A stretch of DNA of 53,531 nucleotides from IMG/VR virus record IMGVR_UViG_3300020045_008912, positions 1-53,531 of that record. One strand, given 5' to 3'. Positions 1 through 53,531 of the stretch are shown piece after piece (position 1 is the stretch's first letter; each line of letters begins with the position of its first letter). Below the pieces are notes generated by a model. That model saw only the letters and a list, made by a program, of their open reading frames with translations, was not told the DNA's origin and made no database searches. This stretch comes from a virus (Duplodnaviria > Caudoviricetes). The translations under genes and the position numbers were made by a program.

Positions 1-121
1 GCACTTGACTAGGTTTATATTTTATTCCGCTGACTGCAAAAGAATTGCTTCCCATCCTCCAAACATCCGTAGGCCCTTCCACACAAATACCCGTTTCCTT
101 CCATTTATTCTGAGCACCATA
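1..121. repeat. Terminal direct repeat, left copy (circular assembly overlap)
   Basis: Bases 1-121 are identical to 53411-53531 and lie inside the primase CDS, so this is most likely an assembler overlap on a circular or permuted genome. Confidence 0.95.
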
Positions 122-706
122 TAAAATATCTTTATGTCCTATTAATTCTCTATCCGCTGGGCAGGCTTGGTATTTGTTCAGTGCTTTCCCCGTTATGTCT
201 CTGGAATCAAAAGAAACCATTTTGCCATCCCAAAAAAATGGAATAATAATCCTATGTTTATAATTCAGTTTGTCCAACATTGATACTACCGAAGTTCCTA
301 AAATATCATATTCAAAAACAATCTTTTTTGGGTCAAAATTTCGGCTTTCCAAATACTGAATGTGATTTTTTTGTAAGTCAGTAACATTACTAGGCAGTTT
401 AAATGCCTTAATTCTCATTTTCCGGGCTATTTCTGGCACTTTCCCAATTAATACACCGTATTGCCTCAGAATTGTTTTAGCCTCTTGTTTTCCTACGTGT
501 AAAAGCTTTGAAAGAGTTTCCTCAGGGAAGTGCCCGCCACACCTCCAACAAACAAAATTATTAGCTGTAGTATTAAATCCTAAATGATAACCAGCGTTTC
601 CACTACAGAAAGGGCATGACGTGTTAACCCACCCGGGCCTAGTGTGCTTATGCCCTTCCGTAACATAAGGTACATTGAAATCCCTATAAAGTTGCTCTAT
701 ATCCAT
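1..706 (-). CDS. DNA primase, N-terminal part (continues across the junction to 53220)
   Basis: Translated by hand from ATG at 706: MDIEQLYRDFNVPY...SCPFCSG...FVCWRCGG (zinc finger)...HRIIIPFFWDGKMVSFDSR. It joins in frame with the TOPRIM part. Total 897 nt, 298 aa. Absent from the ORF track. Confidence 0.9.
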   Translation of the reverse strand, partial: MDIEQLYRDFNVPYVTEGHKHTRPGWVNTSCPFCSGNAGYHLGFNTTANNFVCWRCGGHFPEETLSKLLHVGKQEAKTILRQYGVLIGKVPEIARKMRIKAFKLPSNVTDLQKNHIQYLESRNFDPKKIVFEYDILGTSVVSMLDKLNYKHRIIIPFFWDGKMVSFDSRDITGKALNKYQACPADRELIGHKDILYGAQNKWKETGICVEGPTDVWRMGSNSFAVSGIKYKPSQV

Positions 707-738
707 TATTCTAACCTTGTTTTAAGTGCTCGTAATTT

Positions 739-2445
739 CTAGTTTTTGTATTCGTTAATCAATTCACTGAATAAATCCACTTCCAAAGTTTCTTTCCCAT
801 CCAATAATCCATCCAACACTCTTTGTTTGCTGTCTAACATTGTAGCAATCTTTTCCTCAATTGTATTCAAAGCCATTAAGTAATAAACGCCTACTGCATT
901 CTTTTGTGTTATACGATGCACTCGGTCAATTCTTTGAGCTAATTTCCCAGGAGCCCAAGGATATTCTAAAACAGCAACATTGCTGGCAGCGGTAAGAGTA
1001 ATACCGACTTCCGCGGCAGCATTTCCTACAAACAATTTTATTTTTTTACTATTCTGAAAAGCAACCACCGCCTCATTTCTGTTTTTCATACTTACTGAAC
1101 CATCTATTTTCACAGCAATTTTCCCAAAATGATGCATTAACATATCAATTATAAAAATATGCTCACAGAATACCACTAATTTTTCTCCACTCTCTAAAAA
1201 GTCCTCAATCCATTCCATACATGCTGCAATTTTACCTTTAACCGCTAATTGTTTTAATATTTCAATTTGAGCTAAAGCAGTGGCTTTCTCAGCCTTTTCC
1301 TCTTTCAATGCCTGCAATTCATGACCTCCAAAATTAATAGCCTCAATTTCATATTTTTTCATAAATTGCTGTAATTCTGTTTTTAACTCAACCTCTACGG
1401 AATCCATCATATATTTTTTGAAATCCTTTTCCGCTCTGTTATATTCACTGCGGTTTGTAATTTCGAGAGGAACAAACGTATAAGTTTTATCTGGAAGCTC
1501 TGTTAAAACATCCTTTTTCTTTCTCCTAATCATTACATTTTCAGTGAGAATACGATAAAGTTCCTCAATATTACTAGCTCCATTAAAATCCCATCCAAAC
1601 CCATTGTGTTTAGCTCCGCAATATTTATGTTTAAATTTCCAAGCACTAGGAAATAATGCAGGATGTAGTAAATTAATTGTAGTGTATATTTCCAGAGGTC
1701 TATTCTCTATAGGAGTACCTGATAGGGCTAGGACGTGTGGAACGCCTTTGCAAAGCGTAGTGACTGCCTTTGAACGTTTGGTTGAAGGATTTTTAATATA
1801 ATGAGATTCATCCAATATTATTACCTGTGGTTTTAAAGTTTTCAAATACTTTACCCAAAAACTTAAGATATTGTAATTTATTATAATGATGTCATTATAG
1901 ACCCATCCGTCTACTTTAGTGCCTGAAAGAATATGAGTATTAGGATTATCCATCCATTTGTTTGCTTCATTCTGCCAATTAAATTTGAGAGTGGCTGGAC
2001 AAACTACAATAGCAGGTCTCAAAGTAGGATTTAATTGTAAATATCCCAATGCCTGCACTGTTTTACCTAGTCCCATCTCATCCGCAATCAGTATCCTCCC
2101 ATTCCACTCAACTGTTTTTATAATCCCTCCTTTTTGGTAAGGCTTTAAATCACATTTGAAATTTGGGATTATTAAATCGGTTATTGGTGTTTTAGAGAGC
2201 TTGTAGGCTTTATTCGCCCATGCTTTTAAATCAGGGTGCATAATATACCCAGATTCCTTTAGCCACACACAATTTTGGAGGGTTAATGGGATAGTCCAAT
2301 ACTTATGTTCTTTATGCCACGCCCGTCCTAAAACCTCTTTAATTTGTGAGAGGTGCAAACTGTCCCATGGGAAAATCAGTTTAATTACCTCTTTACCTAT
2401 TTTAGGGTGATGCAATGCGGCAGATTTATAAAGGACTGGAGTCAT
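739..2445 (-). CDS. SNF2/SWI2-family helicase (HARP/SMARCAL1-like)
   Basis: ADEMGLGKT Walker A, ILDESH DExH box, LSGTP motif III, QRIDRVHRITQ motif VI. Confidence 0.92.
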   Translation of the reverse strand: MTPVLYKSAALHHPKIGKEVIKLIFPWDSLHLSQIKEVLGRAWHKEHKYWTIPLTLQNCVWLKESGYIMHPDLKAWANKAYKLSKTPITDLIIPNFKCDLKPYQKGGIIKTVEWNGRILIADEMGLGKTVQALGYLQLNPTLRPAIVVCPATLKFNWQNEANKWMDNPNTHILSGTKVDGWVYNDIIIINYNILSFWVKYLKTLKPQVIILDESHYIKNPSTKRSKAVTTLCKGVPHVLALSGTPIENRPLEIYTTINLLHPALFPSAWKFKHKYCGAKHNGFGWDFNGASNIEELYRILTENVMIRRKKKDVLTELPDKTYTFVPLEITNRSEYNRAEKDFKKYMMDSVEVELKTELQQFMKKYEIEAINFGGHELQALKEEKAEKATALAQIEILKQLAVKGKIAACMEWIEDFLESGEKLVVFCEHIFIIDMLMHHFGKIAVKIDGSVSMKNRNEAVVAFQNSKKIKLFVGNAAAEVGITLTAASNVAVLEYPWAPGKLAQRIDRVHRITQKNAVGVYYLMALNTIEEKIATMLDSKQRVLDGLLDGKETLEVDLFSELINEYKN

Positions 2446-2669
2446 TTACTAAATTTATTAATAGGGTAAATTTTATGAACCAAAGCAATGTAATCCAAAA
2501 CAGTCAGCCAATCCGTAATTGTTACTAAACGTTTAAATTTCCAATGCCGTACTTTAATCATTTCCTTAGTTTTATACAAAATTATGAGGTTACTATGAGC
2601 CTCATATACTAAAATATGGGATTCTGTCAGCTCTATTTCCACAGCTATTTTATAATGTTGGATTGGCAA
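2442..2669 (-). CDS. Hypothetical protein
   Basis: ORF overlaps the helicase start by 4 nt within a tightly packed minus-strand operon. Confidence 0.6.
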   Translation of the reverse strand: MPIQHYKIAVEIELTESHILVYEAHSNLIILYKTKEMIKVRHWKFKRLVTITDWLTVLDYIALVHKIYPINKFSK

Positions 2670-2932
2670 ATAACACGTATTCCATACTTTTTATTAGGTA
2701 TTTGTATCCTTGATAATACAATTCCTGTATAAATACATTCAGGTAGGATCGTCCTTATTGACACACCCCAACTAATTTCCTTAACCTCAATAAAACCCAA
2801 ATGATCCTGAATAACATCACCAACTTTTACTGTATTGTGTGAAAGAGCGTAATCCTTATCTAATTCTATTCTATCACAATCATACTGGTGTTTTAAAAGC
2901 CTACATTCCCTTTTATACATTTCCGTTTCCAT
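2645..2932 (-). CDS. Hypothetical protein
   Basis: 95-aa ORF in the packed early operon. Confidence 0.65.
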   Translation of the reverse strand: METEMYKRECRLLKHQYDCDRIELDKDYALSHNTVKVGDVIQDHLGFIEVKEISWGVSIRTILPECIYTGIVLSRIQIPNKKYGIRVICQSNIIK

Positions 2933-3059
2933 TTTCCTCTGAATTTTCGTTTTTTAAATTAACTCTTTGCAGTCTCTTTGCAGCGTATTTGCTCACACCA
3001 ACGGTTTTTAGTACTTCACCTGCTTTTTTGCGGCGGTTTTCAATAATTTTCCTTTTCAT
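2913..3059 (-). CDS. Small basic hypothetical protein (48 aa)
   Basis: Hand translation MKRKIIENRRKKAGEVLKTVGVSKYAAKRLQRVNLKNENSEENGNGNV; fills the gap between neighbours. Below the ORF-track cutoff. Confidence 0.55.
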   Translation of the reverse strand: MKRKIIENRRKKAGEVLKTVGVSKYAAKRLQRVNLKNENSEENGNGNV

Positions 3060-3065
3060 TTTGTT

Positions 3066-3302
3066 TTAAAGTCTAGATAATTTTAATAAAAATAACATTT
3101 CCTCAGTTGTTAACTCAATTTCAAACGCTTTATTAGGAATAGTTTTCCCAATCGCTTTATATACTAAGGCTTTTTGCGCAGCCTCTAAATAAACCATAAA
3201 ATGTTTTTGTATTTTAATGGATTTTCCTGATGGGCTAGTAATCAATACAAATGATTCTCCCGAAGTATTTTTCCAATTTGAACTATCACTAAAGCACCGC
3301 AT
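3066..3302 (-). CDS. Hypothetical protein
   Basis: 78-aa ORF in the packed early operon. Confidence 0.6.
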   Translation of the reverse strand: MRCFSDSSNWKNTSGESFVLITSPSGKSIKIQKHFMVYLEAAQKALVYKAIGKTIPNKAFEIELTTEEMLFLLKLSRL

Positions 3303-3312
3303 ACCTAAAAAT

Positions 3313-3576
3313 TTAATAGTATAATGATTCCCTTAGATTCGCAATAGTTACATTAATCTCAGTAACCTCCTCCCACGTCAAATAAATATCAAAATCGCCT
3401 TTATAAAAATCCCGGCAAATCTCTCCTATTTTCCAAGTGCTTTGTCCTTGGAACGTTACTCTACCACAAAACACGTCTTTGGCATTATTCACATTTATGA
3501 CTTTTACCTTTAGTCCCAATTGCTTATGTATTGCGTTCATAGCTTTATAATTTAATTTGTGAGGGTTTACAATCAA
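3313..3576 (-). CDS. Hypothetical protein (start may be the internal Met near 3540)
   Basis: ORF in the packed early operon. Confidence 0.6.
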   Translation of the reverse strand: MIVNPHKLNYKAMNAIHKQLGLKVKVINVNNAKDVFCGRVTFQGQSTWKIGEICRDFYKGDFDIYLTWEEVTEINVTIANLRESLYY

Positions 3577-3790
3577 AATGCACTGTTACTCCGCCGCAAT
3601 AGCCACGTACCTCTCCTACCTTTATAATATGAGTAGAAAGGTTTTGTATTTTTGCAAATACGGCACTATCTCCCGTCCTAAAACTAAATTTCATACGGTA
3701 CTTTTCTTTTTTAGGGCTTGTGGCGTCGGTAAAACATAAGTGAGTTTCTCCAATAATGTTTTCTATTGCCTGTCTAATTTGAGTTTTCAT
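3545..3790 (-). CDS. Hypothetical protein
   Basis: 81-aa ORF with an A/T-rich start context. Confidence 0.65.
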   Translation of the reverse strand: MKTQIRQAIENIIGETHLCFTDATSPKKEKYRMKFSFRTGDSAVFAKIQNLSTHIIKVGEVRGYCGGVTVHFDCKPSQIKL

Positions 3791-3800
3791 AATTTCAAGT

Positions 3801-4064
3801 TTAAAAGTCCAATAAGCTGCTTAATTTAAAAATCTTTTCAATGCGAAGGGCTAAAGCAAGGTACCTTTTAAAGCCCATTGTTTTCACACCTGTTCTATTG
3901 CAGTACACCTCTTTAGTGTAGGTATTTAAGGAAAAGTTTTCCTTCATGGTTATGTTTTTATTATCTGTTGTAATTACACGCTCGAATAATAACCAGTTCC
4001 CAAACCCTTTTTTCAAATAATAGGTGGTATTTCCTTTTTTGGTTGTTAGTAGAATGTTATTCAT
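3801..4064 (-). CDS. Hypothetical protein, first gene of the leftward early operon
   Basis: 87-aa ORF directly downstream of the TACTTTTG promoter box at 4107-4114. Confidence 0.65.
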   Translation of the reverse strand: MNNILLTTKKGNTTYYLKKGFGNWLLFERVITTDNKNITMKENFSLNTYTKEVYCNRTGVKTMGFKRYLALALRIEKIFKLSSLLDF

Positions 4065-4105
4065 TTTAGTCGGATTTAGTCGGTTGCTTTATTGCTTCCG
4101 ACACT

Positions 4106-4187
4106 TCAAAAGTAGTAACCTTTTTTGATTTAAAAAACTTTTTTACAATTATTTTTAAATTATTTTTTACAATCCTTGTAAAAGCCT
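4106..4187. repeat. Imperfect ~80-bp promoter-block repeat, copy 1 (copy 2 at 11305-11387)
   Basis: Both copies read approximately tcaaa..ta....aacctttttgat.taaaaaactttttttacaa.t.tttttaaattatttttta...aaaagcct. Confidence 0.8.
4107..4114 (-). promoter_or_regulatory. Bacteroidota-type -7 promoter element (TACTTTTG)
   Basis: Matches TAnnTTTG about 43 nt upstream of the 4064 start codon, in the divergent intergenic region. Confidence 0.65.
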
Positions 4188-4257
4188 TTATTTATCCGCA
4201 CTCACCTATTAATTATTTTTTATTAATTTTACAAAATAATTTTAATACGCACTACAA

Positions 4258-4479
4258 ATGGGCTGGAGAACTTACACAAAATTAAATGATAGTATGCGAA
4301 TTACTTCCATAAACATCATTCCCACGAATGATACTGACTCCCATATCCATAATTCAAAATGTGCCTGCCATCCCAAAATTGATTACGAAAACAATATAAA
4401 AATTATCCTACATAATTCTTTTGATGGAAGAGAAAAAATAGAAAGCCTAATTTATGAAGCATTTAACAACCTAAACTAA
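4258..4479 (+). CDS. Small His/Cys-containing hypothetical protein
   Basis: Pattern P..D...H....CACHP...HNSFDGRE suggests metal binding; true start may be the second Met. Confidence 0.6.
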   Translation: MGWRTYTKLNDSMRITSINIIPTNDTDSHIHNSKCACHPKIDYENNIKIILHNSFDGREKIESLIYEAFNNLN

Positions 4480-4491
4480 AAACCTAAAATA

Positions 4492-4881
4492 ATGATAGAA
4501 AGCCTAGAAAACAGAACGGAAAAGGAAATTAAGGAAATTTATGATTTAGTGGAAATGGAAATAGAAAAACTGCTGGACGGAATTGCTGCTAAAACAGGTT
4601 ATTTTGCCACAGGAACTTTTATCCTCTACTCAGAGCCCAGAAAGCAATGTATGGACGTGGATATGGAAATACAATTATTACAAACGCCACACGCTCTCGA
4701 CAAAAAGAAAGTAGAATACTACATGAAAGTAAACCCAGACAATGTCCTAAATAAGCCTATACTGGCTCACAAACATAATTCTTGGTATATGATATATGAT
4801 GGAGCACACAGGACGGAGGCAAATAGATTGTTAGGACATCCTACAATTAAGGCTAATATAATAATCCCAGGAAATAAATAA
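4492..4881 (+). CDS. ParB/Sulfiredoxin-like domain protein
   Basis: KPIL...YMIYDGAHRTEANRLLG matches the ParB-N DGxHR motif. Confidence 0.75.
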   Translation: MIESLENRTEKEIKEIYDLVEMEIEKLLDGIAAKTGYFATGTFILYSEPRKQCMDVDMEIQLLQTPHALDKKKVEYYMKVNPDNVLNKPILAHKHNSWYMIYDGAHRTEANRLLGHPTIKANIIIPGNK

Positions 4882-4891
4882 ATAAAAAGCA

Positions 4892-5041
4892 ATGAAACGA
4901 TACACTACCAAAGAAATATTAAAGGCTGCGGAAATAGGAGAGGTATCAATGATTGACGCAAAGCATATAGTAGGCCTACTTAAAGAGGCTAAGGCAATTC
5001 TAAAAAAGGATAAATTAAGTAAACCAATAGTAACACAATAG
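4892..5041 (+). CDS. Small hypothetical protein (49 aa)
   Basis: Hand translation MKRYTTKEILKAAEIGEVSMIDAKHIVGLLKEAKAILKKDKLSKPIVTQ; fills the gap before TerS. Confidence 0.6.
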   Translation: MKRYTTKEILKAAEIGEVSMIDAKHIVGLLKEAKAILKKDKLSKPIVTQ

Positions 5042-5045
5042 AGAA

Positions 5046-5693
5046 ATGATACGGACTAAGTTCAAACGGGAAAAACCCGAAAAGTTGGAGAGGAAATACA
5101 GTAAGAAGGAAATAGAAAAACTATTGACACCTAAACAGAGGATATTCTGCCATGAGTATATTAGGGAGTGGAATTGTACAAAGGCCGCATTGGTGGCGGG
5201 ATATAGCAAAGACACTGCCGGAAACATTGGCTCGGAGAACTTAAAAAAACCGTACCTGCGGCAATATATTGAATATATTAAGGAAAATATAGAACAGGAA
5301 GTGGGAATTTCAAAGATAGGCTTATTGAAAGAATTGAAAAACATTGCCTACGGAAACGTGGGAGACCTTTATGGGAAAGATTGGATTACGAGAGAGGAAC
5401 TAAACAAACTCAGAAAAGAGCGCCCACACTTAATTAAGGCAATTCAAGAGGTTTCCACAAAAGTCCAGCGGATTGTTCTAAATAAAGAATTAGTGGATGT
5501 TGAGTATGTTAAAATAAAGCTCTATGATAAACAGAAAGCAATAGGAGAAATATTTAAGGCTATGGGATGGTACTCTCCAGACAAGGTAGAAATAGAGGCA
5601 GCATTCACTTCCACTGTGGACGTTTCAACATATACGGAAGAGGAAAAAAAGGTTCTTTTAAAATTAGCCCGCAAAAATGAATATAGAGACTAA
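5046..5693 (+). CDS. terS: Terminase small subunit
   Basis: LTPKQRIFCHEY...NCTKAALVAGYS...A..IGSENLKKP N-terminal HTH and KIKLYDKQKA; lies directly upstream of TerL. Confidence 0.93.
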   Translation: MIRTKFKREKPEKLERKYSKKEIEKLLTPKQRIFCHEYIREWNCTKAALVAGYSKDTAGNIGSENLKKPYLRQYIEYIKENIEQEVGISKIGLLKELKNIAYGNVGDLYGKDWITREELNKLRKERPHLIKAIQEVSTKVQRIVLNKELVDVEYVKIKLYDKQKAIGEIFKAMGWYSPDKVEIEAAFTSTVDVSTYTEEEKKVLLKLARKNEYRD

Positions 5694-7173
5694 AAAGTTA
5701 AAGGATGCTTTAATAGCGATTGAACGGGATGCCTGTTTAAATTCTTTTTACGAGTTTTTCCTAAGTTTTTGGGATGTTGTAGTGCAGGAGGAATTTAAAG
5801 ACAACTGGCATATAAAATACATTTGTGATGAATTACAAATCCTAATGCCTTACATGAAATATAGGAGAAAAAAGCCGTATGATTTAATATTTAATGTACC
5901 GCCGGGCTCAACAAAGACTACAATAGTTCTACAAATGTTTCCTGCATGGATTTGGGCAGTGGAAGCCTCAATAAGGGTAATTAGTAGCTCACATTCTGCC
6001 AGTCTCTCTATTGATTCGGCAAGTAAAACACGGGATATTATTCTTTCTCCAAGATATAGAGTACTATTTCCAGAGGTGATACTGAGAGGCGATAAAAGTG
6101 CCAAAACAAGTTACGAGAATACAAAAGGAGGAACTAGGGATGTAACTTCCACAGGTAGCTCAATTACAGGACGACACGCCCACATAAAATTAATGGATGA
6201 TTTGCAGGACATACAGAAAGCCGCCTCCGAACCTGACAGGGAACAGGCAATTTCTCATATGAAAACATTGTTTACCAGAGAGGTAGAAAAAGGCAATAGT
6301 ATCAATGTCCTAATTATGCAAAGATTACATGAAATGGATTGCACGGCATATTTAAAAGGTCTCAGTGCAAAGCGTAAAGTGAAACATATTTGTTTGCCCG
6401 CCGAAGTATCTGCCTTAGTTAACCCTCCTGAGCTTAAGGACCGATATATTAATGGGTTGCTGGACCCATTACGTATGAGCAAAGAGATATTGGATGAAAA
6501 GCGGGTGGAATTAGGTTCTTATGGGTATGCTTCACAGTTTCAACAGGAACCCACTCCTCCAGAAGGTGGTATTATAAAGCGCAATTGGTTTAGAACACTA
6601 CCCAGAGAATTATGTATGGCCCGCAATAGTGTATTTAATTTCTTTATTGATACTGCCTACGAGGAAAAGAAACATGTTAAAAAGAATGGCGAAGCAACAA
6701 ACGACCCAACAGGGTTAATGGCTACCGTAGAATATCAAGGCATTTGTTATATCTGGGATTATAGAGAGGTTTATCTAGGAATCACTGATTTAACAAAGTT
6801 CATACCTGAGTGGGCAAAAGTTAACAATTACAGCCACATGTCCTCTCTATTGATAGAGCCAAAAGCCAGCGGAAAATCTACAGTGCAAACGCTAAAACAA
6901 TTTACCACATTGAATGTACGAGAAATAGAGGGTAAAAAAGATAGTAAGGAAACAGAACTCACAAACGCGGCGCCAGCAATCGAAAGCGGCAGATTCACAC
7001 TGATACAAGGAGAATGGAATAGGTTGTTTCTGGATAGAGTATGTGGATTTCCTAATGCAGAACATGACGAGGCAGTGGATTTATTATGTTATGCCAAGAA
7101 ACACTACTTTGGGGCAGGTAATCCTAAAGCAGCGGAAGAGGCATACAAAAAAGCTCTGGAATACTTTAATTAA
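5677..7173 (+). CDS. terL: Terminase large subunit
   Basis: NVPPGSTKT Walker A, ITGRHAHIKLMDD Walker B, MQRLHE, QFQQEP, and nuclease motifs FIDTA and FPNAEHDEAVD. Confidence 0.95.
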   Translation: MNIETKKLKDALIAIERDACLNSFYEFFLSFWDVVVQEEFKDNWHIKYICDELQILMPYMKYRRKKPYDLIFNVPPGSTKTTIVLQMFPAWIWAVEASIRVISSSHSASLSIDSASKTRDIILSPRYRVLFPEVILRGDKSAKTSYENTKGGTRDVTSTGSSITGRHAHIKLMDDLQDIQKAASEPDREQAISHMKTLFTREVEKGNSINVLIMQRLHEMDCTAYLKGLSAKRKVKHICLPAEVSALVNPPELKDRYINGLLDPLRMSKEILDEKRVELGSYGYASQFQQEPTPPEGGIIKRNWFRTLPRELCMARNSVFNFFIDTAYEEKKHVKKNGEATNDPTGLMATVEYQGICYIWDYREVYLGITDLTKFIPEWAKVNNYSHMSSLLIEPKASGKSTVQTLKQFTTLNVREIEGKKDSKETELTNAAPAIESGRFTLIQGEWNRLFLDRVCGFPNAEHDEAVDLLCYAKKHYFGAGNPKAAEEAYKKALEYFN

Positions 7174-7225
7174 AATAAAGCTGTATATTTACATTTTTAA
7201 ACGTTTAATTAAAAAGCAATTACAA

Positions 7226-7735
7226 ATGGAAACAAAATTTGAACCAAAAGAAAAGGCCTTATTAGGAGACAAAGAGGTGGTGATCTTAGTAGCCGCCAAG
7301 GATTTCAGTACTAGGAAAATACGTTACAGACTGGAGTCTGGAGAATTAGTACAGGAAGAGGAACTTACAAAAATAGGTAGTAAGAAAGTCCATAAATTAA
7401 TCCCACCAAAACCTGATAATGTACTCAGTGAGTTAACCCAAAAGTATTTTGAAGTGGTGGGAAAGACTGTTCCAGGTAACAAAAAGAATGATTTGGAGTG
7501 GATAATTGCAAAAATAGAAGCCACTCAATTAGAGAAAGCCGATGGCGGTAATAAAGATAAAACCGACGAGGACCCCTCAGCGGCTTGGGACATTATTGCG
7601 GCTTTAGAGCTAGACCAATTACAGCTTTTTGTAAAAGAAAAAGGATTGGATATTGACATTGCAGATTATGCCGATTTGCAGGACCTACAACAAGCAGTGG
7701 CAGAGGAAATGGGAATTGAAATCCCACAGGAATAA
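7226..7735 (+). CDS. Hypothetical protein with small helical (HeH/LEM/Rho-N-like) domains; C-terminal domain shared with the SSB
   Basis: Start reassigned to ATG 7226 (METKFEPK) after a TATATTTAC box. The C-terminal W...LDID...AEEMGIEIP aligns with a segment of 36532..37761. Confidence 0.7.
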   Translation: METKFEPKEKALLGDKEVVILVAAKDFSTRKIRYRLESGELVQEEELTKIGSKKVHKLIPPKPDNVLSELTQKYFEVVGKTVPGNKKNDLEWIIAKIEATQLEKADGGNKDKTDEDPSAAWDIIAALELDQLQLFVKEKGLDIDIADYADLQDLQQAVAEEMGIEIPQE

Positions 7736-7758
7736 TAATTTTAAACATAGATTGAGCA

Positions 7759-9144
7759 ATGACTACGGAACAACTAGCCGAATTAATGGCAAAAGCACCT
7801 GCGGAAATAGTAACAGAGTTACAAAAGTCCAGTTATACAGTCCCAAAGTGGAGTGATTTGGAAAAGCAGTATGATCCAATGAAACATAAGATTCAGGATC
7901 CTACAATCTATCCAGCCAAGCCTACTAAAGAGGGAGTGGATGATTTTAAAAGAACGTCCCTGGGTTTGCAAAAACTAGCGGTGGCTCGGATTGCTCAATC
8001 TATGTTTTCCACTCCTGTGAGTAGGTCCTACAATTATGACCGAGACAGTGAGAAAGAAAAACAGGCGGTTGACATATTAGAACAAATATACAGGACCGAT
8101 AATTACATGGATTCGGAAAACATAGAGCGTGCAAAAAAACTAAATGCCTCTTGCCAAATAGCAACTGTATGGCATGTGTATGAAAAGCCCTATGTTATTA
8201 AGGACGTTGTAAGTAAATACAGATTAACACACACCACCTACTGTGAAAAGGATGGTTATAAAATATACGCTCAAAACGATTCACAAGGAAACCTATTAGT
8301 ACTTTCAATAGGATACACAGATTCCGCAAATAAAGACCATTTAGCCGTTTATTTGAACACTGAAAAGCCAGAGTTTATAATGTATGACAAACTAGAGGAC
8401 TGGACAGTGAATACCGAAGTAAGTAAACCACTAGAGGTATTTCCTGCCGTGTATAGCAATATTGAGGAACCTGTTTGGGGAGGGGATGCTGGGACAAACT
8501 TAGTGGAACAACTTGAGGAAATGGAAAGTTACCAAGGGTTATACATTAAACGTAATGCGCTGCCCACTTTCACACAGGATATGGGAGACACTTCTGGAAT
8601 GCAACAAAGTACAACGGAAGAAAGTTCTTCCGACGCTCGCCGAATTATTAAAGTAGGTAAAGGAGGCAGTATGCAGGATGTAACATGGGAAGGTGCCGAC
8701 AAGGCAATCACTTCGAGGTACCAACGTATCCGAAACGCATTCTTTGAACAAATACAAGTGCCTGACACATCCTTTGCCAATATGATTTCATCAAATACTT
8801 CCGCGGAAAACAAAGAATTAATCTTTGCAGATGCTAAAGCCAAAGCCCGAGATTTAGGAGGTGAATGGGAAAAATTGTTTTATGATGAAATGTTAATAGT
8901 AAAAGGATTTGCCACTGTATTGTTTCCATCCTTTACAAAAGAATTTGCCGCAATCAGTGTCCGAAGCACCATCCAACCCTACTCTATTAAAACCAAAAAA
9001 GAAAGTGCGGAATTTGTATCCACTGGAGGGTCTGCAATGTCATTAGATACAAAGGTAAGAGAATTAGGAGTGGTGGACGATGTTTCCGCGGAGGTTTTAT
9101 TGATTCAAGAGGAAGCCGGCGCGGCTGCAAATCAAATGCAATAA
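7759..9144 (+). CDS. Portal protein (SPP1-like)
   Basis: 461 aa between TerL and MuF, with typical portal size, position and acidic C-terminal helix. Confidence 0.85.
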   Translation: MTTEQLAELMAKAPAEIVTELQKSSYTVPKWSDLEKQYDPMKHKIQDPTIYPAKPTKEGVDDFKRTSLGLQKLAVARIAQSMFSTPVSRSYNYDRDSEKEKQAVDILEQIYRTDNYMDSENIERAKKLNASCQIATVWHVYEKPYVIKDVVSKYRLTHTTYCEKDGYKIYAQNDSQGNLLVLSIGYTDSANKDHLAVYLNTEKPEFIMYDKLEDWTVNTEVSKPLEVFPAVYSNIEEPVWGGDAGTNLVEQLEEMESYQGLYIKRNALPTFTQDMGDTSGMQQSTTEESSSDARRIIKVGKGGSMQDVTWEGADKAITSRYQRIRNAFFEQIQVPDTSFANMISSNTSAENKELIFADAKAKARDLGGEWEKLFYDEMLIVKGFATVLFPSFTKEFAAISVRSTIQPYSIKTKKESAEFVSTGGSAMSLDTKVRELGVVDDVSAEVLLIQEEAGAAANQMQ

Positions 9145-9151
9145 ATAAGAA

Positions 9152-10798
9152 ATGCCTACCCAATTACAATATGATGCGCTACATGCCCGAAATAGTGCCA
9201 AATATGGCAAACAAGTACGAAAAGCGTATTTGGATGCCATATCCGCGGTTAGTAAAATAGCTGTACCGCTCAGTTTAAACGATAATAAGGAGTTTTATTT
9301 CCAGACTAACCCTGATGCCAACCGAAAAGTGAATGCCATCCTTAAAACGCTTTATAATGAGGTGTATGGTACTACAGTATCAGGGATTAACACTGAGTGG
9401 GATTTGGCGGTGGAGAAAAATAATGATTTAGCCCAGAATATATACGGAAAAGACTTAAAAAACCTGCCAGCACAATACCGCACAAAATACCTTTCCAACA
9501 ATGCCGCAGCCCGTCAAAATTTTGTAATGAGAAAGGACAATGGATTAGGATTAAGTGACAAAGTTTGGAACAATACTAAGCAGTTTAAACAGGAATTGGA
9601 ATTAGCACTGGAAGCAGGGATTGGACAGGGTAAAAGTGCGGATTTCATAGCTCGTAACATTACACAGTATTTAAATGACCCGGATAAGCTTTTCCGCAGG
9701 GTAAGGAACAAAGAAAATGGTGTATTAAGACTAAGCAAAGCAGCCGCAGCGTACCACCCTGGGCAAGGGCGGTATAGAAGTTCCTACAAAAATGCGTTTA
9801 GGCTAACTCGAAACGAGACAAATTTTAGTTATGAGGGTAGCCAATTCGAGAAACGAAAGCAGCAGGATTTTATAGTAGGAATAGAAATAAAAGTTTCACC
9901 TTCTCATGTTGAATCCGACGACAAAGGTGGGATTTCGTGTACGGCATTACAAGGGCGGTACCCAAAAACGTTTGATTTTACGAGTAAATGGCATGTAAAT
10001 TGCAAATGTATGAGCCTGCATATACTGAAAACAAAAGCAGAATTGGAGGCAGATACGGAAAAGATATTGGCTGGAGAAAAGCCAAATACTCCTAGTGAGA
10101 ATGCGGTAAAAGGCACTCCACAGAATTACAACACGTATTTAAAGGACAATAAGAACAAATGGGAGAATTGGAAAAACCCTCCTAGAACATTTGAAGCAAA
10201 CACAGACATTCCAGCAGATAAAACAGTCAGTGTAAAACCTAAAAAGGCTGAAATTGATTTCAATACTTACAAAGATTTTGCCGATCCTAACTTATACAAT
10301 ATTACAAGCGCAAAAGAATGGTACTTAAAGGATTGGTATAAACAGGGGGACGCATACTTGGAACAAAATAAGGATGTAAAAGATTCTTTGGAGTTTTATG
10401 TAGGTAATGGCTACAAATCTATAAGGAAATATGTGATGGGTAAAGATTATGGAGGGGATCGAATTTTAGAAAAGCAAGTAAACGACATTAGCACCTTTAT
10501 AAATGAGAATAAAATTAAGGATGACCTTAAGTTGTATAGGCATACAGCAAGTGAAACGGTAATAAATGCAGTGAAGGATTTAAAACCCGGTGATTTGTAT
10601 ATGGAGGTTTCATTCTCTTCCAGTGCAACACGTCCTCAACCTACATTTGGGTATTATCAAATTGTTATCTATGCAAAGAAAGGCGCTAAAGTAGCAAACC
10701 TCCATAATTCCTCAGAATTGGAATACTTACTACAAAAAGGCTCTAAATTTAAGGTAATAAAGCAAGGGTATAACCAAACGTTTCTACAGTTACTCTAA
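9152..10798 (+). CDS. MuF/gp7-like minor head protein fused to a C-terminal ADP-ribosyltransferase domain
   Basis: N-terminal MuF features (LSDKVW, RLTRNETN, C..LQGRYPK, WHVNCKC). C-terminal R-S-E ART motifs: YVGNGYKSIR, LYRH, SFSSSA, SELEYLLQKGSKFKV. Confidence 0.85.
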   Translation: MPTQLQYDALHARNSAKYGKQVRKAYLDAISAVSKIAVPLSLNDNKEFYFQTNPDANRKVNAILKTLYNEVYGTTVSGINTEWDLAVEKNNDLAQNIYGKDLKNLPAQYRTKYLSNNAAARQNFVMRKDNGLGLSDKVWNNTKQFKQELELALEAGIGQGKSADFIARNITQYLNDPDKLFRRVRNKENGVLRLSKAAAAYHPGQGRYRSSYKNAFRLTRNETNFSYEGSQFEKRKQQDFIVGIEIKVSPSHVESDDKGGISCTALQGRYPKTFDFTSKWHVNCKCMSLHILKTKAELEADTEKILAGEKPNTPSENAVKGTPQNYNTYLKDNKNKWENWKNPPRTFEANTDIPADKTVSVKPKKAEIDFNTYKDFADPNLYNITSAKEWYLKDWYKQGDAYLEQNKDVKDSLEFYVGNGYKSIRKYVMGKDYGGDRILEKQVNDISTFINENKIKDDLKLYRHTASETVINAVKDLKPGDLYMEVSFSSSATRPQPTFGYYQIVIYAKKGAKVANLHNSSELEYLLQKGSKFKVIKQGYNQTFLQLL

Positions 10799-10930
10799 AG
10801 GTTCTGATTCATTGTAGGAAACCATTTCCTCCTCTGTTAAATCCTCTATTGAGATAAACACAATACCATCCAAATCTTGGATTGTCAAGCGTTCACCTGC
10901 CAATTCCTTTTTAGTCTTTTCAGCCATCAT
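10790..10930 (-). CDS. 46-aa acidic protein convergent with MuF-ART; candidate immunity protein
   Basis: Hand translation MMAEKTKKELAGERLTIQDLDGIVFISIEDLTEEEMVSYNESEPLE. AAAA precedes the ATG, a TATATTTG box lies at 10952-10959, and the stop overlaps the MuF 3' end by 9 nt. Confidence 0.6.
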   Translation of the reverse strand: MMAEKTKKELAGERLTIQDLDGIVFISIEDLTEEEMVSYNESEPLE

Positions 10931-10951
10931 TTTACGTATTAAAATAAACAA

Positions 10952-10980
10952 CAAATATACACTATTTTAAAATAGTGTAT
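10952..10980 (-). promoter_or_regulatory. -7 promoter element (TATATTTG) overlapped by a perfect 24-bp palindrome
   Basis: ATACACTATTTTAAAATAGTGTAT at 10957-10980 is its own reverse complement; the TAnnTTTG box is at 10952-10959. Confidence 0.65.
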
Positions 10981-10992
10981 TAAATCGTAAAA

Positions 10993-11025
10993 AGCTCCCA
11001 GATAACAAACCTAAAACTGGGAGCT
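10993..11025. terminator. Stem-loop, probable terminator of the minus-strand 11085..11303 transcript
   Basis: AGCTCCCAG...CTGGGAGCT 9-bp stem, followed by a U-run on the minus strand. Confidence 0.55.
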
Positions 11026-11084
11026 AGTATAAACCAACCATTGTTTAAAATGAAAAGGAGGGTAGTTTGTTTTATGTAGTGCGT

Positions 11085-11303
11085 TTACATTATTAATTTG
11101 TAGTTTTCATATAGGTCAATTGTCCAAAATGAATGTAATACACGCCTCATTTTAAAAGCGCCACTTTTTTTAATAAAACTCTTTACATTAATTTTATCAT
11201 TGATAGGAAGATCACTATATGCAATTGCATTGAATGTGATTGCGTTAATTCTTGCTTTACTAATTATTTCGGAAGCTTTCATAATTTCAAATTTTAAATA
11301 CAT
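11085..11303 (-). CDS. Hypothetical protein antisense to the head module (likely start MKASE near 11282)
   Basis: ORF with a TAGATTTG box at 11306-11313 upstream and a hairpin downstream. Confidence 0.55.
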   Translation of the reverse strand: MYLKFEIMKASEIISKARINAITFNAIAYSDLPINDKINVKSFIKKSGAFKMRRVLHSFWTIDLYENYKLIM

Positions 11304-11304
11304 G

Positions 11305-11387
11305 TCAAATCTAATAAACCTTTTTGATATAAAAAACTTTTTTACAAATATTTTTTAAATTATTTTTTAATAAAGTTTAAAAAGCCT
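11305..11387. repeat. Imperfect ~80-bp promoter-block repeat, copy 2
   Basis: Near-copy of 4106-4187; contains minus-strand TAGATTTG. Confidence 0.8.
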
Positions 11388-11475
11388 GCCTAATAAAATA
11401 TGTATTAATAAGTTACGGGCATTGGTTTTTCTTTTTATATTTACAAAAAATTAACAATTATTAAAATTTATAGTC

Positions 11476-12135
11476 ATGTACGAAAAAATCCTACAAAAAT
11501 TAAAAGCTCAGAGGGAAAAAACCTCAACGGTAAGCGACAGGTCACTGGAAGACTTGGCGAAAGCATTGGTTCCCGTTATTACAACGGAGGAAGCTTTAGC
11601 CTTAATTGATTTAGCGCCCGCCATTAAGTCAATAGATGGTAATATAAACCATTACACCAAAACACAACTTGAAAAAATCAAGGCGGATGAGAAAGCCGCG
11701 CAAGAGGCTGAGGCAAAGAAAGCAAAGGAGAAAGCAGAAGGAGACAAAACAGGTGAAACAACACCCGATTTGGCAAAATTAATTGCGGACGCTCTGGCAC
11801 CTTTAGCCACTGAGATTGCAAGCTTAAAGAAGGAGAAAGTTGTAGGAAGTAGATTGGAAAAACTGCAGGAGTCTTTAAAAGGATTGCCAGAGTTTTACAC
11901 TAAGCCTTTAATGGCAGGATTTAATAAGGTGAATTTTGAATCCGATGCCGACTTTGACACTTATTTACAAGAGGTTGCAACACAAGGAGCCGCATTCACA
12001 CAGGCAGCAAAGGAACATGGGTTACCAACTTATGTACCAGGCGGTGATATTAAGCGCCCTGTTGAGAATGGAGAAACAGAATCCCTAGCCTCAGCCCGAG
12101 AGATTCTGAAAAAAGCAAATGAAGTAAAAAAGTAA
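11476..12135 (+). CDS. Capsid scaffolding protein
   Basis: Helical, E/K/A-rich, located just before the decoration and major capsid genes. Confidence 0.7.
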   Translation: MYEKILQKLKAQREKTSTVSDRSLEDLAKALVPVITTEEALALIDLAPAIKSIDGNINHYTKTQLEKIKADEKAAQEAEAKKAKEKAEGDKTGETTPDLAKLIADALAPLATEIASLKKEKVVGSRLEKLQESLKGLPEFYTKPLMAGFNKVNFESDADFDTYLQEVATQGAAFTQAAKEHGLPTYVPGGDIKRPVENGETESLASAREILKKANEVKK

Positions 12136-12153
12136 AAATTTAAATTGTAAACA

Positions 12154-12729
12154 ATGATTCAAATTACCTCTACCAGTGAGAAACTGGCAAAAAAGAATAT
12201 CATTAATAGGATTAGTGATGTTCCGGGCGGGGTTTCTGTTGTACTCTCCACACTTGTTGTTGGAAATGTAGTGGCAGAAGGTACGCCTTTATCCGCACCC
12301 ACAAACGGGAAGCGGACAGTGTGTAAACAGGCGAAAGTATTGGCTGGTCCTAGTACTACTGAGATCCCAGTGGAAGCGGGAACCCATCATTTCAAAGTGG
12401 GTGATTTCGTGGGAAGTATTGTAGGTGGAAAAGCTTATGCAATCACTGAAATTCCAACCGCAAACGGGATTGATACAATCACCGTAGGGACTGCAATTGA
12501 TTTGCCCGTGGAAGGTGCCTTCATTTATGAAATGGCAGCCGAAGCCGCAGCGGATACAAGTGCTTTGAAAAATACACCTGATGCAATTTTGAAGGAAGCT
12601 TTTGAAGTGCCTTCTGCCGCTCAGGTTATTTATGTGGTTGACGCTTTTTTAAGAGCCGATGTGGTGCAAAGCTGCATTGGTAGTGTGTACCTTGCCCTTT
12701 TAAAAGGCATTTTGGAAGTAAAATACTAG
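12154..12729 (+). CDS. Head decoration/cement protein
   Basis: Beta-rich 191 aa (DVPGGVSV...EGTPL) between scaffold and major capsid genes. Confidence 0.65.
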   Translation: MIQITSTSEKLAKKNIINRISDVPGGVSVVLSTLVVGNVVAEGTPLSAPTNGKRTVCKQAKVLAGPSTTEIPVEAGTHHFKVGDFVGSIVGGKAYAITEIPTANGIDTITVGTAIDLPVEGAFIYEMAAEAAADTSALKNTPDAILKEAFEVPSAAQVIYVVDAFLRADVVQSCIGSVYLALLKGILEVKY

Positions 12730-12751
12730 TAATTAATAAACTTTAGAAATA

Positions 12752-13843
12752 ATGGGAAAAAATAAAATTATCTTAGGTTCATTGATTACCATGCAGGATA
12801 TTTCAGGGTATTACAATGATAATCCACTTATGCCGTCGAAAGCACAGGCAGCCTTTCCTTTAGTTAAATCAGAGGAAACAACGTGGAAAACAATTTCAAA
12901 CAATGGTCTATTGCAGAATGAAGCTGCTGACCCAATTTCTACTAAATCATCCGTTCCTGTTGCAGGCCGTCAAGGTTTCAAATCAGTGATCGGTGAAATG
13001 GCAGAATTTGGTAAGGCTAGGGAAATGACTGCCGACGACATTGAAAAATTTGAAAAGCTGAAAAGGGACTTTGCACAATTGAAAAATCCAGCAGTGGCCC
13101 AACAGTTAATTGATTTTTATGGAAATGATTTGGCATTTATCAGAAATGCAATGTTGGCGGAAATGTCGTATTTATCATGGGCTTTGGTTTCCAATGCTTG
13201 TAACATCGGTTTTGTAGCCGCTAACTCTCCATACATGCAGGGAATAACTGCAATGGATTATGGTTTGAGTGCTTGGCAAAAAAATGCAGTTGCAACAAGT
13301 TGGGCGAATCCTGCTGCCGAGATTCTTGGGGATATTGAATCCGCAATTACTTTGGGAGAAACCTACGGCAAAAAATACTATGTGATTACCATTAATAAAA
13401 AATGGTTTAATTATGTACGTATGAACACTCAAATCCAAAAATACTGTGCTACTTTAGTACAAAACCTTTACTCAACACAGGCACCTCCTACCTTAGTTGC
13501 AATTAATGCAATGTTAGATTCGTATTTTAACGGAGCTGTGGTTTTTGAGGTAGTGGATGAAGTGACAACCCGGGCAACTAGGGACGATGTGAAAACAACT
13601 AGTAATCCATTTTCGGATGGTGTTGCTGTATTCTCACAGGTGAAACAGTTAGGCCACTTTGAGTGGAACGCTCTTCCAACAATCGACCCTTCCAGAGAAA
13701 CATTTGAGAGTTTTTTCCTTGTAGGAAATTACATTCAAATTGATCCTACCTATAGTAAGATATATGGCAAGGGTAGAGGCTTCCCTGTTGTAGATACTTA
13801 TGGAGATAACTTTTATTTGAAGGTAAACGCTGTAGCCTGGTAG
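12752..13843 (+). CDS. Major capsid protein (HK97 fold, lambda E-like)
   Basis: 363 aa; position in module and pattern (G...EM...DI, MDYG, W.NP.A.ILGDI) resemble major capsid protein E. Confidence 0.85.
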   Translation: MGKNKIILGSLITMQDISGYYNDNPLMPSKAQAAFPLVKSEETTWKTISNNGLLQNEAADPISTKSSVPVAGRQGFKSVIGEMAEFGKAREMTADDIEKFEKLKRDFAQLKNPAVAQQLIDFYGNDLAFIRNAMLAEMSYLSWALVSNACNIGFVAANSPYMQGITAMDYGLSAWQKNAVATSWANPAAEILGDIESAITLGETYGKKYYVITINKKWFNYVRMNTQIQKYCATLVQNLYSTQAPPTLVAINAMLDSYFNGAVVFEVVDEVTTRATRDDVKTTSNPFSDGVAVFSQVKQLGHFEWNALPTIDPSRETFESFFLVGNYIQIDPTYSKIYGKGRGFPVVDTYGDNFYLKVNAVAW

Positions 13844-13846
13844 ACC

Positions 13847-14179
13847 ATGACAATCTTAGAGGTTTTATCATCCATAAACGCCTTTCCAATCCCGACCCAC
13901 ACAATCGAAAGAACCTGTGTGGATCGGGTTTTACTTAGTTCTGAGCTTTACACTAAAGCAATAGGAGAAAGTCAGGCATTTGAGTTAGCCACTGCCGATT
14001 TATATTTATACCTTTCTAGGCAACCAAGTATAACAGAGCAGGAGGTAGGAATAAATCAGGCCTTACAGATGAAAAAAGACTTTTTGGACGCGGCAAACGC
14101 AATTTACAAAAAGTATGGTGATGGAAAACTAACTGGAGCAGGAACATTTGGATTTGTAGGAGAGAATTACAATGGTTAA
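13847..14179 (+). CDS. Head-tail adaptor
   Basis: 110-aa helical protein right after the capsid gene (LATADLY...ANAIYKKYG). Confidence 0.7.
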   Translation: MTILEVLSSINAFPIPTHTIERTCVDRVLLSSELYTKAIGESQAFELATADLYLYLSRQPSITEQEVGINQALQMKKDFLDAANAIYKKYGDGKLTGAGTFGFVGENYNG

Positions 14180-14501
14180 AACAGGTTATATAGCGTTTGT
14201 AGTGGAATCCGCATCCACTCAGGATGTAGATGGCAATCCAATTGCAGCTAGTAAAACATATAGCCAATATTTTCCTTGTAATCTCAATACAGTGACTAAG
14301 GAATACAGGACTTTTGTAGATGGGCAGGCAAAACAAGCTGCTTACTCTATTTATGTAGATTCTCCTTTAGTTGTTGAGATCAATATCCAAAGTATTACGG
14401 AGGTTTCTTTAAAAGACAACATGGGAAATGTATTGGGCTTATTTCAGATTCAAAATGTAGAATACTTACTACTTTCCAAGCGGGTTAAAATAGTTGTGTG
14501 A
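14172..14501 (+). CDS. Head closure/stopper protein
   Basis: 109-aa beta-rich protein with QDVDGNP motif; synteny. Confidence 0.6.
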   Translation: MVKTGYIAFVVESASTQDVDGNPIAASKTYSQYFPCNLNTVTKEYRTFVDGQAKQAAYSIYVDSPLVVEINIQSITEVSLKDNMGNVLGLFQIQNVEYLLLSKRVKIVV

Positions 14502-14941
14502 TGGCTTTACAATTTGTAAATAAAAAGGAAGTGATAAACTACCTTGCCTTAATGTCAAAGAGGATTGAGGCTGCCTTAATTTACAATTTAGAGTATATGG
14601 TAGCCGAATTAGAAAACCATGCCAAATTGAATGCAGGTTACACAGATCAAACAAGTAACTTAAAAGGATCAATAGGTGGTGTTATTTTGAAAAATGGAAA
14701 GCCTGTAAGTTATGCAGGTTTTGACACAGGAGGAGAAGTTGGAAGCCGTACGGGAATGGAGTTTTTAAATTCACTTATTTCCCAGAATACTAAAGGATAC
14801 GTTATTTTGGTAGTGGCAGGGATGGAGTACGCAACATATGTGGAAAACTACTATAATTTGAATGTCCTAAAACAAACTGAATTGAAAATGGCACGAGAAT
14901 TGCCGCAAGTATTGGAGAATTTGAAAAACAAAATTAAATGA
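14498..14941 (+). CDS. Neck protein, HK97 gp10-like
   Basis: YTDQTSNLKGSIG and VAGMEYATYVE match the DxTGNLRxSI / YAxYVE pattern. Confidence 0.8.
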   Translation: MMALQFVNKKEVINYLALMSKRIEAALIYNLEYMVAELENHAKLNAGYTDQTSNLKGSIGGVILKNGKPVSYAGFDTGGEVGSRTGMEFLNSLISQNTKGYVILVVAGMEYATYVENYYNLNVLKQTELKMARELPQVLENLKNKIK

Positions 14942-15339
14942 AAACACAAAACGAGATATTAACCGACATTTACAAAATCATTAAGGCAAGTCCTATTGAT
15001 GCACTGAATGGGGGTATTTATAAACGCACTCGCCCAACTGACAGTGTAAAAGAGGATTGTGTAATCACTTTAATTAATGGAGTTAATGGCAAGTTTTTGC
15101 AGGATGCTGCTTTATATGTAAAACTATTTTATTCGGATTTATTCGTAGGTAATACATATAATGAGGATGCAATAAAAGGACAGGCTTTGGAAACTCTATT
15201 ATTCAATTTATCCACTACTCTTTTGAAAACTCCCGGATATTCGTTTGAAGTAAGCACACGGGAAACCTACATTGAATCAGTCCCAGAAATTCACCAACAT
15301 TATGCTATATTAAAAATTAATTTTAAACTAACAATTTGA
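14938..15339 (+). CDS. Tail terminator protein
   Basis: 133 aa directly before the tail tube gene; synteny. Confidence 0.65.
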   Translation: MKTQNEILTDIYKIIKASPIDALNGGIYKRTRPTDSVKEDCVITLINGVNGKFLQDAALYVKLFYSDLFVGNTYNEDAIKGQALETLLFNLSTTLLKTPGYSFEVSTRETYIESVPEIHQHYAILKINFKLTI

Positions 15340-15343
15340 AAAG

Positions 15344-16108
15344 ATGAAAACATCAATAAAAATTAAAAAATTCTGGTATGCAGACGTTGCCGCAGATGGC
15401 GGTTTAGGGCTAAACAGAAAAGAAATACAGATTGGCCAAAGAGAGGCTTCGGTACAATTCAACGGATCCGATGCAAGTGTGAGCAATTACAAGAACGTAC
15501 TAGGTGACACGTTGGAAAGCTCTCGAATGAAGGGTGATAAAACAATGAATTTCCAATTAGCGGATTTAAGTCCCGAAGTAATCGCGGATTTCACAGGTGG
15601 GACAGCGTCTACCAGTGTAGATGCGGATAGCTATGATGCGCCATTGAATCAAAACCAGTCAATTGAGAAATCAATTATTTTCCTATCGGACAAAAACGTC
15701 CTTTACAGAATCCCTCGGGCTTCATTTGACGGTTACCCTGTAATCAATGATGATGATTTGCATTATTACCAAATGAATAGTGTGGTTTTGAAACCTACTA
15801 AGGCTAATTTGGCGGATCATGGGTATGACATTTTGAAAAATTTGGATGCCAATGACATTACAAGCTTTGTACTTCCTGAGCAAACTGGAGCCGCTGTTAT
15901 TTCTACAGTAGCCCATACCGTAGCAATTACGGTGGAAGCAGGGACCTCTCCTGCTGCTTTAGTAGCTGAAATAGGAGTAAGCATGGGTGCTTCATTAACT
16001 CCTGGCTCAGGTGTTGCAACTGATTACACAGCGCCAGTTCCTTTCACTGTTACAAGTGTAAATGGAGACGCACAAATATGGACTGTTACAGTAACCGTAG
16101 CCGTATAA
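15344..16108 (+). CDS. Major tail (tube) protein with C-terminal Ig-like domain
   Basis: Position in module; C-terminal NDITSF...TVAITV...GASLTP...DYTAPVPFTVTS.NG...WTVTV is an Ig-like beta sandwich. Confidence 0.8.
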   Translation: MKTSIKIKKFWYADVAADGGLGLNRKEIQIGQREASVQFNGSDASVSNYKNVLGDTLESSRMKGDKTMNFQLADLSPEVIADFTGGTASTSVDADSYDAPLNQNQSIEKSIIFLSDKNVLYRIPRASFDGYPVINDDDLHYYQMNSVVLKPTKANLADHGYDILKNLDANDITSFVLPEQTGAAVISTVAHTVAITVEAGTSPAALVAEIGVSMGASLTPGSGVATDYTAPVPFTVTSVNGDAQIWTVTVTVAV

Positions 16109-16112
16109 TCAC

Positions 16113-16547
16113 ATGAAACTGGAAATTGCTGACATAGCAACAAACGAGCGTAAAAAGCTGCAAGGATTTAAGGTATTAGGGGTTTTCCCCTTTTACCTTA
16201 AATATATTACTACGGGAACACATGTGAAGCTTTGTAAAGTAAAGGAACAGCTCACAGAGTTTGCCACTGAGGATATAAAAGTAAGTGATTTTTATAACTC
16301 TGAATTACAAGGAAAAATATTACCACTTATTAATGAATATGTGGCTACGGCATTAGTCAACGGACGCCCTTTTGGATGGTTCTTTAAAAAGGTACTTGTT
16401 AGAAAGTTGAAACAGTGTGGGCATTATCATTTATTAAATTTATACGTTACAATTTACAAGCTGGATGAACCTGCTTTTTTTTTAGGCTATTGGAAATTGA
16501 TAACAAAGGTGGACAACACGCTATTAAAGGCGGAAAAACATTCTTAG
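16113..16547 (+). CDS. Tail assembly chaperone (gpG-like)
   Basis: Between tube and tape measure genes; contains a T TTT TTA slippery site. Confidence 0.75.
   Translation: MKLEIADIATNERKKLQGFKVLGVFPFYLKYITTGTHVKLCKVKEQLTEFATEDIKVSDFYNSELQGKILPLINEYVATALVNGRPFGWFFKKVLVRKLKQCGHYHLLNLYVTIYKLDEPAFFLGYWKLITKVDNTLLKAEKHS
16475..16484 (+). other. Programmed -1 frameshift site (T TTT TTA)
   Basis: Nine T then A, read GCT TTT TTT TTA in frame 0. The -1 frame reads FRLLEIDNKGG... and stays open to 16738. Confidence 0.8.
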
Positions 16548-16738
16548 GTAGGCTATTTGCTTACCAGGAGAAAACAGGGATGGGCATAAAAGAGATAATG
16601 AAACTTCCATATATACTATTTGTAATAGGAATGTTGGATGCTCCATCAATAGACTACGAAAGTAAAAAAACAAAGGAATATAATACTCCAAATACGGCAG
16701 AGGAGGAAATCAATGCTGTAACAAATGCCTTACTTTAA
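16481..16738 (+). CDS. Tail assembly chaperone frameshift extension (gpT-like)
   Basis: Open -1 frame with no ATG at its 5' end; ends just before the tape measure gene. Confidence 0.7.
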   Translation, partial: FRLLEIDNKGGQHAIKGGKTFLGRLFAYQEKTGMGIKEIMKLPYILFVIGMLDAPSIDYESKKTKEYNTPNTAEEEINAVTNALL

Positions 16739-16751
16739 AAATTAAAATAAA

Positions 16752-19700
16752 ATGTCTGGATTATATTTCAACAGCGGGATAGATAATGGTTTTGATAAGG
16801 ATATTAAAAAGATGCAACAACAGGTTGAGGCATTATCTAAAACAGTGACCAAAGAAGGCAATTCCATAGATTCTACATTTAAAACTATTGGGAAAACAGT
16901 AGGAGCAGCCATAACCGTTGCCGCTTTAGCAGAGGCGGGAAAAGCTATTATTAATTTTAGCACAGGACTTGAAACAGCATTAGGTGAAATTGCAACAATA
17001 TCAAAGGAAGTTAATGATAACACAGAACAATATAAAAATACTTTAATTGCTTTAAGCACTACAGAGGATTTAGCAGCCTCTTCCGCTCAACAATTGGCAG
17101 AGGCATACTATGAAATTGTATCCGCAGGATACGACGGTGCAGATGGTTTGAAAGTGCTGGAAGCCGCTGCCAGAGCAGGTACCGCAGGGTTTGTGGATGC
17201 GATGGTGGCAGGTGATGGAATCACAACTGTTTTAAATGCTTGGGGAAAATCAGCCGACGAGGCGGGTTCGGTCTCAGATATCTTTTTTAAGACTGTAGAA
17301 AGAGGTAAAACAACATTCCCAGAACTTGGTGCCAACATTGCTAAAGTAGCTCCCATTGCGGCTAGTATGGGAATTTCTTTTGAGGAAACATCGGGGGCAA
17401 TTGCGAGTTTAACCAAGCAGGGTACTAAAACCCCAGAGGCTCTTACTCAGTTAAAAGCTGCAATGATTGGAATGAATAAAGTACTTGGCGATGGATGGGC
17501 AGAATCAATGACTTTCCAAGAGGGTTTATTGGCTGTTGAGAAACAAGCGGGAGGCAGTCAAAATAAACTACTGGAATTATTAGGTAGTAGTGAGGCTGTT
17601 TTGGCTACTTTAGCACTAACCGGAAAGAATGCAAATGGTGCCGCGATGGATTTGGATGCCATGAATAATGCACTAGGGGCTACGGCTTCGGCAACTGAGA
17701 AAGTGGTAGGAACAACAGACCACCAAATCAAATTGTTAACCAATAATATACTTGCCGCGTTTGAGCCGTTGGGGGATCTTGGAAAAGGTGCAATTTCTGA
17801 AATTGCAGCCGTTTTAAACGAGGCTTTTAAATCGGGAGACATAGAACGCTTTGGGAAGGCTATTTTATGGCTAGTAGGTGCTTTCACTACTTACAAAGTG
17901 GCGACAATGGCACAAATTCAATTACAGAAAATCCAAAAAATATTAATGGCAGAGGCTATTCTGCAAAAGAAATTAGCAGCAATGGAAGGCATAAAGCTTT
18001 CAAACGCGGAAGCCATTGCAGCTGCCAAAACCAATATGATGTCAATGGCTACAAAAAAAGCCGCGCTAAGTATGCGTAATATGACCGCCGCCTTTGCTTC
18101 AAATCCTATTGGTCTAATTATAACCGGCTTAACACTTGCTTTACCCCTGTTGTACAAATTCATTGATTCACAAAAAGAGAGCACAAAAATCCAAAAAATA
18201 TCTGAGGATTCTATTGGTGCATATAATGCGAGTTTAGTGGTGGAGAAAGACAATCTTAATAACCTTTTCGACCAATTAAAAAAGACAAATCCCGAATCCG
18301 AGGAAAGAAGGCGATTAATAGAGGAACTTAAAAAGATTAATCCTGAGTACACCTCTTTAATTGATTTAGAAACCGCATCGGAAGGAGAGTTAGAAATAGC
18401 AAGAAAGGCGGCCAATGATGAATTGGAGAGGAAAATAGCTTTACAGGCAAAAGAAACTGCAACAAGCGATATAAACGCAAGGTTGGTGGAACAAATAGAA
18501 TCCATCCGAAAATTAGAGAAAGAACAATCCGAAGTGGCTAAAAAGTTTGAAGGACGTTCCCAAGAGGACATAAATTCTACAATTCAGGCATATGAGGATA
18601 AAATTAATAAAGTAAAAGAAACGGTGGAAGCTCTCAAAAAAGAGAGGGAGGAAATCAATGCTTATTATGATGCAATAATAAAAGGGGCAAACAAAACTTC
18701 CACAAGTACAGGACCTACACAGGCTGAAATAGACGCGGAAGCCGCTAAAAAGGCAGCGTTTGAGAAAAAAATGGCGGATGAGAAAGCAGCGGAAGAGGCA
18801 GAAAAGCAAAGAGAGAAGGATTTAAAAGCTTTGGAAATTGAGAATCAAAAAAGAATCAATGAAATAGTACAACAGTATGGGACCGAGGATAAATTACAAG
18901 TGGATGCCAATGATAAATTGTTGGAAAATCAATTGTGGTATTATCAGGAAAAAAGAAAGCTGGCAAAGGATGAATTAGAAAGAGCACAAACGGACGCGGC
19001 AATTATTTCCACAAGAATACAGATTAACCCAGAGCTTCCAGAGCTTAAAAGAGATAAAGTGGACCAATATGCTGACGCATGGAAGAAACTGCAACAAAGG
19101 TATAAGGAAAATGTAGCCGAATTAAAAAACTATGAAGAGGAAAACACAATAAATAATAAAACGTGGAAGGATTCTTTAGAGTTAATCAATGGAATAAATC
19201 AATTAGTAAATGATTTAATTACCTCGTTTGGGGATTTGGATGAAGGTACTAAAAATGTTTTAACAGGCGTAGTACAAGCAACAGGTGGGTTAATAAATAT
19301 GGCTCAAAGTGTGAAAGCAGTATCCGCCGCCGTGACAACATTGGAAAAGGCTTCGGCAATTTTAGCAGTAATAGGAGCAGCTTTGCAAGTATTTACGGCT
19401 ATTGTGAATATGAGTAAGAAAGCCCGGGAAATACGGGAAGAGGCTTTAGTAAATGAATTATCCCAATTGCATAAGGTAAACTTAGCACTGATTCAACAAA
19501 ATGCACTTTATGAGGAAGGAAATACTTTCTTTTCGGATGACAAATGGGGGACGGCTTTAGCGGGATTGAGTGCTTATAATTTTGCATTGGGAAAACAATC
19601 AGAAATATTGGACGACATTAATGGAAGCACTACAGATAGGATCAATGCAGCAAATGCCACCGAATACTCATTTTCGGGAATCAATAAAGAGAATGCAAAC

Positions 19701-20642
19701 CTAATTAAAATATTCAACACAGCGGATAAAGCGGCTACAGAATTAGAGCAGGCACTTGGAAAAGTTGTGATTAAAACTAAGGATGTAGGAAAAGTTAGAA
19801 ACTTTTTTGGGAAAGAGGATGAGTATGCCAGCATATTAAAATTATATCCTGAGGTTATTGACGCGGCGGGAGATTTAGACACTGTAGTACTTCAGTCAAT
19901 TGTAGATACCCAAAAATTGTCGGCAGAAGACAAAGAGCGCCTACAAAATTTGATTGACATGACCAATGCCGCTACGGACGCCTACTCACAGTTTGGTGAT
20001 TACATTTCAGGAATATTTGGAGGGATCGGGGATGACATTGCACAAGCTTTTCAAACTATGTATGAAGGCGGGGATGATGCTATGAAAGCTCTGGAGATGT
20101 CTTTCTCCGAAATGATTGAAAGCTTTACACGGGATGCCATTGAATTTGCATTCCTACAGCCTTATTTGGATTCTTTAAACGCAAAAACGAAAGCACTAGG
20201 GGAACAATATGCAAAGGGAGAGATCACTGCCGCGGAATTACAGCAAGGAGTTACCGATGCCCTTAGCGAATTTTATAATAACATTGCCGCAGCCGAGCCA
20301 TTGGTTTTAGAGGCTTACAAAGCGGCGGATGAAGCTGCGGCAGCGGCTGGTTTTGATTCCGCATTCAATGCAGAACCAGAGCCCGTGACTGAACCCACCA
20401 TAAATGAACCCGTTTCCCGTGCGGGACAAGTTTCGGCGGCAATCACTGAGCAAACGGGAAGCGAATTGGTAGGAAGGATCAGTGCTTTAATGTTGAGTAG
20501 TGAAAGAATTGCCAACTATAGTGCGGACGCCTTAGATTATGCAATGCAAAACCTAGCATACATGAAACAAATAAAATTAAATACGGATTATTTACCTGAG
20601 ATAGCCGCAAATACACGTAAAACCTATGAAAAATTAAGTTAA
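16752..20642 (+). CDS. Tail tape measure protein (TP901-like core)
   Basis: 1296 aa, Ala-rich helical; LAEAYYEIVSAG, TVERGKTTFPEL, VAPIAASMGISFEE repeat region. Confidence 0.93.
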   Translation: MSGLYFNSGIDNGFDKDIKKMQQQVEALSKTVTKEGNSIDSTFKTIGKTVGAAITVAALAEAGKAIINFSTGLETALGEIATISKEVNDNTEQYKNTLIALSTTEDLAASSAQQLAEAYYEIVSAGYDGADGLKVLEAAARAGTAGFVDAMVAGDGITTVLNAWGKSADEAGSVSDIFFKTVERGKTTFPELGANIAKVAPIAASMGISFEETSGAIASLTKQGTKTPEALTQLKAAMIGMNKVLGDGWAESMTFQEGLLAVEKQAGGSQNKLLELLGSSEAVLATLALTGKNANGAAMDLDAMNNALGATASATEKVVGTTDHQIKLLTNNILAAFEPLGDLGKGAISEIAAVLNEAFKSGDIERFGKAILWLVGAFTTYKVATMAQIQLQKIQKILMAEAILQKKLAAMEGIKLSNAEAIAAAKTNMMSMATKKAALSMRNMTAAFASNPIGLIITGLTLALPLLYKFIDSQKESTKIQKISEDSIGAYNASLVVEKDNLNNLFDQLKKTNPESEERRRLIEELKKINPEYTSLIDLETASEGELEIARKAANDELERKIALQAKETATSDINARLVEQIESIRKLEKEQSEVAKKFEGRSQEDINSTIQAYEDKINKVKETVEALKKEREEINAYYDAIIKGANKTSTSTGPTQAEIDAEAAKKAAFEKKMADEKAAEEAEKQREKDLKALEIENQKRINEIVQQYGTEDKLQVDANDKLLENQLWYYQEKRKLAKDELERAQTDAAIISTRIQINPELPELKRDKVDQYADAWKKLQQRYKENVAELKNYEEENTINNKTWKDSLELINGINQLVNDLITSFGDLDEGTKNVLTGVVQATGGLINMAQSVKAVSAAVTTLEKASAILAVIGAALQVFTAIVNMSKKAREIREEALVNELSQLHKVNLALIQQNALYEEGNTFFSDDKWGTALAGLSAYNFALGKQSEILDDINGSTTDRINAANATEYSFSGINKENANLIKIFNTADKAATELEQALGKVVIKTKDVGKVRNFFGKEDEYASILKLYPEVIDAAGDLDTVVLQSIVDTQKLSAEDKERLQNLIDMTNAATDAYSQFGDYISGIFGGIGDDIAQAFQTMYEGGDDAMKALEMSFSEMIESFTRDAIEFAFLQPYLDSLNAKTKALGEQYAKGEITAAELQQGVTDALSEFYNNIAAAEPLVLEAYKAADEAAAAAGFDSAFNAEPEPVTEPTINEPVSRAGQVSAAITEQTGSELVGRISALMLSSERIANYSADALDYAMQNLAYMKQIKLNTDYLPEIAANTRKTYEKLS

Positions 20643-22060
20643 TGGAAGTATATGTAGATAACCTAGAAATGGAATCCTTTTTTGGGATTACTGTAGCCGA
20701 TTACACGGGGGCACTGAGCTTTCCAGCAGAAAGGGAAACAGCTTATGTATGGAGGGATAAATCGGGTATTGATTTAGACTTACTAAATAGGCGCTATGAG
20801 GCTAAAGAGTTTGTAATGGAGTGTATTTGCAAGGCTAGTAATGCAGTTGCCGCCTACAATTTGATTCAAACACTAATTACCTACATTCATAATAAAGGTG
20901 TGATTGTGTTGTCCTTGCGGGATGATTCTTTAAGCGTGCGAGAGTGTTTCCCATGCACCCGCTCAAACACAATTATAGGCAATGTGAATGTGAGAAAACA
21001 AAACAGTATTTATTCGTTTAAATTAGGCTTCAAAGATATTAACCCCGATGCTGTAAAGTATAAAACGGTTATAGTGGATAATTCAGTATCTGTGGAGTAC
21101 ACTAAAGGAGTAAATGCCATTGTGTACTGGGGAGACGGGACTAGGCAGCTTGTAACTAACTCAGGAACGTACACAAAATCCGATTATACATTGGCAGCAG
21201 GTAATGTGGATGTGATTATTGACGTGGATTCCAATAAACCCTCTATAATTGATTTAGTGGCTAATTTTACGGGAGATCCTTTAACGGGAATAATTGAGTT
21301 TGCCGTACAATTTACAGATACTTCCACGGGAGAGCCTGTCACTTGGAGCTGGGATTTTGGAGATGGTGAGATTTCCTCAGAGCAAAACCCATTACATACT
21401 TACAAAGTGGCAGGCGTTTATACTGTGACATTACAAATATTTAATGAGGCGGCAGGAAGTGACACGGAGACTAAAATAGCATATGTGGATGCTAATATTA
21501 CGGATATATTTACTACCCGGGATGGTAAAACTATTTCCGCATATATAAATGAACCTTGCACACTTGTTTATAAAATTCATCCTGATTATGTGGGAGGGAC
21601 ATGGGGGGCAAATGTCTGGATTAAAGTTTGGTTAAACCATGTTTTATTAGATGCCTATTACAGCCCATTAGGAGGAAGTGCTGATTTAAATATGAATATA
21701 GCATTAAACCCAGTAGGAGAGGCTTACTTGGAAATTAAATGGTTTGGGAATACGGAATCAAATCAAATAGCGCAACTAGTAGGACCCATGTATTTTGAGT
21801 TAAAAAATGCGGGGGTAACTCTTATGAATAACCCCGTTTCATCGGCGTGGCATTTTGACGTGTCAGGCAATGAGCTTACGGAAGCAGGAGTAAACTATAT
21901 TTTAGAATCCAGTGTTTTGGATTTAGGATTACCGGATCCTCATACTAGAGTATTTAATTTATCAGGAGGAACAAACGCGGCACCTACAAGTGTTGGAGCC
22001 CTATCACAAAAGGCGTTAATGGAGGGGGACGCTCGTTATATTTACTCCGATAATTCTTAA
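20642..22060 (+). CDS. Distal tail protein-like, with inserted PKD domain
   Basis: Follows the tape measure gene; VQFTDTSTG.P.TWSWDFGDG..S.EQNP.HTY...GVYTVTL is a canonical PKD domain. Confidence 0.75.
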   Translation: MEVYVDNLEMESFFGITVADYTGALSFPAERETAYVWRDKSGIDLDLLNRRYEAKEFVMECICKASNAVAAYNLIQTLITYIHNKGVIVLSLRDDSLSVRECFPCTRSNTIIGNVNVRKQNSIYSFKLGFKDINPDAVKYKTVIVDNSVSVEYTKGVNAIVYWGDGTRQLVTNSGTYTKSDYTLAAGNVDVIIDVDSNKPSIIDLVANFTGDPLTGIIEFAVQFTDTSTGEPVTWSWDFGDGEISSEQNPLHTYKVAGVYTVTLQIFNEAAGSDTETKIAYVDANITDIFTTRDGKTISAYINEPCTLVYKIHPDYVGGTWGANVWIKVWLNHVLLDAYYSPLGGSADLNMNIALNPVGEAYLEIKWFGNTESNQIAQLVGPMYFELKNAGVTLMNNPVSSAWHFDVSGNELTEAGVNYILESSVLDLGLPDPHTRVFNLSGGTNAAPTSVGALSQKALMEGDARYIYSDNS

Positions 22061-22065
22061 AAGAT

Positions 22066-23574
22066 ATGGAATATAACATTTACAGAAATAGCGTGGTTTT
22101 ATGCACTGTTAAACCTGAGGACACCTCAGAGTTAGAACAGGTAAAACAATCTAAGGATATAATTAAACTTAATTTTAACCTAAATGAATACGTAGACATC
22201 CAAATAGGTGATTATGTGTACTTGGAAAAAACGGGGTATTTGTATCATATAAATACGGAGCCTAATGTAATTGAAAAACCAGAGGAATATCATTATGAAT
22301 GTGTTTTTGAAGGCTCTATACATGAACTAAGGAAAACAAAAGCAATTTTGCAAACCGTAACAGAATTAAAAACGTATAAGGATTATAAATTTCCATTAAC
22401 AGGAAACGCTCATACATTCTTACTCTTTATAGTTGAGTGTTTAAACAGAGAAGGAGCCACCTACAGTGCAGGAACTTGGAAAAGTACGGAAACGCAAACT
22501 GTGTCGTTTAATAATTGGAATATTTTTGAAGCAATCACACAATTAAGCACTTTGTTGAAATTCGATTGGTGGATGGATGGTAATGTTTTACATTTTGATA
22601 AAAAGCCTTACACGTCTGGGATTTTGCTACATGTAGGAATATTGTCAGGGTTGGCGTCTCTTACTAGATTTAGAGTAGAAAATCAGAATGTGGAAACTGT
22701 CGTATATGGGTATGGTAGTACTGAAAACATTCCACCAAGAACCGCCGACGTTGGAGACACTTATGACAGTCCTTTACTCACTGAGAATAGATTGGCGTTT
22801 GTAGGAGTAGATGGAGACAGCAAGTTGGAAAACAATGTGAATTTATATGGTAGAATTGAGAGTGTGCAGGAATTTGATGAAATTAAACCCGAATTTACGG
22901 GCACGGTGACGGATATTGATTCAAACAAAAGAATATTTTACGATCCTACGATAAATTTTGTGGTTAATGACTATTTAGTGGCAGGGATACCTCCAAAAAT
23001 AACATTCCTAACAGGCACTTTAATTGGCAAAACTTTCAATGTGTCTATTATCCCTTATTATGCCACAAATCAAATAACGATGGACATAGTAACCGATGAA
23101 AGTGGAGATTATCCAAATGACATAGCAAAGCCCGCGGTAGGTGATCTTTACAAGCTTTTCGATATAGTAATGCCACCCGTATATGTAACTGAGGCAGCCG
23201 CTAGATTGCAAGCCGCCACACAGGAGTACCTAACAAAGTACTCAAAGGCAATAGAGGCTTATGAATCTGCTTTGGATAAACAATTTATACAGCTTCATAA
23301 CATAGTTTTAAATTTAGGGGATATAATTCGAGTAGTATCCATAAAATTTGGGATAGACAGCTTATTTCCAATTAACACGCTCACACAAAAAATAACCGAC
23401 CCTTTTGCTTATGTAATTCAATTTGGAGATATACTACCAAAGGGAATTTTATCTAGCTTGCAATTAAATAATTTTAGCTTAGAGCAGGAAATTTATAATG
23501 TGAGTAATTCTCAAATAAACACAAATACAGTGAACAATATAATAGGAGAAACGACACAATGGCAGCTACTTTAG
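22066..23574 (+). CDS. Baseplate hub / Tal-like tail protein
   Basis: Follows Dit; TVVYGYGSTENIP, YGRIE...FDEIKP and LNLGDII resemble prophage tail endopeptidase-like hubs. Confidence 0.7.
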   Translation: MEYNIYRNSVVLCTVKPEDTSELEQVKQSKDIIKLNFNLNEYVDIQIGDYVYLEKTGYLYHINTEPNVIEKPEEYHYECVFEGSIHELRKTKAILQTVTELKTYKDYKFPLTGNAHTFLLFIVECLNREGATYSAGTWKSTETQTVSFNNWNIFEAITQLSTLLKFDWWMDGNVLHFDKKPYTSGILLHVGILSGLASLTRFRVENQNVETVVYGYGSTENIPPRTADVGDTYDSPLLTENRLAFVGVDGDSKLENNVNLYGRIESVQEFDEIKPEFTGTVTDIDSNKRIFYDPTINFVVNDYLVAGIPPKITFLTGTLIGKTFNVSIIPYYATNQITMDIVTDESGDYPNDIAKPAVGDLYKLFDIVMPPVYVTEAAARLQAATQEYLTKYSKAIEAYESALDKQFIQLHNIVLNLGDIIRVVSIKFGIDSLFPINTLTQKITDPFAYVIQFGDILPKGILSSLQLNNFSLEQEIYNVSNSQINTNTVNNIIGETTQWQLL

Positions 23575-23807
23575 TACCTAAATACAATTTCGGAACTGAG
23601 GCACAAATTTTAGCCTTACTCAACACGTCTCCATTATGGATTGATTTAGCATTTTATTATCCTAGTGACAAAGCATACTTTTACCAAATACAAAATGGAG
23701 TGATGAAAAAAATAGGAACGGAAGCCACTGGAGATCAATTTATTGATGGAGGTCACGCGGATGAAGTTTACCAATTAAATGATGTTATTAACTCAGGAGG
23801 TGCATAA
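23559..23807 (+). CDS. Small tail-associated protein
   Basis: 82 aa ending IDGG...INSGGA, coupled (TAATG) to the next gene. Confidence 0.6.
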   Translation: MAATLVPKYNFGTEAQILALLNTSPLWIDLAFYYPSDKAYFYQIQNGVMKKIGTEATGDQFIDGGHADEVYQLNDVINSGGA

Positions 23808-24649
23808 TGGCAGCAAAAATACAAATAAGGAGAGACACAGCGGCTAATTGGACCACTATTAATCCTGTTTTATCAGATGGTGAACAAGGTTTTGAAAAGG
23901 TTACCAATAAAGTGAAAGTAGGTGACGGAGTAAAAACTTGGAACTTGCTACCCTATTTAGGAACAACACAAAGCACAAATGATAAAGGATTTTTTCCAAC
24001 GGAAGCCGATTTAATTGCAGCAATTCCCGTAGGTGAGGCTGGTTGGTTTGCTGTAGTTGGGGAAACAGATACGATTTGGGTTTGGGATGTAGATACAACA
24101 GCATGGGTGGATAGTGGAGCCATTCCAAGTGGGTTAGCAAGTGATATACACGGAGCAACTGAGAAAGGGAGTATTGAGGACAATGATGAAATTCCTATTT
24201 CAAATAGTGCTTTAGGTGCATGGGGGTTGGCAAAGGTCAAATGGAGTACTTTAAAAAATAATATTAAAGCATTCTTAGATCCTACGTATTTAAAAGACTG
24301 TTTTTCCTTCGCATTGTCTGACTACTCATCCGATATAGAGCTAGGAACTAGGGACAAATTTAATATGCCCTATGCCTGTACTCTTACCGATTTATTTATT
24401 GCTGTAGCAACAGCACCTACGGGGGCTTCATTAATAGTGGACCTTCATAAAAATGGAGTGTCAATATTTACTACTTTAGTAAGTATAGATGCAGGGACGT
24501 TGACATCAATAACAGCGGTAACCCCTTATGTACTTACAGGAACTATAACCTTTGTAAAAGGTGATTTATTAACAGCTATAGTAACACAGCGTGGCGCAAC
24601 AATAAAAGGAGCAGGTTTAAAAGGATATTTAAACATAACAAGAACATAA
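23807..24649 (+). CDS. Tail fibre/adaptor with Mtd-N/hyaluronidase-N-like domain
   Basis: IQIRRDTAANWTTINPVL.DGE.G.E..TNKVKVGDGVKTWN.LPY N-terminus; C-terminal beta domain (TAPTGASLIVDLHKNGVSI). Confidence 0.8.
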   Translation: MAAKIQIRRDTAANWTTINPVLSDGEQGFEKVTNKVKVGDGVKTWNLLPYLGTTQSTNDKGFFPTEADLIAAIPVGEAGWFAVVGETDTIWVWDVDTTAWVDSGAIPSGLASDIHGATEKGSIEDNDEIPISNSALGAWGLAKVKWSTLKNNIKAFLDPTYLKDCFSFALSDYSSDIELGTRDKFNMPYACTLTDLFIAVATAPTGASLIVDLHKNGVSIFTTLVSIDAGTLTSITAVTPYVLTGTITFVKGDLLTAIVTQRGATIKGAGLKGYLNITRT

Positions 24650-24650
24650 A

Positions 24651-25115
24651 ATGGAAGTAATACAATATAATAAAATAACTGGGAAATATATCACTGAGGA
24701 ATACCCTAGAATTGACACTAAACCAGTTATTAATTTAGCAGAGGAATTGGAATACTTTGAAATTGTAAAGGAGGTTGAACCTTCCTATAATATTAATGAG
24801 TACACAATACATATAAATACTATTTTAACAGAACAAAAAAGCAGTAAATTCCCAGCTTTAAAAGTAGCTATTATTGAATATGAATTACAGTTAATTCCTA
24901 AAAATGAAGTTATTTCCAATTTTAATAATGCCTTTGGTACTTTTATTGATTCAGCGTACCCAATTTGGCAGCGTGTAAAGGATTTGACTGCCTCCACAAA
25001 CGAGGGTACAATACGGCAAGCTCAGGAAGCCTCTTTGCGAGAAACAAGGCAGGAAAGAGAGCTTTTATACATTAACGATAATATATTTCCTGATTTTAAT
25101 TTTTATTGGTTATAA
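24651..25115 (+). CDS. Hypothetical tail-associated protein (possible fibre chaperone)
   Basis: 154 aa between two fibre-like genes. Confidence 0.55.
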   Translation: MEVIQYNKITGKYITEEYPRIDTKPVINLAEELEYFEIVKEVEPSYNINEYTIHINTILTEQKSSKFPALKVAIIEYELQLIPKNEVISNFNNAFGTFIDSAYPIWQRVKDLTASTNEGTIRQAQEASLRETRQERELLYINDNIFPDFNFYWL

Positions 25116-25116
25116 T

Positions 25117-27339
25117 ATGCATGTAATTAACTCATATAAATTCAGTAGTAAACCATTTGTAATGGAATGGAAAACTACTGTTCCAAATGAAAGCATAACA
25201 ATTCCAACCTCTAATATATCGGGGAGCCAAACGTATGCGTGTTTTATAGACTATGGAGATGGTTCCCCAGAAGTTTATGCCAATACCTATAATAATGTTA
25301 ATTTTTCACATTCTTATGTACTGGCAGGCAACTATGAGGTTAAAATACGAGGTATATTTAGTGGCTTAAATATAAATAATGGAGCCCAAAAATTAAAAAT
25401 AATAAAAGTAAAAAAGTTTGGGTCGGTAAACCTGACCTTTTTAAATTGTTACGGCGCTGCAAATTTAACAACTATCCCAAATGATGGTACAATAAATGCA
25501 AAATCTTTAATAAATATAAATTTACTTTTTAGTGGATGTGTAGGAATTTCTGATTGGGGGGACATACATACGTGGGATATTTCTAATGTAACTACAATGA
25601 CAAGTGCGTTTAGTAGCACTCCTGCTTTTAACCAAGATATTAGTGGGTGGAATACTGGAAAAGTTGCATCCATGTCATATTGTTTTTTTGGAGGGACTAA
25701 TTTTAACCAAAATTTAAGTGGATGGGACGTTTCCAATGTTACTGCCATGCAAGGAATATTTCAAGGTTGCTCCGTATTTAATCAGCCAATAGGAAGTTGG
25801 AACATAACAAAATTAAACAATGCTCAATCTATGTTTAACGGATGTGCTGCCTTTAATCAACCTTTAAACAATTGGGGAGTTACTATGAATGCTTTGGTGG
25901 ATATATCTTCTATGTTCCAAGGTTGTACCAACTTTAACCAAGATTTAAGTGGTTGGGATACTTCAAAAGTGACAAACATGTCCTCAACATTTTCAACTTG
26001 TCCAAATTTTAATGGGGATATTACAACATGGAACACTATAAATGTGACATCTATGTCTCAAATGTTTATATCCAGTAGTACGTTTAATCAAAATATTAGC
26101 GGTTGGAATGTTGAAAAGGTTACTAATATGTCTCAAATGTTTAACGGGGCGGCCTTATTTAATCAGCCAATAAGTAGTTGGAATCCTATTGCTCTATCTG
26201 TATCGGATTACTCGTTTCAATACTGTTATGCGTTTAATAAACCTATTACATGGACTTTACCAAAGGCAACAAATTTAGGTTACATGTTTCAGGGTTGTAC
26301 CGCTTTAAATAGTAACATTACGTTTAACAGTCTTGCTTCCATTTCTCTAAGCGTTTCAATGACATATATGTTTAATGGATGTACAGCTATGAATGGGGTG
26401 GTTATTTTAGATGGTTCCAAAGTGACTAATATGGCACGAATGTTTAATGGTTGTTCCACATTTAATCAAACAATAAATTTTGATTGTCATAAACTAACAA
26501 CAGCGGGGTATATGTTTAGCGGGTGCACGGCTTTAAACAGTGCAATTAATTTAACAAATATAGGAACGGACGCCAGCGTTTCTACTATCAATTTTGAAAG
26601 AATGTTCCAATCCTGCCCTGTATTTAGCCAAGATTTAAGTGCATGGAATATAAGTAAGGTATCAAATATGTCCTATATGTTTGCAGCAAGTGGACAAAAT
26701 AGTAATATTAATTGGACAACAATGGGAGCCGCTGCAAGTGTTACTACAATTAACCTTTCCTATATGTTTTTAAATGCCACTGTATTTAATCAGCCTCTAA
26801 ATAATTGGGATATAAACAAAGTAACCAACTTACGGGAGACGTTTAGAGGTGCAACGGCATTCAATCAGGATTTATCAATGTGGGATACCTCAAATGTAAC
26901 ATCAATGGCGGCAATGTTTATGACATCGGGATTTAATCAAAATATAAATAGTTGGGATGTTTCAAAAGTAACTTCAATGGCAGAAATGTTTAGGCAAAAT
27001 TATACCTATAATCAACCTATGGATAGTTGGGATACTGGTGCGGTTACTGCTATGGGAAGCATGTTTAATTATGCTACCGCTTTTAATCAGTCTTTGGCAA
27101 CTTGGAACATGAGCAACGTATTAACAGCCTCAGGTATGCTCCAAAAACAATCCGCAGCATATGCAATAAGTACTCTTAATTGGTCTAATACTATTATTGG
27201 ATGGGCGGCACAAACATTGAAACCAAATGTAGCACTAGGTACTGTGACAGCTTACCATAATGCGGATTCTGTGGATGATTTAGCAATATTAACAGGAAGT
27301 CCAAACAATTGGACGTTAACTGATTTAGGATTACAATAG
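25117..27339 (+). CDS. DUF285/BspA-like repeat protein, putative receptor-binding protein
   Basis: Many ~25-aa repeats of FNQ(D/P)(I/L)S.W(D/N).S.VT.M..MF, preceded by a PKD-like IDYGDG...HSY...GNYEV domain. Confidence 0.85.
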   Translation: MHVINSYKFSSKPFVMEWKTTVPNESITIPTSNISGSQTYACFIDYGDGSPEVYANTYNNVNFSHSYVLAGNYEVKIRGIFSGLNINNGAQKLKIIKVKKFGSVNLTFLNCYGAANLTTIPNDGTINAKSLININLLFSGCVGISDWGDIHTWDISNVTTMTSAFSSTPAFNQDISGWNTGKVASMSYCFFGGTNFNQNLSGWDVSNVTAMQGIFQGCSVFNQPIGSWNITKLNNAQSMFNGCAAFNQPLNNWGVTMNALVDISSMFQGCTNFNQDLSGWDTSKVTNMSSTFSTCPNFNGDITTWNTINVTSMSQMFISSSTFNQNISGWNVEKVTNMSQMFNGAALFNQPISSWNPIALSVSDYSFQYCYAFNKPITWTLPKATNLGYMFQGCTALNSNITFNSLASISLSVSMTYMFNGCTAMNGVVILDGSKVTNMARMFNGCSTFNQTINFDCHKLTTAGYMFSGCTALNSAINLTNIGTDASVSTINFERMFQSCPVFSQDLSAWNISKVSNMSYMFAASGQNSNINWTTMGAAASVTTINLSYMFLNATVFNQPLNNWDINKVTNLRETFRGATAFNQDLSMWDTSNVTSMAAMFMTSGFNQNINSWDVSKVTSMAEMFRQNYTYNQPMDSWDTGAVTAMGSMFNYATAFNQSLATWNMSNVLTASGMLQKQSAAYAISTLNWSNTIIGWAAQTLKPNVALGTVTAYHNADSVDDLAILTGSPNNWTLTDLGLQ

Positions 27340-27377
27340 TAAAAATAATATTAACAATTGTAAATAAAAAGGAACTT

Positions 27378-27704
27378 ATGCCACCACATCAATGCAGCGA
27401 AAGCAATAGATTATTAAGAATAGAGAAAATATTGGATGGTGATTCCAGAGCGGGTTTAATTGAGCAGGTACTAGAAAATAATGAAAGGATTAACAGAATG
27501 GAAAAGGATTTAAATAGTTTAGCCGTTAGTTATTCAGCTATAGCCAAAACAATGTTGGAAATTGATATAACAGAACGTATCAAGGCAGAAAATGAAACAG
27601 CAAAAATACAGCAAAGGGATAATAGGATGCGTTACCTAACTATTATATCAATTGTCTTTGGGATTGCAATTCCATTAACCGCATTAATTTTATCAGTAAC
27701 TTAG
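27378..27704 (+). CDS. Coiled-coil protein with C-terminal transmembrane helix (holin/lysis-accessory-like)
   Basis: Coiled coil followed by hydrophobic YLTIISIVFGIAIPLTALIL. Confidence 0.55.
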   Translation: MPPHQCSESNRLLRIEKILDGDSRAGLIEQVLENNERINRMEKDLNSLAVSYSAIAKTMLEIDITERIKAENETAKIQQRDNRMRYLTIISIVFGIAIPLTALILSVT

Positions 27705-27729
27705 TAAAAAATTTTAATACATAAGGAAT

Positions 27730-28068
27730 ATGGTAATGAACTATAATTTGGAGCCCGGGCACATTAACAACACATACGGAAAGGTTAATTTTGACCTTAA
27801 CCCTGTTGCCGCGAATGATTTAACCGGAGCGGAAATATTAATGCAATTAAGACACACGGCAAATGGTGCGATAATTAAAGAGTACACGCATTTGGATGGT
27901 GTAACAATTGAACCTCCTTACCGCTTTATTTTGGATGAGCAAATCCTAGATTTCTGCCCAGCGGGTACATACTTATTTGATTTTTTTATTAAATTCACAT
28001 CAACCCCTTTGCGGCTCACAGTAGTAGGCGGACAATGGGAAATAGGTGAGGTAATATCTAAGAAATAA
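27730..28068 (+). CDS. BppU-N-like small structural protein
   Basis: DLTGAEILMQLR...AGTYLFD...G pattern typical of baseplate-upper-like beta domains. Confidence 0.6.
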   Translation: MVMNYNLEPGHINNTYGKVNFDLNPVAANDLTGAEILMQLRHTANGAIIKEYTHLDGVTIEPPYRFILDEQILDFCPAGTYLFDFFIKFTSTPLRLTVVGGQWEIGEVISKK

Positions 28069-28199
28069 TGGAACAAACTATTGAGATCACAATAACTCCC
28101 ATAATACAAACGGTTACAGTGACCGTTTCCAGTGGGATTCCAGGCCCTCCTGGGGTAGTAGATTATAATATGGTAATTGCTTATTCGGTCGCATTATGA
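28068..28199 (+). CDS. 43-aa protein with a short collagen-like GIPGPPG segment
   Basis: Hand translation MEQTIEITITPIIQTVTVTVSSGIPGPPGVVDYNMVIAYSVAL; TAATG overlap upstream and ATGA overlap downstream. Confidence 0.7.
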   Translation: MEQTIEITITPIIQTVTVTVSSGIPGPPGVVDYNMVIAYSVAL

Positions 28200-30172
28200 A
28201 AACAAAAATAGAAAATTACAGTTTTAATAAAACTGCAAAAACGGTAACGTTTACAGATTTCCCAGTAATTAACCTAAATAGTGTTTTACTGATTACAAAC
28301 GTAACCAGAAACATTATCCTTTATAATTTTGCCGATCCTACTAAAGGCGGCAGTGTGGTAAATAATGTTTTAACTCTTTTATGGGATACTACAGAAATGG
28401 AAGATTTGGATAACCTACAAATCTTTTATGAATTAAACATTATAGAGATCAATCCACATACGGGAAAACCGGAGGTTATGATTGCTGCCACAGGTCATGT
28501 TTGCTCTCATAATTCCACTACTGTTTTACTGGGGGTAAATGGTGTATTTAATGGAGATTGGCAGGATGCTTTAAATTATTCGGAAGTAACTGTAACAATT
28601 TACACAAATAGGAACTCAGTAACGGATGGGCTAAAAGTTTGGTGGAGTATGGATGGAATCACTGCCGATCCTGATCCAGACGTTTACACAATTACGGCGG
28701 GAGTTAGTAAAACATTTACTTTCCCTAGAAATAGGCGCTATGTAAAAGTGACTTACCAAAATGATGGTATTGCACAAAATATAATGATGTTATCCACTAT
28801 ATTAAATCCCTATGCCTCAAAAGCTAGTTCACACAGATTATTGGATAATTTAGATAAGGAGGACGATGCACAGGTGACAAAATCAATGATTGCAGGATTT
28901 AGCACGGCTCAAGGTGGTAATATTGTTAATGTAAAAGTAAACCCTAGTGGAGCACTTACTGCGGAAGTATCAGGAACAGTTGGTATAAGTGGAACAGTAA
29001 CAACCTCCAGAGCTGACAACATGTATAATGATGCCTTTCAAAGGCTTAGGATTAGTAATACTGACCAAAGATTTGATGCGGAATTTATCTATGATTTGCA
29101 GCCTCTTATTTTTGATAACATAAGCGAAGGAGCTGGAAGTGTTGCCCACCGTCCTAATTCGAGAGACGTTTTATTGGCAGCCAATAACGTACTTGTTGGC
29201 AATTCAGGAGGCTTGCGTCAAAATTGGCATAACCCATACACTCCTGGAAACTCTCAATTCATTGCAATTACGGGAGTAATTAATCAGGCTAATTTAGCAG
29301 GAACGGTAAATGTGTTCCTACGTAGCTCAGTAACAGGAGCCGTGGTAGTGCAACAAATTCCAATAAATGCGGCGGTGGCTTGGCAAAACTCACAAATTTT
29401 ATTAATGGATTTTCAATCATTAAAAGTTGGTAAAATTAGATTTGCATTGGATAGAGGAGGTTTAGCGGAAGTAATTGCCGTACTCACAAATGACAACATA
29501 AGAGCAATGGGATATTGGCAAAGTGCAAACCTTCCTATTTATTGGAGAGTGTATAATACAGCGCAAAATACAATTACCGAAATGGGGTATGGTGACGAAG
29601 CAAATGGGATAGGTATTCAGTTTGTTTCAGCATTAAACGCAACCCAGAAAATGGTGGCTATTTGTGCAACTGTAAAAAGTGAAGGAGGGGGAACTTTAGA
29701 ACAAATGGCAGGTATTCCTTTTACTGCTGGAAATGCTGCTTTACAAAAAACAGTATCATCCACATTAATTCCTTTATTTTCCATTCGTGTAAAAACACTG
29801 TTTAATGGAGTAATTAATAGAGGGCTAGTTTTACCTAGTGTGCTGGAATTTTTAAATGATAATCCAATTTATTGGGAAATACGAGTAAACCCGGCATTAA
29901 CTGGAGCGGCTTTTGCAAGTGTTTCAGCAAATAGTATTACTGAGATAGATATTGCAGCAACTACAGTGGTGGGAGGGCATGTGATTGCGTCAGGTTATGC
30001 AGGAGCAGGAGGAAGCAAAGCGGGAGCCTCCACAAAGTCTCTTACTGATAAAATTCCTTTATCTTTGAATGCACTTGGGACGGTTGGTGATATTTTAACC
30101 GTTTGCGCTATAAGAGTAGGCACTGTTAATGCAACCTCTGGGGGTATTATAAATTTAAAAGAAATCAGATAA
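28196..30172 (+). CDS. Large beta-rich virion protein (putative fibre/lectin-like)
   Basis: 658 aa, Gly/Asn/Thr/Val-rich, modular (LLITNVT.N..LYNFADP N-terminus; DAFQRLRIS internal motif). Confidence 0.6.
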   Translation: MKTKIENYSFNKTAKTVTFTDFPVINLNSVLLITNVTRNIILYNFADPTKGGSVVNNVLTLLWDTTEMEDLDNLQIFYELNIIEINPHTGKPEVMIAATGHVCSHNSTTVLLGVNGVFNGDWQDALNYSEVTVTIYTNRNSVTDGLKVWWSMDGITADPDPDVYTITAGVSKTFTFPRNRRYVKVTYQNDGIAQNIMMLSTILNPYASKASSHRLLDNLDKEDDAQVTKSMIAGFSTAQGGNIVNVKVNPSGALTAEVSGTVGISGTVTTSRADNMYNDAFQRLRISNTDQRFDAEFIYDLQPLIFDNISEGAGSVAHRPNSRDVLLAANNVLVGNSGGLRQNWHNPYTPGNSQFIAITGVINQANLAGTVNVFLRSSVTGAVVVQQIPINAAVAWQNSQILLMDFQSLKVGKIRFALDRGGLAEVIAVLTNDNIRAMGYWQSANLPIYWRVYNTAQNTITEMGYGDEANGIGIQFVSALNATQKMVAICATVKSEGGGTLEQMAGIPFTAGNAALQKTVSSTLIPLFSIRVKTLFNGVINRGLVLPSVLEFLNDNPIYWEIRVNPALTGAAFASVSANSITEIDIAATTVVGGHVIASGYAGAGGSKAGASTKSLTDKIPLSLNALGTVGDILTVCAIRVGTVNATSGGIINLKEIR

Positions 30173-30183
30173 AAGTAAAAATT

Positions 30184-30594
30184 ATGATTAAACTAGTATT
30201 GAATAGAAAGCTGGAAAATGATTTCCACACACTAGGAACAATGGATGTATATAAGGATGGTATCTTTGTATTAAGTTTGTGTACTTTAGAGCTTCCTTGG
30301 GTTAATAACACTAAAAGCAAAAGCAGTGTTTTCCCTGGTGATTATGTGGTGATCCCTAATAATTCAATGAAACACCCTAATACTTTTTTGGTAGTAGGCA
30401 CAACAGATAGGACAGGTATTTTGATTCATATAGTTAACTATGTGAAAGACTTGGAAGGGTGTATTGGTGTGGGCTTGGCTCATAGTGATATGGACAAGGA
30501 TGGAAAACGGGATTTAAAATATTCCACCGAAGCTTTGGACATGTTGCGAGAGGTCGTAAAAGGACAAACTGCAATTTTATTAACAATTAAATAA
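30184..30594 (+). CDS. DUF5675-like putative endolysin (His/Cys peptidase)
   Basis: TLG...CTLELPW.NN....S..PG.Y...RTGILIH..N...DLEGCIGVG; at the end of the late operon. Confidence 0.75.
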   Translation: MIKLVLNRKLENDFHTLGTMDVYKDGIFVLSLCTLELPWVNNTKSKSSVFPGDYVVIPNNSMKHPNTFLVVGTTDRTGILIHIVNYVKDLEGCIGVGLAHSDMDKDGKRDLKYSTEALDMLREVVKGQTAILLTIK

Positions 30595-30605
30595 ATTTTT
30601 AGATT

Positions 30606-30854
30606 ATGAGATGGATAAAAATGATTCCAATTCATATTTTAGTAAAGTATTTGCCTGAGATATTGGCGTACATACTCACTAAAGTATTAGGTTATTTATT
30701 AACTAAACAGCCTACAAAAGCTGAAAAGATTTTGGAAACTGTTAAGGACTTGACGCATGCAATGGCAGAGGCGGCAGAGTTTGCAAAGGATGGTATTATT
30801 ACTAAGGAGGAAATTGCAGCGCAAAAAGCAAGCTGGGCGGAAGTTTTTAGGTAA
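30606..30854 (+). CDS. Putative holin / small membrane-associated lysis protein
   Basis: Hydrophobic N-terminus, adjacent to the putative endolysin. Confidence 0.45.
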   Translation: MRWIKMIPIHILVKYLPEILAYILTKVLGYLLTKQPTKAEKILETVKDLTHAMAEAAEFAKDGIITKEEIAAQKASWAEVFR

Positions 30855-30871
30855 TAGTAAATAATTGAAAT

Positions 30872-30908
30872 AAAAAAGAGGACTGTTTTTAAATAGCCCT
30901 CTTTTTTT
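30872..30908. terminator. Bidirectional intrinsic terminator between the convergent genome arms
   Basis: AAAAAAGAGG-ACTGTTT...AAATAGC-CCTCTTTTTTT with an A-run before and a T-run after. Confidence 0.85.
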
Positions 30909-30909
30909 A

Positions 30910-31518
30910 TTATTGCACTGATACACGGGAAATTCCTTTCCTATTTTTTACTTCAAAAATTCTATCCGCGTAAACTGCCAAAATAGGTTCATGCGTAATT
31001 ATTATGAACTGGATCCCTAATTTTTGACTAACCTCCTTAATCATTTGTGAGGCCTGCTCTCTTAATCCCTCACTAACAAACCGCATTGGCTCGTCCAATA
31101 TAATAACATTCCTACTATGTGGACGCTCGAGGCTCCAGCTTGCAATCCGTAAAGCAAAAGCCGCGATGTCTACAGCCCCGCCACCACTTGCGGAAAGTGG
31201 GTCAACTTTGTTTCCATCCCTAGAAAAATAGATATCGCATTCCGTTTTATTTCTACGTTGTACAAATTCAACTTCCAGTTTATACGGGTTAGGAAATACA
31301 GCCTCCAGAGCCAAGCTCGTAATGTCAGAAATATGGTATTGGAGTTGCTGTTGCGTTTTTATTCCAACCTCTCTTATGACTTCCTTTGCCTGCTCAGTAT
31401 CCAAAAGCTTTACCGTATTACTTTCCTTTTGTTCTGTGGCTTTCGTAATATCCATTTTAATTTGTGAATGGCTGCCTTTTAGCTTTTCCAACCTACTCCT
31501 TATCTCTTTTGTAGTCAT
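30910..31518 (-). CDS. Rad50/SbcC-like ATPase, C-terminal half
   Basis: ABC signature-like ASGGG, Walker B IILDEP, H-loop IIITH. Confidence 0.88.
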   Translation of the reverse strand: MTTKEIRSRLEKLKGSHSQIKMDITKATEQKESNTVKLLDTEQAKEVIREVGIKTQQQLQYHISDITSLALEAVFPNPYKLEVEFVQRRNKTECDIYFSRDGNKVDPLSASGGGAVDIAAFALRIASWSLERPHSRNVIILDEPMRFVSEGLREQASQMIKEVSQKLGIQFIIITHEPILAVYADRIFEVKNRKGISRVSVQ

Positions 31519-31696
31519 AATAGTCCGCGATTAAACAAAATAAACCTACAATTAATGCAAACAAGTACAAAAAGGGAAAAGCGAATGTAAACAAAAGCTT
31601 TTTAAAGGAACTAGCTTCATACCATTTTAATTCCTCCTCATAATACCCCAAAACAGCGGAAGTAATTAAATAAAAAAATAATGTAAATTTGTTCAT
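31493..31696 (-). CDS. Small membrane protein
   Basis: Two hydrophobic segments in 67 aa; packed in the operon. Confidence 0.55.
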   Translation of the reverse strand: MNKFTLFFYLITSAVLGYYEEELKWYEASSFKKLLFTFAFPFLYLFALIVGLFCLIADYYDYKRDKE

Positions 31697-31697
31697 T

Positions 31698-31946
31698 TTA
31701 TACCTCCTCTTTTAAATACGTTTCCTCTAGTTCGGTCGTAGCTTCCTCAATTTTTGTGGTAAGTTCTTCCGCTTCCTTTTCAAATTCTTTCAATTTCTTT
31801 TTGGCCTCTATAAGTGTTGCGCACTGCCAATTTTCCTTCAACTGTTTCAACAAAGCCTTTTCCTCACCTTTTAGCTCAGATAATTCCATTTTTGCTGTCT
31901 CAATCTCTTTTTTCTTTTTTAGTAACTGTTGTTCCGTTAGTGCCAT
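31698..31946 (-). CDS. Coiled-coil protein (possible third piece of split Rad50)
   Basis: 82 aa of E/K heptads between the SbcD and SbcC-C genes. Confidence 0.65.
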   Translation of the reverse strand: MALTEQQLLKKKKEIETAKMELSELKGEEKALLKQLKENWQCATLIEAKKKLKEFEKEAEELTTKIEEATTELEETYLKEEV

Positions 31947-31951
31947 AATTT

Positions 31952-32140
31952 CTACTTTTTTTGGGTTTCTAAATCTTTTCTCAATTCCTCTCTATCCAAA
32001 GGATTAGCATTTGCCAATAACCGAGCATTACTCCAAGTTTTTGCCAGCTCTTTTAAGGAGCTATTGTGTGCAATTACGTTATTAATTAACCTAGTCCTTT
32101 CTGGGCTGTCTTTCATGGGTTTGAATTTAGTTCTTTTCAT
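31952..32140 (-). CDS. Hypothetical protein (62 aa, MKRTKFKP...)
   Basis: Start reassigned to ATG 32140, which overlaps the SbcD stop by 14 nt. Confidence 0.6.
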   Translation of the reverse strand: MKRTKFKPMKDSPERTRLINNVIAHNSSLKELAKTWSNARLLANANPLDREELRKDLETQKK

Positions 32141-33032
32141 GTTCAATGGCTTTATATACAATGTCCATAACCGATGGTTTAATTTTATTACTGTCCTTAA
32201 ACCTTTCAATATTTTCCTCAAATGACATTTCCGCCTCCCAATCCTCATTAATTGTGGAAATAAAAGCGTCTATTCTACTATCCCTTTCCTCCTTTATTTC
32301 TAAGTGTTCCCTAGAAATAACATCCTCCTGTATTGGTAAATAAATTGGGGTTACTGTGTTTGTTTCAGCATACCATAAATAAACTCTAGGCTTATGTTTT
32401 TGCTGAATAGCAGTGGTCCTAAATATACTGCCCGGGTTTACAAGTAATCGGCCCTCATACTCTTCCACAAATGGTTTGTGATTGTCTCCCGTTAATATCA
32501 AATCAAATTGAGGGTATTGTCTCAGTAATTTTGCGCCTTTAGGAGCTTCACAACCCGGGAAAGGAATTTCACCTTGATAGGTCATTATATGCCAAACTAA
32601 AACGTTTCTTTCTACAGTTTCAGAGACCTTACCCTGCCAACTAGGCTTATAAGGAGTTTCCAACCAATGACATGTTTGAAACACTTGCAAAAATCCAGCT
32701 TTCTCCAAAACGTAAATACCTGATTTGTTTGCCAACTCAATATTATGTTGCGGCAAATCGTGGTTCCCATACACAGTGCAAAAGCGGTTGGGTAAATGTT
32801 CAATTGTTTTTGCGAGTAAGTAAGGAGACGGTTTCCAAAAATCAAACAAGTCTCCAGAATGAAACACGGGACAATTATGTTTCCTTTGTAACTCACTAAT
32901 AAAATCCAGTTTATCCCATTGCGTTTCAGTTAAATTGTCCTTTCTACACACAGGATTTGTTTCCATTAAATGCCAATCCGCAGTGAGTATGGCTGTGGCT
33001 TTTTTGCTTTCTGTTTTTTTAGTTCTTTCCAT
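32127..33032 (-). CDS. Mre11/SbcD-like metallophosphoesterase nuclease
   Basis: ADWH, SGDLFD, YGNHD, WH, TGDNH, NPGS motifs. Confidence 0.92.
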   Translation of the reverse strand: MERTKKTESKKATAILTADWHLMETNPVCRKDNLTETQWDKLDFISELQRKHNCPVFHSGDLFDFWKPSPYLLAKTIEHLPNRFCTVYGNHDLPQHNIELANKSGIYVLEKAGFLQVFQTCHWLETPYKPSWQGKVSETVERNVLVWHIMTYQGEIPFPGCEAPKGAKLLRQYPQFDLILTGDNHKPFVEEYEGRLLVNPGSIFRTTAIQQKHKPRVYLWYAETNTVTPIYLPIQEDVISREHLEIKEERDSRIDAFISTINEDWEAEMSFEENIERFKDSNKIKPSVMDIVYKAIEHEKN

Positions 33033-34080
33033 GTGTGTGCTTTATTTCGGTTTCACAAAGTGGACAAACGTCCGGGAAATTCTCTTTAAACTCAATTTCT
33101 AAATCCGAAACCAATTTTAACGTGGTTTTTTGGCTGGATAGATTGTTTTCAATAGAAATAGTAAGCCTCCGTATTTCCTTTGAAAATTTAACCGTTTCCT
33201 CATGTTCTACGTACATATTTAGGCATTTATTCAAGTCGGATTCAATTTCAAGTACCTTTTCCGCCTTTTCAATACTAGTTTGTTTATTGAAAATGGTGAT
33301 GGATAATTTTTTAAGGGTTAGGAATTTATCGGTTAACACATTCTTTTTTTCATACAAAGCAAGCGTTTCCACAATTTTTTCCTCGATTGAAATAGTACTT
33401 TCGTACCTAATTTTTAAACTCTCTATTCTTTCCAGCCTGCTTATAGTATAAATCAAATTGGCTTTTGTTTCTTGTAAGGCTTTTAAAAATGTTTCCCATT
33501 TCTCAATTCTCACTAACTTTCTTTCAAAAGCAGCTAAATCCACAAAACTTTTCAATTCTGTTTCCTTACTATCAATGATAGATTGGGATGTGTTAATTGA
33601 TTGCTTTAGTTTGGTGATTTCCGAATTTACGAATGAAGTGGCGCGGTCTATTTTGTCCAATTTAGCCATTTTATTAAAATGACTAGCTACGGCTCCCGCT
33701 GTGTCACTGAGTAGAAAAGGGCTGTCCAATTGTTGCTGCAAATTAACCTCTGACATGTTTAAGGCATTTTGAATTTCAACAGGAACATCCTGTCCAAATG
33801 CTTTAAACTCTAAAGAATCCAATTTATAACTGTTTTCCTTACTTGTTTTAGCTCTTACAATTGTATTGGTAGGCGTAGCCATACAAACGATGGTATCCCC
33901 TCCCCAATTACTTCGGAAATCATCACCGCCTGGTTTATTTGTAGTAACCCATTTTAAAGCTCGAATAATAGCGGTTTTCCCGCTATCACTTTGACCTATT
34001 ATTACATTCATGCCTTTGTCAAATTCGAGAATAGAATTTTTATGGCTTTGAAAGTTTTCCAGTGTTAATTTTTCAATCAT
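33019..34080 (-). CDS. Rad50/SbcC-like ATPase, N-terminal half with zinc hook
   Basis: LENFQSH, GQSDSGKTAIIRA Walker A, Q-loop region QQQLDSPFLL, coiled coil, terminal CPLC. Confidence 0.9.
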   Translation of the reverse strand: MIEKLTLENFQSHKNSILEFDKGMNVIIGQSDSGKTAIIRALKWVTTNKPGGDDFRSNWGGDTIVCMATPTNTIVRAKTSKENSYKLDSLEFKAFGQDVPVEIQNALNMSEVNLQQQLDSPFLLSDTAGAVASHFNKMAKLDKIDRATSFVNSEITKLKQSINTSQSIIDSKETELKSFVDLAAFERKLVRIEKWETFLKALQETKANLIYTISRLERIESLKIRYESTISIEEKIVETLALYEKKNVLTDKFLTLKKLSITIFNKQTSIEKAEKVLEIESDLNKCLNMYVEHEETVKFSKEIRRLTISIENNLSSQKTTLKLVSDLEIEFKENFPDVCPLCETEIKHTHGKN

Positions 34081-34258
34081 TTTTTACCTCCTTTTCTAAA
34101 ACGTCCCTATTATCCTCAATATACTGTTTTAAGGCTCCGTAACATTTTCCATTATCCAGTAAATAAAGCAAGTAAGAGGCTGGGACATTTGCAAGTTTTT
34201 CACCTTTATGTTTTCCAAAAGGCATTATTGTTCTATCTGATATAGTTACCATAATCAC
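34073..34258 (-). CDS. DUF3820-like small protein
   Basis: MPFGKHKGEKLANVPASYLLYL motif. Confidence 0.8.
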   Translation of the reverse strand: MIMVTISDRTIMPFGKHKGEKLANVPASYLLYLLDNGKCYGALKQYIEDNRDVLEKEVKND

Positions 34259-34270
34259 ACTTTTTAAAAG

Positions 34271-34819
34271 TTACTTAATTCCCATGGCTTTAAAAATAGC
34301 CGAGTTTTTACGGGCTACGTAATGCACTGCTAAACTATCCGCAATTGCCTCATCCTTATAAGCAGCGCCTTTCCAATCCACCTCATATAAAGTGGACATT
34401 CGGTCAATCATTTCCTTTTTAGTAGCAGAGGATTTCCCAAGGGCACAGCGTTTGCAATCGCCTTCATTGTACCATTCCAAACCTATGTTGGTAAAATCGG
34501 AAATAGTTTGAATAATTCCCAACATAATTCCCATCATTGTTGCGGATACAGCGGATTGGCTTCCGTGCGGTTGTTCTGAAACAATATAAGCCACTTTGAA
34601 TTTTTTTATTACCTCGTGTAATGTTAGGTTTATCTCAGTGATTCGGCGGCAACGGTCGTCTCCTTTTCGTATTCTTAGCTTTTTATTGCTGGGCTCTGTT
34701 TTGATGCAACCACAAGCAATCACTTCCGTACCTCGTACAACACTCCAACCAAATGCAGTGCTGGAAGGGTCTAAACATAGAACATTAAACCCTTCCTTAT
34801 TTTTATTTGTCCTCTCCAT
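34271..34819 (-). CDS. ruvC: RuvC-like Holliday junction resolvase
   Basis: LCLDPSSTAFGWSVV, IVSEQ, GKSSATKKEM, DEAIADSLAV. Confidence 0.85.
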   Translation of the reverse strand: MERTNKNKEGFNVLCLDPSSTAFGWSVVRGTEVIACGCIKTEPSNKKLRIRKGDDRCRRITEINLTLHEVIKKFKVAYIVSEQPHGSQSAVSATMMGIMLGIIQTISDFTNIGLEWYNEGDCKRCALGKSSATKKEMIDRMSTLYEVDWKGAAYKDEAIADSLAVHYVARKNSAIFKAMGIK

Positions 34820-35126
34820 TTTGTTTCGCTTTATGTGATTTAATCAAATTAACAAAATCAGTGATTCTCAAAGGCACTACATGCTGGGGGTTGTTATTCC
34901 AAACCATTACGTATTCAATCCACTTTTTGTTGAGCCTTTTAAATTCTATTTCCCTTTTTGGAATATCCGTATTAAGATTCTCAAAAGATAGGTAGGAATT
35001 TGCTAAATTTAGTAAATGTTCCTTAAATATCGTTTCCTCTCTTTTTTGCTTTCTGATACTTGTAAAGGTTGGGTTATTGTCAGTAAAAGAGATACTGGCA
35101 TTTAGTTTAATAATTTTCTTTTCCAT
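34803..35126 (-). CDS. Hypothetical protein
   Basis: 107-aa ORF packed between recA and ruvC. Confidence 0.6.
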   Translation of the reverse strand: MEKKIIKLNASISFTDNNPTFTSIRKQKREETIFKEHLLNLANSYLSFENLNTDIPKREIEFKRLNKKWIEYVMVWNNNPQHVVPLRITDFVNLIKSHKAKQNGEDK

Positions 35127-35129
35127 AGC

Positions 35130-36182
35130 CTAATCCCTTTCTTTCTTTTGTCTCGAAATTTCAAATTTTTTCTCAATACTTTCCCATAAGTCAATTACCT
35201 CCTCCTTCAGCTCTTTTTGTAGCCTTGCATTTTCCACCTCTGCAATAGCGTCCTCCATTGAAACTCCCACGTTTTGGCCACCTACTGTAAATGTTGTATT
35301 TTTAGTGAAATCCTTAATATACTGTAGGTTGGCTCTAATGTCGTCTATCCCATAGTTGTCCATAATATAGAGAGCCGCAGTACGGTAGGGGAAATCACAG
35401 CTATTTTTGTACACCTCTACTTTAGTTACAATCCCAATACTTTTTTTAACTTTTTTGCCAGCAATAGTAACCTCCTTAAACACTTTCTCAGGCTTATGGA
35501 AACGTAATCGTACGGAAGCATAAAAGGCAATAGCTTTCCCTCCTGGTACTGTGAACTGTTCCCCGTATGCTGAGGCGCCCGCATTAACTCTTATTTGATT
35601 ACTGCATGCCATAATGTAGTTGTTCTGTTTAAGGATGCGGCAAGCTTTGCGAAGCCCTTCGGAAAACTCTTTAGCCCTTCGCATTCCCATTTTGTCGCCA
35701 TCCTCATTATCCATTTCCATAGAAGTACTGAGCGCGGCAAGGCTGTCAGTCATAATCCCATGTATGGGTGCTTTTGTACGAGGTTTCCAATTTCGCATTG
35801 CTGCAAACATATCGGTTACCGTGTCAGGTTCCTCAATAGTTAAGTTATCCATATCCAAATCGTGTATTCGTGCGAATACTTTATTAAGGCGAGCCTCTGG
35901 ATCATTAAACTGAACATCCCCACCTACTCTCTGAATAGCGCCACCCAATTCACATAGTAACACAGTTTTTCCGCTACCTTCGGGACCGAATGCTTCCAGC
36001 AAAATACCGCCTTGCACACCACCTCCTCTTTTTATTTTCCCGCTAATCGCTAAATCCAAAAGAGTGCTTCCAGTGCTTACAGTTAGTTTATTACTTTCCT
36101 TATAAACCATCTCAGTACTTGAAACTCTTTTGGAATTTGCTTTCATTTGTGAGGCCAAAGATTTTTTCTTAGTCCGTTCCAT
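35130..36182 (-). CDS. recA: RecA/UvsX-like recombinase
   Basis: STGSTLLDLA, GPEGSGKT, DSLAAL, NQIR, PGGKAIAFYASVRL. Confidence 0.93.
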   Translation of the reverse strand: MERTKKKSLASQMKANSKRVSSTEMVYKESNKLTVSTGSTLLDLAISGKIKRGGGVQGGILLEAFGPEGSGKTVLLCELGGAIQRVGGDVQFNDPEARLNKVFARIHDLDMDNLTIEEPDTVTDMFAAMRNWKPRTKAPIHGIMTDSLAALSTSMEMDNEDGDKMGMRRAKEFSEGLRKACRILKQNNYIMACSNQIRVNAGASAYGEQFTVPGGKAIAFYASVRLRFHKPEKVFKEVTIAGKKVKKSIGIVTKVEVYKNSCDFPYRTAALYIMDNYGIDDIRANLQYIKDFTKNTTFTVGGQNVGVSMEDAIAEVENARLQKELKEEVIDLWESIEKKFEISRQKKERD

Positions 36183-36528
36183 TTACTACGCCGATTAAAA
36201 TTAAATCAATAACTCTTTGCTCCACTCCCTTTTTGTTAAGTTCCAATTGTACCTTTTCCAAAAACACTGTTTTACTGTTTGGTGAATTTGTAGGTTTGTA
36301 GCTCTTGGCAATATCGTTAATGATTAACGTAATTAAAGATTCCTCTGGTGTATCTTTAATTTGCTCTTTTTTCCATACTTCCAGGCTATTTAATAAAATA
36401 GTGGATTTTGGTGTCTCTTTTACTAAAGAGTACAAAGTCAAGTAGGAATTAAGTAACAGGGGCAAATGAGCCCCCGTAAACTTACTATCCTTGTTTCCTT
36501 CTTGTTTTTTCCTGCTGAACATTGTCAT
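36169..36528 (-). CDS. Putative ribbon-helix-helix DNA-binding protein
   Basis: KFTGAHLP strand followed by two helices (LNSYLTLYSLVKETPKSTILLNSLEVW). Confidence 0.45.
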   Translation of the reverse strand: MTMFSRKKQEGNKDSKFTGAHLPLLLNSYLTLYSLVKETPKSTILLNSLEVWKKEQIKDTPEESLITLIINDIAKSYKPTNSPNSKTVFLEKVQLELNKKGVEQRVIDLILIGVVNGTD

Positions 36529-36531
36529 TTT

Positions 36532-37761
36532 TTATTCCTCCTTTTTTTCAATACATTTATCCCATAATTTGCATGAATCACATTCTTTGTGGTCGTCGGT
36601 ATCTACACCGAATTTGTGACCACTTGGACATTTTTCTTTTCCACCTGTTTTATTGGGAGTTTCTTTTACAGGTTCTTTTTTTGTTTCTTTTTTACTGCTT
36701 GCTTTTTTAGGGATTTCAATTCCCATTTCCTCTGCAATCGTATTGCGCAAATCCTCCTCTGAAAAATCATCCGAATCAATATCCAAATTATTCTTTTCTA
36801 CGACCTCTCCCAATTCAGTTTCATCCATGTCGGATAAATCTGCCCAGGTTAATTTTACTTTGGTTTTTCGAGTAGGTTTAGAGGCTTCCTCTTCTTCCTC
36901 TTCAGTCTCCTCCTCTTCCTCTTTTTTATGGGATTTCTTTGAAACCGGTTTTGTATGCGATTTAGAGCGTGGTTTTTCCTCTTCCTCTTCCTCTTCAGTC
37001 TCTTCCTCCTCCTCACTTTCGTGCTCCATTTCTAAGAATTTTGCCTCCAATGCTGAGTAGCTTAATTCTGTTAAAACTTCATCCAGGCAAGGAACTTCCT
37101 CTAAAAATTCAGTGTCGTACTCATAATCCCTTTTTAGAAACTCAATTTTTCCAGCTTCGGCATATTTGTTGCCTGCAAAAGATTCCTCTCTCCAACGTAC
37201 TTGCAAGGTAAATCCACCTTCTAATTCTGCAAATCCCTCATATTCCTCATTTTCGCTTACCTCTTCATTTAAAAGGTCTTGGAATAAGAATTGCGACATG
37301 TCAAAAATGTGTAATTCCTCAGCTTTTCCTTTAATACCTTTCGGGATAACAGCGTATAAATTACGGTTACTGGTATTGTACGCTTTTAGCTCGTCCTTGT
37401 CGGCACCTTCTTTAGCTCTCTTTTTGCGATACTCACAAATAGGACATTTTTTGCCGAATGATGTTAAACAAACTACAGTATCATTTTCCGCGCCTACTCC
37501 TCTATGTGTTTTGAATGGGCGACAATACCAAATTCCTCCTTTTAATGCAATTTCGTATTCCTCATCCTTTCTAGGATGATTATCTACGTTTATGATATAA
37601 GGAACAATGTCAAATTTTTCCCTATTACCTGGTGTAGGAGTGTACACACTGACACCCTTCGGTAGTTTTAGATACCCATAACTAGAACCGGCGTTTTTTT
37701 GCTTGCCAGCGTCTCTTCCAACTTTTCCTCTGAATGCTGAGGTTTTTTGCTTTTTTGCCAT
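36532..37761 (-). CDS. gp32-like single-stranded DNA-binding protein with long acidic tail and C-terminal Cys4 motif
   Basis: H.GVG....VVCL...GKKCPICEY zinc site; next to recA; poly-Glu tracts; terminal CPSGH...C.SC.LW..C. Confidence 0.75.
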   Translation of the reverse strand: MAKKQKTSAFRGKVGRDAGKQKNAGSSYGYLKLPKGVSVYTPTPGNREKFDIVPYIINVDNHPRKDEEYEIALKGGIWYCRPFKTHRGVGAENDTVVCLTSFGKKCPICEYRKKRAKEGADKDELKAYNTSNRNLYAVIPKGIKGKAEELHIFDMSQFLFQDLLNEEVSENEEYEGFAELEGGFTLQVRWREESFAGNKYAEAGKIEFLKRDYEYDTEFLEEVPCLDEVLTELSYSALEAKFLEMEHESEEEEETEEEEEEEKPRSKSHTKPVSKKSHKKEEEEETEEEEEEASKPTRKTKVKLTWADLSDMDETELGEVVEKNNLDIDSDDFSEEDLRNTIAEEMGIEIPKKASSKKETKKEPVKETPNKTGGKEKCPSGHKFGVDTDDHKECDSCKLWDKCIEKKEE

Positions 37762-37806
37762 CTTTTGCTTTTTAAGTTATTCACTATTATAAAAAAGTTC
37801 CTGAAT

Positions 37807-38010
37807 TTATTTAAATGGAACCTGCTCTAATTTTTTTAGAGTGTTTGTAAGTCTTTCATAGGCGAATTGACTTAATTTTTTAATCAATTCATCCTTATTT
37901 TGTTTTTCAAATTTACCTAATAAGGTCTTTTCACTGTCAGAGGCATTAATGTTTGCACAAATTAGCCTTAATTGCGCTTTGCTACACTTATTTAAAAATT
38001 TCTGTTTCAT
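37807..38010 (-). CDS. Small basic helical protein (SAP/Rho-N-like)
   Basis: LNKCSKAQLRLIC...NKDELIKKL pattern. Confidence 0.5.
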   Translation of the reverse strand: MKQKFLNKCSKAQLRLICANINASDSEKTLLGKFEKQNKDELIKKLSQFAYERLTNTLKKLEQVPFK

Positions 38011-38507
38011 TACTTTGTCCTCCTCATTAATTTTTTACCTACACTGATATCTGATTTTTTTTGCAATTCTTGTTTTTGTGCTTCAAAAGATAAATCCCTT
38101 GGCATTTTTGGCCCTGCAAAATAATTTTGCCCATGCAGAATAACAAGGTTTTCCAAAGCTGACTTTCTACTGAAGCTAATTTCCGATTTGGCAGCGGAAG
38201 CAATATTAAGATTATACTGTGCCTCAATCCATTCCTCTTTTGCTCTCTTATGGTCCTTGTGATTTCTGTAGCATGCTTCCACATTTGGGCCCGTTGGTTT
38301 TACTCCATCTCCCAAATAAAGTTCAGGATTGTCATTGATTTTTTTAATCAATTCAGCTCTAATGACCTTAATATTTTCCTCTGTTTGTTGCAATTCCTTG
38401 AAACATTCAGCATAATATTTACCATACTTAACAGCTAGTAATGGCTGATTTAACCACTCCACATCCAGTGCCGTTTCATCAATTTTTATGTCCTTTTCGT
38501 AATCCAT
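38010..38507 (-). CDS. UvsY-like recombination mediator (putative)
   Basis: DIKIDETALDVEWLNQP followed by long helices; lies near the SSB and recA genes. Confidence 0.55.
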   Translation of the reverse strand: MDYEKDIKIDETALDVEWLNQPLLAVKYGKYYAECFKELQQTEENIKVIRAELIKKINDNPELYLGDGVKPTGPNVEACYRNHKDHKRAKEEWIEAQYNLNIASAAKSEISFSRKSALENLVILHGQNYFAGPKMPRDLSFEAQKQELQKKSDISVGKKLMRRTK

Positions 38508-38512
38508 TTTAT

Positions 38513-38719
38513 TTATTTTTTAGGTTTCCAAATTTCCCAACCTGTATCAAACATGGGATCTACTCTCCATCTCCAAAATTCAGATTCTGAACAATTTACA
38601 CCGTCCTCCAGTAAAATAGAATCATGTCCTTTTAATGTTACCCATTCCTCGGGTGTAAAATATACATGAGTAACTTTTTTACCTTTTCGCATAGCCTCTT
38701 TGGCTTCCTGTTTTGTCAT
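38513..38719 (-). CDS. Small protein resembling the DUF2829/Tad2-like family
   Basis: MT..EA.EAM..GKKV.H..F N-terminus and GWEIW C-terminus; family call by eye only. Confidence 0.4.
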   Translation of the reverse strand: MTKQEAKEAMRKGKKVTHVYFTPEEWVTLKGHDSILLEDGVNCSESEFWRWRVDPMFDTGWEIWKPKK

Positions 38720-39003
38720 TTGTTTAATTTTTTAATAGCCGATTCAAACTGAATTATTTTAGGTTCTAAATTAGTCATGTGGATTTTATGAGTTTCTAAA
38801 TTAAGCAATCCTTTATTATAACTTTCAATAGATTTATCCTTAGCTCTTTGCAGGATATTTAATTCAGTTTGCAGCATTTCAATTGGCGCACTTAAATCCT
38901 CTTTTTTATGAGAGTGTAAATAAACATAAATCCGGATACTCATTGCCAATACAATTAGCAGAATAAACAAAAGGCTCAAAACGTCTCTTAAAACTAAATT
39001 CAT
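38716..39003 (-). CDS. Membrane-anchored hypothetical protein
   Basis: N-terminal hydrophobic helix followed by a coiled coil. Confidence 0.6.
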   Translation of the reverse strand: MNLVLRDVLSLLFILLIVLAMSIRIYVYLHSHKKEDLSAPIEMLQTELNILQRAKDKSIESYNKGLLNLETHKIHMTNLEPKIIQFESAIKKLNK

Positions 39004-39005
39004 GA

Positions 39006-39920
39006 CTAACTATTTTTAACAACGGTGTAACATGCAAGTACTAATTGCGGAAACCCTGTATGGTAAAATGGTTCAATAAATTCCTCCATTATTAAACCTG
39101 CTTTCATGTTGTCCGCTTTCAAAAGTACTGATTGGGTATATCCTAAAACATGGCGTCTAATTCCTTCCGCGTCCTGTCCCTTCAAACCTTCTAAAATAGT
39201 ACTGATTTGTTTCCAATTACTGTTATTTAATAATTGCCTACAAAGTTCAATACTTTCGGAGGTTATTCGGGCGGTTTGTTTAGCAACTTCCAGACGTTTA
39301 GAACCTTCAGTGTTTAAGACCTGTTCCAAAATCTGCAAAGCATTTCTAGGCTGCCCATTTGAATCATTAATTATTTGAGTGTAAACCTCTTCCTCTAAAA
39401 CGTCCTTTTCCCCTCTGACAATACCCCTTAGTAGTCTTTTCATTTCACTATCGGTAAGGGGTTTCACTTGAAATTGTTGACACCGACCCCTGATTGCTTT
39501 TATAAGTTTTTCAGGTTCTGTGGTACAAAGAATAAAAATGACATGCGAAGGTGTGTCCTCAAGCGGTTTTAAAAAAGCGTTTTGGGCGTCGTTTGTCATT
39601 TTGTGGCATTCGTCTATCAAATATATCCTGTAGTCACTTTCGATGGGCATATAATTGCAATTTTTGCTTATTTCCCTAACTGTGTCAATCCCTCGCATTT
39701 CCGAGGAATTTATTTCTTGGTAGTCATTATCCGACACATTCAGCGCATTTTTTATAATGCGCCCAAAAGTAGTTTTCCCGCATCCACTTTCTCCATGAAA
39801 TAAGTAAACACGCGGCATTTTTTCTCTATCATTCAATAAGCCTTGTAAAGTACTTACAATCTCAGTATTACCTTTAATTCCTTCTAAGGAATCAGGTCTG
39901 TATGTATGGTATAAACTCAT
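39006..39920 (-). CDS. Clamp loader AAA+ subunit (DnaX gamma/tau-like)
   Basis: LYHTYRP, GESGCGKTT, IDECHKMT.DAQNAFLKPLE, FILCTTEPEKL..AIRGRC. Confidence 0.92.
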   Translation of the reverse strand: MSLYHTYRPDSLEGIKGNTEIVSTLQGLLNDREKMPRVYLFHGESGCGKTTFGRIIKNALNVSDNDYQEINSSEMRGIDTVREISKNCNYMPIESDYRIYLIDECHKMTNDAQNAFLKPLEDTPSHVIFILCTTEPEKLIKAIRGRCQQFQVKPLTDSEMKRLLRGIVRGEKDVLEEEVYTQIINDSNGQPRNALQILEQVLNTEGSKRLEVAKQTARITSESIELCRQLLNNSNWKQISTILEGLKGQDAEGIRRHVLGYTQSVLLKADNMKAGLIMEEFIEPFYHTGFPQLVLACYTVVKNS

Positions 39921-40000
39921 AGATTAATATTTTTTAATAATTGTAAAATTAATATAAAAAAATAATAAAACAATACTTTTTAAATTTATTTTTAAAAAAG

Positions 40001-42634
40001 TTAAAAAGGTAAATCATCCGCCGAAAGTGTGTATTCATTTTTATCCGCCCAACTGCTATTAATAGGGCATAGTTCTGCCTCAATCGCCAATGGGACATTA
40101 ATCCAACTGAACGCTTTTGGGAGTTCAATTGTTGCTAGGCGTTGAATTTGTAAATACACGGATTCTAACTCAGGAGGGTAAACGTCTAAAACCAGTGCAT
40201 CATGAATTTGCCCAACTAACTTTGTTTTATACCCTTTTTCCTCTAACCAATCAGTTAATGCAGTAAACGTCCAAAGCAAGCAATGAAAAGCGGCGCCTTG
40301 TACGGGGTAATTACTCACATCATTAAAAGACATAACGCCTTTACAAACAAACCCCGTTTTTAAACTGATATAACCGTTTTTTAAATATGCCTCGTAATGA
40401 CTTTTTTTCCATTTGTTGTAAACAGGAAACCTATTTTCCCAAAAATCCTTTTCAATCCTTTTTACATGCTCACAAAATTGGTCGTAACTCTTTATTCCCG
40501 ATTTAATTAAATGACTTCCTAAAGTTGTCCCATCCTTCATTTTCATGCCCATATCTTTAGTCCACGTACTTTGTGGAAGCTCTACCCAACTGCCGCAAAT
40601 ACTGTCAGCATTATTTTTATAATAATCACCATAAAATTGAGGAAAGACAAATCCATTTTTAGCCGCCGCTCTGAGTGTTTTATGGTCGCTTTTATGTTTA
40701 TCGAAATCCTTAATAATAAAGATTTGTTTAGCCATATCTCCGTGCATATCAGAAAGAGGATCCGTAATGTATTTTATCATTGTTGGGTCCTTGTGATACG
40801 CTGCGGCAATAGCGACCTCAATCCCACTAAAGTCCATTTCCAATAACTGATTTCCAGGACGTGGGTATATTGCTCTCCGAACTGTATCCATAGCCACCTT
40901 ATCCCTTTTAGGAATGTTTTGAAAGTTAGGGTTACTGGAAGAACTTCGGTAGGTCCTAGCTAAGTGTAAATTGAAAAATGGATGTAGATACTCTTTTACC
41001 TGTTCCCTTATGAAAGCTTCCAAATATGTATCTCTTACTTTTTTCAACTTTGAACGCTCAACAATCCAATCCAATTCTGGAATTTTTAACATTTTTAATG
41101 CCTCGTCATCCGTGCTGCCTTTTCCAGTATCAGTAAGTTTGGGAGGCGTTAATTTTCGTATGTTATACAAATAATTTCCTAACATCGGGCCGCTATTCAA
41201 ATTTACCTTTGTTTTTGCAGAATGCTGCCAACGTTTGTAGAAATTAGAGGCAAAAATATTAGTTTCTAATTCTGTTATTTGAGCTGTTAATTCCATTTTT
41301 TTACGTTCGGCGTATTCAGTATCAATTCTTAGGCCCTGTCTTTCTGCTTTTGCAAGCGCAATAATTCCATTATGAAGCAAATTATAGGCGGCTGGAAAAT
41401 TACTATTTATGGGAGAAATTACACTTTCTCCCTGTGTCCCTAACATGCTTTTTTTAGTAAGCATAGCCAACCTATATTCAAAAATAGAATCTAAGGCACA
41501 ATACTTTAAAACAAGTTCCTTACCGTTCGGTTTCTCCAGTAATTCCTCAATTCTATTGATAGAATTTCCATTTCCATCATCTACAGCCTTTAAGTAAGGA
41601 GCGACCTCACCAGCATAATCGACCACACCAAATTGAACATATGTTTGGAATTTTAAGCCTGTAATATCTGACCTATTATCCACTATATGTGTTGCCAACA
41701 TCGTATCATACACCCAATTATTTACAGGGATTTTAAGACGCTCTTTAGTCCATGTATCCTCAAATTTCATGTTTTGAGCTATTTTCCCAATCATTTTATT
41801 TTGCAGTAAGTCAGTAAAGGGCTTCCGCATCTGCTTTGTATCTGGCATTATAAAGCTATATACGGTATCCTCATTAATAGCTACAGAGGCGCACTTAATC
41901 TTATGGCCTGCTGCATGAGGTTTTAGCCCAGTAGTCTCATAGTCAAAGGCAATAATACCCGTTTTAATAGTATTTAAAACTGACAAATCATCCTCTAAAT
42001 AAGTGATTTTAGGCTCTTTGTATTTTGGAAATGTAAATTTTGAAACTGCAACCGCTTTTTTCAAATCCTCTTTGAATAATAATTTTTCAATTTTGTATGG
42101 AGCTTCCCAAGCAGTTTCCAAACTAAATGTTGGACAAATGTATGCGAGTAAGTCCTGATCTGGAATTTGAAACCCTTGCCATTTTTCAATATTGCCCAAA
42201 CTATTTTTCCACCTTTTCCCTAAAATACTGTAAAGAGCTTCCTCACCAAATACTACAATAACTTTAGGCTTGTATTCCTCTATCACTTTTAAAAGGTATT
42301 TCCTACAGCAATCCAATTGGTACGGAGTAGGTGCTTGTTTAGGTGCGCATTTTATGGCATATGTATTTAAACAATCCTCCCATAAATCAATTCCAAGCGT
42401 GTGATAGGTTTCCTCTAGTAATCTCCCATACTTACTTTGAAAGGGTTTTCCGCGTCTATCTTCCGTATCCGATGGCATACTACCAATATTCAAAATTCCA
42501 CGCTTAAAACCGCCGGAAACGGCTAATTTTGGCGAATTACAGTCCTTATATAACCCACAACTTACACATGAGTATGTTTTTCCATCTGGGCGGGTTGTGC
42601 TTTCCGTCTCTTTTTTAGAAAAGAATCCTTCCAT
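40001..42634 (-). CDS. polA: Family A DNA polymerase with N-terminal uracil-DNA-glycosylase-like domain and 3'-5' exonuclease
   Basis: UDG-4-like CVSCGL...ED..GKPF; exonuclease FDYETTGL, QNMKFE, YCALD; polymerase SSSNPNFQNIP, DFSGIE, RAAAKNGFVFPQFYG, NYPVQG, QIHDAL. Start taken at MEGFF (42634). Confidence 0.95.
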   Translation of the reverse strand: MEGFFSKKETESTTRPDGKTYSCVSCGLYKDCNSPKLAVSGGFKRGILNIGSMPSDTEDRRGKPFQSKYGRLLEETYHTLGIDLWEDCLNTYAIKCAPKQAPTPYQLDCCRKYLLKVIEEYKPKVIVVFGEEALYSILGKRWKNSLGNIEKWQGFQIPDQDLLAYICPTFSLETAWEAPYKIEKLLFKEDLKKAVAVSKFTFPKYKEPKITYLEDDLSVLNTIKTGIIAFDYETTGLKPHAAGHKIKCASVAINEDTVYSFIMPDTKQMRKPFTDLLQNKMIGKIAQNMKFEDTWTKERLKIPVNNWVYDTMLATHIVDNRSDITGLKFQTYVQFGVVDYAGEVAPYLKAVDDGNGNSINRIEELLEKPNGKELVLKYCALDSIFEYRLAMLTKKSMLGTQGESVISPINSNFPAAYNLLHNGIIALAKAERQGLRIDTEYAERKKMELTAQITELETNIFASNFYKRWQHSAKTKVNLNSGPMLGNYLYNIRKLTPPKLTDTGKGSTDDEALKMLKIPELDWIVERSKLKKVRDTYLEAFIREQVKEYLHPFFNLHLARTYRSSSSNPNFQNIPKRDKVAMDTVRRAIYPRPGNQLLEMDFSGIEVAIAAAYHKDPTMIKYITDPLSDMHGDMAKQIFIIKDFDKHKSDHKTLRAAAKNGFVFPQFYGDYYKNNADSICGSWVELPQSTWTKDMGMKMKDGTTLGSHLIKSGIKSYDQFCEHVKRIEKDFWENRFPVYNKWKKSHYEAYLKNGYISLKTGFVCKGVMSFNDVSNYPVQGAAFHCLLWTFTALTDWLEEKGYKTKLVGQIHDALVLDVYPPELESVYLQIQRLATIELPKAFSWINVPLAIEAELCPINSSWADKNEYTLSADDLPF

Positions 42635-42636
42635 AC

Positions 42637-43641
42637 TTATGATTTTAACATGGTTATATAAATCCAACCATCGCCTTCAAACATCAAACGTTTATTAGAA
42701 ATTTTACAGGTGTTTTTTTCTGAAATAATATCCTTTAAAAGGTAGGGTGTGATTTTAAATTCCAAAGATTCTCCTTTGTATTCTGTTTTTGCTTTCTCAG
42801 TAAACCAACCACTCGCCGAAGTGCTTTGCACTTGTAATTTTCCACTTTCTAAAGTTATTGTCACCGTTTCATCTAAAATACTGTCTCTCTTTGAGAAAAT
42901 TCCGGCACGGTCCAAAATAGTGCTAAGTTCTTTAGGAAATATTAAATCCTCTCCCTCAATTGCTGCAATGGATTTTAAATTCACATATTTTTCCTCAAAT
43001 ATGCGGCAGCTCAATACTGCCTTATCTTTGTTTTTAAAATGTACCCATCCTTTTCCTTCCGCAATCTCAGTAGGTTGAAATTTCAGTACATTCCCACAAC
43101 TATTTGCTGGCAAAAGAAATTCAGAGATTGGAATGGGTTTTTCGAGCGTGTATATAGCCAATCTATAGTTATCCGCCGCCTCTATTGTTTCTTTGTTAAT
43201 GTGAACACATGTAAGAATAGGCCTAGACATATCCCGGGAAGTTGCTCCCATTGTAAATGAAATAGCCTTTAAAAATTGCATTGGTAAAGCTTTCCATTTT
43301 GTTATTTCTCCAATTTCACTAATTGGTAATTTTATTTCTGATTGTAAAATCAAACCCGCTTTAGATTTTCCAGCCCTGCAAATCAATTCATTTTCCACAA
43401 CCTCCAAATCTAATTCCTCTACCTGTACTTTGTTTACAAATGAGTAAAACTCGTTGGCATTTACAGCTCCCTCCAATTCTAATTCAGAGATAGGCATAGA
43501 AATACTTATTTCATCATTATAGGTGATTACTCTACCATTTAAAAAACAAAAGGAAGTGGATTGTTCAATCATTTCCTTATTAGATAACCCGGGCTTTACT
43601 GTTTCTAAAGCTTTCTGCAAAATCTCTTTGTTAATTTTCAT
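42637..43641 (-). CDS. dnaN: DNA sliding clamp (Pol III beta-like)
   Basis: 334 aa; TSRDMSRPILTCVHI and AADNYRLA match the beta-clamp RPxLxGV and ATDGxRL motifs. Confidence 0.85.
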   Translation of the reverse strand: MKINKEILQKALETVKPGLSNKEMIEQSTSFCFLNGRVITYNDEISISMPISELELEGAVNANEFYSFVNKVQVEELDLEVVENELICRAGKSKAGLILQSEIKLPISEIGEITKWKALPMQFLKAISFTMGATSRDMSRPILTCVHINKETIEAADNYRLAIYTLEKPIPISEFLLPANSCGNVLKFQPTEIAEGKGWVHFKNKDKAVLSCRIFEEKYVNLKSIAAIEGEDLIFPKELSTILDRAGIFSKRDSILDETVTITLESGKLQVQSTSASGWFTEKAKTEYKGESLEFKITPYLLKDIISEKNTCKISNKRLMFEGDGWIYITMLKS

Positions 43642-43643
43642 AA

Positions 43644-44597
43644 TTATAAATTTAAAGTTGTACGAGGTAAAAAATCTTTGTTTTGTTTTTGTTCATTTAT
43701 GTGTTTTTCAAGTCCTAAAAAAAAGCGAATATTAAACATTGCACGAGCTCCAAACGTTTGCAAGGATTCAATGCTGTATCCGTCTTTTTTTAGTATGTTT
43801 TCAATCTTTTTTGGGATTACATTCCCTTTTGTATTTGCAATGTAGATAACTTCCATTTTAGTATAATCCGAACTGGAAAAGCCTCCTAATGGGTAATAAA
43901 TAGAACCTGTAGCCGCCGAGAGCCTCCAGCTTGCGGCATCGCATGAGGTCCAAGGGAAGTCCCTCAATAATGAAGTGGAAGCAACTGCAAACCCGTGGGT
44001 TTTCACATCAATACTATTTTTTTCCAAATAGGTAAATACAGAATGAATCCATTGTTTTTTAGAGGCTGGCGGCATATCATTTGCGGGAGAAATTCCAATA
44101 TAGTCAGTGTATTGTATCATTCTTTCCAACCATTTCCATTCCTCTCCTTGATGAAATACATGTATGGGTTTAATGTTTGCCGCCACCATCTTTTTTAGAT
44201 TCGTAAAGCCTTCTTTGGCAGCTTTATTAATTAAATCCTTATTGGCTGTATTTGTAAATTTCTGTAGGTTCTTTGTTTCACCAGCTTTCCCTGGAATAAC
44301 GTCCAAATTAACAATGTGAATATCCTTATTACTTACTTTCCCCTCCTCAATTGCTTTCAAACTGTATTCAATATAAGAGGTAATGTCAATCACTGAGCCT
44401 TTATTCCAAGCCGAAAAGGCTCCACTATCTACAATAATGGAGCCTTTTTCTTTATTTGAAATAGCCATCCAATCTTTGAAAAGTTTTGGGTAAGCGAAAG
44501 AAACTAACCTATTTGAAACGTCACATGTAATTTTGTTCCTATTAGTGTCCTCAATCGCACTCCAATCCCCTGCAAAGTATAATTTAATGGCTTTCAT
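43644..44597 (-). CDS. dpdA: DpdA, DNA 7-deazaguanine transglycosylase (TGT-like)
   Basis: IVDSGAFSAW, NLDVIPG, PIHVFHQGE, YIGIS, KTHGFA, FPWTSCDAASW; last gene of the que cluster. Confidence 0.85.
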   Translation of the reverse strand: MKAIKLYFAGDWSAIEDTNRNKITCDVSNRLVSFAYPKLFKDWMAISNKEKGSIIVDSGAFSAWNKGSVIDITSYIEYSLKAIEEGKVSNKDIHIVNLDVIPGKAGETKNLQKFTNTANKDLINKAAKEGFTNLKKMVAANIKPIHVFHQGEEWKWLERMIQYTDYIGISPANDMPPASKKQWIHSVFTYLEKNSIDVKTHGFAVASTSLLRDFPWTSCDAASWRLSAATGSIYYPLGGFSSSDYTKMEVIYIANTKGNVIPKKIENILKKDGYSIESLQTFGARAMFNIRFFLGLEKHINEQKQNKDFLPRTTLNL

Positions 44598-45013
44598 TAC
44601 CTTTCAGGATAAGAGGCTATTACATTTATCAATGTACCACCTCTTGCATTAAAATTGGCGGTAACTCTCATCCAATGTGGATCACATACTTTTACGCAAT
44701 CCTCCAAAATTTGATTGGTAATAGTTTCCATAAATGCACCTTCATTTCTGAATGCCAAATAATAAATCTTAAGGCTTTTAGTTTCAATACATTTATCTTT
44801 TGGGCAGTACTCTAAAGAGATTGTGGCAAAATCAGGTTGGTGTGTTTTTGGGCATAAGCTTGTAAACTCATTGAACACAAATTCCGTACGGTATTTCCTA
44901 TGTGGAAATTGATTGTCGAATACTTCCAGTAAATGACTTCCCGGATTATTATATTGGTACACTGTTTTTTTGGAACCTAAATTTATGAGGTTCTTTACGT
45001 TGTCTTTTTTCAT
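44597..45013 (-). CDS. queF: preQ0 reductase (QueF, type I)
   Basis: EFTSLCPKTHQPDFA with catalytic Cys/Asp, QueF motif ETKSLKIYY, terminal RGG. Confidence 0.9.
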   Translation of the reverse strand: MKKDNVKNLINLGSKKTVYQYNNPGSHLLEVFDNQFPHRKYRTEFVFNEFTSLCPKTHQPDFATISLEYCPKDKCIETKSLKIYYLAFRNEGAFMETITNQILEDCVKVCDPHWMRVTANFNARGGTLINVIASYPER

Positions 45014-45663
45014 ATTTCAATAGATTTAATAGGATAATTTTTTAAAACAAAAGGAGTAACCTCCTCAACCCATTTGATAATGTCTGAGCACTTATTTTGT
45101 AATTTAAAATGATTACACCAATTTTCTAACATTTTTAGCTTTCTGATAACTTCGGAAATGCTTTCCAGGTCTGGCGCTGTCATTGTACACAAAGCACCTC
45201 TTTCTCCATCTATTCTTAGCATATTCCATCCTCTTCCATATAGCTTTTGGGTAATTAAGTTAGGATGCGTAGTACTTGCAAAAGAAAGGGTCCTAATTAG
45301 CTCAAAATCACAACTAAAAGGGTGCTTTTTATGAATACCACACCTACCGTCTTTTTTTAAATGTTTGCATTGGTGTCCAGTATTTTCTTTTTGTAAATCA
45401 GAATATAAAAGAACACGTCTCCCATTGAAAATTATTTTTCTGGGAGGCATCTCATAAGGGAGTATGGAAGTAGGGAGATAATCTAAACTAAATTTTAGAC
45501 AGCATGCCCCGCACTTTTCCGGGCACTCAAATCCTCTAAATAATAAAGGACTCACCATAAGTGGTTTAGGCATATACATTTTCCCTTTATAAGTAAATGC
45601 CTGCTTTGTAACTACTGAAAAATAGCTATCTACTATTTTATCAAAACTATCTCCCTTTGCCAT
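45010..45663 (-). CDS. Cys-cluster (CxxCxxCC / YkgJ / DUF3109-like) metalloprotein; candidate preQ1-modifying enzyme
   Basis: CPEKCGACC...CKHL...GRCGIH..HPFSC; embedded between folE and queF with a 4-nt overlap to queF. Confidence 0.65.
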   Translation of the reverse strand: MAKGDSFDKIVDSYFSVVTKQAFTYKGKMYMPKPLMVSPLLFRGFECPEKCGACCLKFSLDYLPTSILPYEMPPRKIIFNGRRVLLYSDLQKENTGHQCKHLKKDGRCGIHKKHPFSCDFELIRTLSFASTTHPNLITQKLYGRGWNMLRIDGERGALCTMTAPDLESISEVIRKLKMLENWCNHFKLQNKCSDIIKWVEEVTPFVLKNYPIKSIEI

Positions 45664-45666
45664 ATT

Positions 45667-46227
45667 TTATTTTATTAATTGCATTAACTCAGCCTTTGCA
45701 CTTGCATCGGTCATAAAAACACCTTTCATACTTGATGTTACCATAGTGCTTTCCTGTTTGGAAGCACCGCGCATCCTCATACACATATGACCAGCCTCAA
45801 TAATACAAGCAGCACCTAACGGCTTCAAATGATCCATCAATGCACTTGTAACCTGTTCACCAATCCTTTCTTGTATTTGCATCCTACGAGCGTATATTTC
45901 CAACAGTCTCGCAAGCTTAGAAATACCAATAATTTTAGTATCAGGAATATACGCAATATGAGCTTTACCAAAAAATGGTAGCATATGATGCTCACACATG
46001 GAATAAAACTCAATATCCTTTAAAAGTATGATTTGGTCATAACCTTCAGCACTAAATGTAGTTAGAACATCCTCAGGATTTTTCGAGTAGCCTGAATAAA
46101 TTTCATCCCATGACTTAATTACACGCCTGGGAGTAGCTAATAAACCTTCCCTTTCTGGATTCTCTCCAATTTTTTCGATAATGTTTGAAAGTATTGCCTT
46201 CAAAACTGGATTTTCACTATTTTGCAT
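45667..46227 (-). CDS. folE: GTP cyclohydrolase I
   Basis: REGLLATPRRV, SMCEHHMLPFFG, GISKLAR, QIQER, HMCMRMRG. Start taken at MQNSE (46227). Confidence 0.96.
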   Translation of the reverse strand: MQNSENPVLKAILSNIIEKIGENPEREGLLATPRRVIKSWDEIYSGYSKNPEDVLTTFSAEGYDQIILLKDIEFYSMCEHHMLPFFGKAHIAYIPDTKIIGISKLARLLEIYARRMQIQERIGEQVTSALMDHLKPLGAACIIEAGHMCMRMRGASKQESTMVTSSMKGVFMTDASAKAELMQLIK

Positions 46228-46900
46228 AAGGCACAGGATCAGTTTGATTAATATTTGCAAAAGCCTCTAAACGTTCAACACAACTGCCGCACTTACCACA
46301 TGCTATAGCTTGGTCCTTATAACAAGTCCTTGTTAAATGGTAAGGCACTGTGAACGCTGTATAATTATAACCATACTCCAAAATACTTGTTTTGTTGTCA
46401 GTTATAAATGGAGTCAACACTTGCACTTTTTTATCTGAAGATAAAAAAATCACAGTATCCAGAGCCTTTATAAATTCGGGTCTACAATCTGGATAAATTG
46501 AATGGTCTCCAGAATGAACACCCAGCGCAATTGCTTCCGCTTGTATGCTTTCGGCAATACCTGCCATAATAGCTGCAAAAATCATATTTCGCCCGGGAAC
46601 CACTGTTTTTTTCATGTTTTCATCTGCATAATGACCTTCTGGAATTTCTCCTCCACTTAAAAGTAGATTTGATTCAAAGGGCTTAAATACTTCCCGCAAA
46701 TCAAATACAGTCACAAATACAGGACTTAAATTCTTTTTGTAGTACTCAGCTACATCCAAAGCGGCTTTATTTTCGTAGGCATTATGCTTGGAGCCGTAAT
46801 TAAACACGCAACAATGTACCTCATAGCCTTGCTCTAGTAAAAAGCCCAAAAGAGTAGCGGAATCCATTCCGCCACTCAATCCTATCACAATTTTTTTCAA
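46217..46900 (-). CDS. queC: 7-cyano-7-deazaguanine synthase
   Basis: LSGGMDS, VPGRNMIF, YPDCRPEF, TRTCY, CGKCGSCVER; TTG start. Confidence 0.96.
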   Translation of the reverse strand: MKKIVIGLSGGMDSATLLGFLLEQGYEVHCCVFNYGSKHNAYENKAALDVAEYYKKNLSPVFVTVFDLREVFKPFESNLLLSGGEIPEGHYADENMKKTVVPGRNMIFAAIMAGIAESIQAEAIALGVHSGDHSIYPDCRPEFIKALDTVIFLSSDKKVQVLTPFITDNKTSILEYGYNYTAFTVPYHLTRTCYKDQAIACGKCGSCVERLEAFANINQTDPVPYAK

Positions 46901-46904
46901 CTGA

Positions 46905-47732
46905 TTACTTTTTGAAAGAAAATACTCCTACCTCATTCGACACCACAAGCTTTTCAAACTTGTTATATTTTGGATTTTTACAATCCGTAAGGATTACTTG
47001 ATGCCCTCCGATTGGCATGTCTGGCCATTTTTCAACCATCATTTCCAATAACTCTTTTTTATTGTATTTTGCTTTTGCAATGAATGGCGCAATAAATGCG
47101 ATGCGGTCCGCTGTAGTTACTTTTGCAGCGCCAACAATTTTCTTAGGCTTTTCAGCTTTTGCAGGGGTTGTCTTTGCTGTTTCTTTTTTAGCAACAGGAG
47201 CCACCTCTTTTTTGGTTTCTTTTACAGGTTCTTTCACAGTTTCTTTTTTACCTGTAGTTTTTGCTTTCTTAGGCTCAATTATTGCCATCATTTCGGAAAC
47301 TAAATCATCCAAATTGAATTTCCCTTTTACAGTTTTACGCAATGAAGCAAATTCCTCATTATTTTTAATAATTTCCTTTAAATCGGAAATTGTGATAGCT
47401 TCCTCAATTTGTTCCTTCAAAGATAACGCCTCCTCCTCTTCACTTTCTTCCTCCTCTTCAGTCTCTTCCTCATTCTCCTCTTCCTCATTCTCCTCCTCTT
47501 CAGCACCGGCTTCCTCTGCATTTTCTTTTAAAGCAGCAATGACATTTTTAACAAGTGGGGTGAGGTCCTCGTCGTCGTCGTCCGTCAATAATTCTGAAGC
47601 CTCTAAAATTGCGGTGGATAATTCTGCCGCACCCAATTTAACATCAATTTGGTCCGCATCTTTTGGGTCAAATAATAAAGCATTTAATTCCTTACCTGCT
47701 TTTTTCAAGTCATTTAATTTTACGTCTTTCAT
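46905..47732 (-). CDS. Acidic/Lys-rich low-complexity protein inserted in the que cluster
   Basis: Poly-Glu tract, then a K/A/E/T-rich linker and a compact C-terminal domain; has its own A/T-rich upstream region. Confidence 0.75.
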   Translation of the reverse strand: MKDVKLNDLKKAGKELNALLFDPKDADQIDVKLGAAELSTAILEASELLTDDDDEDLTPLVKNVIAALKENAEEAGAEEEENEEEENEEETEEEEESEEEEALSLKEQIEEAITISDLKEIIKNNEEFASLRKTVKGKFNLDDLVSEMMAIIEPKKAKTTGKKETVKEPVKETKKEVAPVAKKETAKTTPAKAEKPKKIVGAAKVTTADRIAFIAPFIAKAKYNKKELLEMMVEKWPDMPIGGHQVILTDCKNPKYNKFEKLVVSNEVGVFSFKK

Positions 47733-47864
47733 TTTTTTAATTTTTATGATTAAACAATTTATTTGTTTTTAAATTTTGTCTAGGCTTTTTGCTTTTGACA
47801 TTTCAAAGTAAACAGTTTCCTTCCACATAAAAAAATATTTTTACAATTATTTTTAAAATATTTT

Positions 47865-48641
47865 TTACACGCCTGTTTTTTTATCCCAAATAATAACATG
47901 CTCCCTAGTAGTATAGCGGACATTGTTATTAATTGCAATATCCAAAACAATCTCCCTATTCTTTTCAATTTCCTCCCTAGTTTCCCCCAATGGCATTAAA
48001 ACCACCTGCTTTTTATGGATTAAACGAGTAGACAAAAACAGAGTTTCAATTTCCTCCCAGTCTTTTTGTGAGCTAACCACAAATTTAAACCAACTATTTT
48101 TTAATTTAGAAACACGCTCAATTATTCTGGGAATATGTTGAGACCGCATAGGATTACCCGAATTAGATAGTTTTGGACTATTATTCCAGCAATCTATATA
48201 CTGAGCAAGGAAAGGTGAAGGCATTAATGTACATTCATTTTCAATTTCAATGAAAGGTTTGAAAGAATATCTATCAATAAATGCCTCTATAAATTTAATT
48301 AGCTCCATTTGTTGCTTCAAAGGGCTGCCCCCGGTCAGTACTAAATGTTGACCCTCTCTAAGTTTCCATATTAAATCAAATTCAGGATCTTCCATCAATT
48401 TGAATAACTCGGCAAATGAATATGGATTCCCAAATTTCCAAACTTCCTGAGAATCACACCAAACACAATTTAAAGTGCAATGTTGTAACCGCAAAAAAGC
48501 AGAAGGAAACCCTACAAAATTTTCTCCCTGTATTGTATCACAAAAAAACTCCGAAACCTCCAAATGACCTACATAATCATTATCCATATCCAATTCTTTC
48601 TCGAATGTAGGATTGGCGGCTATTAATGTTTTAGGGCTCAT
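47865..48641 (-). CDS. queE: 7-carboxy-7-deazaguanine synthase (radical SAM)
   Basis: EFFCDTIQGE, FLRLQHCTLNCVWCDS, LTGGSP, SPKL. Start taken at MSPKT, overlapping the queD stop. Confidence 0.93.
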   Translation of the reverse strand: MSPKTLIAANPTFEKELDMDNDYVGHLEVSEFFCDTIQGENFVGFPSAFLRLQHCTLNCVWCDSQEVWKFGNPYSFAELFKLMEDPEFDLIWKLREGQHLVLTGGSPLKQQMELIKFIEAFIDRYSFKPFIEIENECTLMPSPFLAQYIDCWNNSPKLSNSGNPMRSQHIPRIIERVSKLKNSWFKFVVSSQKDWEEIETLFLSTRLIHKKQVVLMPLGETREEIEKNREIVLDIAINNNVRYTTREHVIIWDKKTGV

Positions 48642-48984
48642 ATCTCGCATTGGTTTTAGGAGTTTCCGATACTTCCACCGCACTCACTTGCCACATTAGG
48701 TCCTTAAACTTTACGTAAAAATATTGAGCCATATATTCCGCGGTGGGATTAAAGTTTAAAACATCATTTAAATGTTTATGGTCTAAATGTGTATCTATCC
48801 AATTTTTAATTTTGTCGGATTCTCTGTAGTCTACCACAAATCCCACGGCGTTTAATACAGCATTTGAAAACTCAACTTTTACCACATAATTATGCCCATG
48901 TAGCCTTGTACAAGGATGATCCTCAGCTAAGCCTTTTAAAGAGTGGCTGGCACTGAAATGAAACTCTTTACTAATTGTAAACAT
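48631..48984 (-). CDS. queD: 6-carboxytetrahydropterin synthase
   Basis: FSASH, CTRLHGHNY, LDHKHLN, PTAE, VSETP. Confidence 0.95.
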   Translation of the reverse strand: MFTISKEFHFSASHSLKGLAEDHPCTRLHGHNYVVKVEFSNAVLNAVGFVVDYRESDKIKNWIDTHLDHKHLNDVLNFNPTAEYMAQYFYVKFKDLMWQVSAVEVSETPKTNARYEP

Positions 48985-49027
48985 TTGATTTTATATTTAG
49001 ATTAATACTGAAATTTTTTAAGTTAAT

Positions 49028-49052
49028 AAAAGCTCCCGCCATGAGAGCTTTT
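49028..49052. terminator. Intrinsic terminator-like hairpin upstream of queD
   Basis: AAAAGCTCCC-GCCAT-GAGAGCTTTT; on the minus-strand RNA the stem closes with a U-G pair and is followed by UUUUAUU. Confidence 0.7.
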
Positions 49053-49135
49053 AAATGTGTGTCGTAATTTTTAATAATTAGTAATACATTGTAAACTTCT
49101 CCTTTCTTTTGGTGTATAAAAATGATATAGAGTAA

Positions 49136-49143
49136 CAAAGCTA
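49136..49143 (-). promoter_or_regulatory. -7 promoter element (TAGCTTTG) upstream of the que operon leader
   Basis: Matches TAnnTTTG, with an A/T block upstream similar to the other promoter regions. Confidence 0.6.
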
Positions 49144-49184
49144 TAATAAAAAAACATATTAAAAAATATTTTAAAAATTATTTT

Positions 49185-50750
49185 TTAAAAGTAACTTCCT
49201 AGTAAAGGCCTACCTTTTCTTAGGTTCTGTAGTAAGGTAACTGTATTTTTTACGCTGTAATCTCCTTCCCTTATTATTAACTCATTTAAGCGCAACAATC
49301 CCAAAGCCTTTTCCCTTCCTAAAGGGTCCTGGTTCATCCCATACATAGCAGTAACATGGGCGTACTTTCTTTTATCCTCTGAAAAGTTATCCAATTGTAG
49401 TAAGTTAGTCCTATAAGCTTTTGCATCCGCCTGAGTAGGTGAAATCACTAATGGCAATTTTCCCCCTCTTTTTGTTTGTGATAACCTCCGTAAATCTTTC
49501 CAAATCTGATTTTGTTGGTGTCTAAACTCAGTAGAAAAACTAGGGACTAGTAGGTCCGCATAATCTATTACAATCACATCAGGAATAAATCCATCCGCAC
49601 TTTCCCAAGTGTCCAATTGTTGCTCAATCATTTTAACTGACAAAGTACCATTTGCATGTGTACTAAGTTTAAACCGTCTTTTATTACGATGGAAAAATTT
49701 AATTACCGCCGCCTCAACTTCCTGTACCTCTATAGGTTCCGTTTTCTCAATCTTTTTAACCCAAGGTACTCCAAATTTCCTAGTGTCGTACTCTTTACAA
49801 TTCGAGCAAGGTTTATAATCGTATGCCGACTTATGCAATTCCGAAAGCTCTTTCATGGTAATTAATCGAATTACTTCCTCTCTGGGATCTTCAAAGGGTG
49901 TAAAATTGCATTCCCTTTCCTCTCTGTGACAATCGTCCAACTGTGAATGGATGCAGTCTCTTACAGGCTCATAATGTTCCTCACAATATTTTTCCAAATT
50001 ACTCCTTTTAAGTAAGTAAACACCGATCCTCTTTAGTTGCTCTGCCTCATTCATATCTCCCGCCTGGAAAAATGCTATTTTATTGCGCTGCCGGGAACCT
50101 CTTAAAGCAATTTCCAAAAGTAAGAATGTTTTTCCTCTTTTTTCGGGAGCTAAGAAAGAAATAAACCCACCTCTTACAAATTGAGAATTTAAAAACTGTC
50201 CTAATTGTTTTGGGAATCTTATTAAAGGCGTGTTTGTCTCTTTAAATGCCTTTTTAATCGCTTTTAGAGCATCCTCAGTGGATAAGTCTATACTTTCATC
50301 ACCTGCCGAATTAATCGGTTTAAAATTAGCTCGTAATTCCTCAGCCTCTTTCAATCTTTCCTCAAAATTCCCTTTTCCTTTATCCAGTAAATTATTGATT
50401 TGTTCTGATAGTTGTAATAATTGCCTAGATTTTAAATATCCGTATGTTTCAGATACTAGATAATCCAAATCAAAATCCTCATTTACAAACTCGTCCGATA
50501 AATCGGGTAAAATATCCTCCTCTATTTCCTCCGCAATATCTTTATCCAATCCCTCTTTTGCTTTCTGAAAAAAGATAGTTTCCATTTCCTTATTAGCAGC
50601 TTTTCCATATTTATCAAAATGTGAAATTGCCCAGCCTGCTAACATTCGAGCGGTGGAACTTTCTATTAACATTGAATCCCAAATAGGTCTTATTTTTTTC
50701 AAGTAATCAGTGGAAGTAATTAATCCTATTATTATTTTGCGTTCAATCAT
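49185..50750 (-). CDS. DnaB-like replicative helicase with Cys-rich insertion
   Basis: APEKRGKT Walker A, VIVIDYADL, SPTQA, SEDKRK. Confidence 0.85.
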   Translation of the reverse strand: MIERKIIIGLITSTDYLKKIRPIWDSMLIESSTARMLAGWAISHFDKYGKAANKEMETIFFQKAKEGLDKDIAEEIEEDILPDLSDEFVNEDFDLDYLVSETYGYLKSRQLLQLSEQINNLLDKGKGNFEERLKEAEELRANFKPINSAGDESIDLSTEDALKAIKKAFKETNTPLIRFPKQLGQFLNSQFVRGGFISFLAPEKRGKTFLLLEIALRGSRQRNKIAFFQAGDMNEAEQLKRIGVYLLKRSNLEKYCEEHYEPVRDCIHSQLDDCHREERECNFTPFEDPREEVIRLITMKELSELHKSAYDYKPCSNCKEYDTRKFGVPWVKKIEKTEPIEVQEVEAAVIKFFHRNKRRFKLSTHANGTLSVKMIEQQLDTWESADGFIPDVIVIDYADLLVPSFSTEFRHQQNQIWKDLRRLSQTKRGGKLPLVISPTQADAKAYRTNLLQLDNFSEDKRKYAHVTAMYGMNQDPLGREKALGLLRLNELIIREGDYSVKNTVTLLQNLRKGRPLLGSYF

Positions 50751-50879
50751 AGTTTGTAAATTAAATCAGTTGTTAAATGTAATTTTCCGATTGAGGAAAC
50801 AATCACCTTTTAAATTTTATTGTTATTTCTTAGCACTTGTATTATTTTCTAATTTTGAGAGCTTAAAACGCTATGGAAA

Positions 50880-51503
50880 TTAAATTCGTTTGGATTTGCT
50901 GTTTACAAAAATAACATTCTTTCCGCAATCGTGGTTTATCCTACTTGTAATTCTTGAATCCCCTAGCTTTTCTGCAATTGCATCCAAATCAAAATTGGAG
51001 GTGTACATAGTTGGTTTTAACTGAGCATACCGGTAATTGATTATAAGGTAAAGTACGGAGTAATTCCAATCCGTGCTTTTTTCTGCTCCAAAATCATCCA
51101 ATACCAACAAATCAATGTTTTTGTATTTTAGAATTATTTCGGATTCTGTTTCGTCGGTGCTCACAACATAACTAGGTTTAAAACTGTCTTTAATTTCCTG
51201 TAATAACTCACCTACTGTGGTAAATAAAGCATTGTTATAAATTTTTCCATTCCTGCTTTTCAATCTGCTCCATTCAAGCATGCGCCAGGCGACATTCACT
51301 GACTTACCAACCCCTGCATTTCCGTATATAAAACAGCTTCCTAATTCCTCTTTAAAAGGGGTGAAAGTGTTTGAAATGATTACTTGGTATATTCTTTCAT
51401 CTGCTTTTCTAAGCATTTTTAAAAGCTCTGGTTTTTTCGTTTCATGCCATCTTTGCTCATTGGCTTCCATTATTTCAATGGGAATAATTCTTTGGGTTTT
51501 CAT
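50880..51503 (-). CDS. DnaC/IstB-like helicase loader ATPase
   Basis: GNAGVGKS, LLVLDDFGAE, IINYRY, TSN, RITSRI. Confidence 0.9.
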   Translation of the reverse strand: MKTQRIIPIEIMEANEQRWHETKKPELLKMLRKADERIYQVIISNTFTPFKEELGSCFIYGNAGVGKSVNVAWRMLEWSRLKSRNGKIYNNALFTTVGELLQEIKDSFKPSYVVSTDETESEIILKYKNIDLLVLDDFGAEKSTDWNYSVLYLIINYRYAQLKPTMYTSNFDLDAIAEKLGDSRITSRINHDCGKNVIFVNSKSKRI

Positions 51504-51514
51504 AATTTTATAAT

Positions 51515-52297
51515 TTAAAATGATTCAACACGTCCTTTTCCGTATGTCTCAGTGACACCCGTCCTATTAGTGAATGTGGGTTTATTATAAGTTGGTTTGT
51601 CTTTCAATTCATAGAAATCCGTCCAGCCAGCGTTTACACTGTTTTCCAGAATGGTGAGAGCTTTGGAGTAATTATTATTGGAGAATGTTTGTATTTTGTC
51701 TAATTGTTTGGAAAGTCTTTCAGGATTTATGGAAGCTTTCTTTTTAACTTTCATTGGAAGGTATTCTTTAAACCAAATATGGGAAAATTCATCCTTAAAG
51801 AATGAATATTTTTTATAAAATGGAGGTATTGTTTTTTTGGTTCGAGTGAAATTCTTTTTTGTAATTTTTTCTTTTTTATTATTTAATATATTCTTACTTA
51901 ATATATAATGCCCTTTAGTTTTCGATACCGCTAGCCCTTTAGTTTTCGATAGGGCTAGCCCTAAGTGGTTTTGGGCTTCCAGGGTACTCTCATTTTCAAA
52001 CACTTGTATTAAGGAATCATTGTCCAGTAAGTAAAAAACTTTAGAAGGTAACCCCTCTCTTTTTGAGAGTAAAATATCATCTTCCATTAACTGTTGCATA
52101 CATTTCCTAATAGTGTATTTTTTGATTCCCAAATCCTCCTCAATCTTTTCATAAGTACAGTAAAACCAATCTTGGTATTGTTCTTGTTGTGAACACAAAT
52201 AACCAACCAATATAGCAGTATCCGAGCCATATTTTTTTATTAAGGATTTGTGTGCGAATACCCAATTTCCTTGGGCGAGTAGTGTGGTAATTTGCAT
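51515..52297 (-). CDS. Replication initiator (lambda O/DnaD-like architecture)
   Basis: N-terminal winged HTH (WFYCTYEKIEEDLGI), internal DNA repeats, C-terminal domain (ILENSVNAGWTDFY); directly upstream of the loader. Confidence 0.8.
   Translation of the reverse strand: MQITTLLAQGNWVFAHKSLIKKYGSDTAILVGYLCSQQEQYQDWFYCTYEKIEEDLGIKKYTIRKCMQQLMEDDILLSKREGLPSKVFYLLDNDSLIQVFENESTLEAQNHLGLALSKTKGLAVSKTKGHYILSKNILNNKKEKITKKNFTRTKKTIPPFYKKYSFFKDEFSHIWFKEYLPMKVKKKASINPERLSKQLDKIQTFSNNNYSKALTILENSVNAGWTDFYELKDKPTYNKPTFTNRTGVTETYGKGRVESF
51910..51962. repeat. 24-bp tandem repeats inside the initiator gene (putative origin iterons)
   Basis: GCCCTTTAGTTTTCGATACCGCTA then GCCCTTTAGTTTTCGATAGGGCTA then GCCCT, next to an A/T-rich tract at about 51850-51909. 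Confidence 0.75.
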
Positions 52298-52309
52298 AAT
52301 TTACAGTAT

Positions 52310-52420
52310 TAAAAAAGCCTTTAGATTTCCCCTCCGACAAAGGTACTCTCTAAAGGCTTAAATTTCAATCTTAATTAACCCAAATTAAGTGCATATATGT
52401 CGGTAAGTGCATTTAATCTT
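52310..52420 (-). ncRNA. Putative structured 5' leader of the initiator gene (two hairpins with complementary loops)
   Basis: Hairpin 1 loop has CCGACA. Hairpin 2 (11-bp stem AAGCCTTTAGA/TCTAAAGGCTT plus U-run) has TGTCGG in its loop. Confidence 0.5.
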
Positions 52421-52428
52421 TGCAGATT

Positions 52429-52459
52429 CAAAAATATAAAATTCAATTGAATTACGCAA
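52429..52459 (-). promoter_or_regulatory. Bacteroidota-type promoter (TTG -33, 20-nt spacer, TATTTTTG -7)
   Basis: TTG at 52457-52459 and TATTTTTG at 52429-52436 on the minus strand. Confidence 0.65.
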
Positions 52460-52475
52460 CTAAAAGGGTAAAAAA

Positions 52476-52506
52476 TAACGCTAACATATTAAAAATATTA
52501 GCGTTA
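52476..52506. terminator. Inverted repeat downstream of 52533..52892
   Basis: TAACGCTAA...TTAGCGTTA, followed by a U-run on the minus strand. Confidence 0.55.
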
Positions 52507-52532
52507 CATTGATGTAATTTTTTTTAATAGAC

Positions 52533-52892
52533 TTAACACCACGCTTCCGTTCGCTCTAAAGTTTGCTTGGTTTTCGTATTAGTACCGTACCACGTTATTT
52601 TATTATAGACATTTACCCACCTATCTTTATATCTAAAATTGGCACAGTAAATGAAAATGGGTTTTGAATTTTGTTTAATTAGATACCCACTTTGCATGCC
52701 ACCAGTGGAACATGCAATTCCTACAAAATTTATCGGCAAACGCTCGACAACGTACACAGGCATAACCACTCCCGTTTCCTGTGTAATACTCAATCCAGTT
52801 TCCTGTTTTACGCTAGGCGGAGATTCCGCAAACTGCGGAAATACTAAAGCCGAGAAAAACAACAAAAGGAGAATCCCAATTACTTTTTTCAT
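52533..52892 (-). CDS. Hypothetical protein with signal-peptide-like N-terminus
   Basis: MKK plus hydrophobic VIGILLLLFFSALVF. Confidence 0.6.
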   Translation of the reverse strand: MKKVIGILLLLFFSALVFPQFAESPPSVKQETGLSITQETGVVMPVYVVERLPINFVGIACSTGGMQSGYLIKQNSKPIFIYCANFRYKDRWVNVYNKITWYGTNTKTKQTLERTEAWC

Positions 52893-52954
52893 ACTTGTAA
52901 TTTTTAATTTATTGAATTGTAAATTTATGTAAAATAATTTATAAAAAAAACTTT

Positions 52955-53215
52955 TTAAATTATACCGTATCTCAATTTCATTTTGGATAAATGTTCCTCA
53001 AATTCCTTGATACACCATTCACATGGTGGCAGCATTTTTTTGGAAGCATGACACCGCCCATATTCAAATTGCCAATTAAAGCGAAGGGAAGGCAATATTT
53101 CAATAGTTATGATCCAATAAGCAGGATCCCCCTCTTTACGTATCACTACGGAATTATATTTTTTTACTAATTCCTTTTTTAAATCCTCGAGTAATAAATT
53201 TACTTCATTTTCCAT
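52955..53215 (-). CDS. Hypothetical protein
   Basis: 86-aa ORF directly after the primase stop. Confidence 0.6.
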   Translation of the reverse strand: MENEVNLLLEDLKKELVKKYNSVVIRKEGDPAYWIITIEILPSLRFNWQFEYGRCHASKKMLPPCEWCIKEFEEHLSKMKLRYGII

Positions 53216-53219
53216 AATT

Positions 53220-53531
53220 TTAAAGTATTTGTTTAACTAAATAATCCGCCTCTTTTTGACTTAATCCGCCCGGGTCTCCTTCGATATCTACTCTAAAGCT
53301 ATCTACACCTCTAAACTTTAAATCCGCCACCAGTTTATTAGCTTGTATGATTGCCTGAGGGTCACTGTCGAATAATACGGCAACCCTTTTAAATTGCTTT
53401 TTGATTTGACGCACTTGACTAGGTTTATATTTTATTCCGCTGACTGCAAAAGAATTGCTTCCCATCCTCCAAACATCCGTAGGCCCTTCCACACAAATAC
53501 CCGTTTCCTTCCATTTATTCTGAGCACCATA
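53220..53531 (-). CDS. DNA primase, C-terminal TOPRIM part (continuation of 1..706)
   Basis: CVEGPTDVW and VLFDSDPQA TOPRIM motifs, GDPG. Confidence 0.9.
   Translation of the reverse strand, partial: YGAQNKWKETGICVEGPTDVWRMGSNSFAVSGIKYKPSQVRQIKKQFKRVAVLFDSDPQAIIQANKLVADLKFRGVDSFRVDIEGDPGGLSQKEADYLVKQIL
53411..53531. repeat. Terminal direct repeat, right copy
   Basis: Identical to bases 1-121. Confidence 0.95.

Follow-up and report, generated by a model that had tools for sequence, protein, structure and literature searches.

A putative DpdM orthologue in the 7-deazaguanine operon of an uncultivated phage

The window, i.e., the whole 53.5-kb stretch of DNA analysed here, belongs to an uncultivated phage that is predicted to carry dPreQ1/mdPreQ1 DNA by means of a complete pathway of seven genes, dpdM included. 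The product of the gene at positions 45010-45663 is very probably an orthologue of DpdM, and as such would be a Cys-cluster metalloenzyme that methylates preQ1 (7-aminomethyl-7-deazaguanine) at the nitrogen of its exocyclic aminomethyl group. DpdM was described in 2023 as a dPreQ1 N-methyltransferase (Cui et al., NAR, PMC10516641). The window protein is homologous to it, shares its eight conserved cysteines, is encoded in an operon with queF and dpdA, and belongs to a family that is linked to these two genes as a whole. From this similarity we infer that the window copy performs the same reaction as the assayed DpdMs.

The gene and its operon

The open reading frame at 45010-45663 lies on the minus strand, starts with ATG and encodes the predicted dPreQ1/preQ1 N-methyltransferase of 217 aa. 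An earlier sequence-only reading had described this product as a protein with the motifs CPEKCGACC, CKHL, CGIH, and PFSC and further Cys residues. The translation agrees, with the first motif at residues 47–55 and the others contributing C99, C108, and C118, respectively; C159, C183, and C192 bring the total to ten Cys. The reading frame is a genuine gene rather than a product of chance: searches returned 376 homologues of the protein at E ≤ 1e-3 (best non-self match 2e-82), and its family comprises 372 cluster representatives (50% identity) among 1.84 billion. These representatives are almost exclusively viral, and the family is thus much larger than the founding set of eight or so phages with DpdM that are covered by PMC10516641. 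PADLOC yielded no match for the 217-aa protein, the DpdA, or an acidic ORF of the window.

The gene is part of a tight minus-strand operon, folE-dpdM-queF-dpdA, located downstream of queD, queE, and queC. Its close packing between folE and queF, which had been noted before, is borne out by the 3 nt that separate the folE stop codon (45667-45669) from the dpdM start codon (45661-45663), and by the sequence ATGA at 45010-45013, in which the stop codon of dpdM overlaps the start codon of queF. Between the end of queF and the beginning of dpdA there is an overlap of 1 nt at 44597. All seven genes are encoded on the minus strand. Those for GTP cyclohydrolase I (folE, 45667-46260), the preQ0 synthase (queC, 46217-46900), and the CPH4 synthase (queD, 48631-48984) were recognised by PF01227 (5.5e-72), PF06508 (1.7e-53), and PF01242 PTPS (1.2e-32), respectively. 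The radical-SAM CDG synthase gene queE (47865-48683) was assigned by a weak Pfam match (PF13353 Fer4_12, 1.1e-7) and its context, and its translation probably begins downstream of the GTG that is listed as the start. The product of queF (44597-45013) is a unimodular preQ0 reductase making preQ1 (PF14489, 8.7e-31; TIGR03139 QueF-II, 1e-44, 151 bits vs. a cut-off of 86.9). Lastly, dpdA (43644-44597) encodes a DNA 7-deazaguanine transglycosylase that most resembles the DpdA1 type, which has no Pfam or NCBIfam match and was identified by phrog_887 'queuine tRNA-ribosyltransferase' (1.2e-44). In tblastn searches of phages it matched 174 records, among them the DpdA of Cellulophaga phage phiSM (35%, E 7e-25), termed DpdA1 in PMC10516641, and the '7-deazaguanosine inserting enzyme' of Escherichia phages. 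Judged by sequence, the window phage is without a close cultured relative: its best DNA polymerase matches are at most about 24% identical, and a megablast search of 40001-48984 against isolated phages gave no match.

Homology to DpdM and distribution of the family

The sequence-only reading had connected DpdM, a Cys-rich protein, with methylated preQ1 in the DNA of a Cellulophaga phage, and this is correct (PMC10516641). In tblastn searches the window protein matches the DpdM of phiSM, CEPG_00054, with 38.3% identity and 98% query coverage (E 4e-31) and that of Vibrio phage VH7D (AGB06868.1) with 30.3% identity and 97% coverage (E 1e-29). Altogether 27 phage records were matched, all with at least 80% query coverage. 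The nearest homologues are found in Pseudanabaena phage Pan1 (50.7%) and Mycobacterium phage Knocker (47.2%), both of which are closer than any assayed DpdM, and homologues of the Pan1 or Knocker type may already be contained in the supplement of PMC10516641. The protein also matches PHROG 16018 (1.1e-33). Its homology to the phiSM and VH7D proteins disfavours the other branch of the earlier proposal, in which a protein that is not a DpdM orthologue would make an undescribed base; the gene is of a known kind and probably does not serve to make such a base.

Eight cysteines (C47, C51, C54, C55, C99, C108, C118, and C159) are invariant in an alignment of the window, Pan1, Knocker, phiSM, and VH7D proteins, and each of them is kept in 125 or 126 of 126 DpdM-family rows. 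According to PMC10516641, DpdM has eight metal-binding Cys that are grouped into two predicted sites, and all eight residues named there are present in the window protein. By alignment, C47/51/54/55/99/108/118/159 of the window protein are equivalent to phiSM C34/38/41/42/92/102/112/150. The first Cys residues are C34/38/41/42 in phiSM and C45/49/52/53 in VH7D, and one residue in each differs from the numbering in PMC10516641, where C33 and C50 are printed. Together with the retention of the eight Cys, the proposed orthology to DpdM lends support to methylation of the preQ1 amine, which the earlier reading had put forward. In a tree of the family, the midpoint root separates the DpdMs of phiSM and VH7D, and the window protein is nested in the half that contains VH7D. 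With 65 of 123 inner branches unresolved, the tree resembles a star, and the window protein lies in none of the starred clades; its bracketing by validated DpdMs is therefore weak.

The relatives of the window protein are mostly viral and tied to genes for preQ1 in DNA. It had been considered that homologues might be mostly unlinked to dpd clusters; most are in fact linked, as at least one 7-deazaguanine gene is present within 6 kb at 56 of 70 viral DpdM loci. QueF or DpdA is encoded within 1 kb at 38 of these 70 loci, DpdM, QueF, and DpdA are colinear at 18, and the exact four-gene order of the window occurs at 10. A tblastn search with the window QueE and known phage QueE proteins detected queE at 41/70 DpdM loci. 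A nearby QueF is missing from 26 loci; of these, 11 encode a QueF above the Pfam cut-off in another part of the same contig, and the 11 include all five records with a completeness of at least 90%. At 14 of the 70 viral loci no known que or dpdA gene was found within 6 kb; whole-contig searches of these 14 revealed a QueF above cut-off on five and a phrog_887 DpdA match on four. Cellular occurrence is restricted to 12 loci in 185,579 species genomes, and 7 of the 12 loci on cellular genome contigs have no known que or dpdA gene nearby. A Roseicella locus from an isolate genome has no recognisable neighbour, the adjacent genes being without Pfam or PHROG match.

The family is associated with QueF and with different types of DpdA: homologues pair with DpdA1 (window), DpdA2 (VH7D), and DUF6610 (7 of 46 records). 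Two-gene DUF6610-DpdM cassettes are present in bacterial contigs. Fusions of DUF6610 and QueF had been suspected from long open frames, including those at loci L012, L037, and L041; at L012, QueF turned out to be a separate ORF, and the idea was dropped for this locus. Of 18 long members of the family that were examined, three (P0139, P0181, P0260) have regions of DpdM and DpdA joined in one predicted protein, with the DpdA parts detected by BLAST only. A Pfam scan of 10 long members added nothing informative, the one extra domain being DUF3102 in a single member.

Such joined proteins, the pairing with three DpdA types, and the lack of a recognisable SAM-binding fold in the predicted model could also be expected of a metal-binding partner of DpdA, which instead of being a methyltransferase would have a non-catalytic role as specificity or loading factor towards preQ1, or as redox partner. 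A complex prediction for the window DpdA and DpdM scored 0.00, a value that counts neither for nor against binding. To our knowledge, E. coli does not otherwise synthesise mdPreQ1. In this host the modification was seen solely with VH7D DpdM expressed alongside DpdA2, and VH7D DpdA2 alone inserts preQ1 efficiently (PMC10516641). We therefore regard a purely accessory role as highly improbable.

Proposed pathway and published DpdM chemistry

In the window phage, FolE, QueD, QueE, and QueC would form preQ0, which QueF would reduce to preQ1. The DpdA1-type transglycosylase would then exchange guanine in the phage DNA for preQ1, and DpdM would convert some or all of the resulting dPreQ1 to mdPreQ1 (+14 Da). 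The expected benefit of mdPreQ1 DNA would be protection from host nucleases. The kind of system remains the known anti-restriction DNA hypermodification of phages.

According to PMC10516641, phiSM DNA contains 3790 dPreQ1 and 212 mdPreQ1 per 10^6 nt, the latter corresponding to about 0.1% of G. In E. coli, VH7D DpdA2 with DpdM produced 9 and 40 mdPreQ1 per 10^6 nt, and there was none without DpdM or in queF or queC deletion strains. Upon co-expression of DpdM, dPreQ1 levels of 2765 and 3666 per 10^6 nt fell to 0 and 97, respectively (PMC10516641, Table 2). The loss of dPreQ1 thus far exceeds the gain of mdPreQ1, most of the substrate is unaccounted for, and the published validation of DpdM is itself weak. 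In the queF deletion strain, dPreQ0 was unchanged with DpdM (630 vs. 696; 616 vs. 672; PMC10516641), and the loss of dPreQ1 is therefore preQ1-specific and not an effect of general toxicity.

These figures might alternatively reflect a different main reaction within the same family, with mdPreQ1 as a minor or side product and preQ1 or dPreQ1 turned into another derivative, at least in the clade of Pan1, Knocker, and the window protein. Candidate products would be a dimethyl derivative, an aminocarboxypropyl adduct, another adduct or a labile species; the enzyme could also act on the free base before its insertion. The removal of 2765 of 2765 and 3569 of 3666 dPreQ1 for 9 and 40 mdPreQ1 formed would fit such a reaction, as would its specificity for preQ1 and the resistance of phiSM DNA to many restriction enzymes despite a reported modification of just about 1.2% of its G (PMC10516641). 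Moreover, FliB, a flagellin methylase matched by the same Pfam model (see below), splits SAM to MTA as well as SAH (PMC8598068), so that the chemistry of PF03692 proteins exceeds methyl transfer, and the assayed DpdMs lie outside the clade of the window protein. However, mdPreQ1, the identity of which was confirmed with a synthetic standard, is the sole product that PMC10516641 links to the family, and the low yields could equally result from an oxygen-sensitive cluster in aerobically grown E. coli, or from incomplete digestion or quantification. Furthermore, the conserved residues are all common to the window protein and the assayed DpdMs, and the sequence therefore gives no hint of a changed reaction. 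A different main reaction thus appears unlikely.

For the favoured N-methylation of preQ1, FliB offers a mechanistic analogy. By this analogy, the CX3CX2C triad together with C159 would hold a [4Fe-4S] cluster, SAM would be the methyl donor, and the enzyme would be oxygen-sensitive and need a reductant, while a second Cys4 site (C55, C99, C108, C118) might hold a second metal or cluster. In PMC10516641 it is argued that the fourth Cys (phiSM C150, corresponding to window C159) would disrupt binding of SAM to a [4Fe-4S] cluster. No later literature on the DpdM mechanism was found beyond PMC10516641 and its preprint. The presumed link to FliB yields a mechanism that can be tested (SAM, [4Fe-4S], anaerobic assay), and an oxygen sensitivity like that of FliB may explain the very low mdPreQ1 yields in the published aerobic assay.

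These considerations can be combined into one rather speculative reading, to which we assign a low probability: DpdMs, that of the window included, would share the mechanistic class of FliB as oxygen-sensitive [4Fe-4S]/SAM enzymes, the activity of which is understated or misdescribed by trace mdPreQ1, and those of the large window, Pan1, and Knocker clade would convert most dPreQ1 under native, reducing conditions. The product would then be mdPreQ1 at high occupancy or a further, undescribed derivative. Such conversion would explain the disappearance of dPreQ1 without mass balance in the published E. coli test. If this reading were true, the bacterial DUF6610-DpdM cassettes would represent a minimal cellular DNA-modification module that uses preQ1 of the host.

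Fold and comparison with known systems

The AF2 model of the window protein (pLDDT 91.0, pTM 0.88) had no match in the PDB by Foldseek at E ≤ 1e-3, and VIA-align, applied to 48,161 chains, likewise gave none at Z ≥ 5. Searching solved structures with a profile returned chance matches only (the Cys-rich VEGF and RPB3, E ≥ 0.13). For this model, the absence of a solved fold is consistent with PMC10516641, where AlphaFold models of DpdM are stated to have a unique fold without solved relative. The CX3CX2C spacing (C47-x3-C51-x2-C54) is of the radical-SAM type, but PF04055 did not match at E ≤ 10 and no radical-SAM structure occurred in the fold-match lists, an absence that is no proof.

Of the comparisons suggested by the earlier reading, that with DpdM was positive (tblastn, E 4e-31), and that with DUF3109 was not: the window, phiSM, VH7D, Pan1, and Knocker proteins had no DUF3109 match in hmmscan at E ≤ 10, although HMMER filters drop most weak matches. 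DUF3109 had been assigned to DpdM via HHpred (PMC10516641). In the same searches, the first four proteins matched PF03692 only, and Knocker additionally matched DUF4597 at chance level (E 0.039). PF03692, the CxxCxxCC model of a putative zinc- or iron-chelating domain, scored 21.7 bits (E 3.3e-4) for the window protein, below the gathering cut-off of 23 bits, and 25.7 bits, above it, for phiSM DpdM. At E ≤ 0.01 it matched 29 of 29 DpdM-family and 7 of 12 FliB-family rows.

That this broad model is the only curated family matched, and below cut-off, could indicate a generic Fe-S or Zn protein of the YkgJ type that is unrelated to DNA modification and stands in the operon by chance; the hhalign probability for E. 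coli YkgJ is 23% (E 8.8e-4). However, the similarity to DpdM far exceeds that to PF03692, the gene order is kept at 18 of the 70 viral loci, and the family is almost absent from cells. This explanation already looks untenable, and we give it next to no weight. We know of no function of YkgJ, which is referred to as the E. coli homologue of DpdM in PMC10516641. The Cys motifs of YkgJ and PF03692 align with CGACC, C99, C108, and C118 of the window protein, but YkgJ, with 109 aa, lacks the N-terminal beta-hairpin region, the C-terminal helices, and the equivalent of C159, and the similarity is marginal.

FliB is a SAM-dependent flagellin lysine N-methylase with eight conserved Cys, which needs a [4Fe-4S] cluster on its CX4CX3CC motif and is oxygen-sensitive (Wang et al., PLoS Pathog 2021, PMC8598068). 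Like DpdM, it methylates a primary alkyl amine, which becomes a secondary N-methyl amine, and has neither a Rossmann nor a SET fold. In both families eight Cys are conserved, the first of which form a C-x(3-4)-C-x(2-3)-CC motif; further on lies a C-x(8-9)-C-x-[IL]-H element, and both families match PF03692. This common match suggests, by analogy, the same chemistry (SAM, [4Fe-4S], oxygen sensitivity) for DpdM; the dependence on SAM and the cluster has been measured for FliB, whereas for DpdM it is deduced. FliB differs in its length of about 390–440 aa, its long C-terminal region, its membrane association and oligomeric state, and in acting on protein. The FliB model NF038110 did not match the window protein among NCBIfam models at E ≤ 0.1, and neither NF038110 nor PF03692 had a match in searches of the window's own genome. 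The families are also not directly alignable: comparison of the DpdM alignment with that of 12 FliB-family ORFs above the cut-off gave an hhalign probability of 2.6% (E 0.018, 19 columns), and the window protein has CX3CX2CC instead of the FliB motif, which comprises C16, C21, C25, and C26 in the FliB rows. At the same position of the pathway, a folate-dependent enzyme making fdPreQ1 also decorates the amine of dPreQ1 (PMC10516641), but it belongs to the PurN superfamily, which is unrelated to the window DpdM, and forms a different product.

The closest comparison is with the assayed DpdMs themselves, even though the window protein falls into a larger sub-group with Pan1 and Knocker, apart from those of phiSM and VH7D. 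It has an N-terminal segment (residues about 21–33) that is missing in phiSM DpdM and lacks insertions found in VH7D DpdM, and the order folE-dpdM-queF-dpdA of the window contrasts with queF-dpdM-dpdA in phiSM. In both phages, however, dpdM has queF and a gene for a DpdA1-type transglycosylase as neighbours. The DpdM of phiSM has the same length of 217 aa and is homologous to the window protein over its full length, and the CX3CX2CC motif with four further Cys is shared with both phiSM and VH7D DpdM.

The DpdM orthologue of the window and its gene module

The window, 53,531 bp long, is a complete virus record; it has direct terminal repeats and a GC content of about 34–39%. Megablast of positions 40001-48984 against isolated phages found no close cultured relative, and the best matches of its DNA polymerase reach at most about 24% identity. 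The minus strand carries a replication and modification module that runs from a helicase gene through queD (48631-48984), queE (47865-48683), an acidic ORF (46905-47732), queC (46217-46900), folE (45667-46260), the Cys-cluster ORF (45010-45663), queF (44597-45013), dpdA (43644-44597) and a putative sliding clamp gene to a family A DNA polymerase (UDG-PolA, 40001-42667). The clamp, which had no Pfam match, is proposed from its position and from the clamp gene beside the phiSM and Pan1 clusters. In its N-terminal part UDG-PolA has a uracil-DNA-glycosylase superfamily domain (PF03167, 7.7e-14, residues 58–161), followed by the 3'-5' exonuclease and polymerase domains. The acidic ORF encodes 275 aa, strongly acidic and rich in Glu and Asp at the centre and rich in Lys over the C-terminal half, and matched nothing in Pfam, PHROG or PADLOC; opposite it, an ORF of 251 aa on the other strand (47017-47772) is probably a low-complexity shadow.

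The Cys-cluster ORF starts 3 nt beyond the folE stop, and its own stop shares ATGA with the queF start. Translation and coordinates thus agree with the sequence-only reading, which had described a 217-aa protein with the Cys strings it quoted, tightly packed between these genes. Among 50,697 phage records, 27 matched this protein by tblastn, all 27 over at least 80% of its length: Pseudanabaena phage Pan1 (50.7%), Mycobacterium phage Knocker (47.2%), seven records of the Cellulophaga phiSM group (38.3%, 98% coverage, E 4e-31) and 18 Vibrio records (about 27–32%, E down to 2e-34), which include the schizo-T4-like phages VH7D, phi-Grn1 and phi-ST2. The proteins matched in phiSM (CEPG_00054; PhiSM_gp53 in the other phiSM record) and VH7D (AGB06868.1) are exactly those given the name DpdM (Cui et al., NAR 2023, PMC10516641). 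The eight Cys assigned there to two metal pockets are invariant in a five-way alignment with the window protein (C47/C51/C54/C55/C99/C108/C118/C159, equivalent to phiSM C34/C38/C41/C42/C92/C102/C112/C150), and each is kept in 125 or all 126 rows of the family alignment, where the extra C183 and C192 are unconserved. The window protein is therefore a DpdM orthologue of the known kind; the DpdM lead given in the earlier reading was right, and the undescribed base that it had considered is unlikely.

An AF2 model from a 29-row alignment (pLDDT 91.0, pTM 0.88) had no PDB match with Foldseek at E≤1e-3 and none at Z≥5 among 48,161 chains with VIA-align, and a profile search of PDB sequences gave only chance Cys-rich matches. 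For the predicted model, these searches are in line with the published description of the DpdM fold as unseen in nucleic-acid methylases (PMC10516641); they do not prove the fold to be new.

A quick maximum likelihood tree of 126 rows was star-like, leaving 65 of its 123 inner branches unresolved. In it the window protein forms a pair with the database family member P0122 (SH-aLRT 90), and Pan1 is next to the pair. The phiSM DpdM belongs to a 17-row group across the midpoint root, and that of VH7D shares the 109-row side with the window protein. Because they stand on opposite sides of the root, these two experimentally linked DpdMs may span the family, with weak branch support.

Family size, gene linkage and exceptions

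An exhaustive HMMER search of 1.84 billion cluster representatives recovered 372 family representatives at E≤1e-3, of which 130 reach E≤1e-30; a word-indexed search gave 376. Neighbour clusters in the Atlas were 91–94% viral where taxa were known, and a scan of 185,579 prokaryote species, each represented by a single genome, yielded only 12 DpdM loci, mostly on MAG contigs.

In the co-occurrence check suggested by the sequence-only reading, at 56 of 70 IMG/VR loci at least one of QueF (44), DpdA (32), FolE (45), QueC (40), QueE (41) and QueD (33) is encoded within 6 kb. QueF or DpdA lies within 1 kb of DpdM at 38/70 loci, DpdM-QueF-DpdA are colinear at 18/70, and the window order folE-dpdM-queF-dpdA recurs at 10/70. 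Whole-contig searches of the 26 loci without nearby QueF found it over the Pfam cut-off elsewhere in 11, including all five records of at least 90% completeness; the others are fragments of 2–77% estimated completeness. Where tblastn found no DpdA near DpdM (46 records), a phrog_887 DpdA occurs elsewhere in nine, and in seven DpdM adjoins a protein of DUF6610 (PF20314), a family equated with DpdA4 (PMC10516641). Given this linkage and the QueF, DpdA and DUF6610 found beyond it, most homologues are linked to dpd clusters, contrary to what would have refuted the sequence-only reading. Of 18 long family members examined by BLASTP, three carry a DpdM region and a DpdA region within a single predicted protein (P0139, 779 aa; P0181, 1064 aa; P0260, 682 aa); all three were predicted in metagenomes, and they may be genuine fusions or genes merged by the gene caller.

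None of the six genes lies within 6 kb at 14/70 viral loci, several of which are short fragments, and tblastn found none at 7/12 loci on cellular genome contigs, four of which have DUF6610. Not every phage with QueF has DpdM: Dp-1, Flasso and R5C, among others, encode QueF but are absent from the 27 tblastn DpdM records. The isolate genome of the cultured bacterium Roseicella aerolata encodes a DpdM homologue (L082:6001-6633, 47% identity) whose neighbours matched nothing in Pfam or PHROG, and the whole genome gave no phrog_887 or DUF6610 match; this locus departs from the linkage without evident reason.

DpdM adjoins DUF6610 on four bacterial-assembly contigs (MAGs; L091:5337-6618, L086, L083 and L080) and three viral contigs (L012:3179-4435, L037 and L041); DUF6610/DpdA4 has been called specific to archaeal viruses (PMC10516641). 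In L091 the two genes overlap and are flanked by metH, an HTH-cupin gene and an ABC transporter, a setting that looks chromosomal. Such a pair may constitute a minimal cellular preQ1-DNA modification module. Knocker gene 2 (L005:1310-1702), beside the transglycosylase, is annotated as 'GTP cyclohydrolase I' with only about 130 aa and entered our tblastn query set as putative QueF by size and position; should it be QueF, its database annotation would mislead.

Published DpdM chemistry

According to the DpdM paper (PMC10516641), N-methylation of the 7-aminomethyl group accompanies the presence of DpdM. phiSM DNA contained 3790 dPreQ1 and 212 mdPreQ1 per 10^6 nt, and mdPreQ1 was also reported in phi-Grn1 and phi-ST2. 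E. coli with VH7D DpdM and VH7D DpdA2 formed 9 and 40 mdPreQ1 per 10^6 nt, and none without DpdM or in queF or queC deletion strains. Addition of DpdM lowered dPreQ1 per 10^6 nt (2765 to 0 and 3666 to 97; Table 2 therein), a loss far from balanced by these gains, and the queF deletion strain kept its dPreQ0 unchanged. On these published values, a preQ1-specific event happens beyond what the targeted assay captures. This keeps alive the alternative that DpdM has another main product or another substrate form, for which the unmatched, dPreQ0-sparing loss speaks; we regard it as improbable beside the mdPreQ1 reading. phiSM DNA resisted many restriction enzymes, yet only about 1.2% of G was reported modified (PMC10516641), and together with the missing mdPreQ1 this hints at partly uncaptured chemistry.

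Comparison with the flagellin methylase FliB

FliB, the flagellin lysine N-methylase, is the one biochemically characterised enzyme matching the same Pfam Cys-cluster model as DpdM: PF03692 was found at E≤0.01 in 29/29 DpdM rows and in 7/12 FliB-family ORFs from 401 Pseudomonadota genomes. It has eight conserved Cys, starting CX4CX3CC, binds one oxygen-sensitive [4Fe-4S] cluster and requires SAM and dithionite, yielding SAH and MTA (PMC8598068). The main text of the DpdM paper mentions neither FliB nor flagellin; its argument that the fourth Cys would keep SAM from binding the cluster counts against a FliB-like DpdM (PMC10516641). Profile-profile comparison of DpdM with FliB was not significant (probability 2.6%, only a C-x8-C-x-IH element aligned), and the NCBIfam FliB model NF038110 did not match the window protein, so that the proposal is that DpdM would work like FliB, not that it is a FliB. 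Both N-methylate a primary alkyl amine, which in FliB is the lysine epsilon-amine (PMC8598068). Were DpdM as oxygen-sensitive as FliB, one would expect E. coli grown in air to form very little mdPreQ1.
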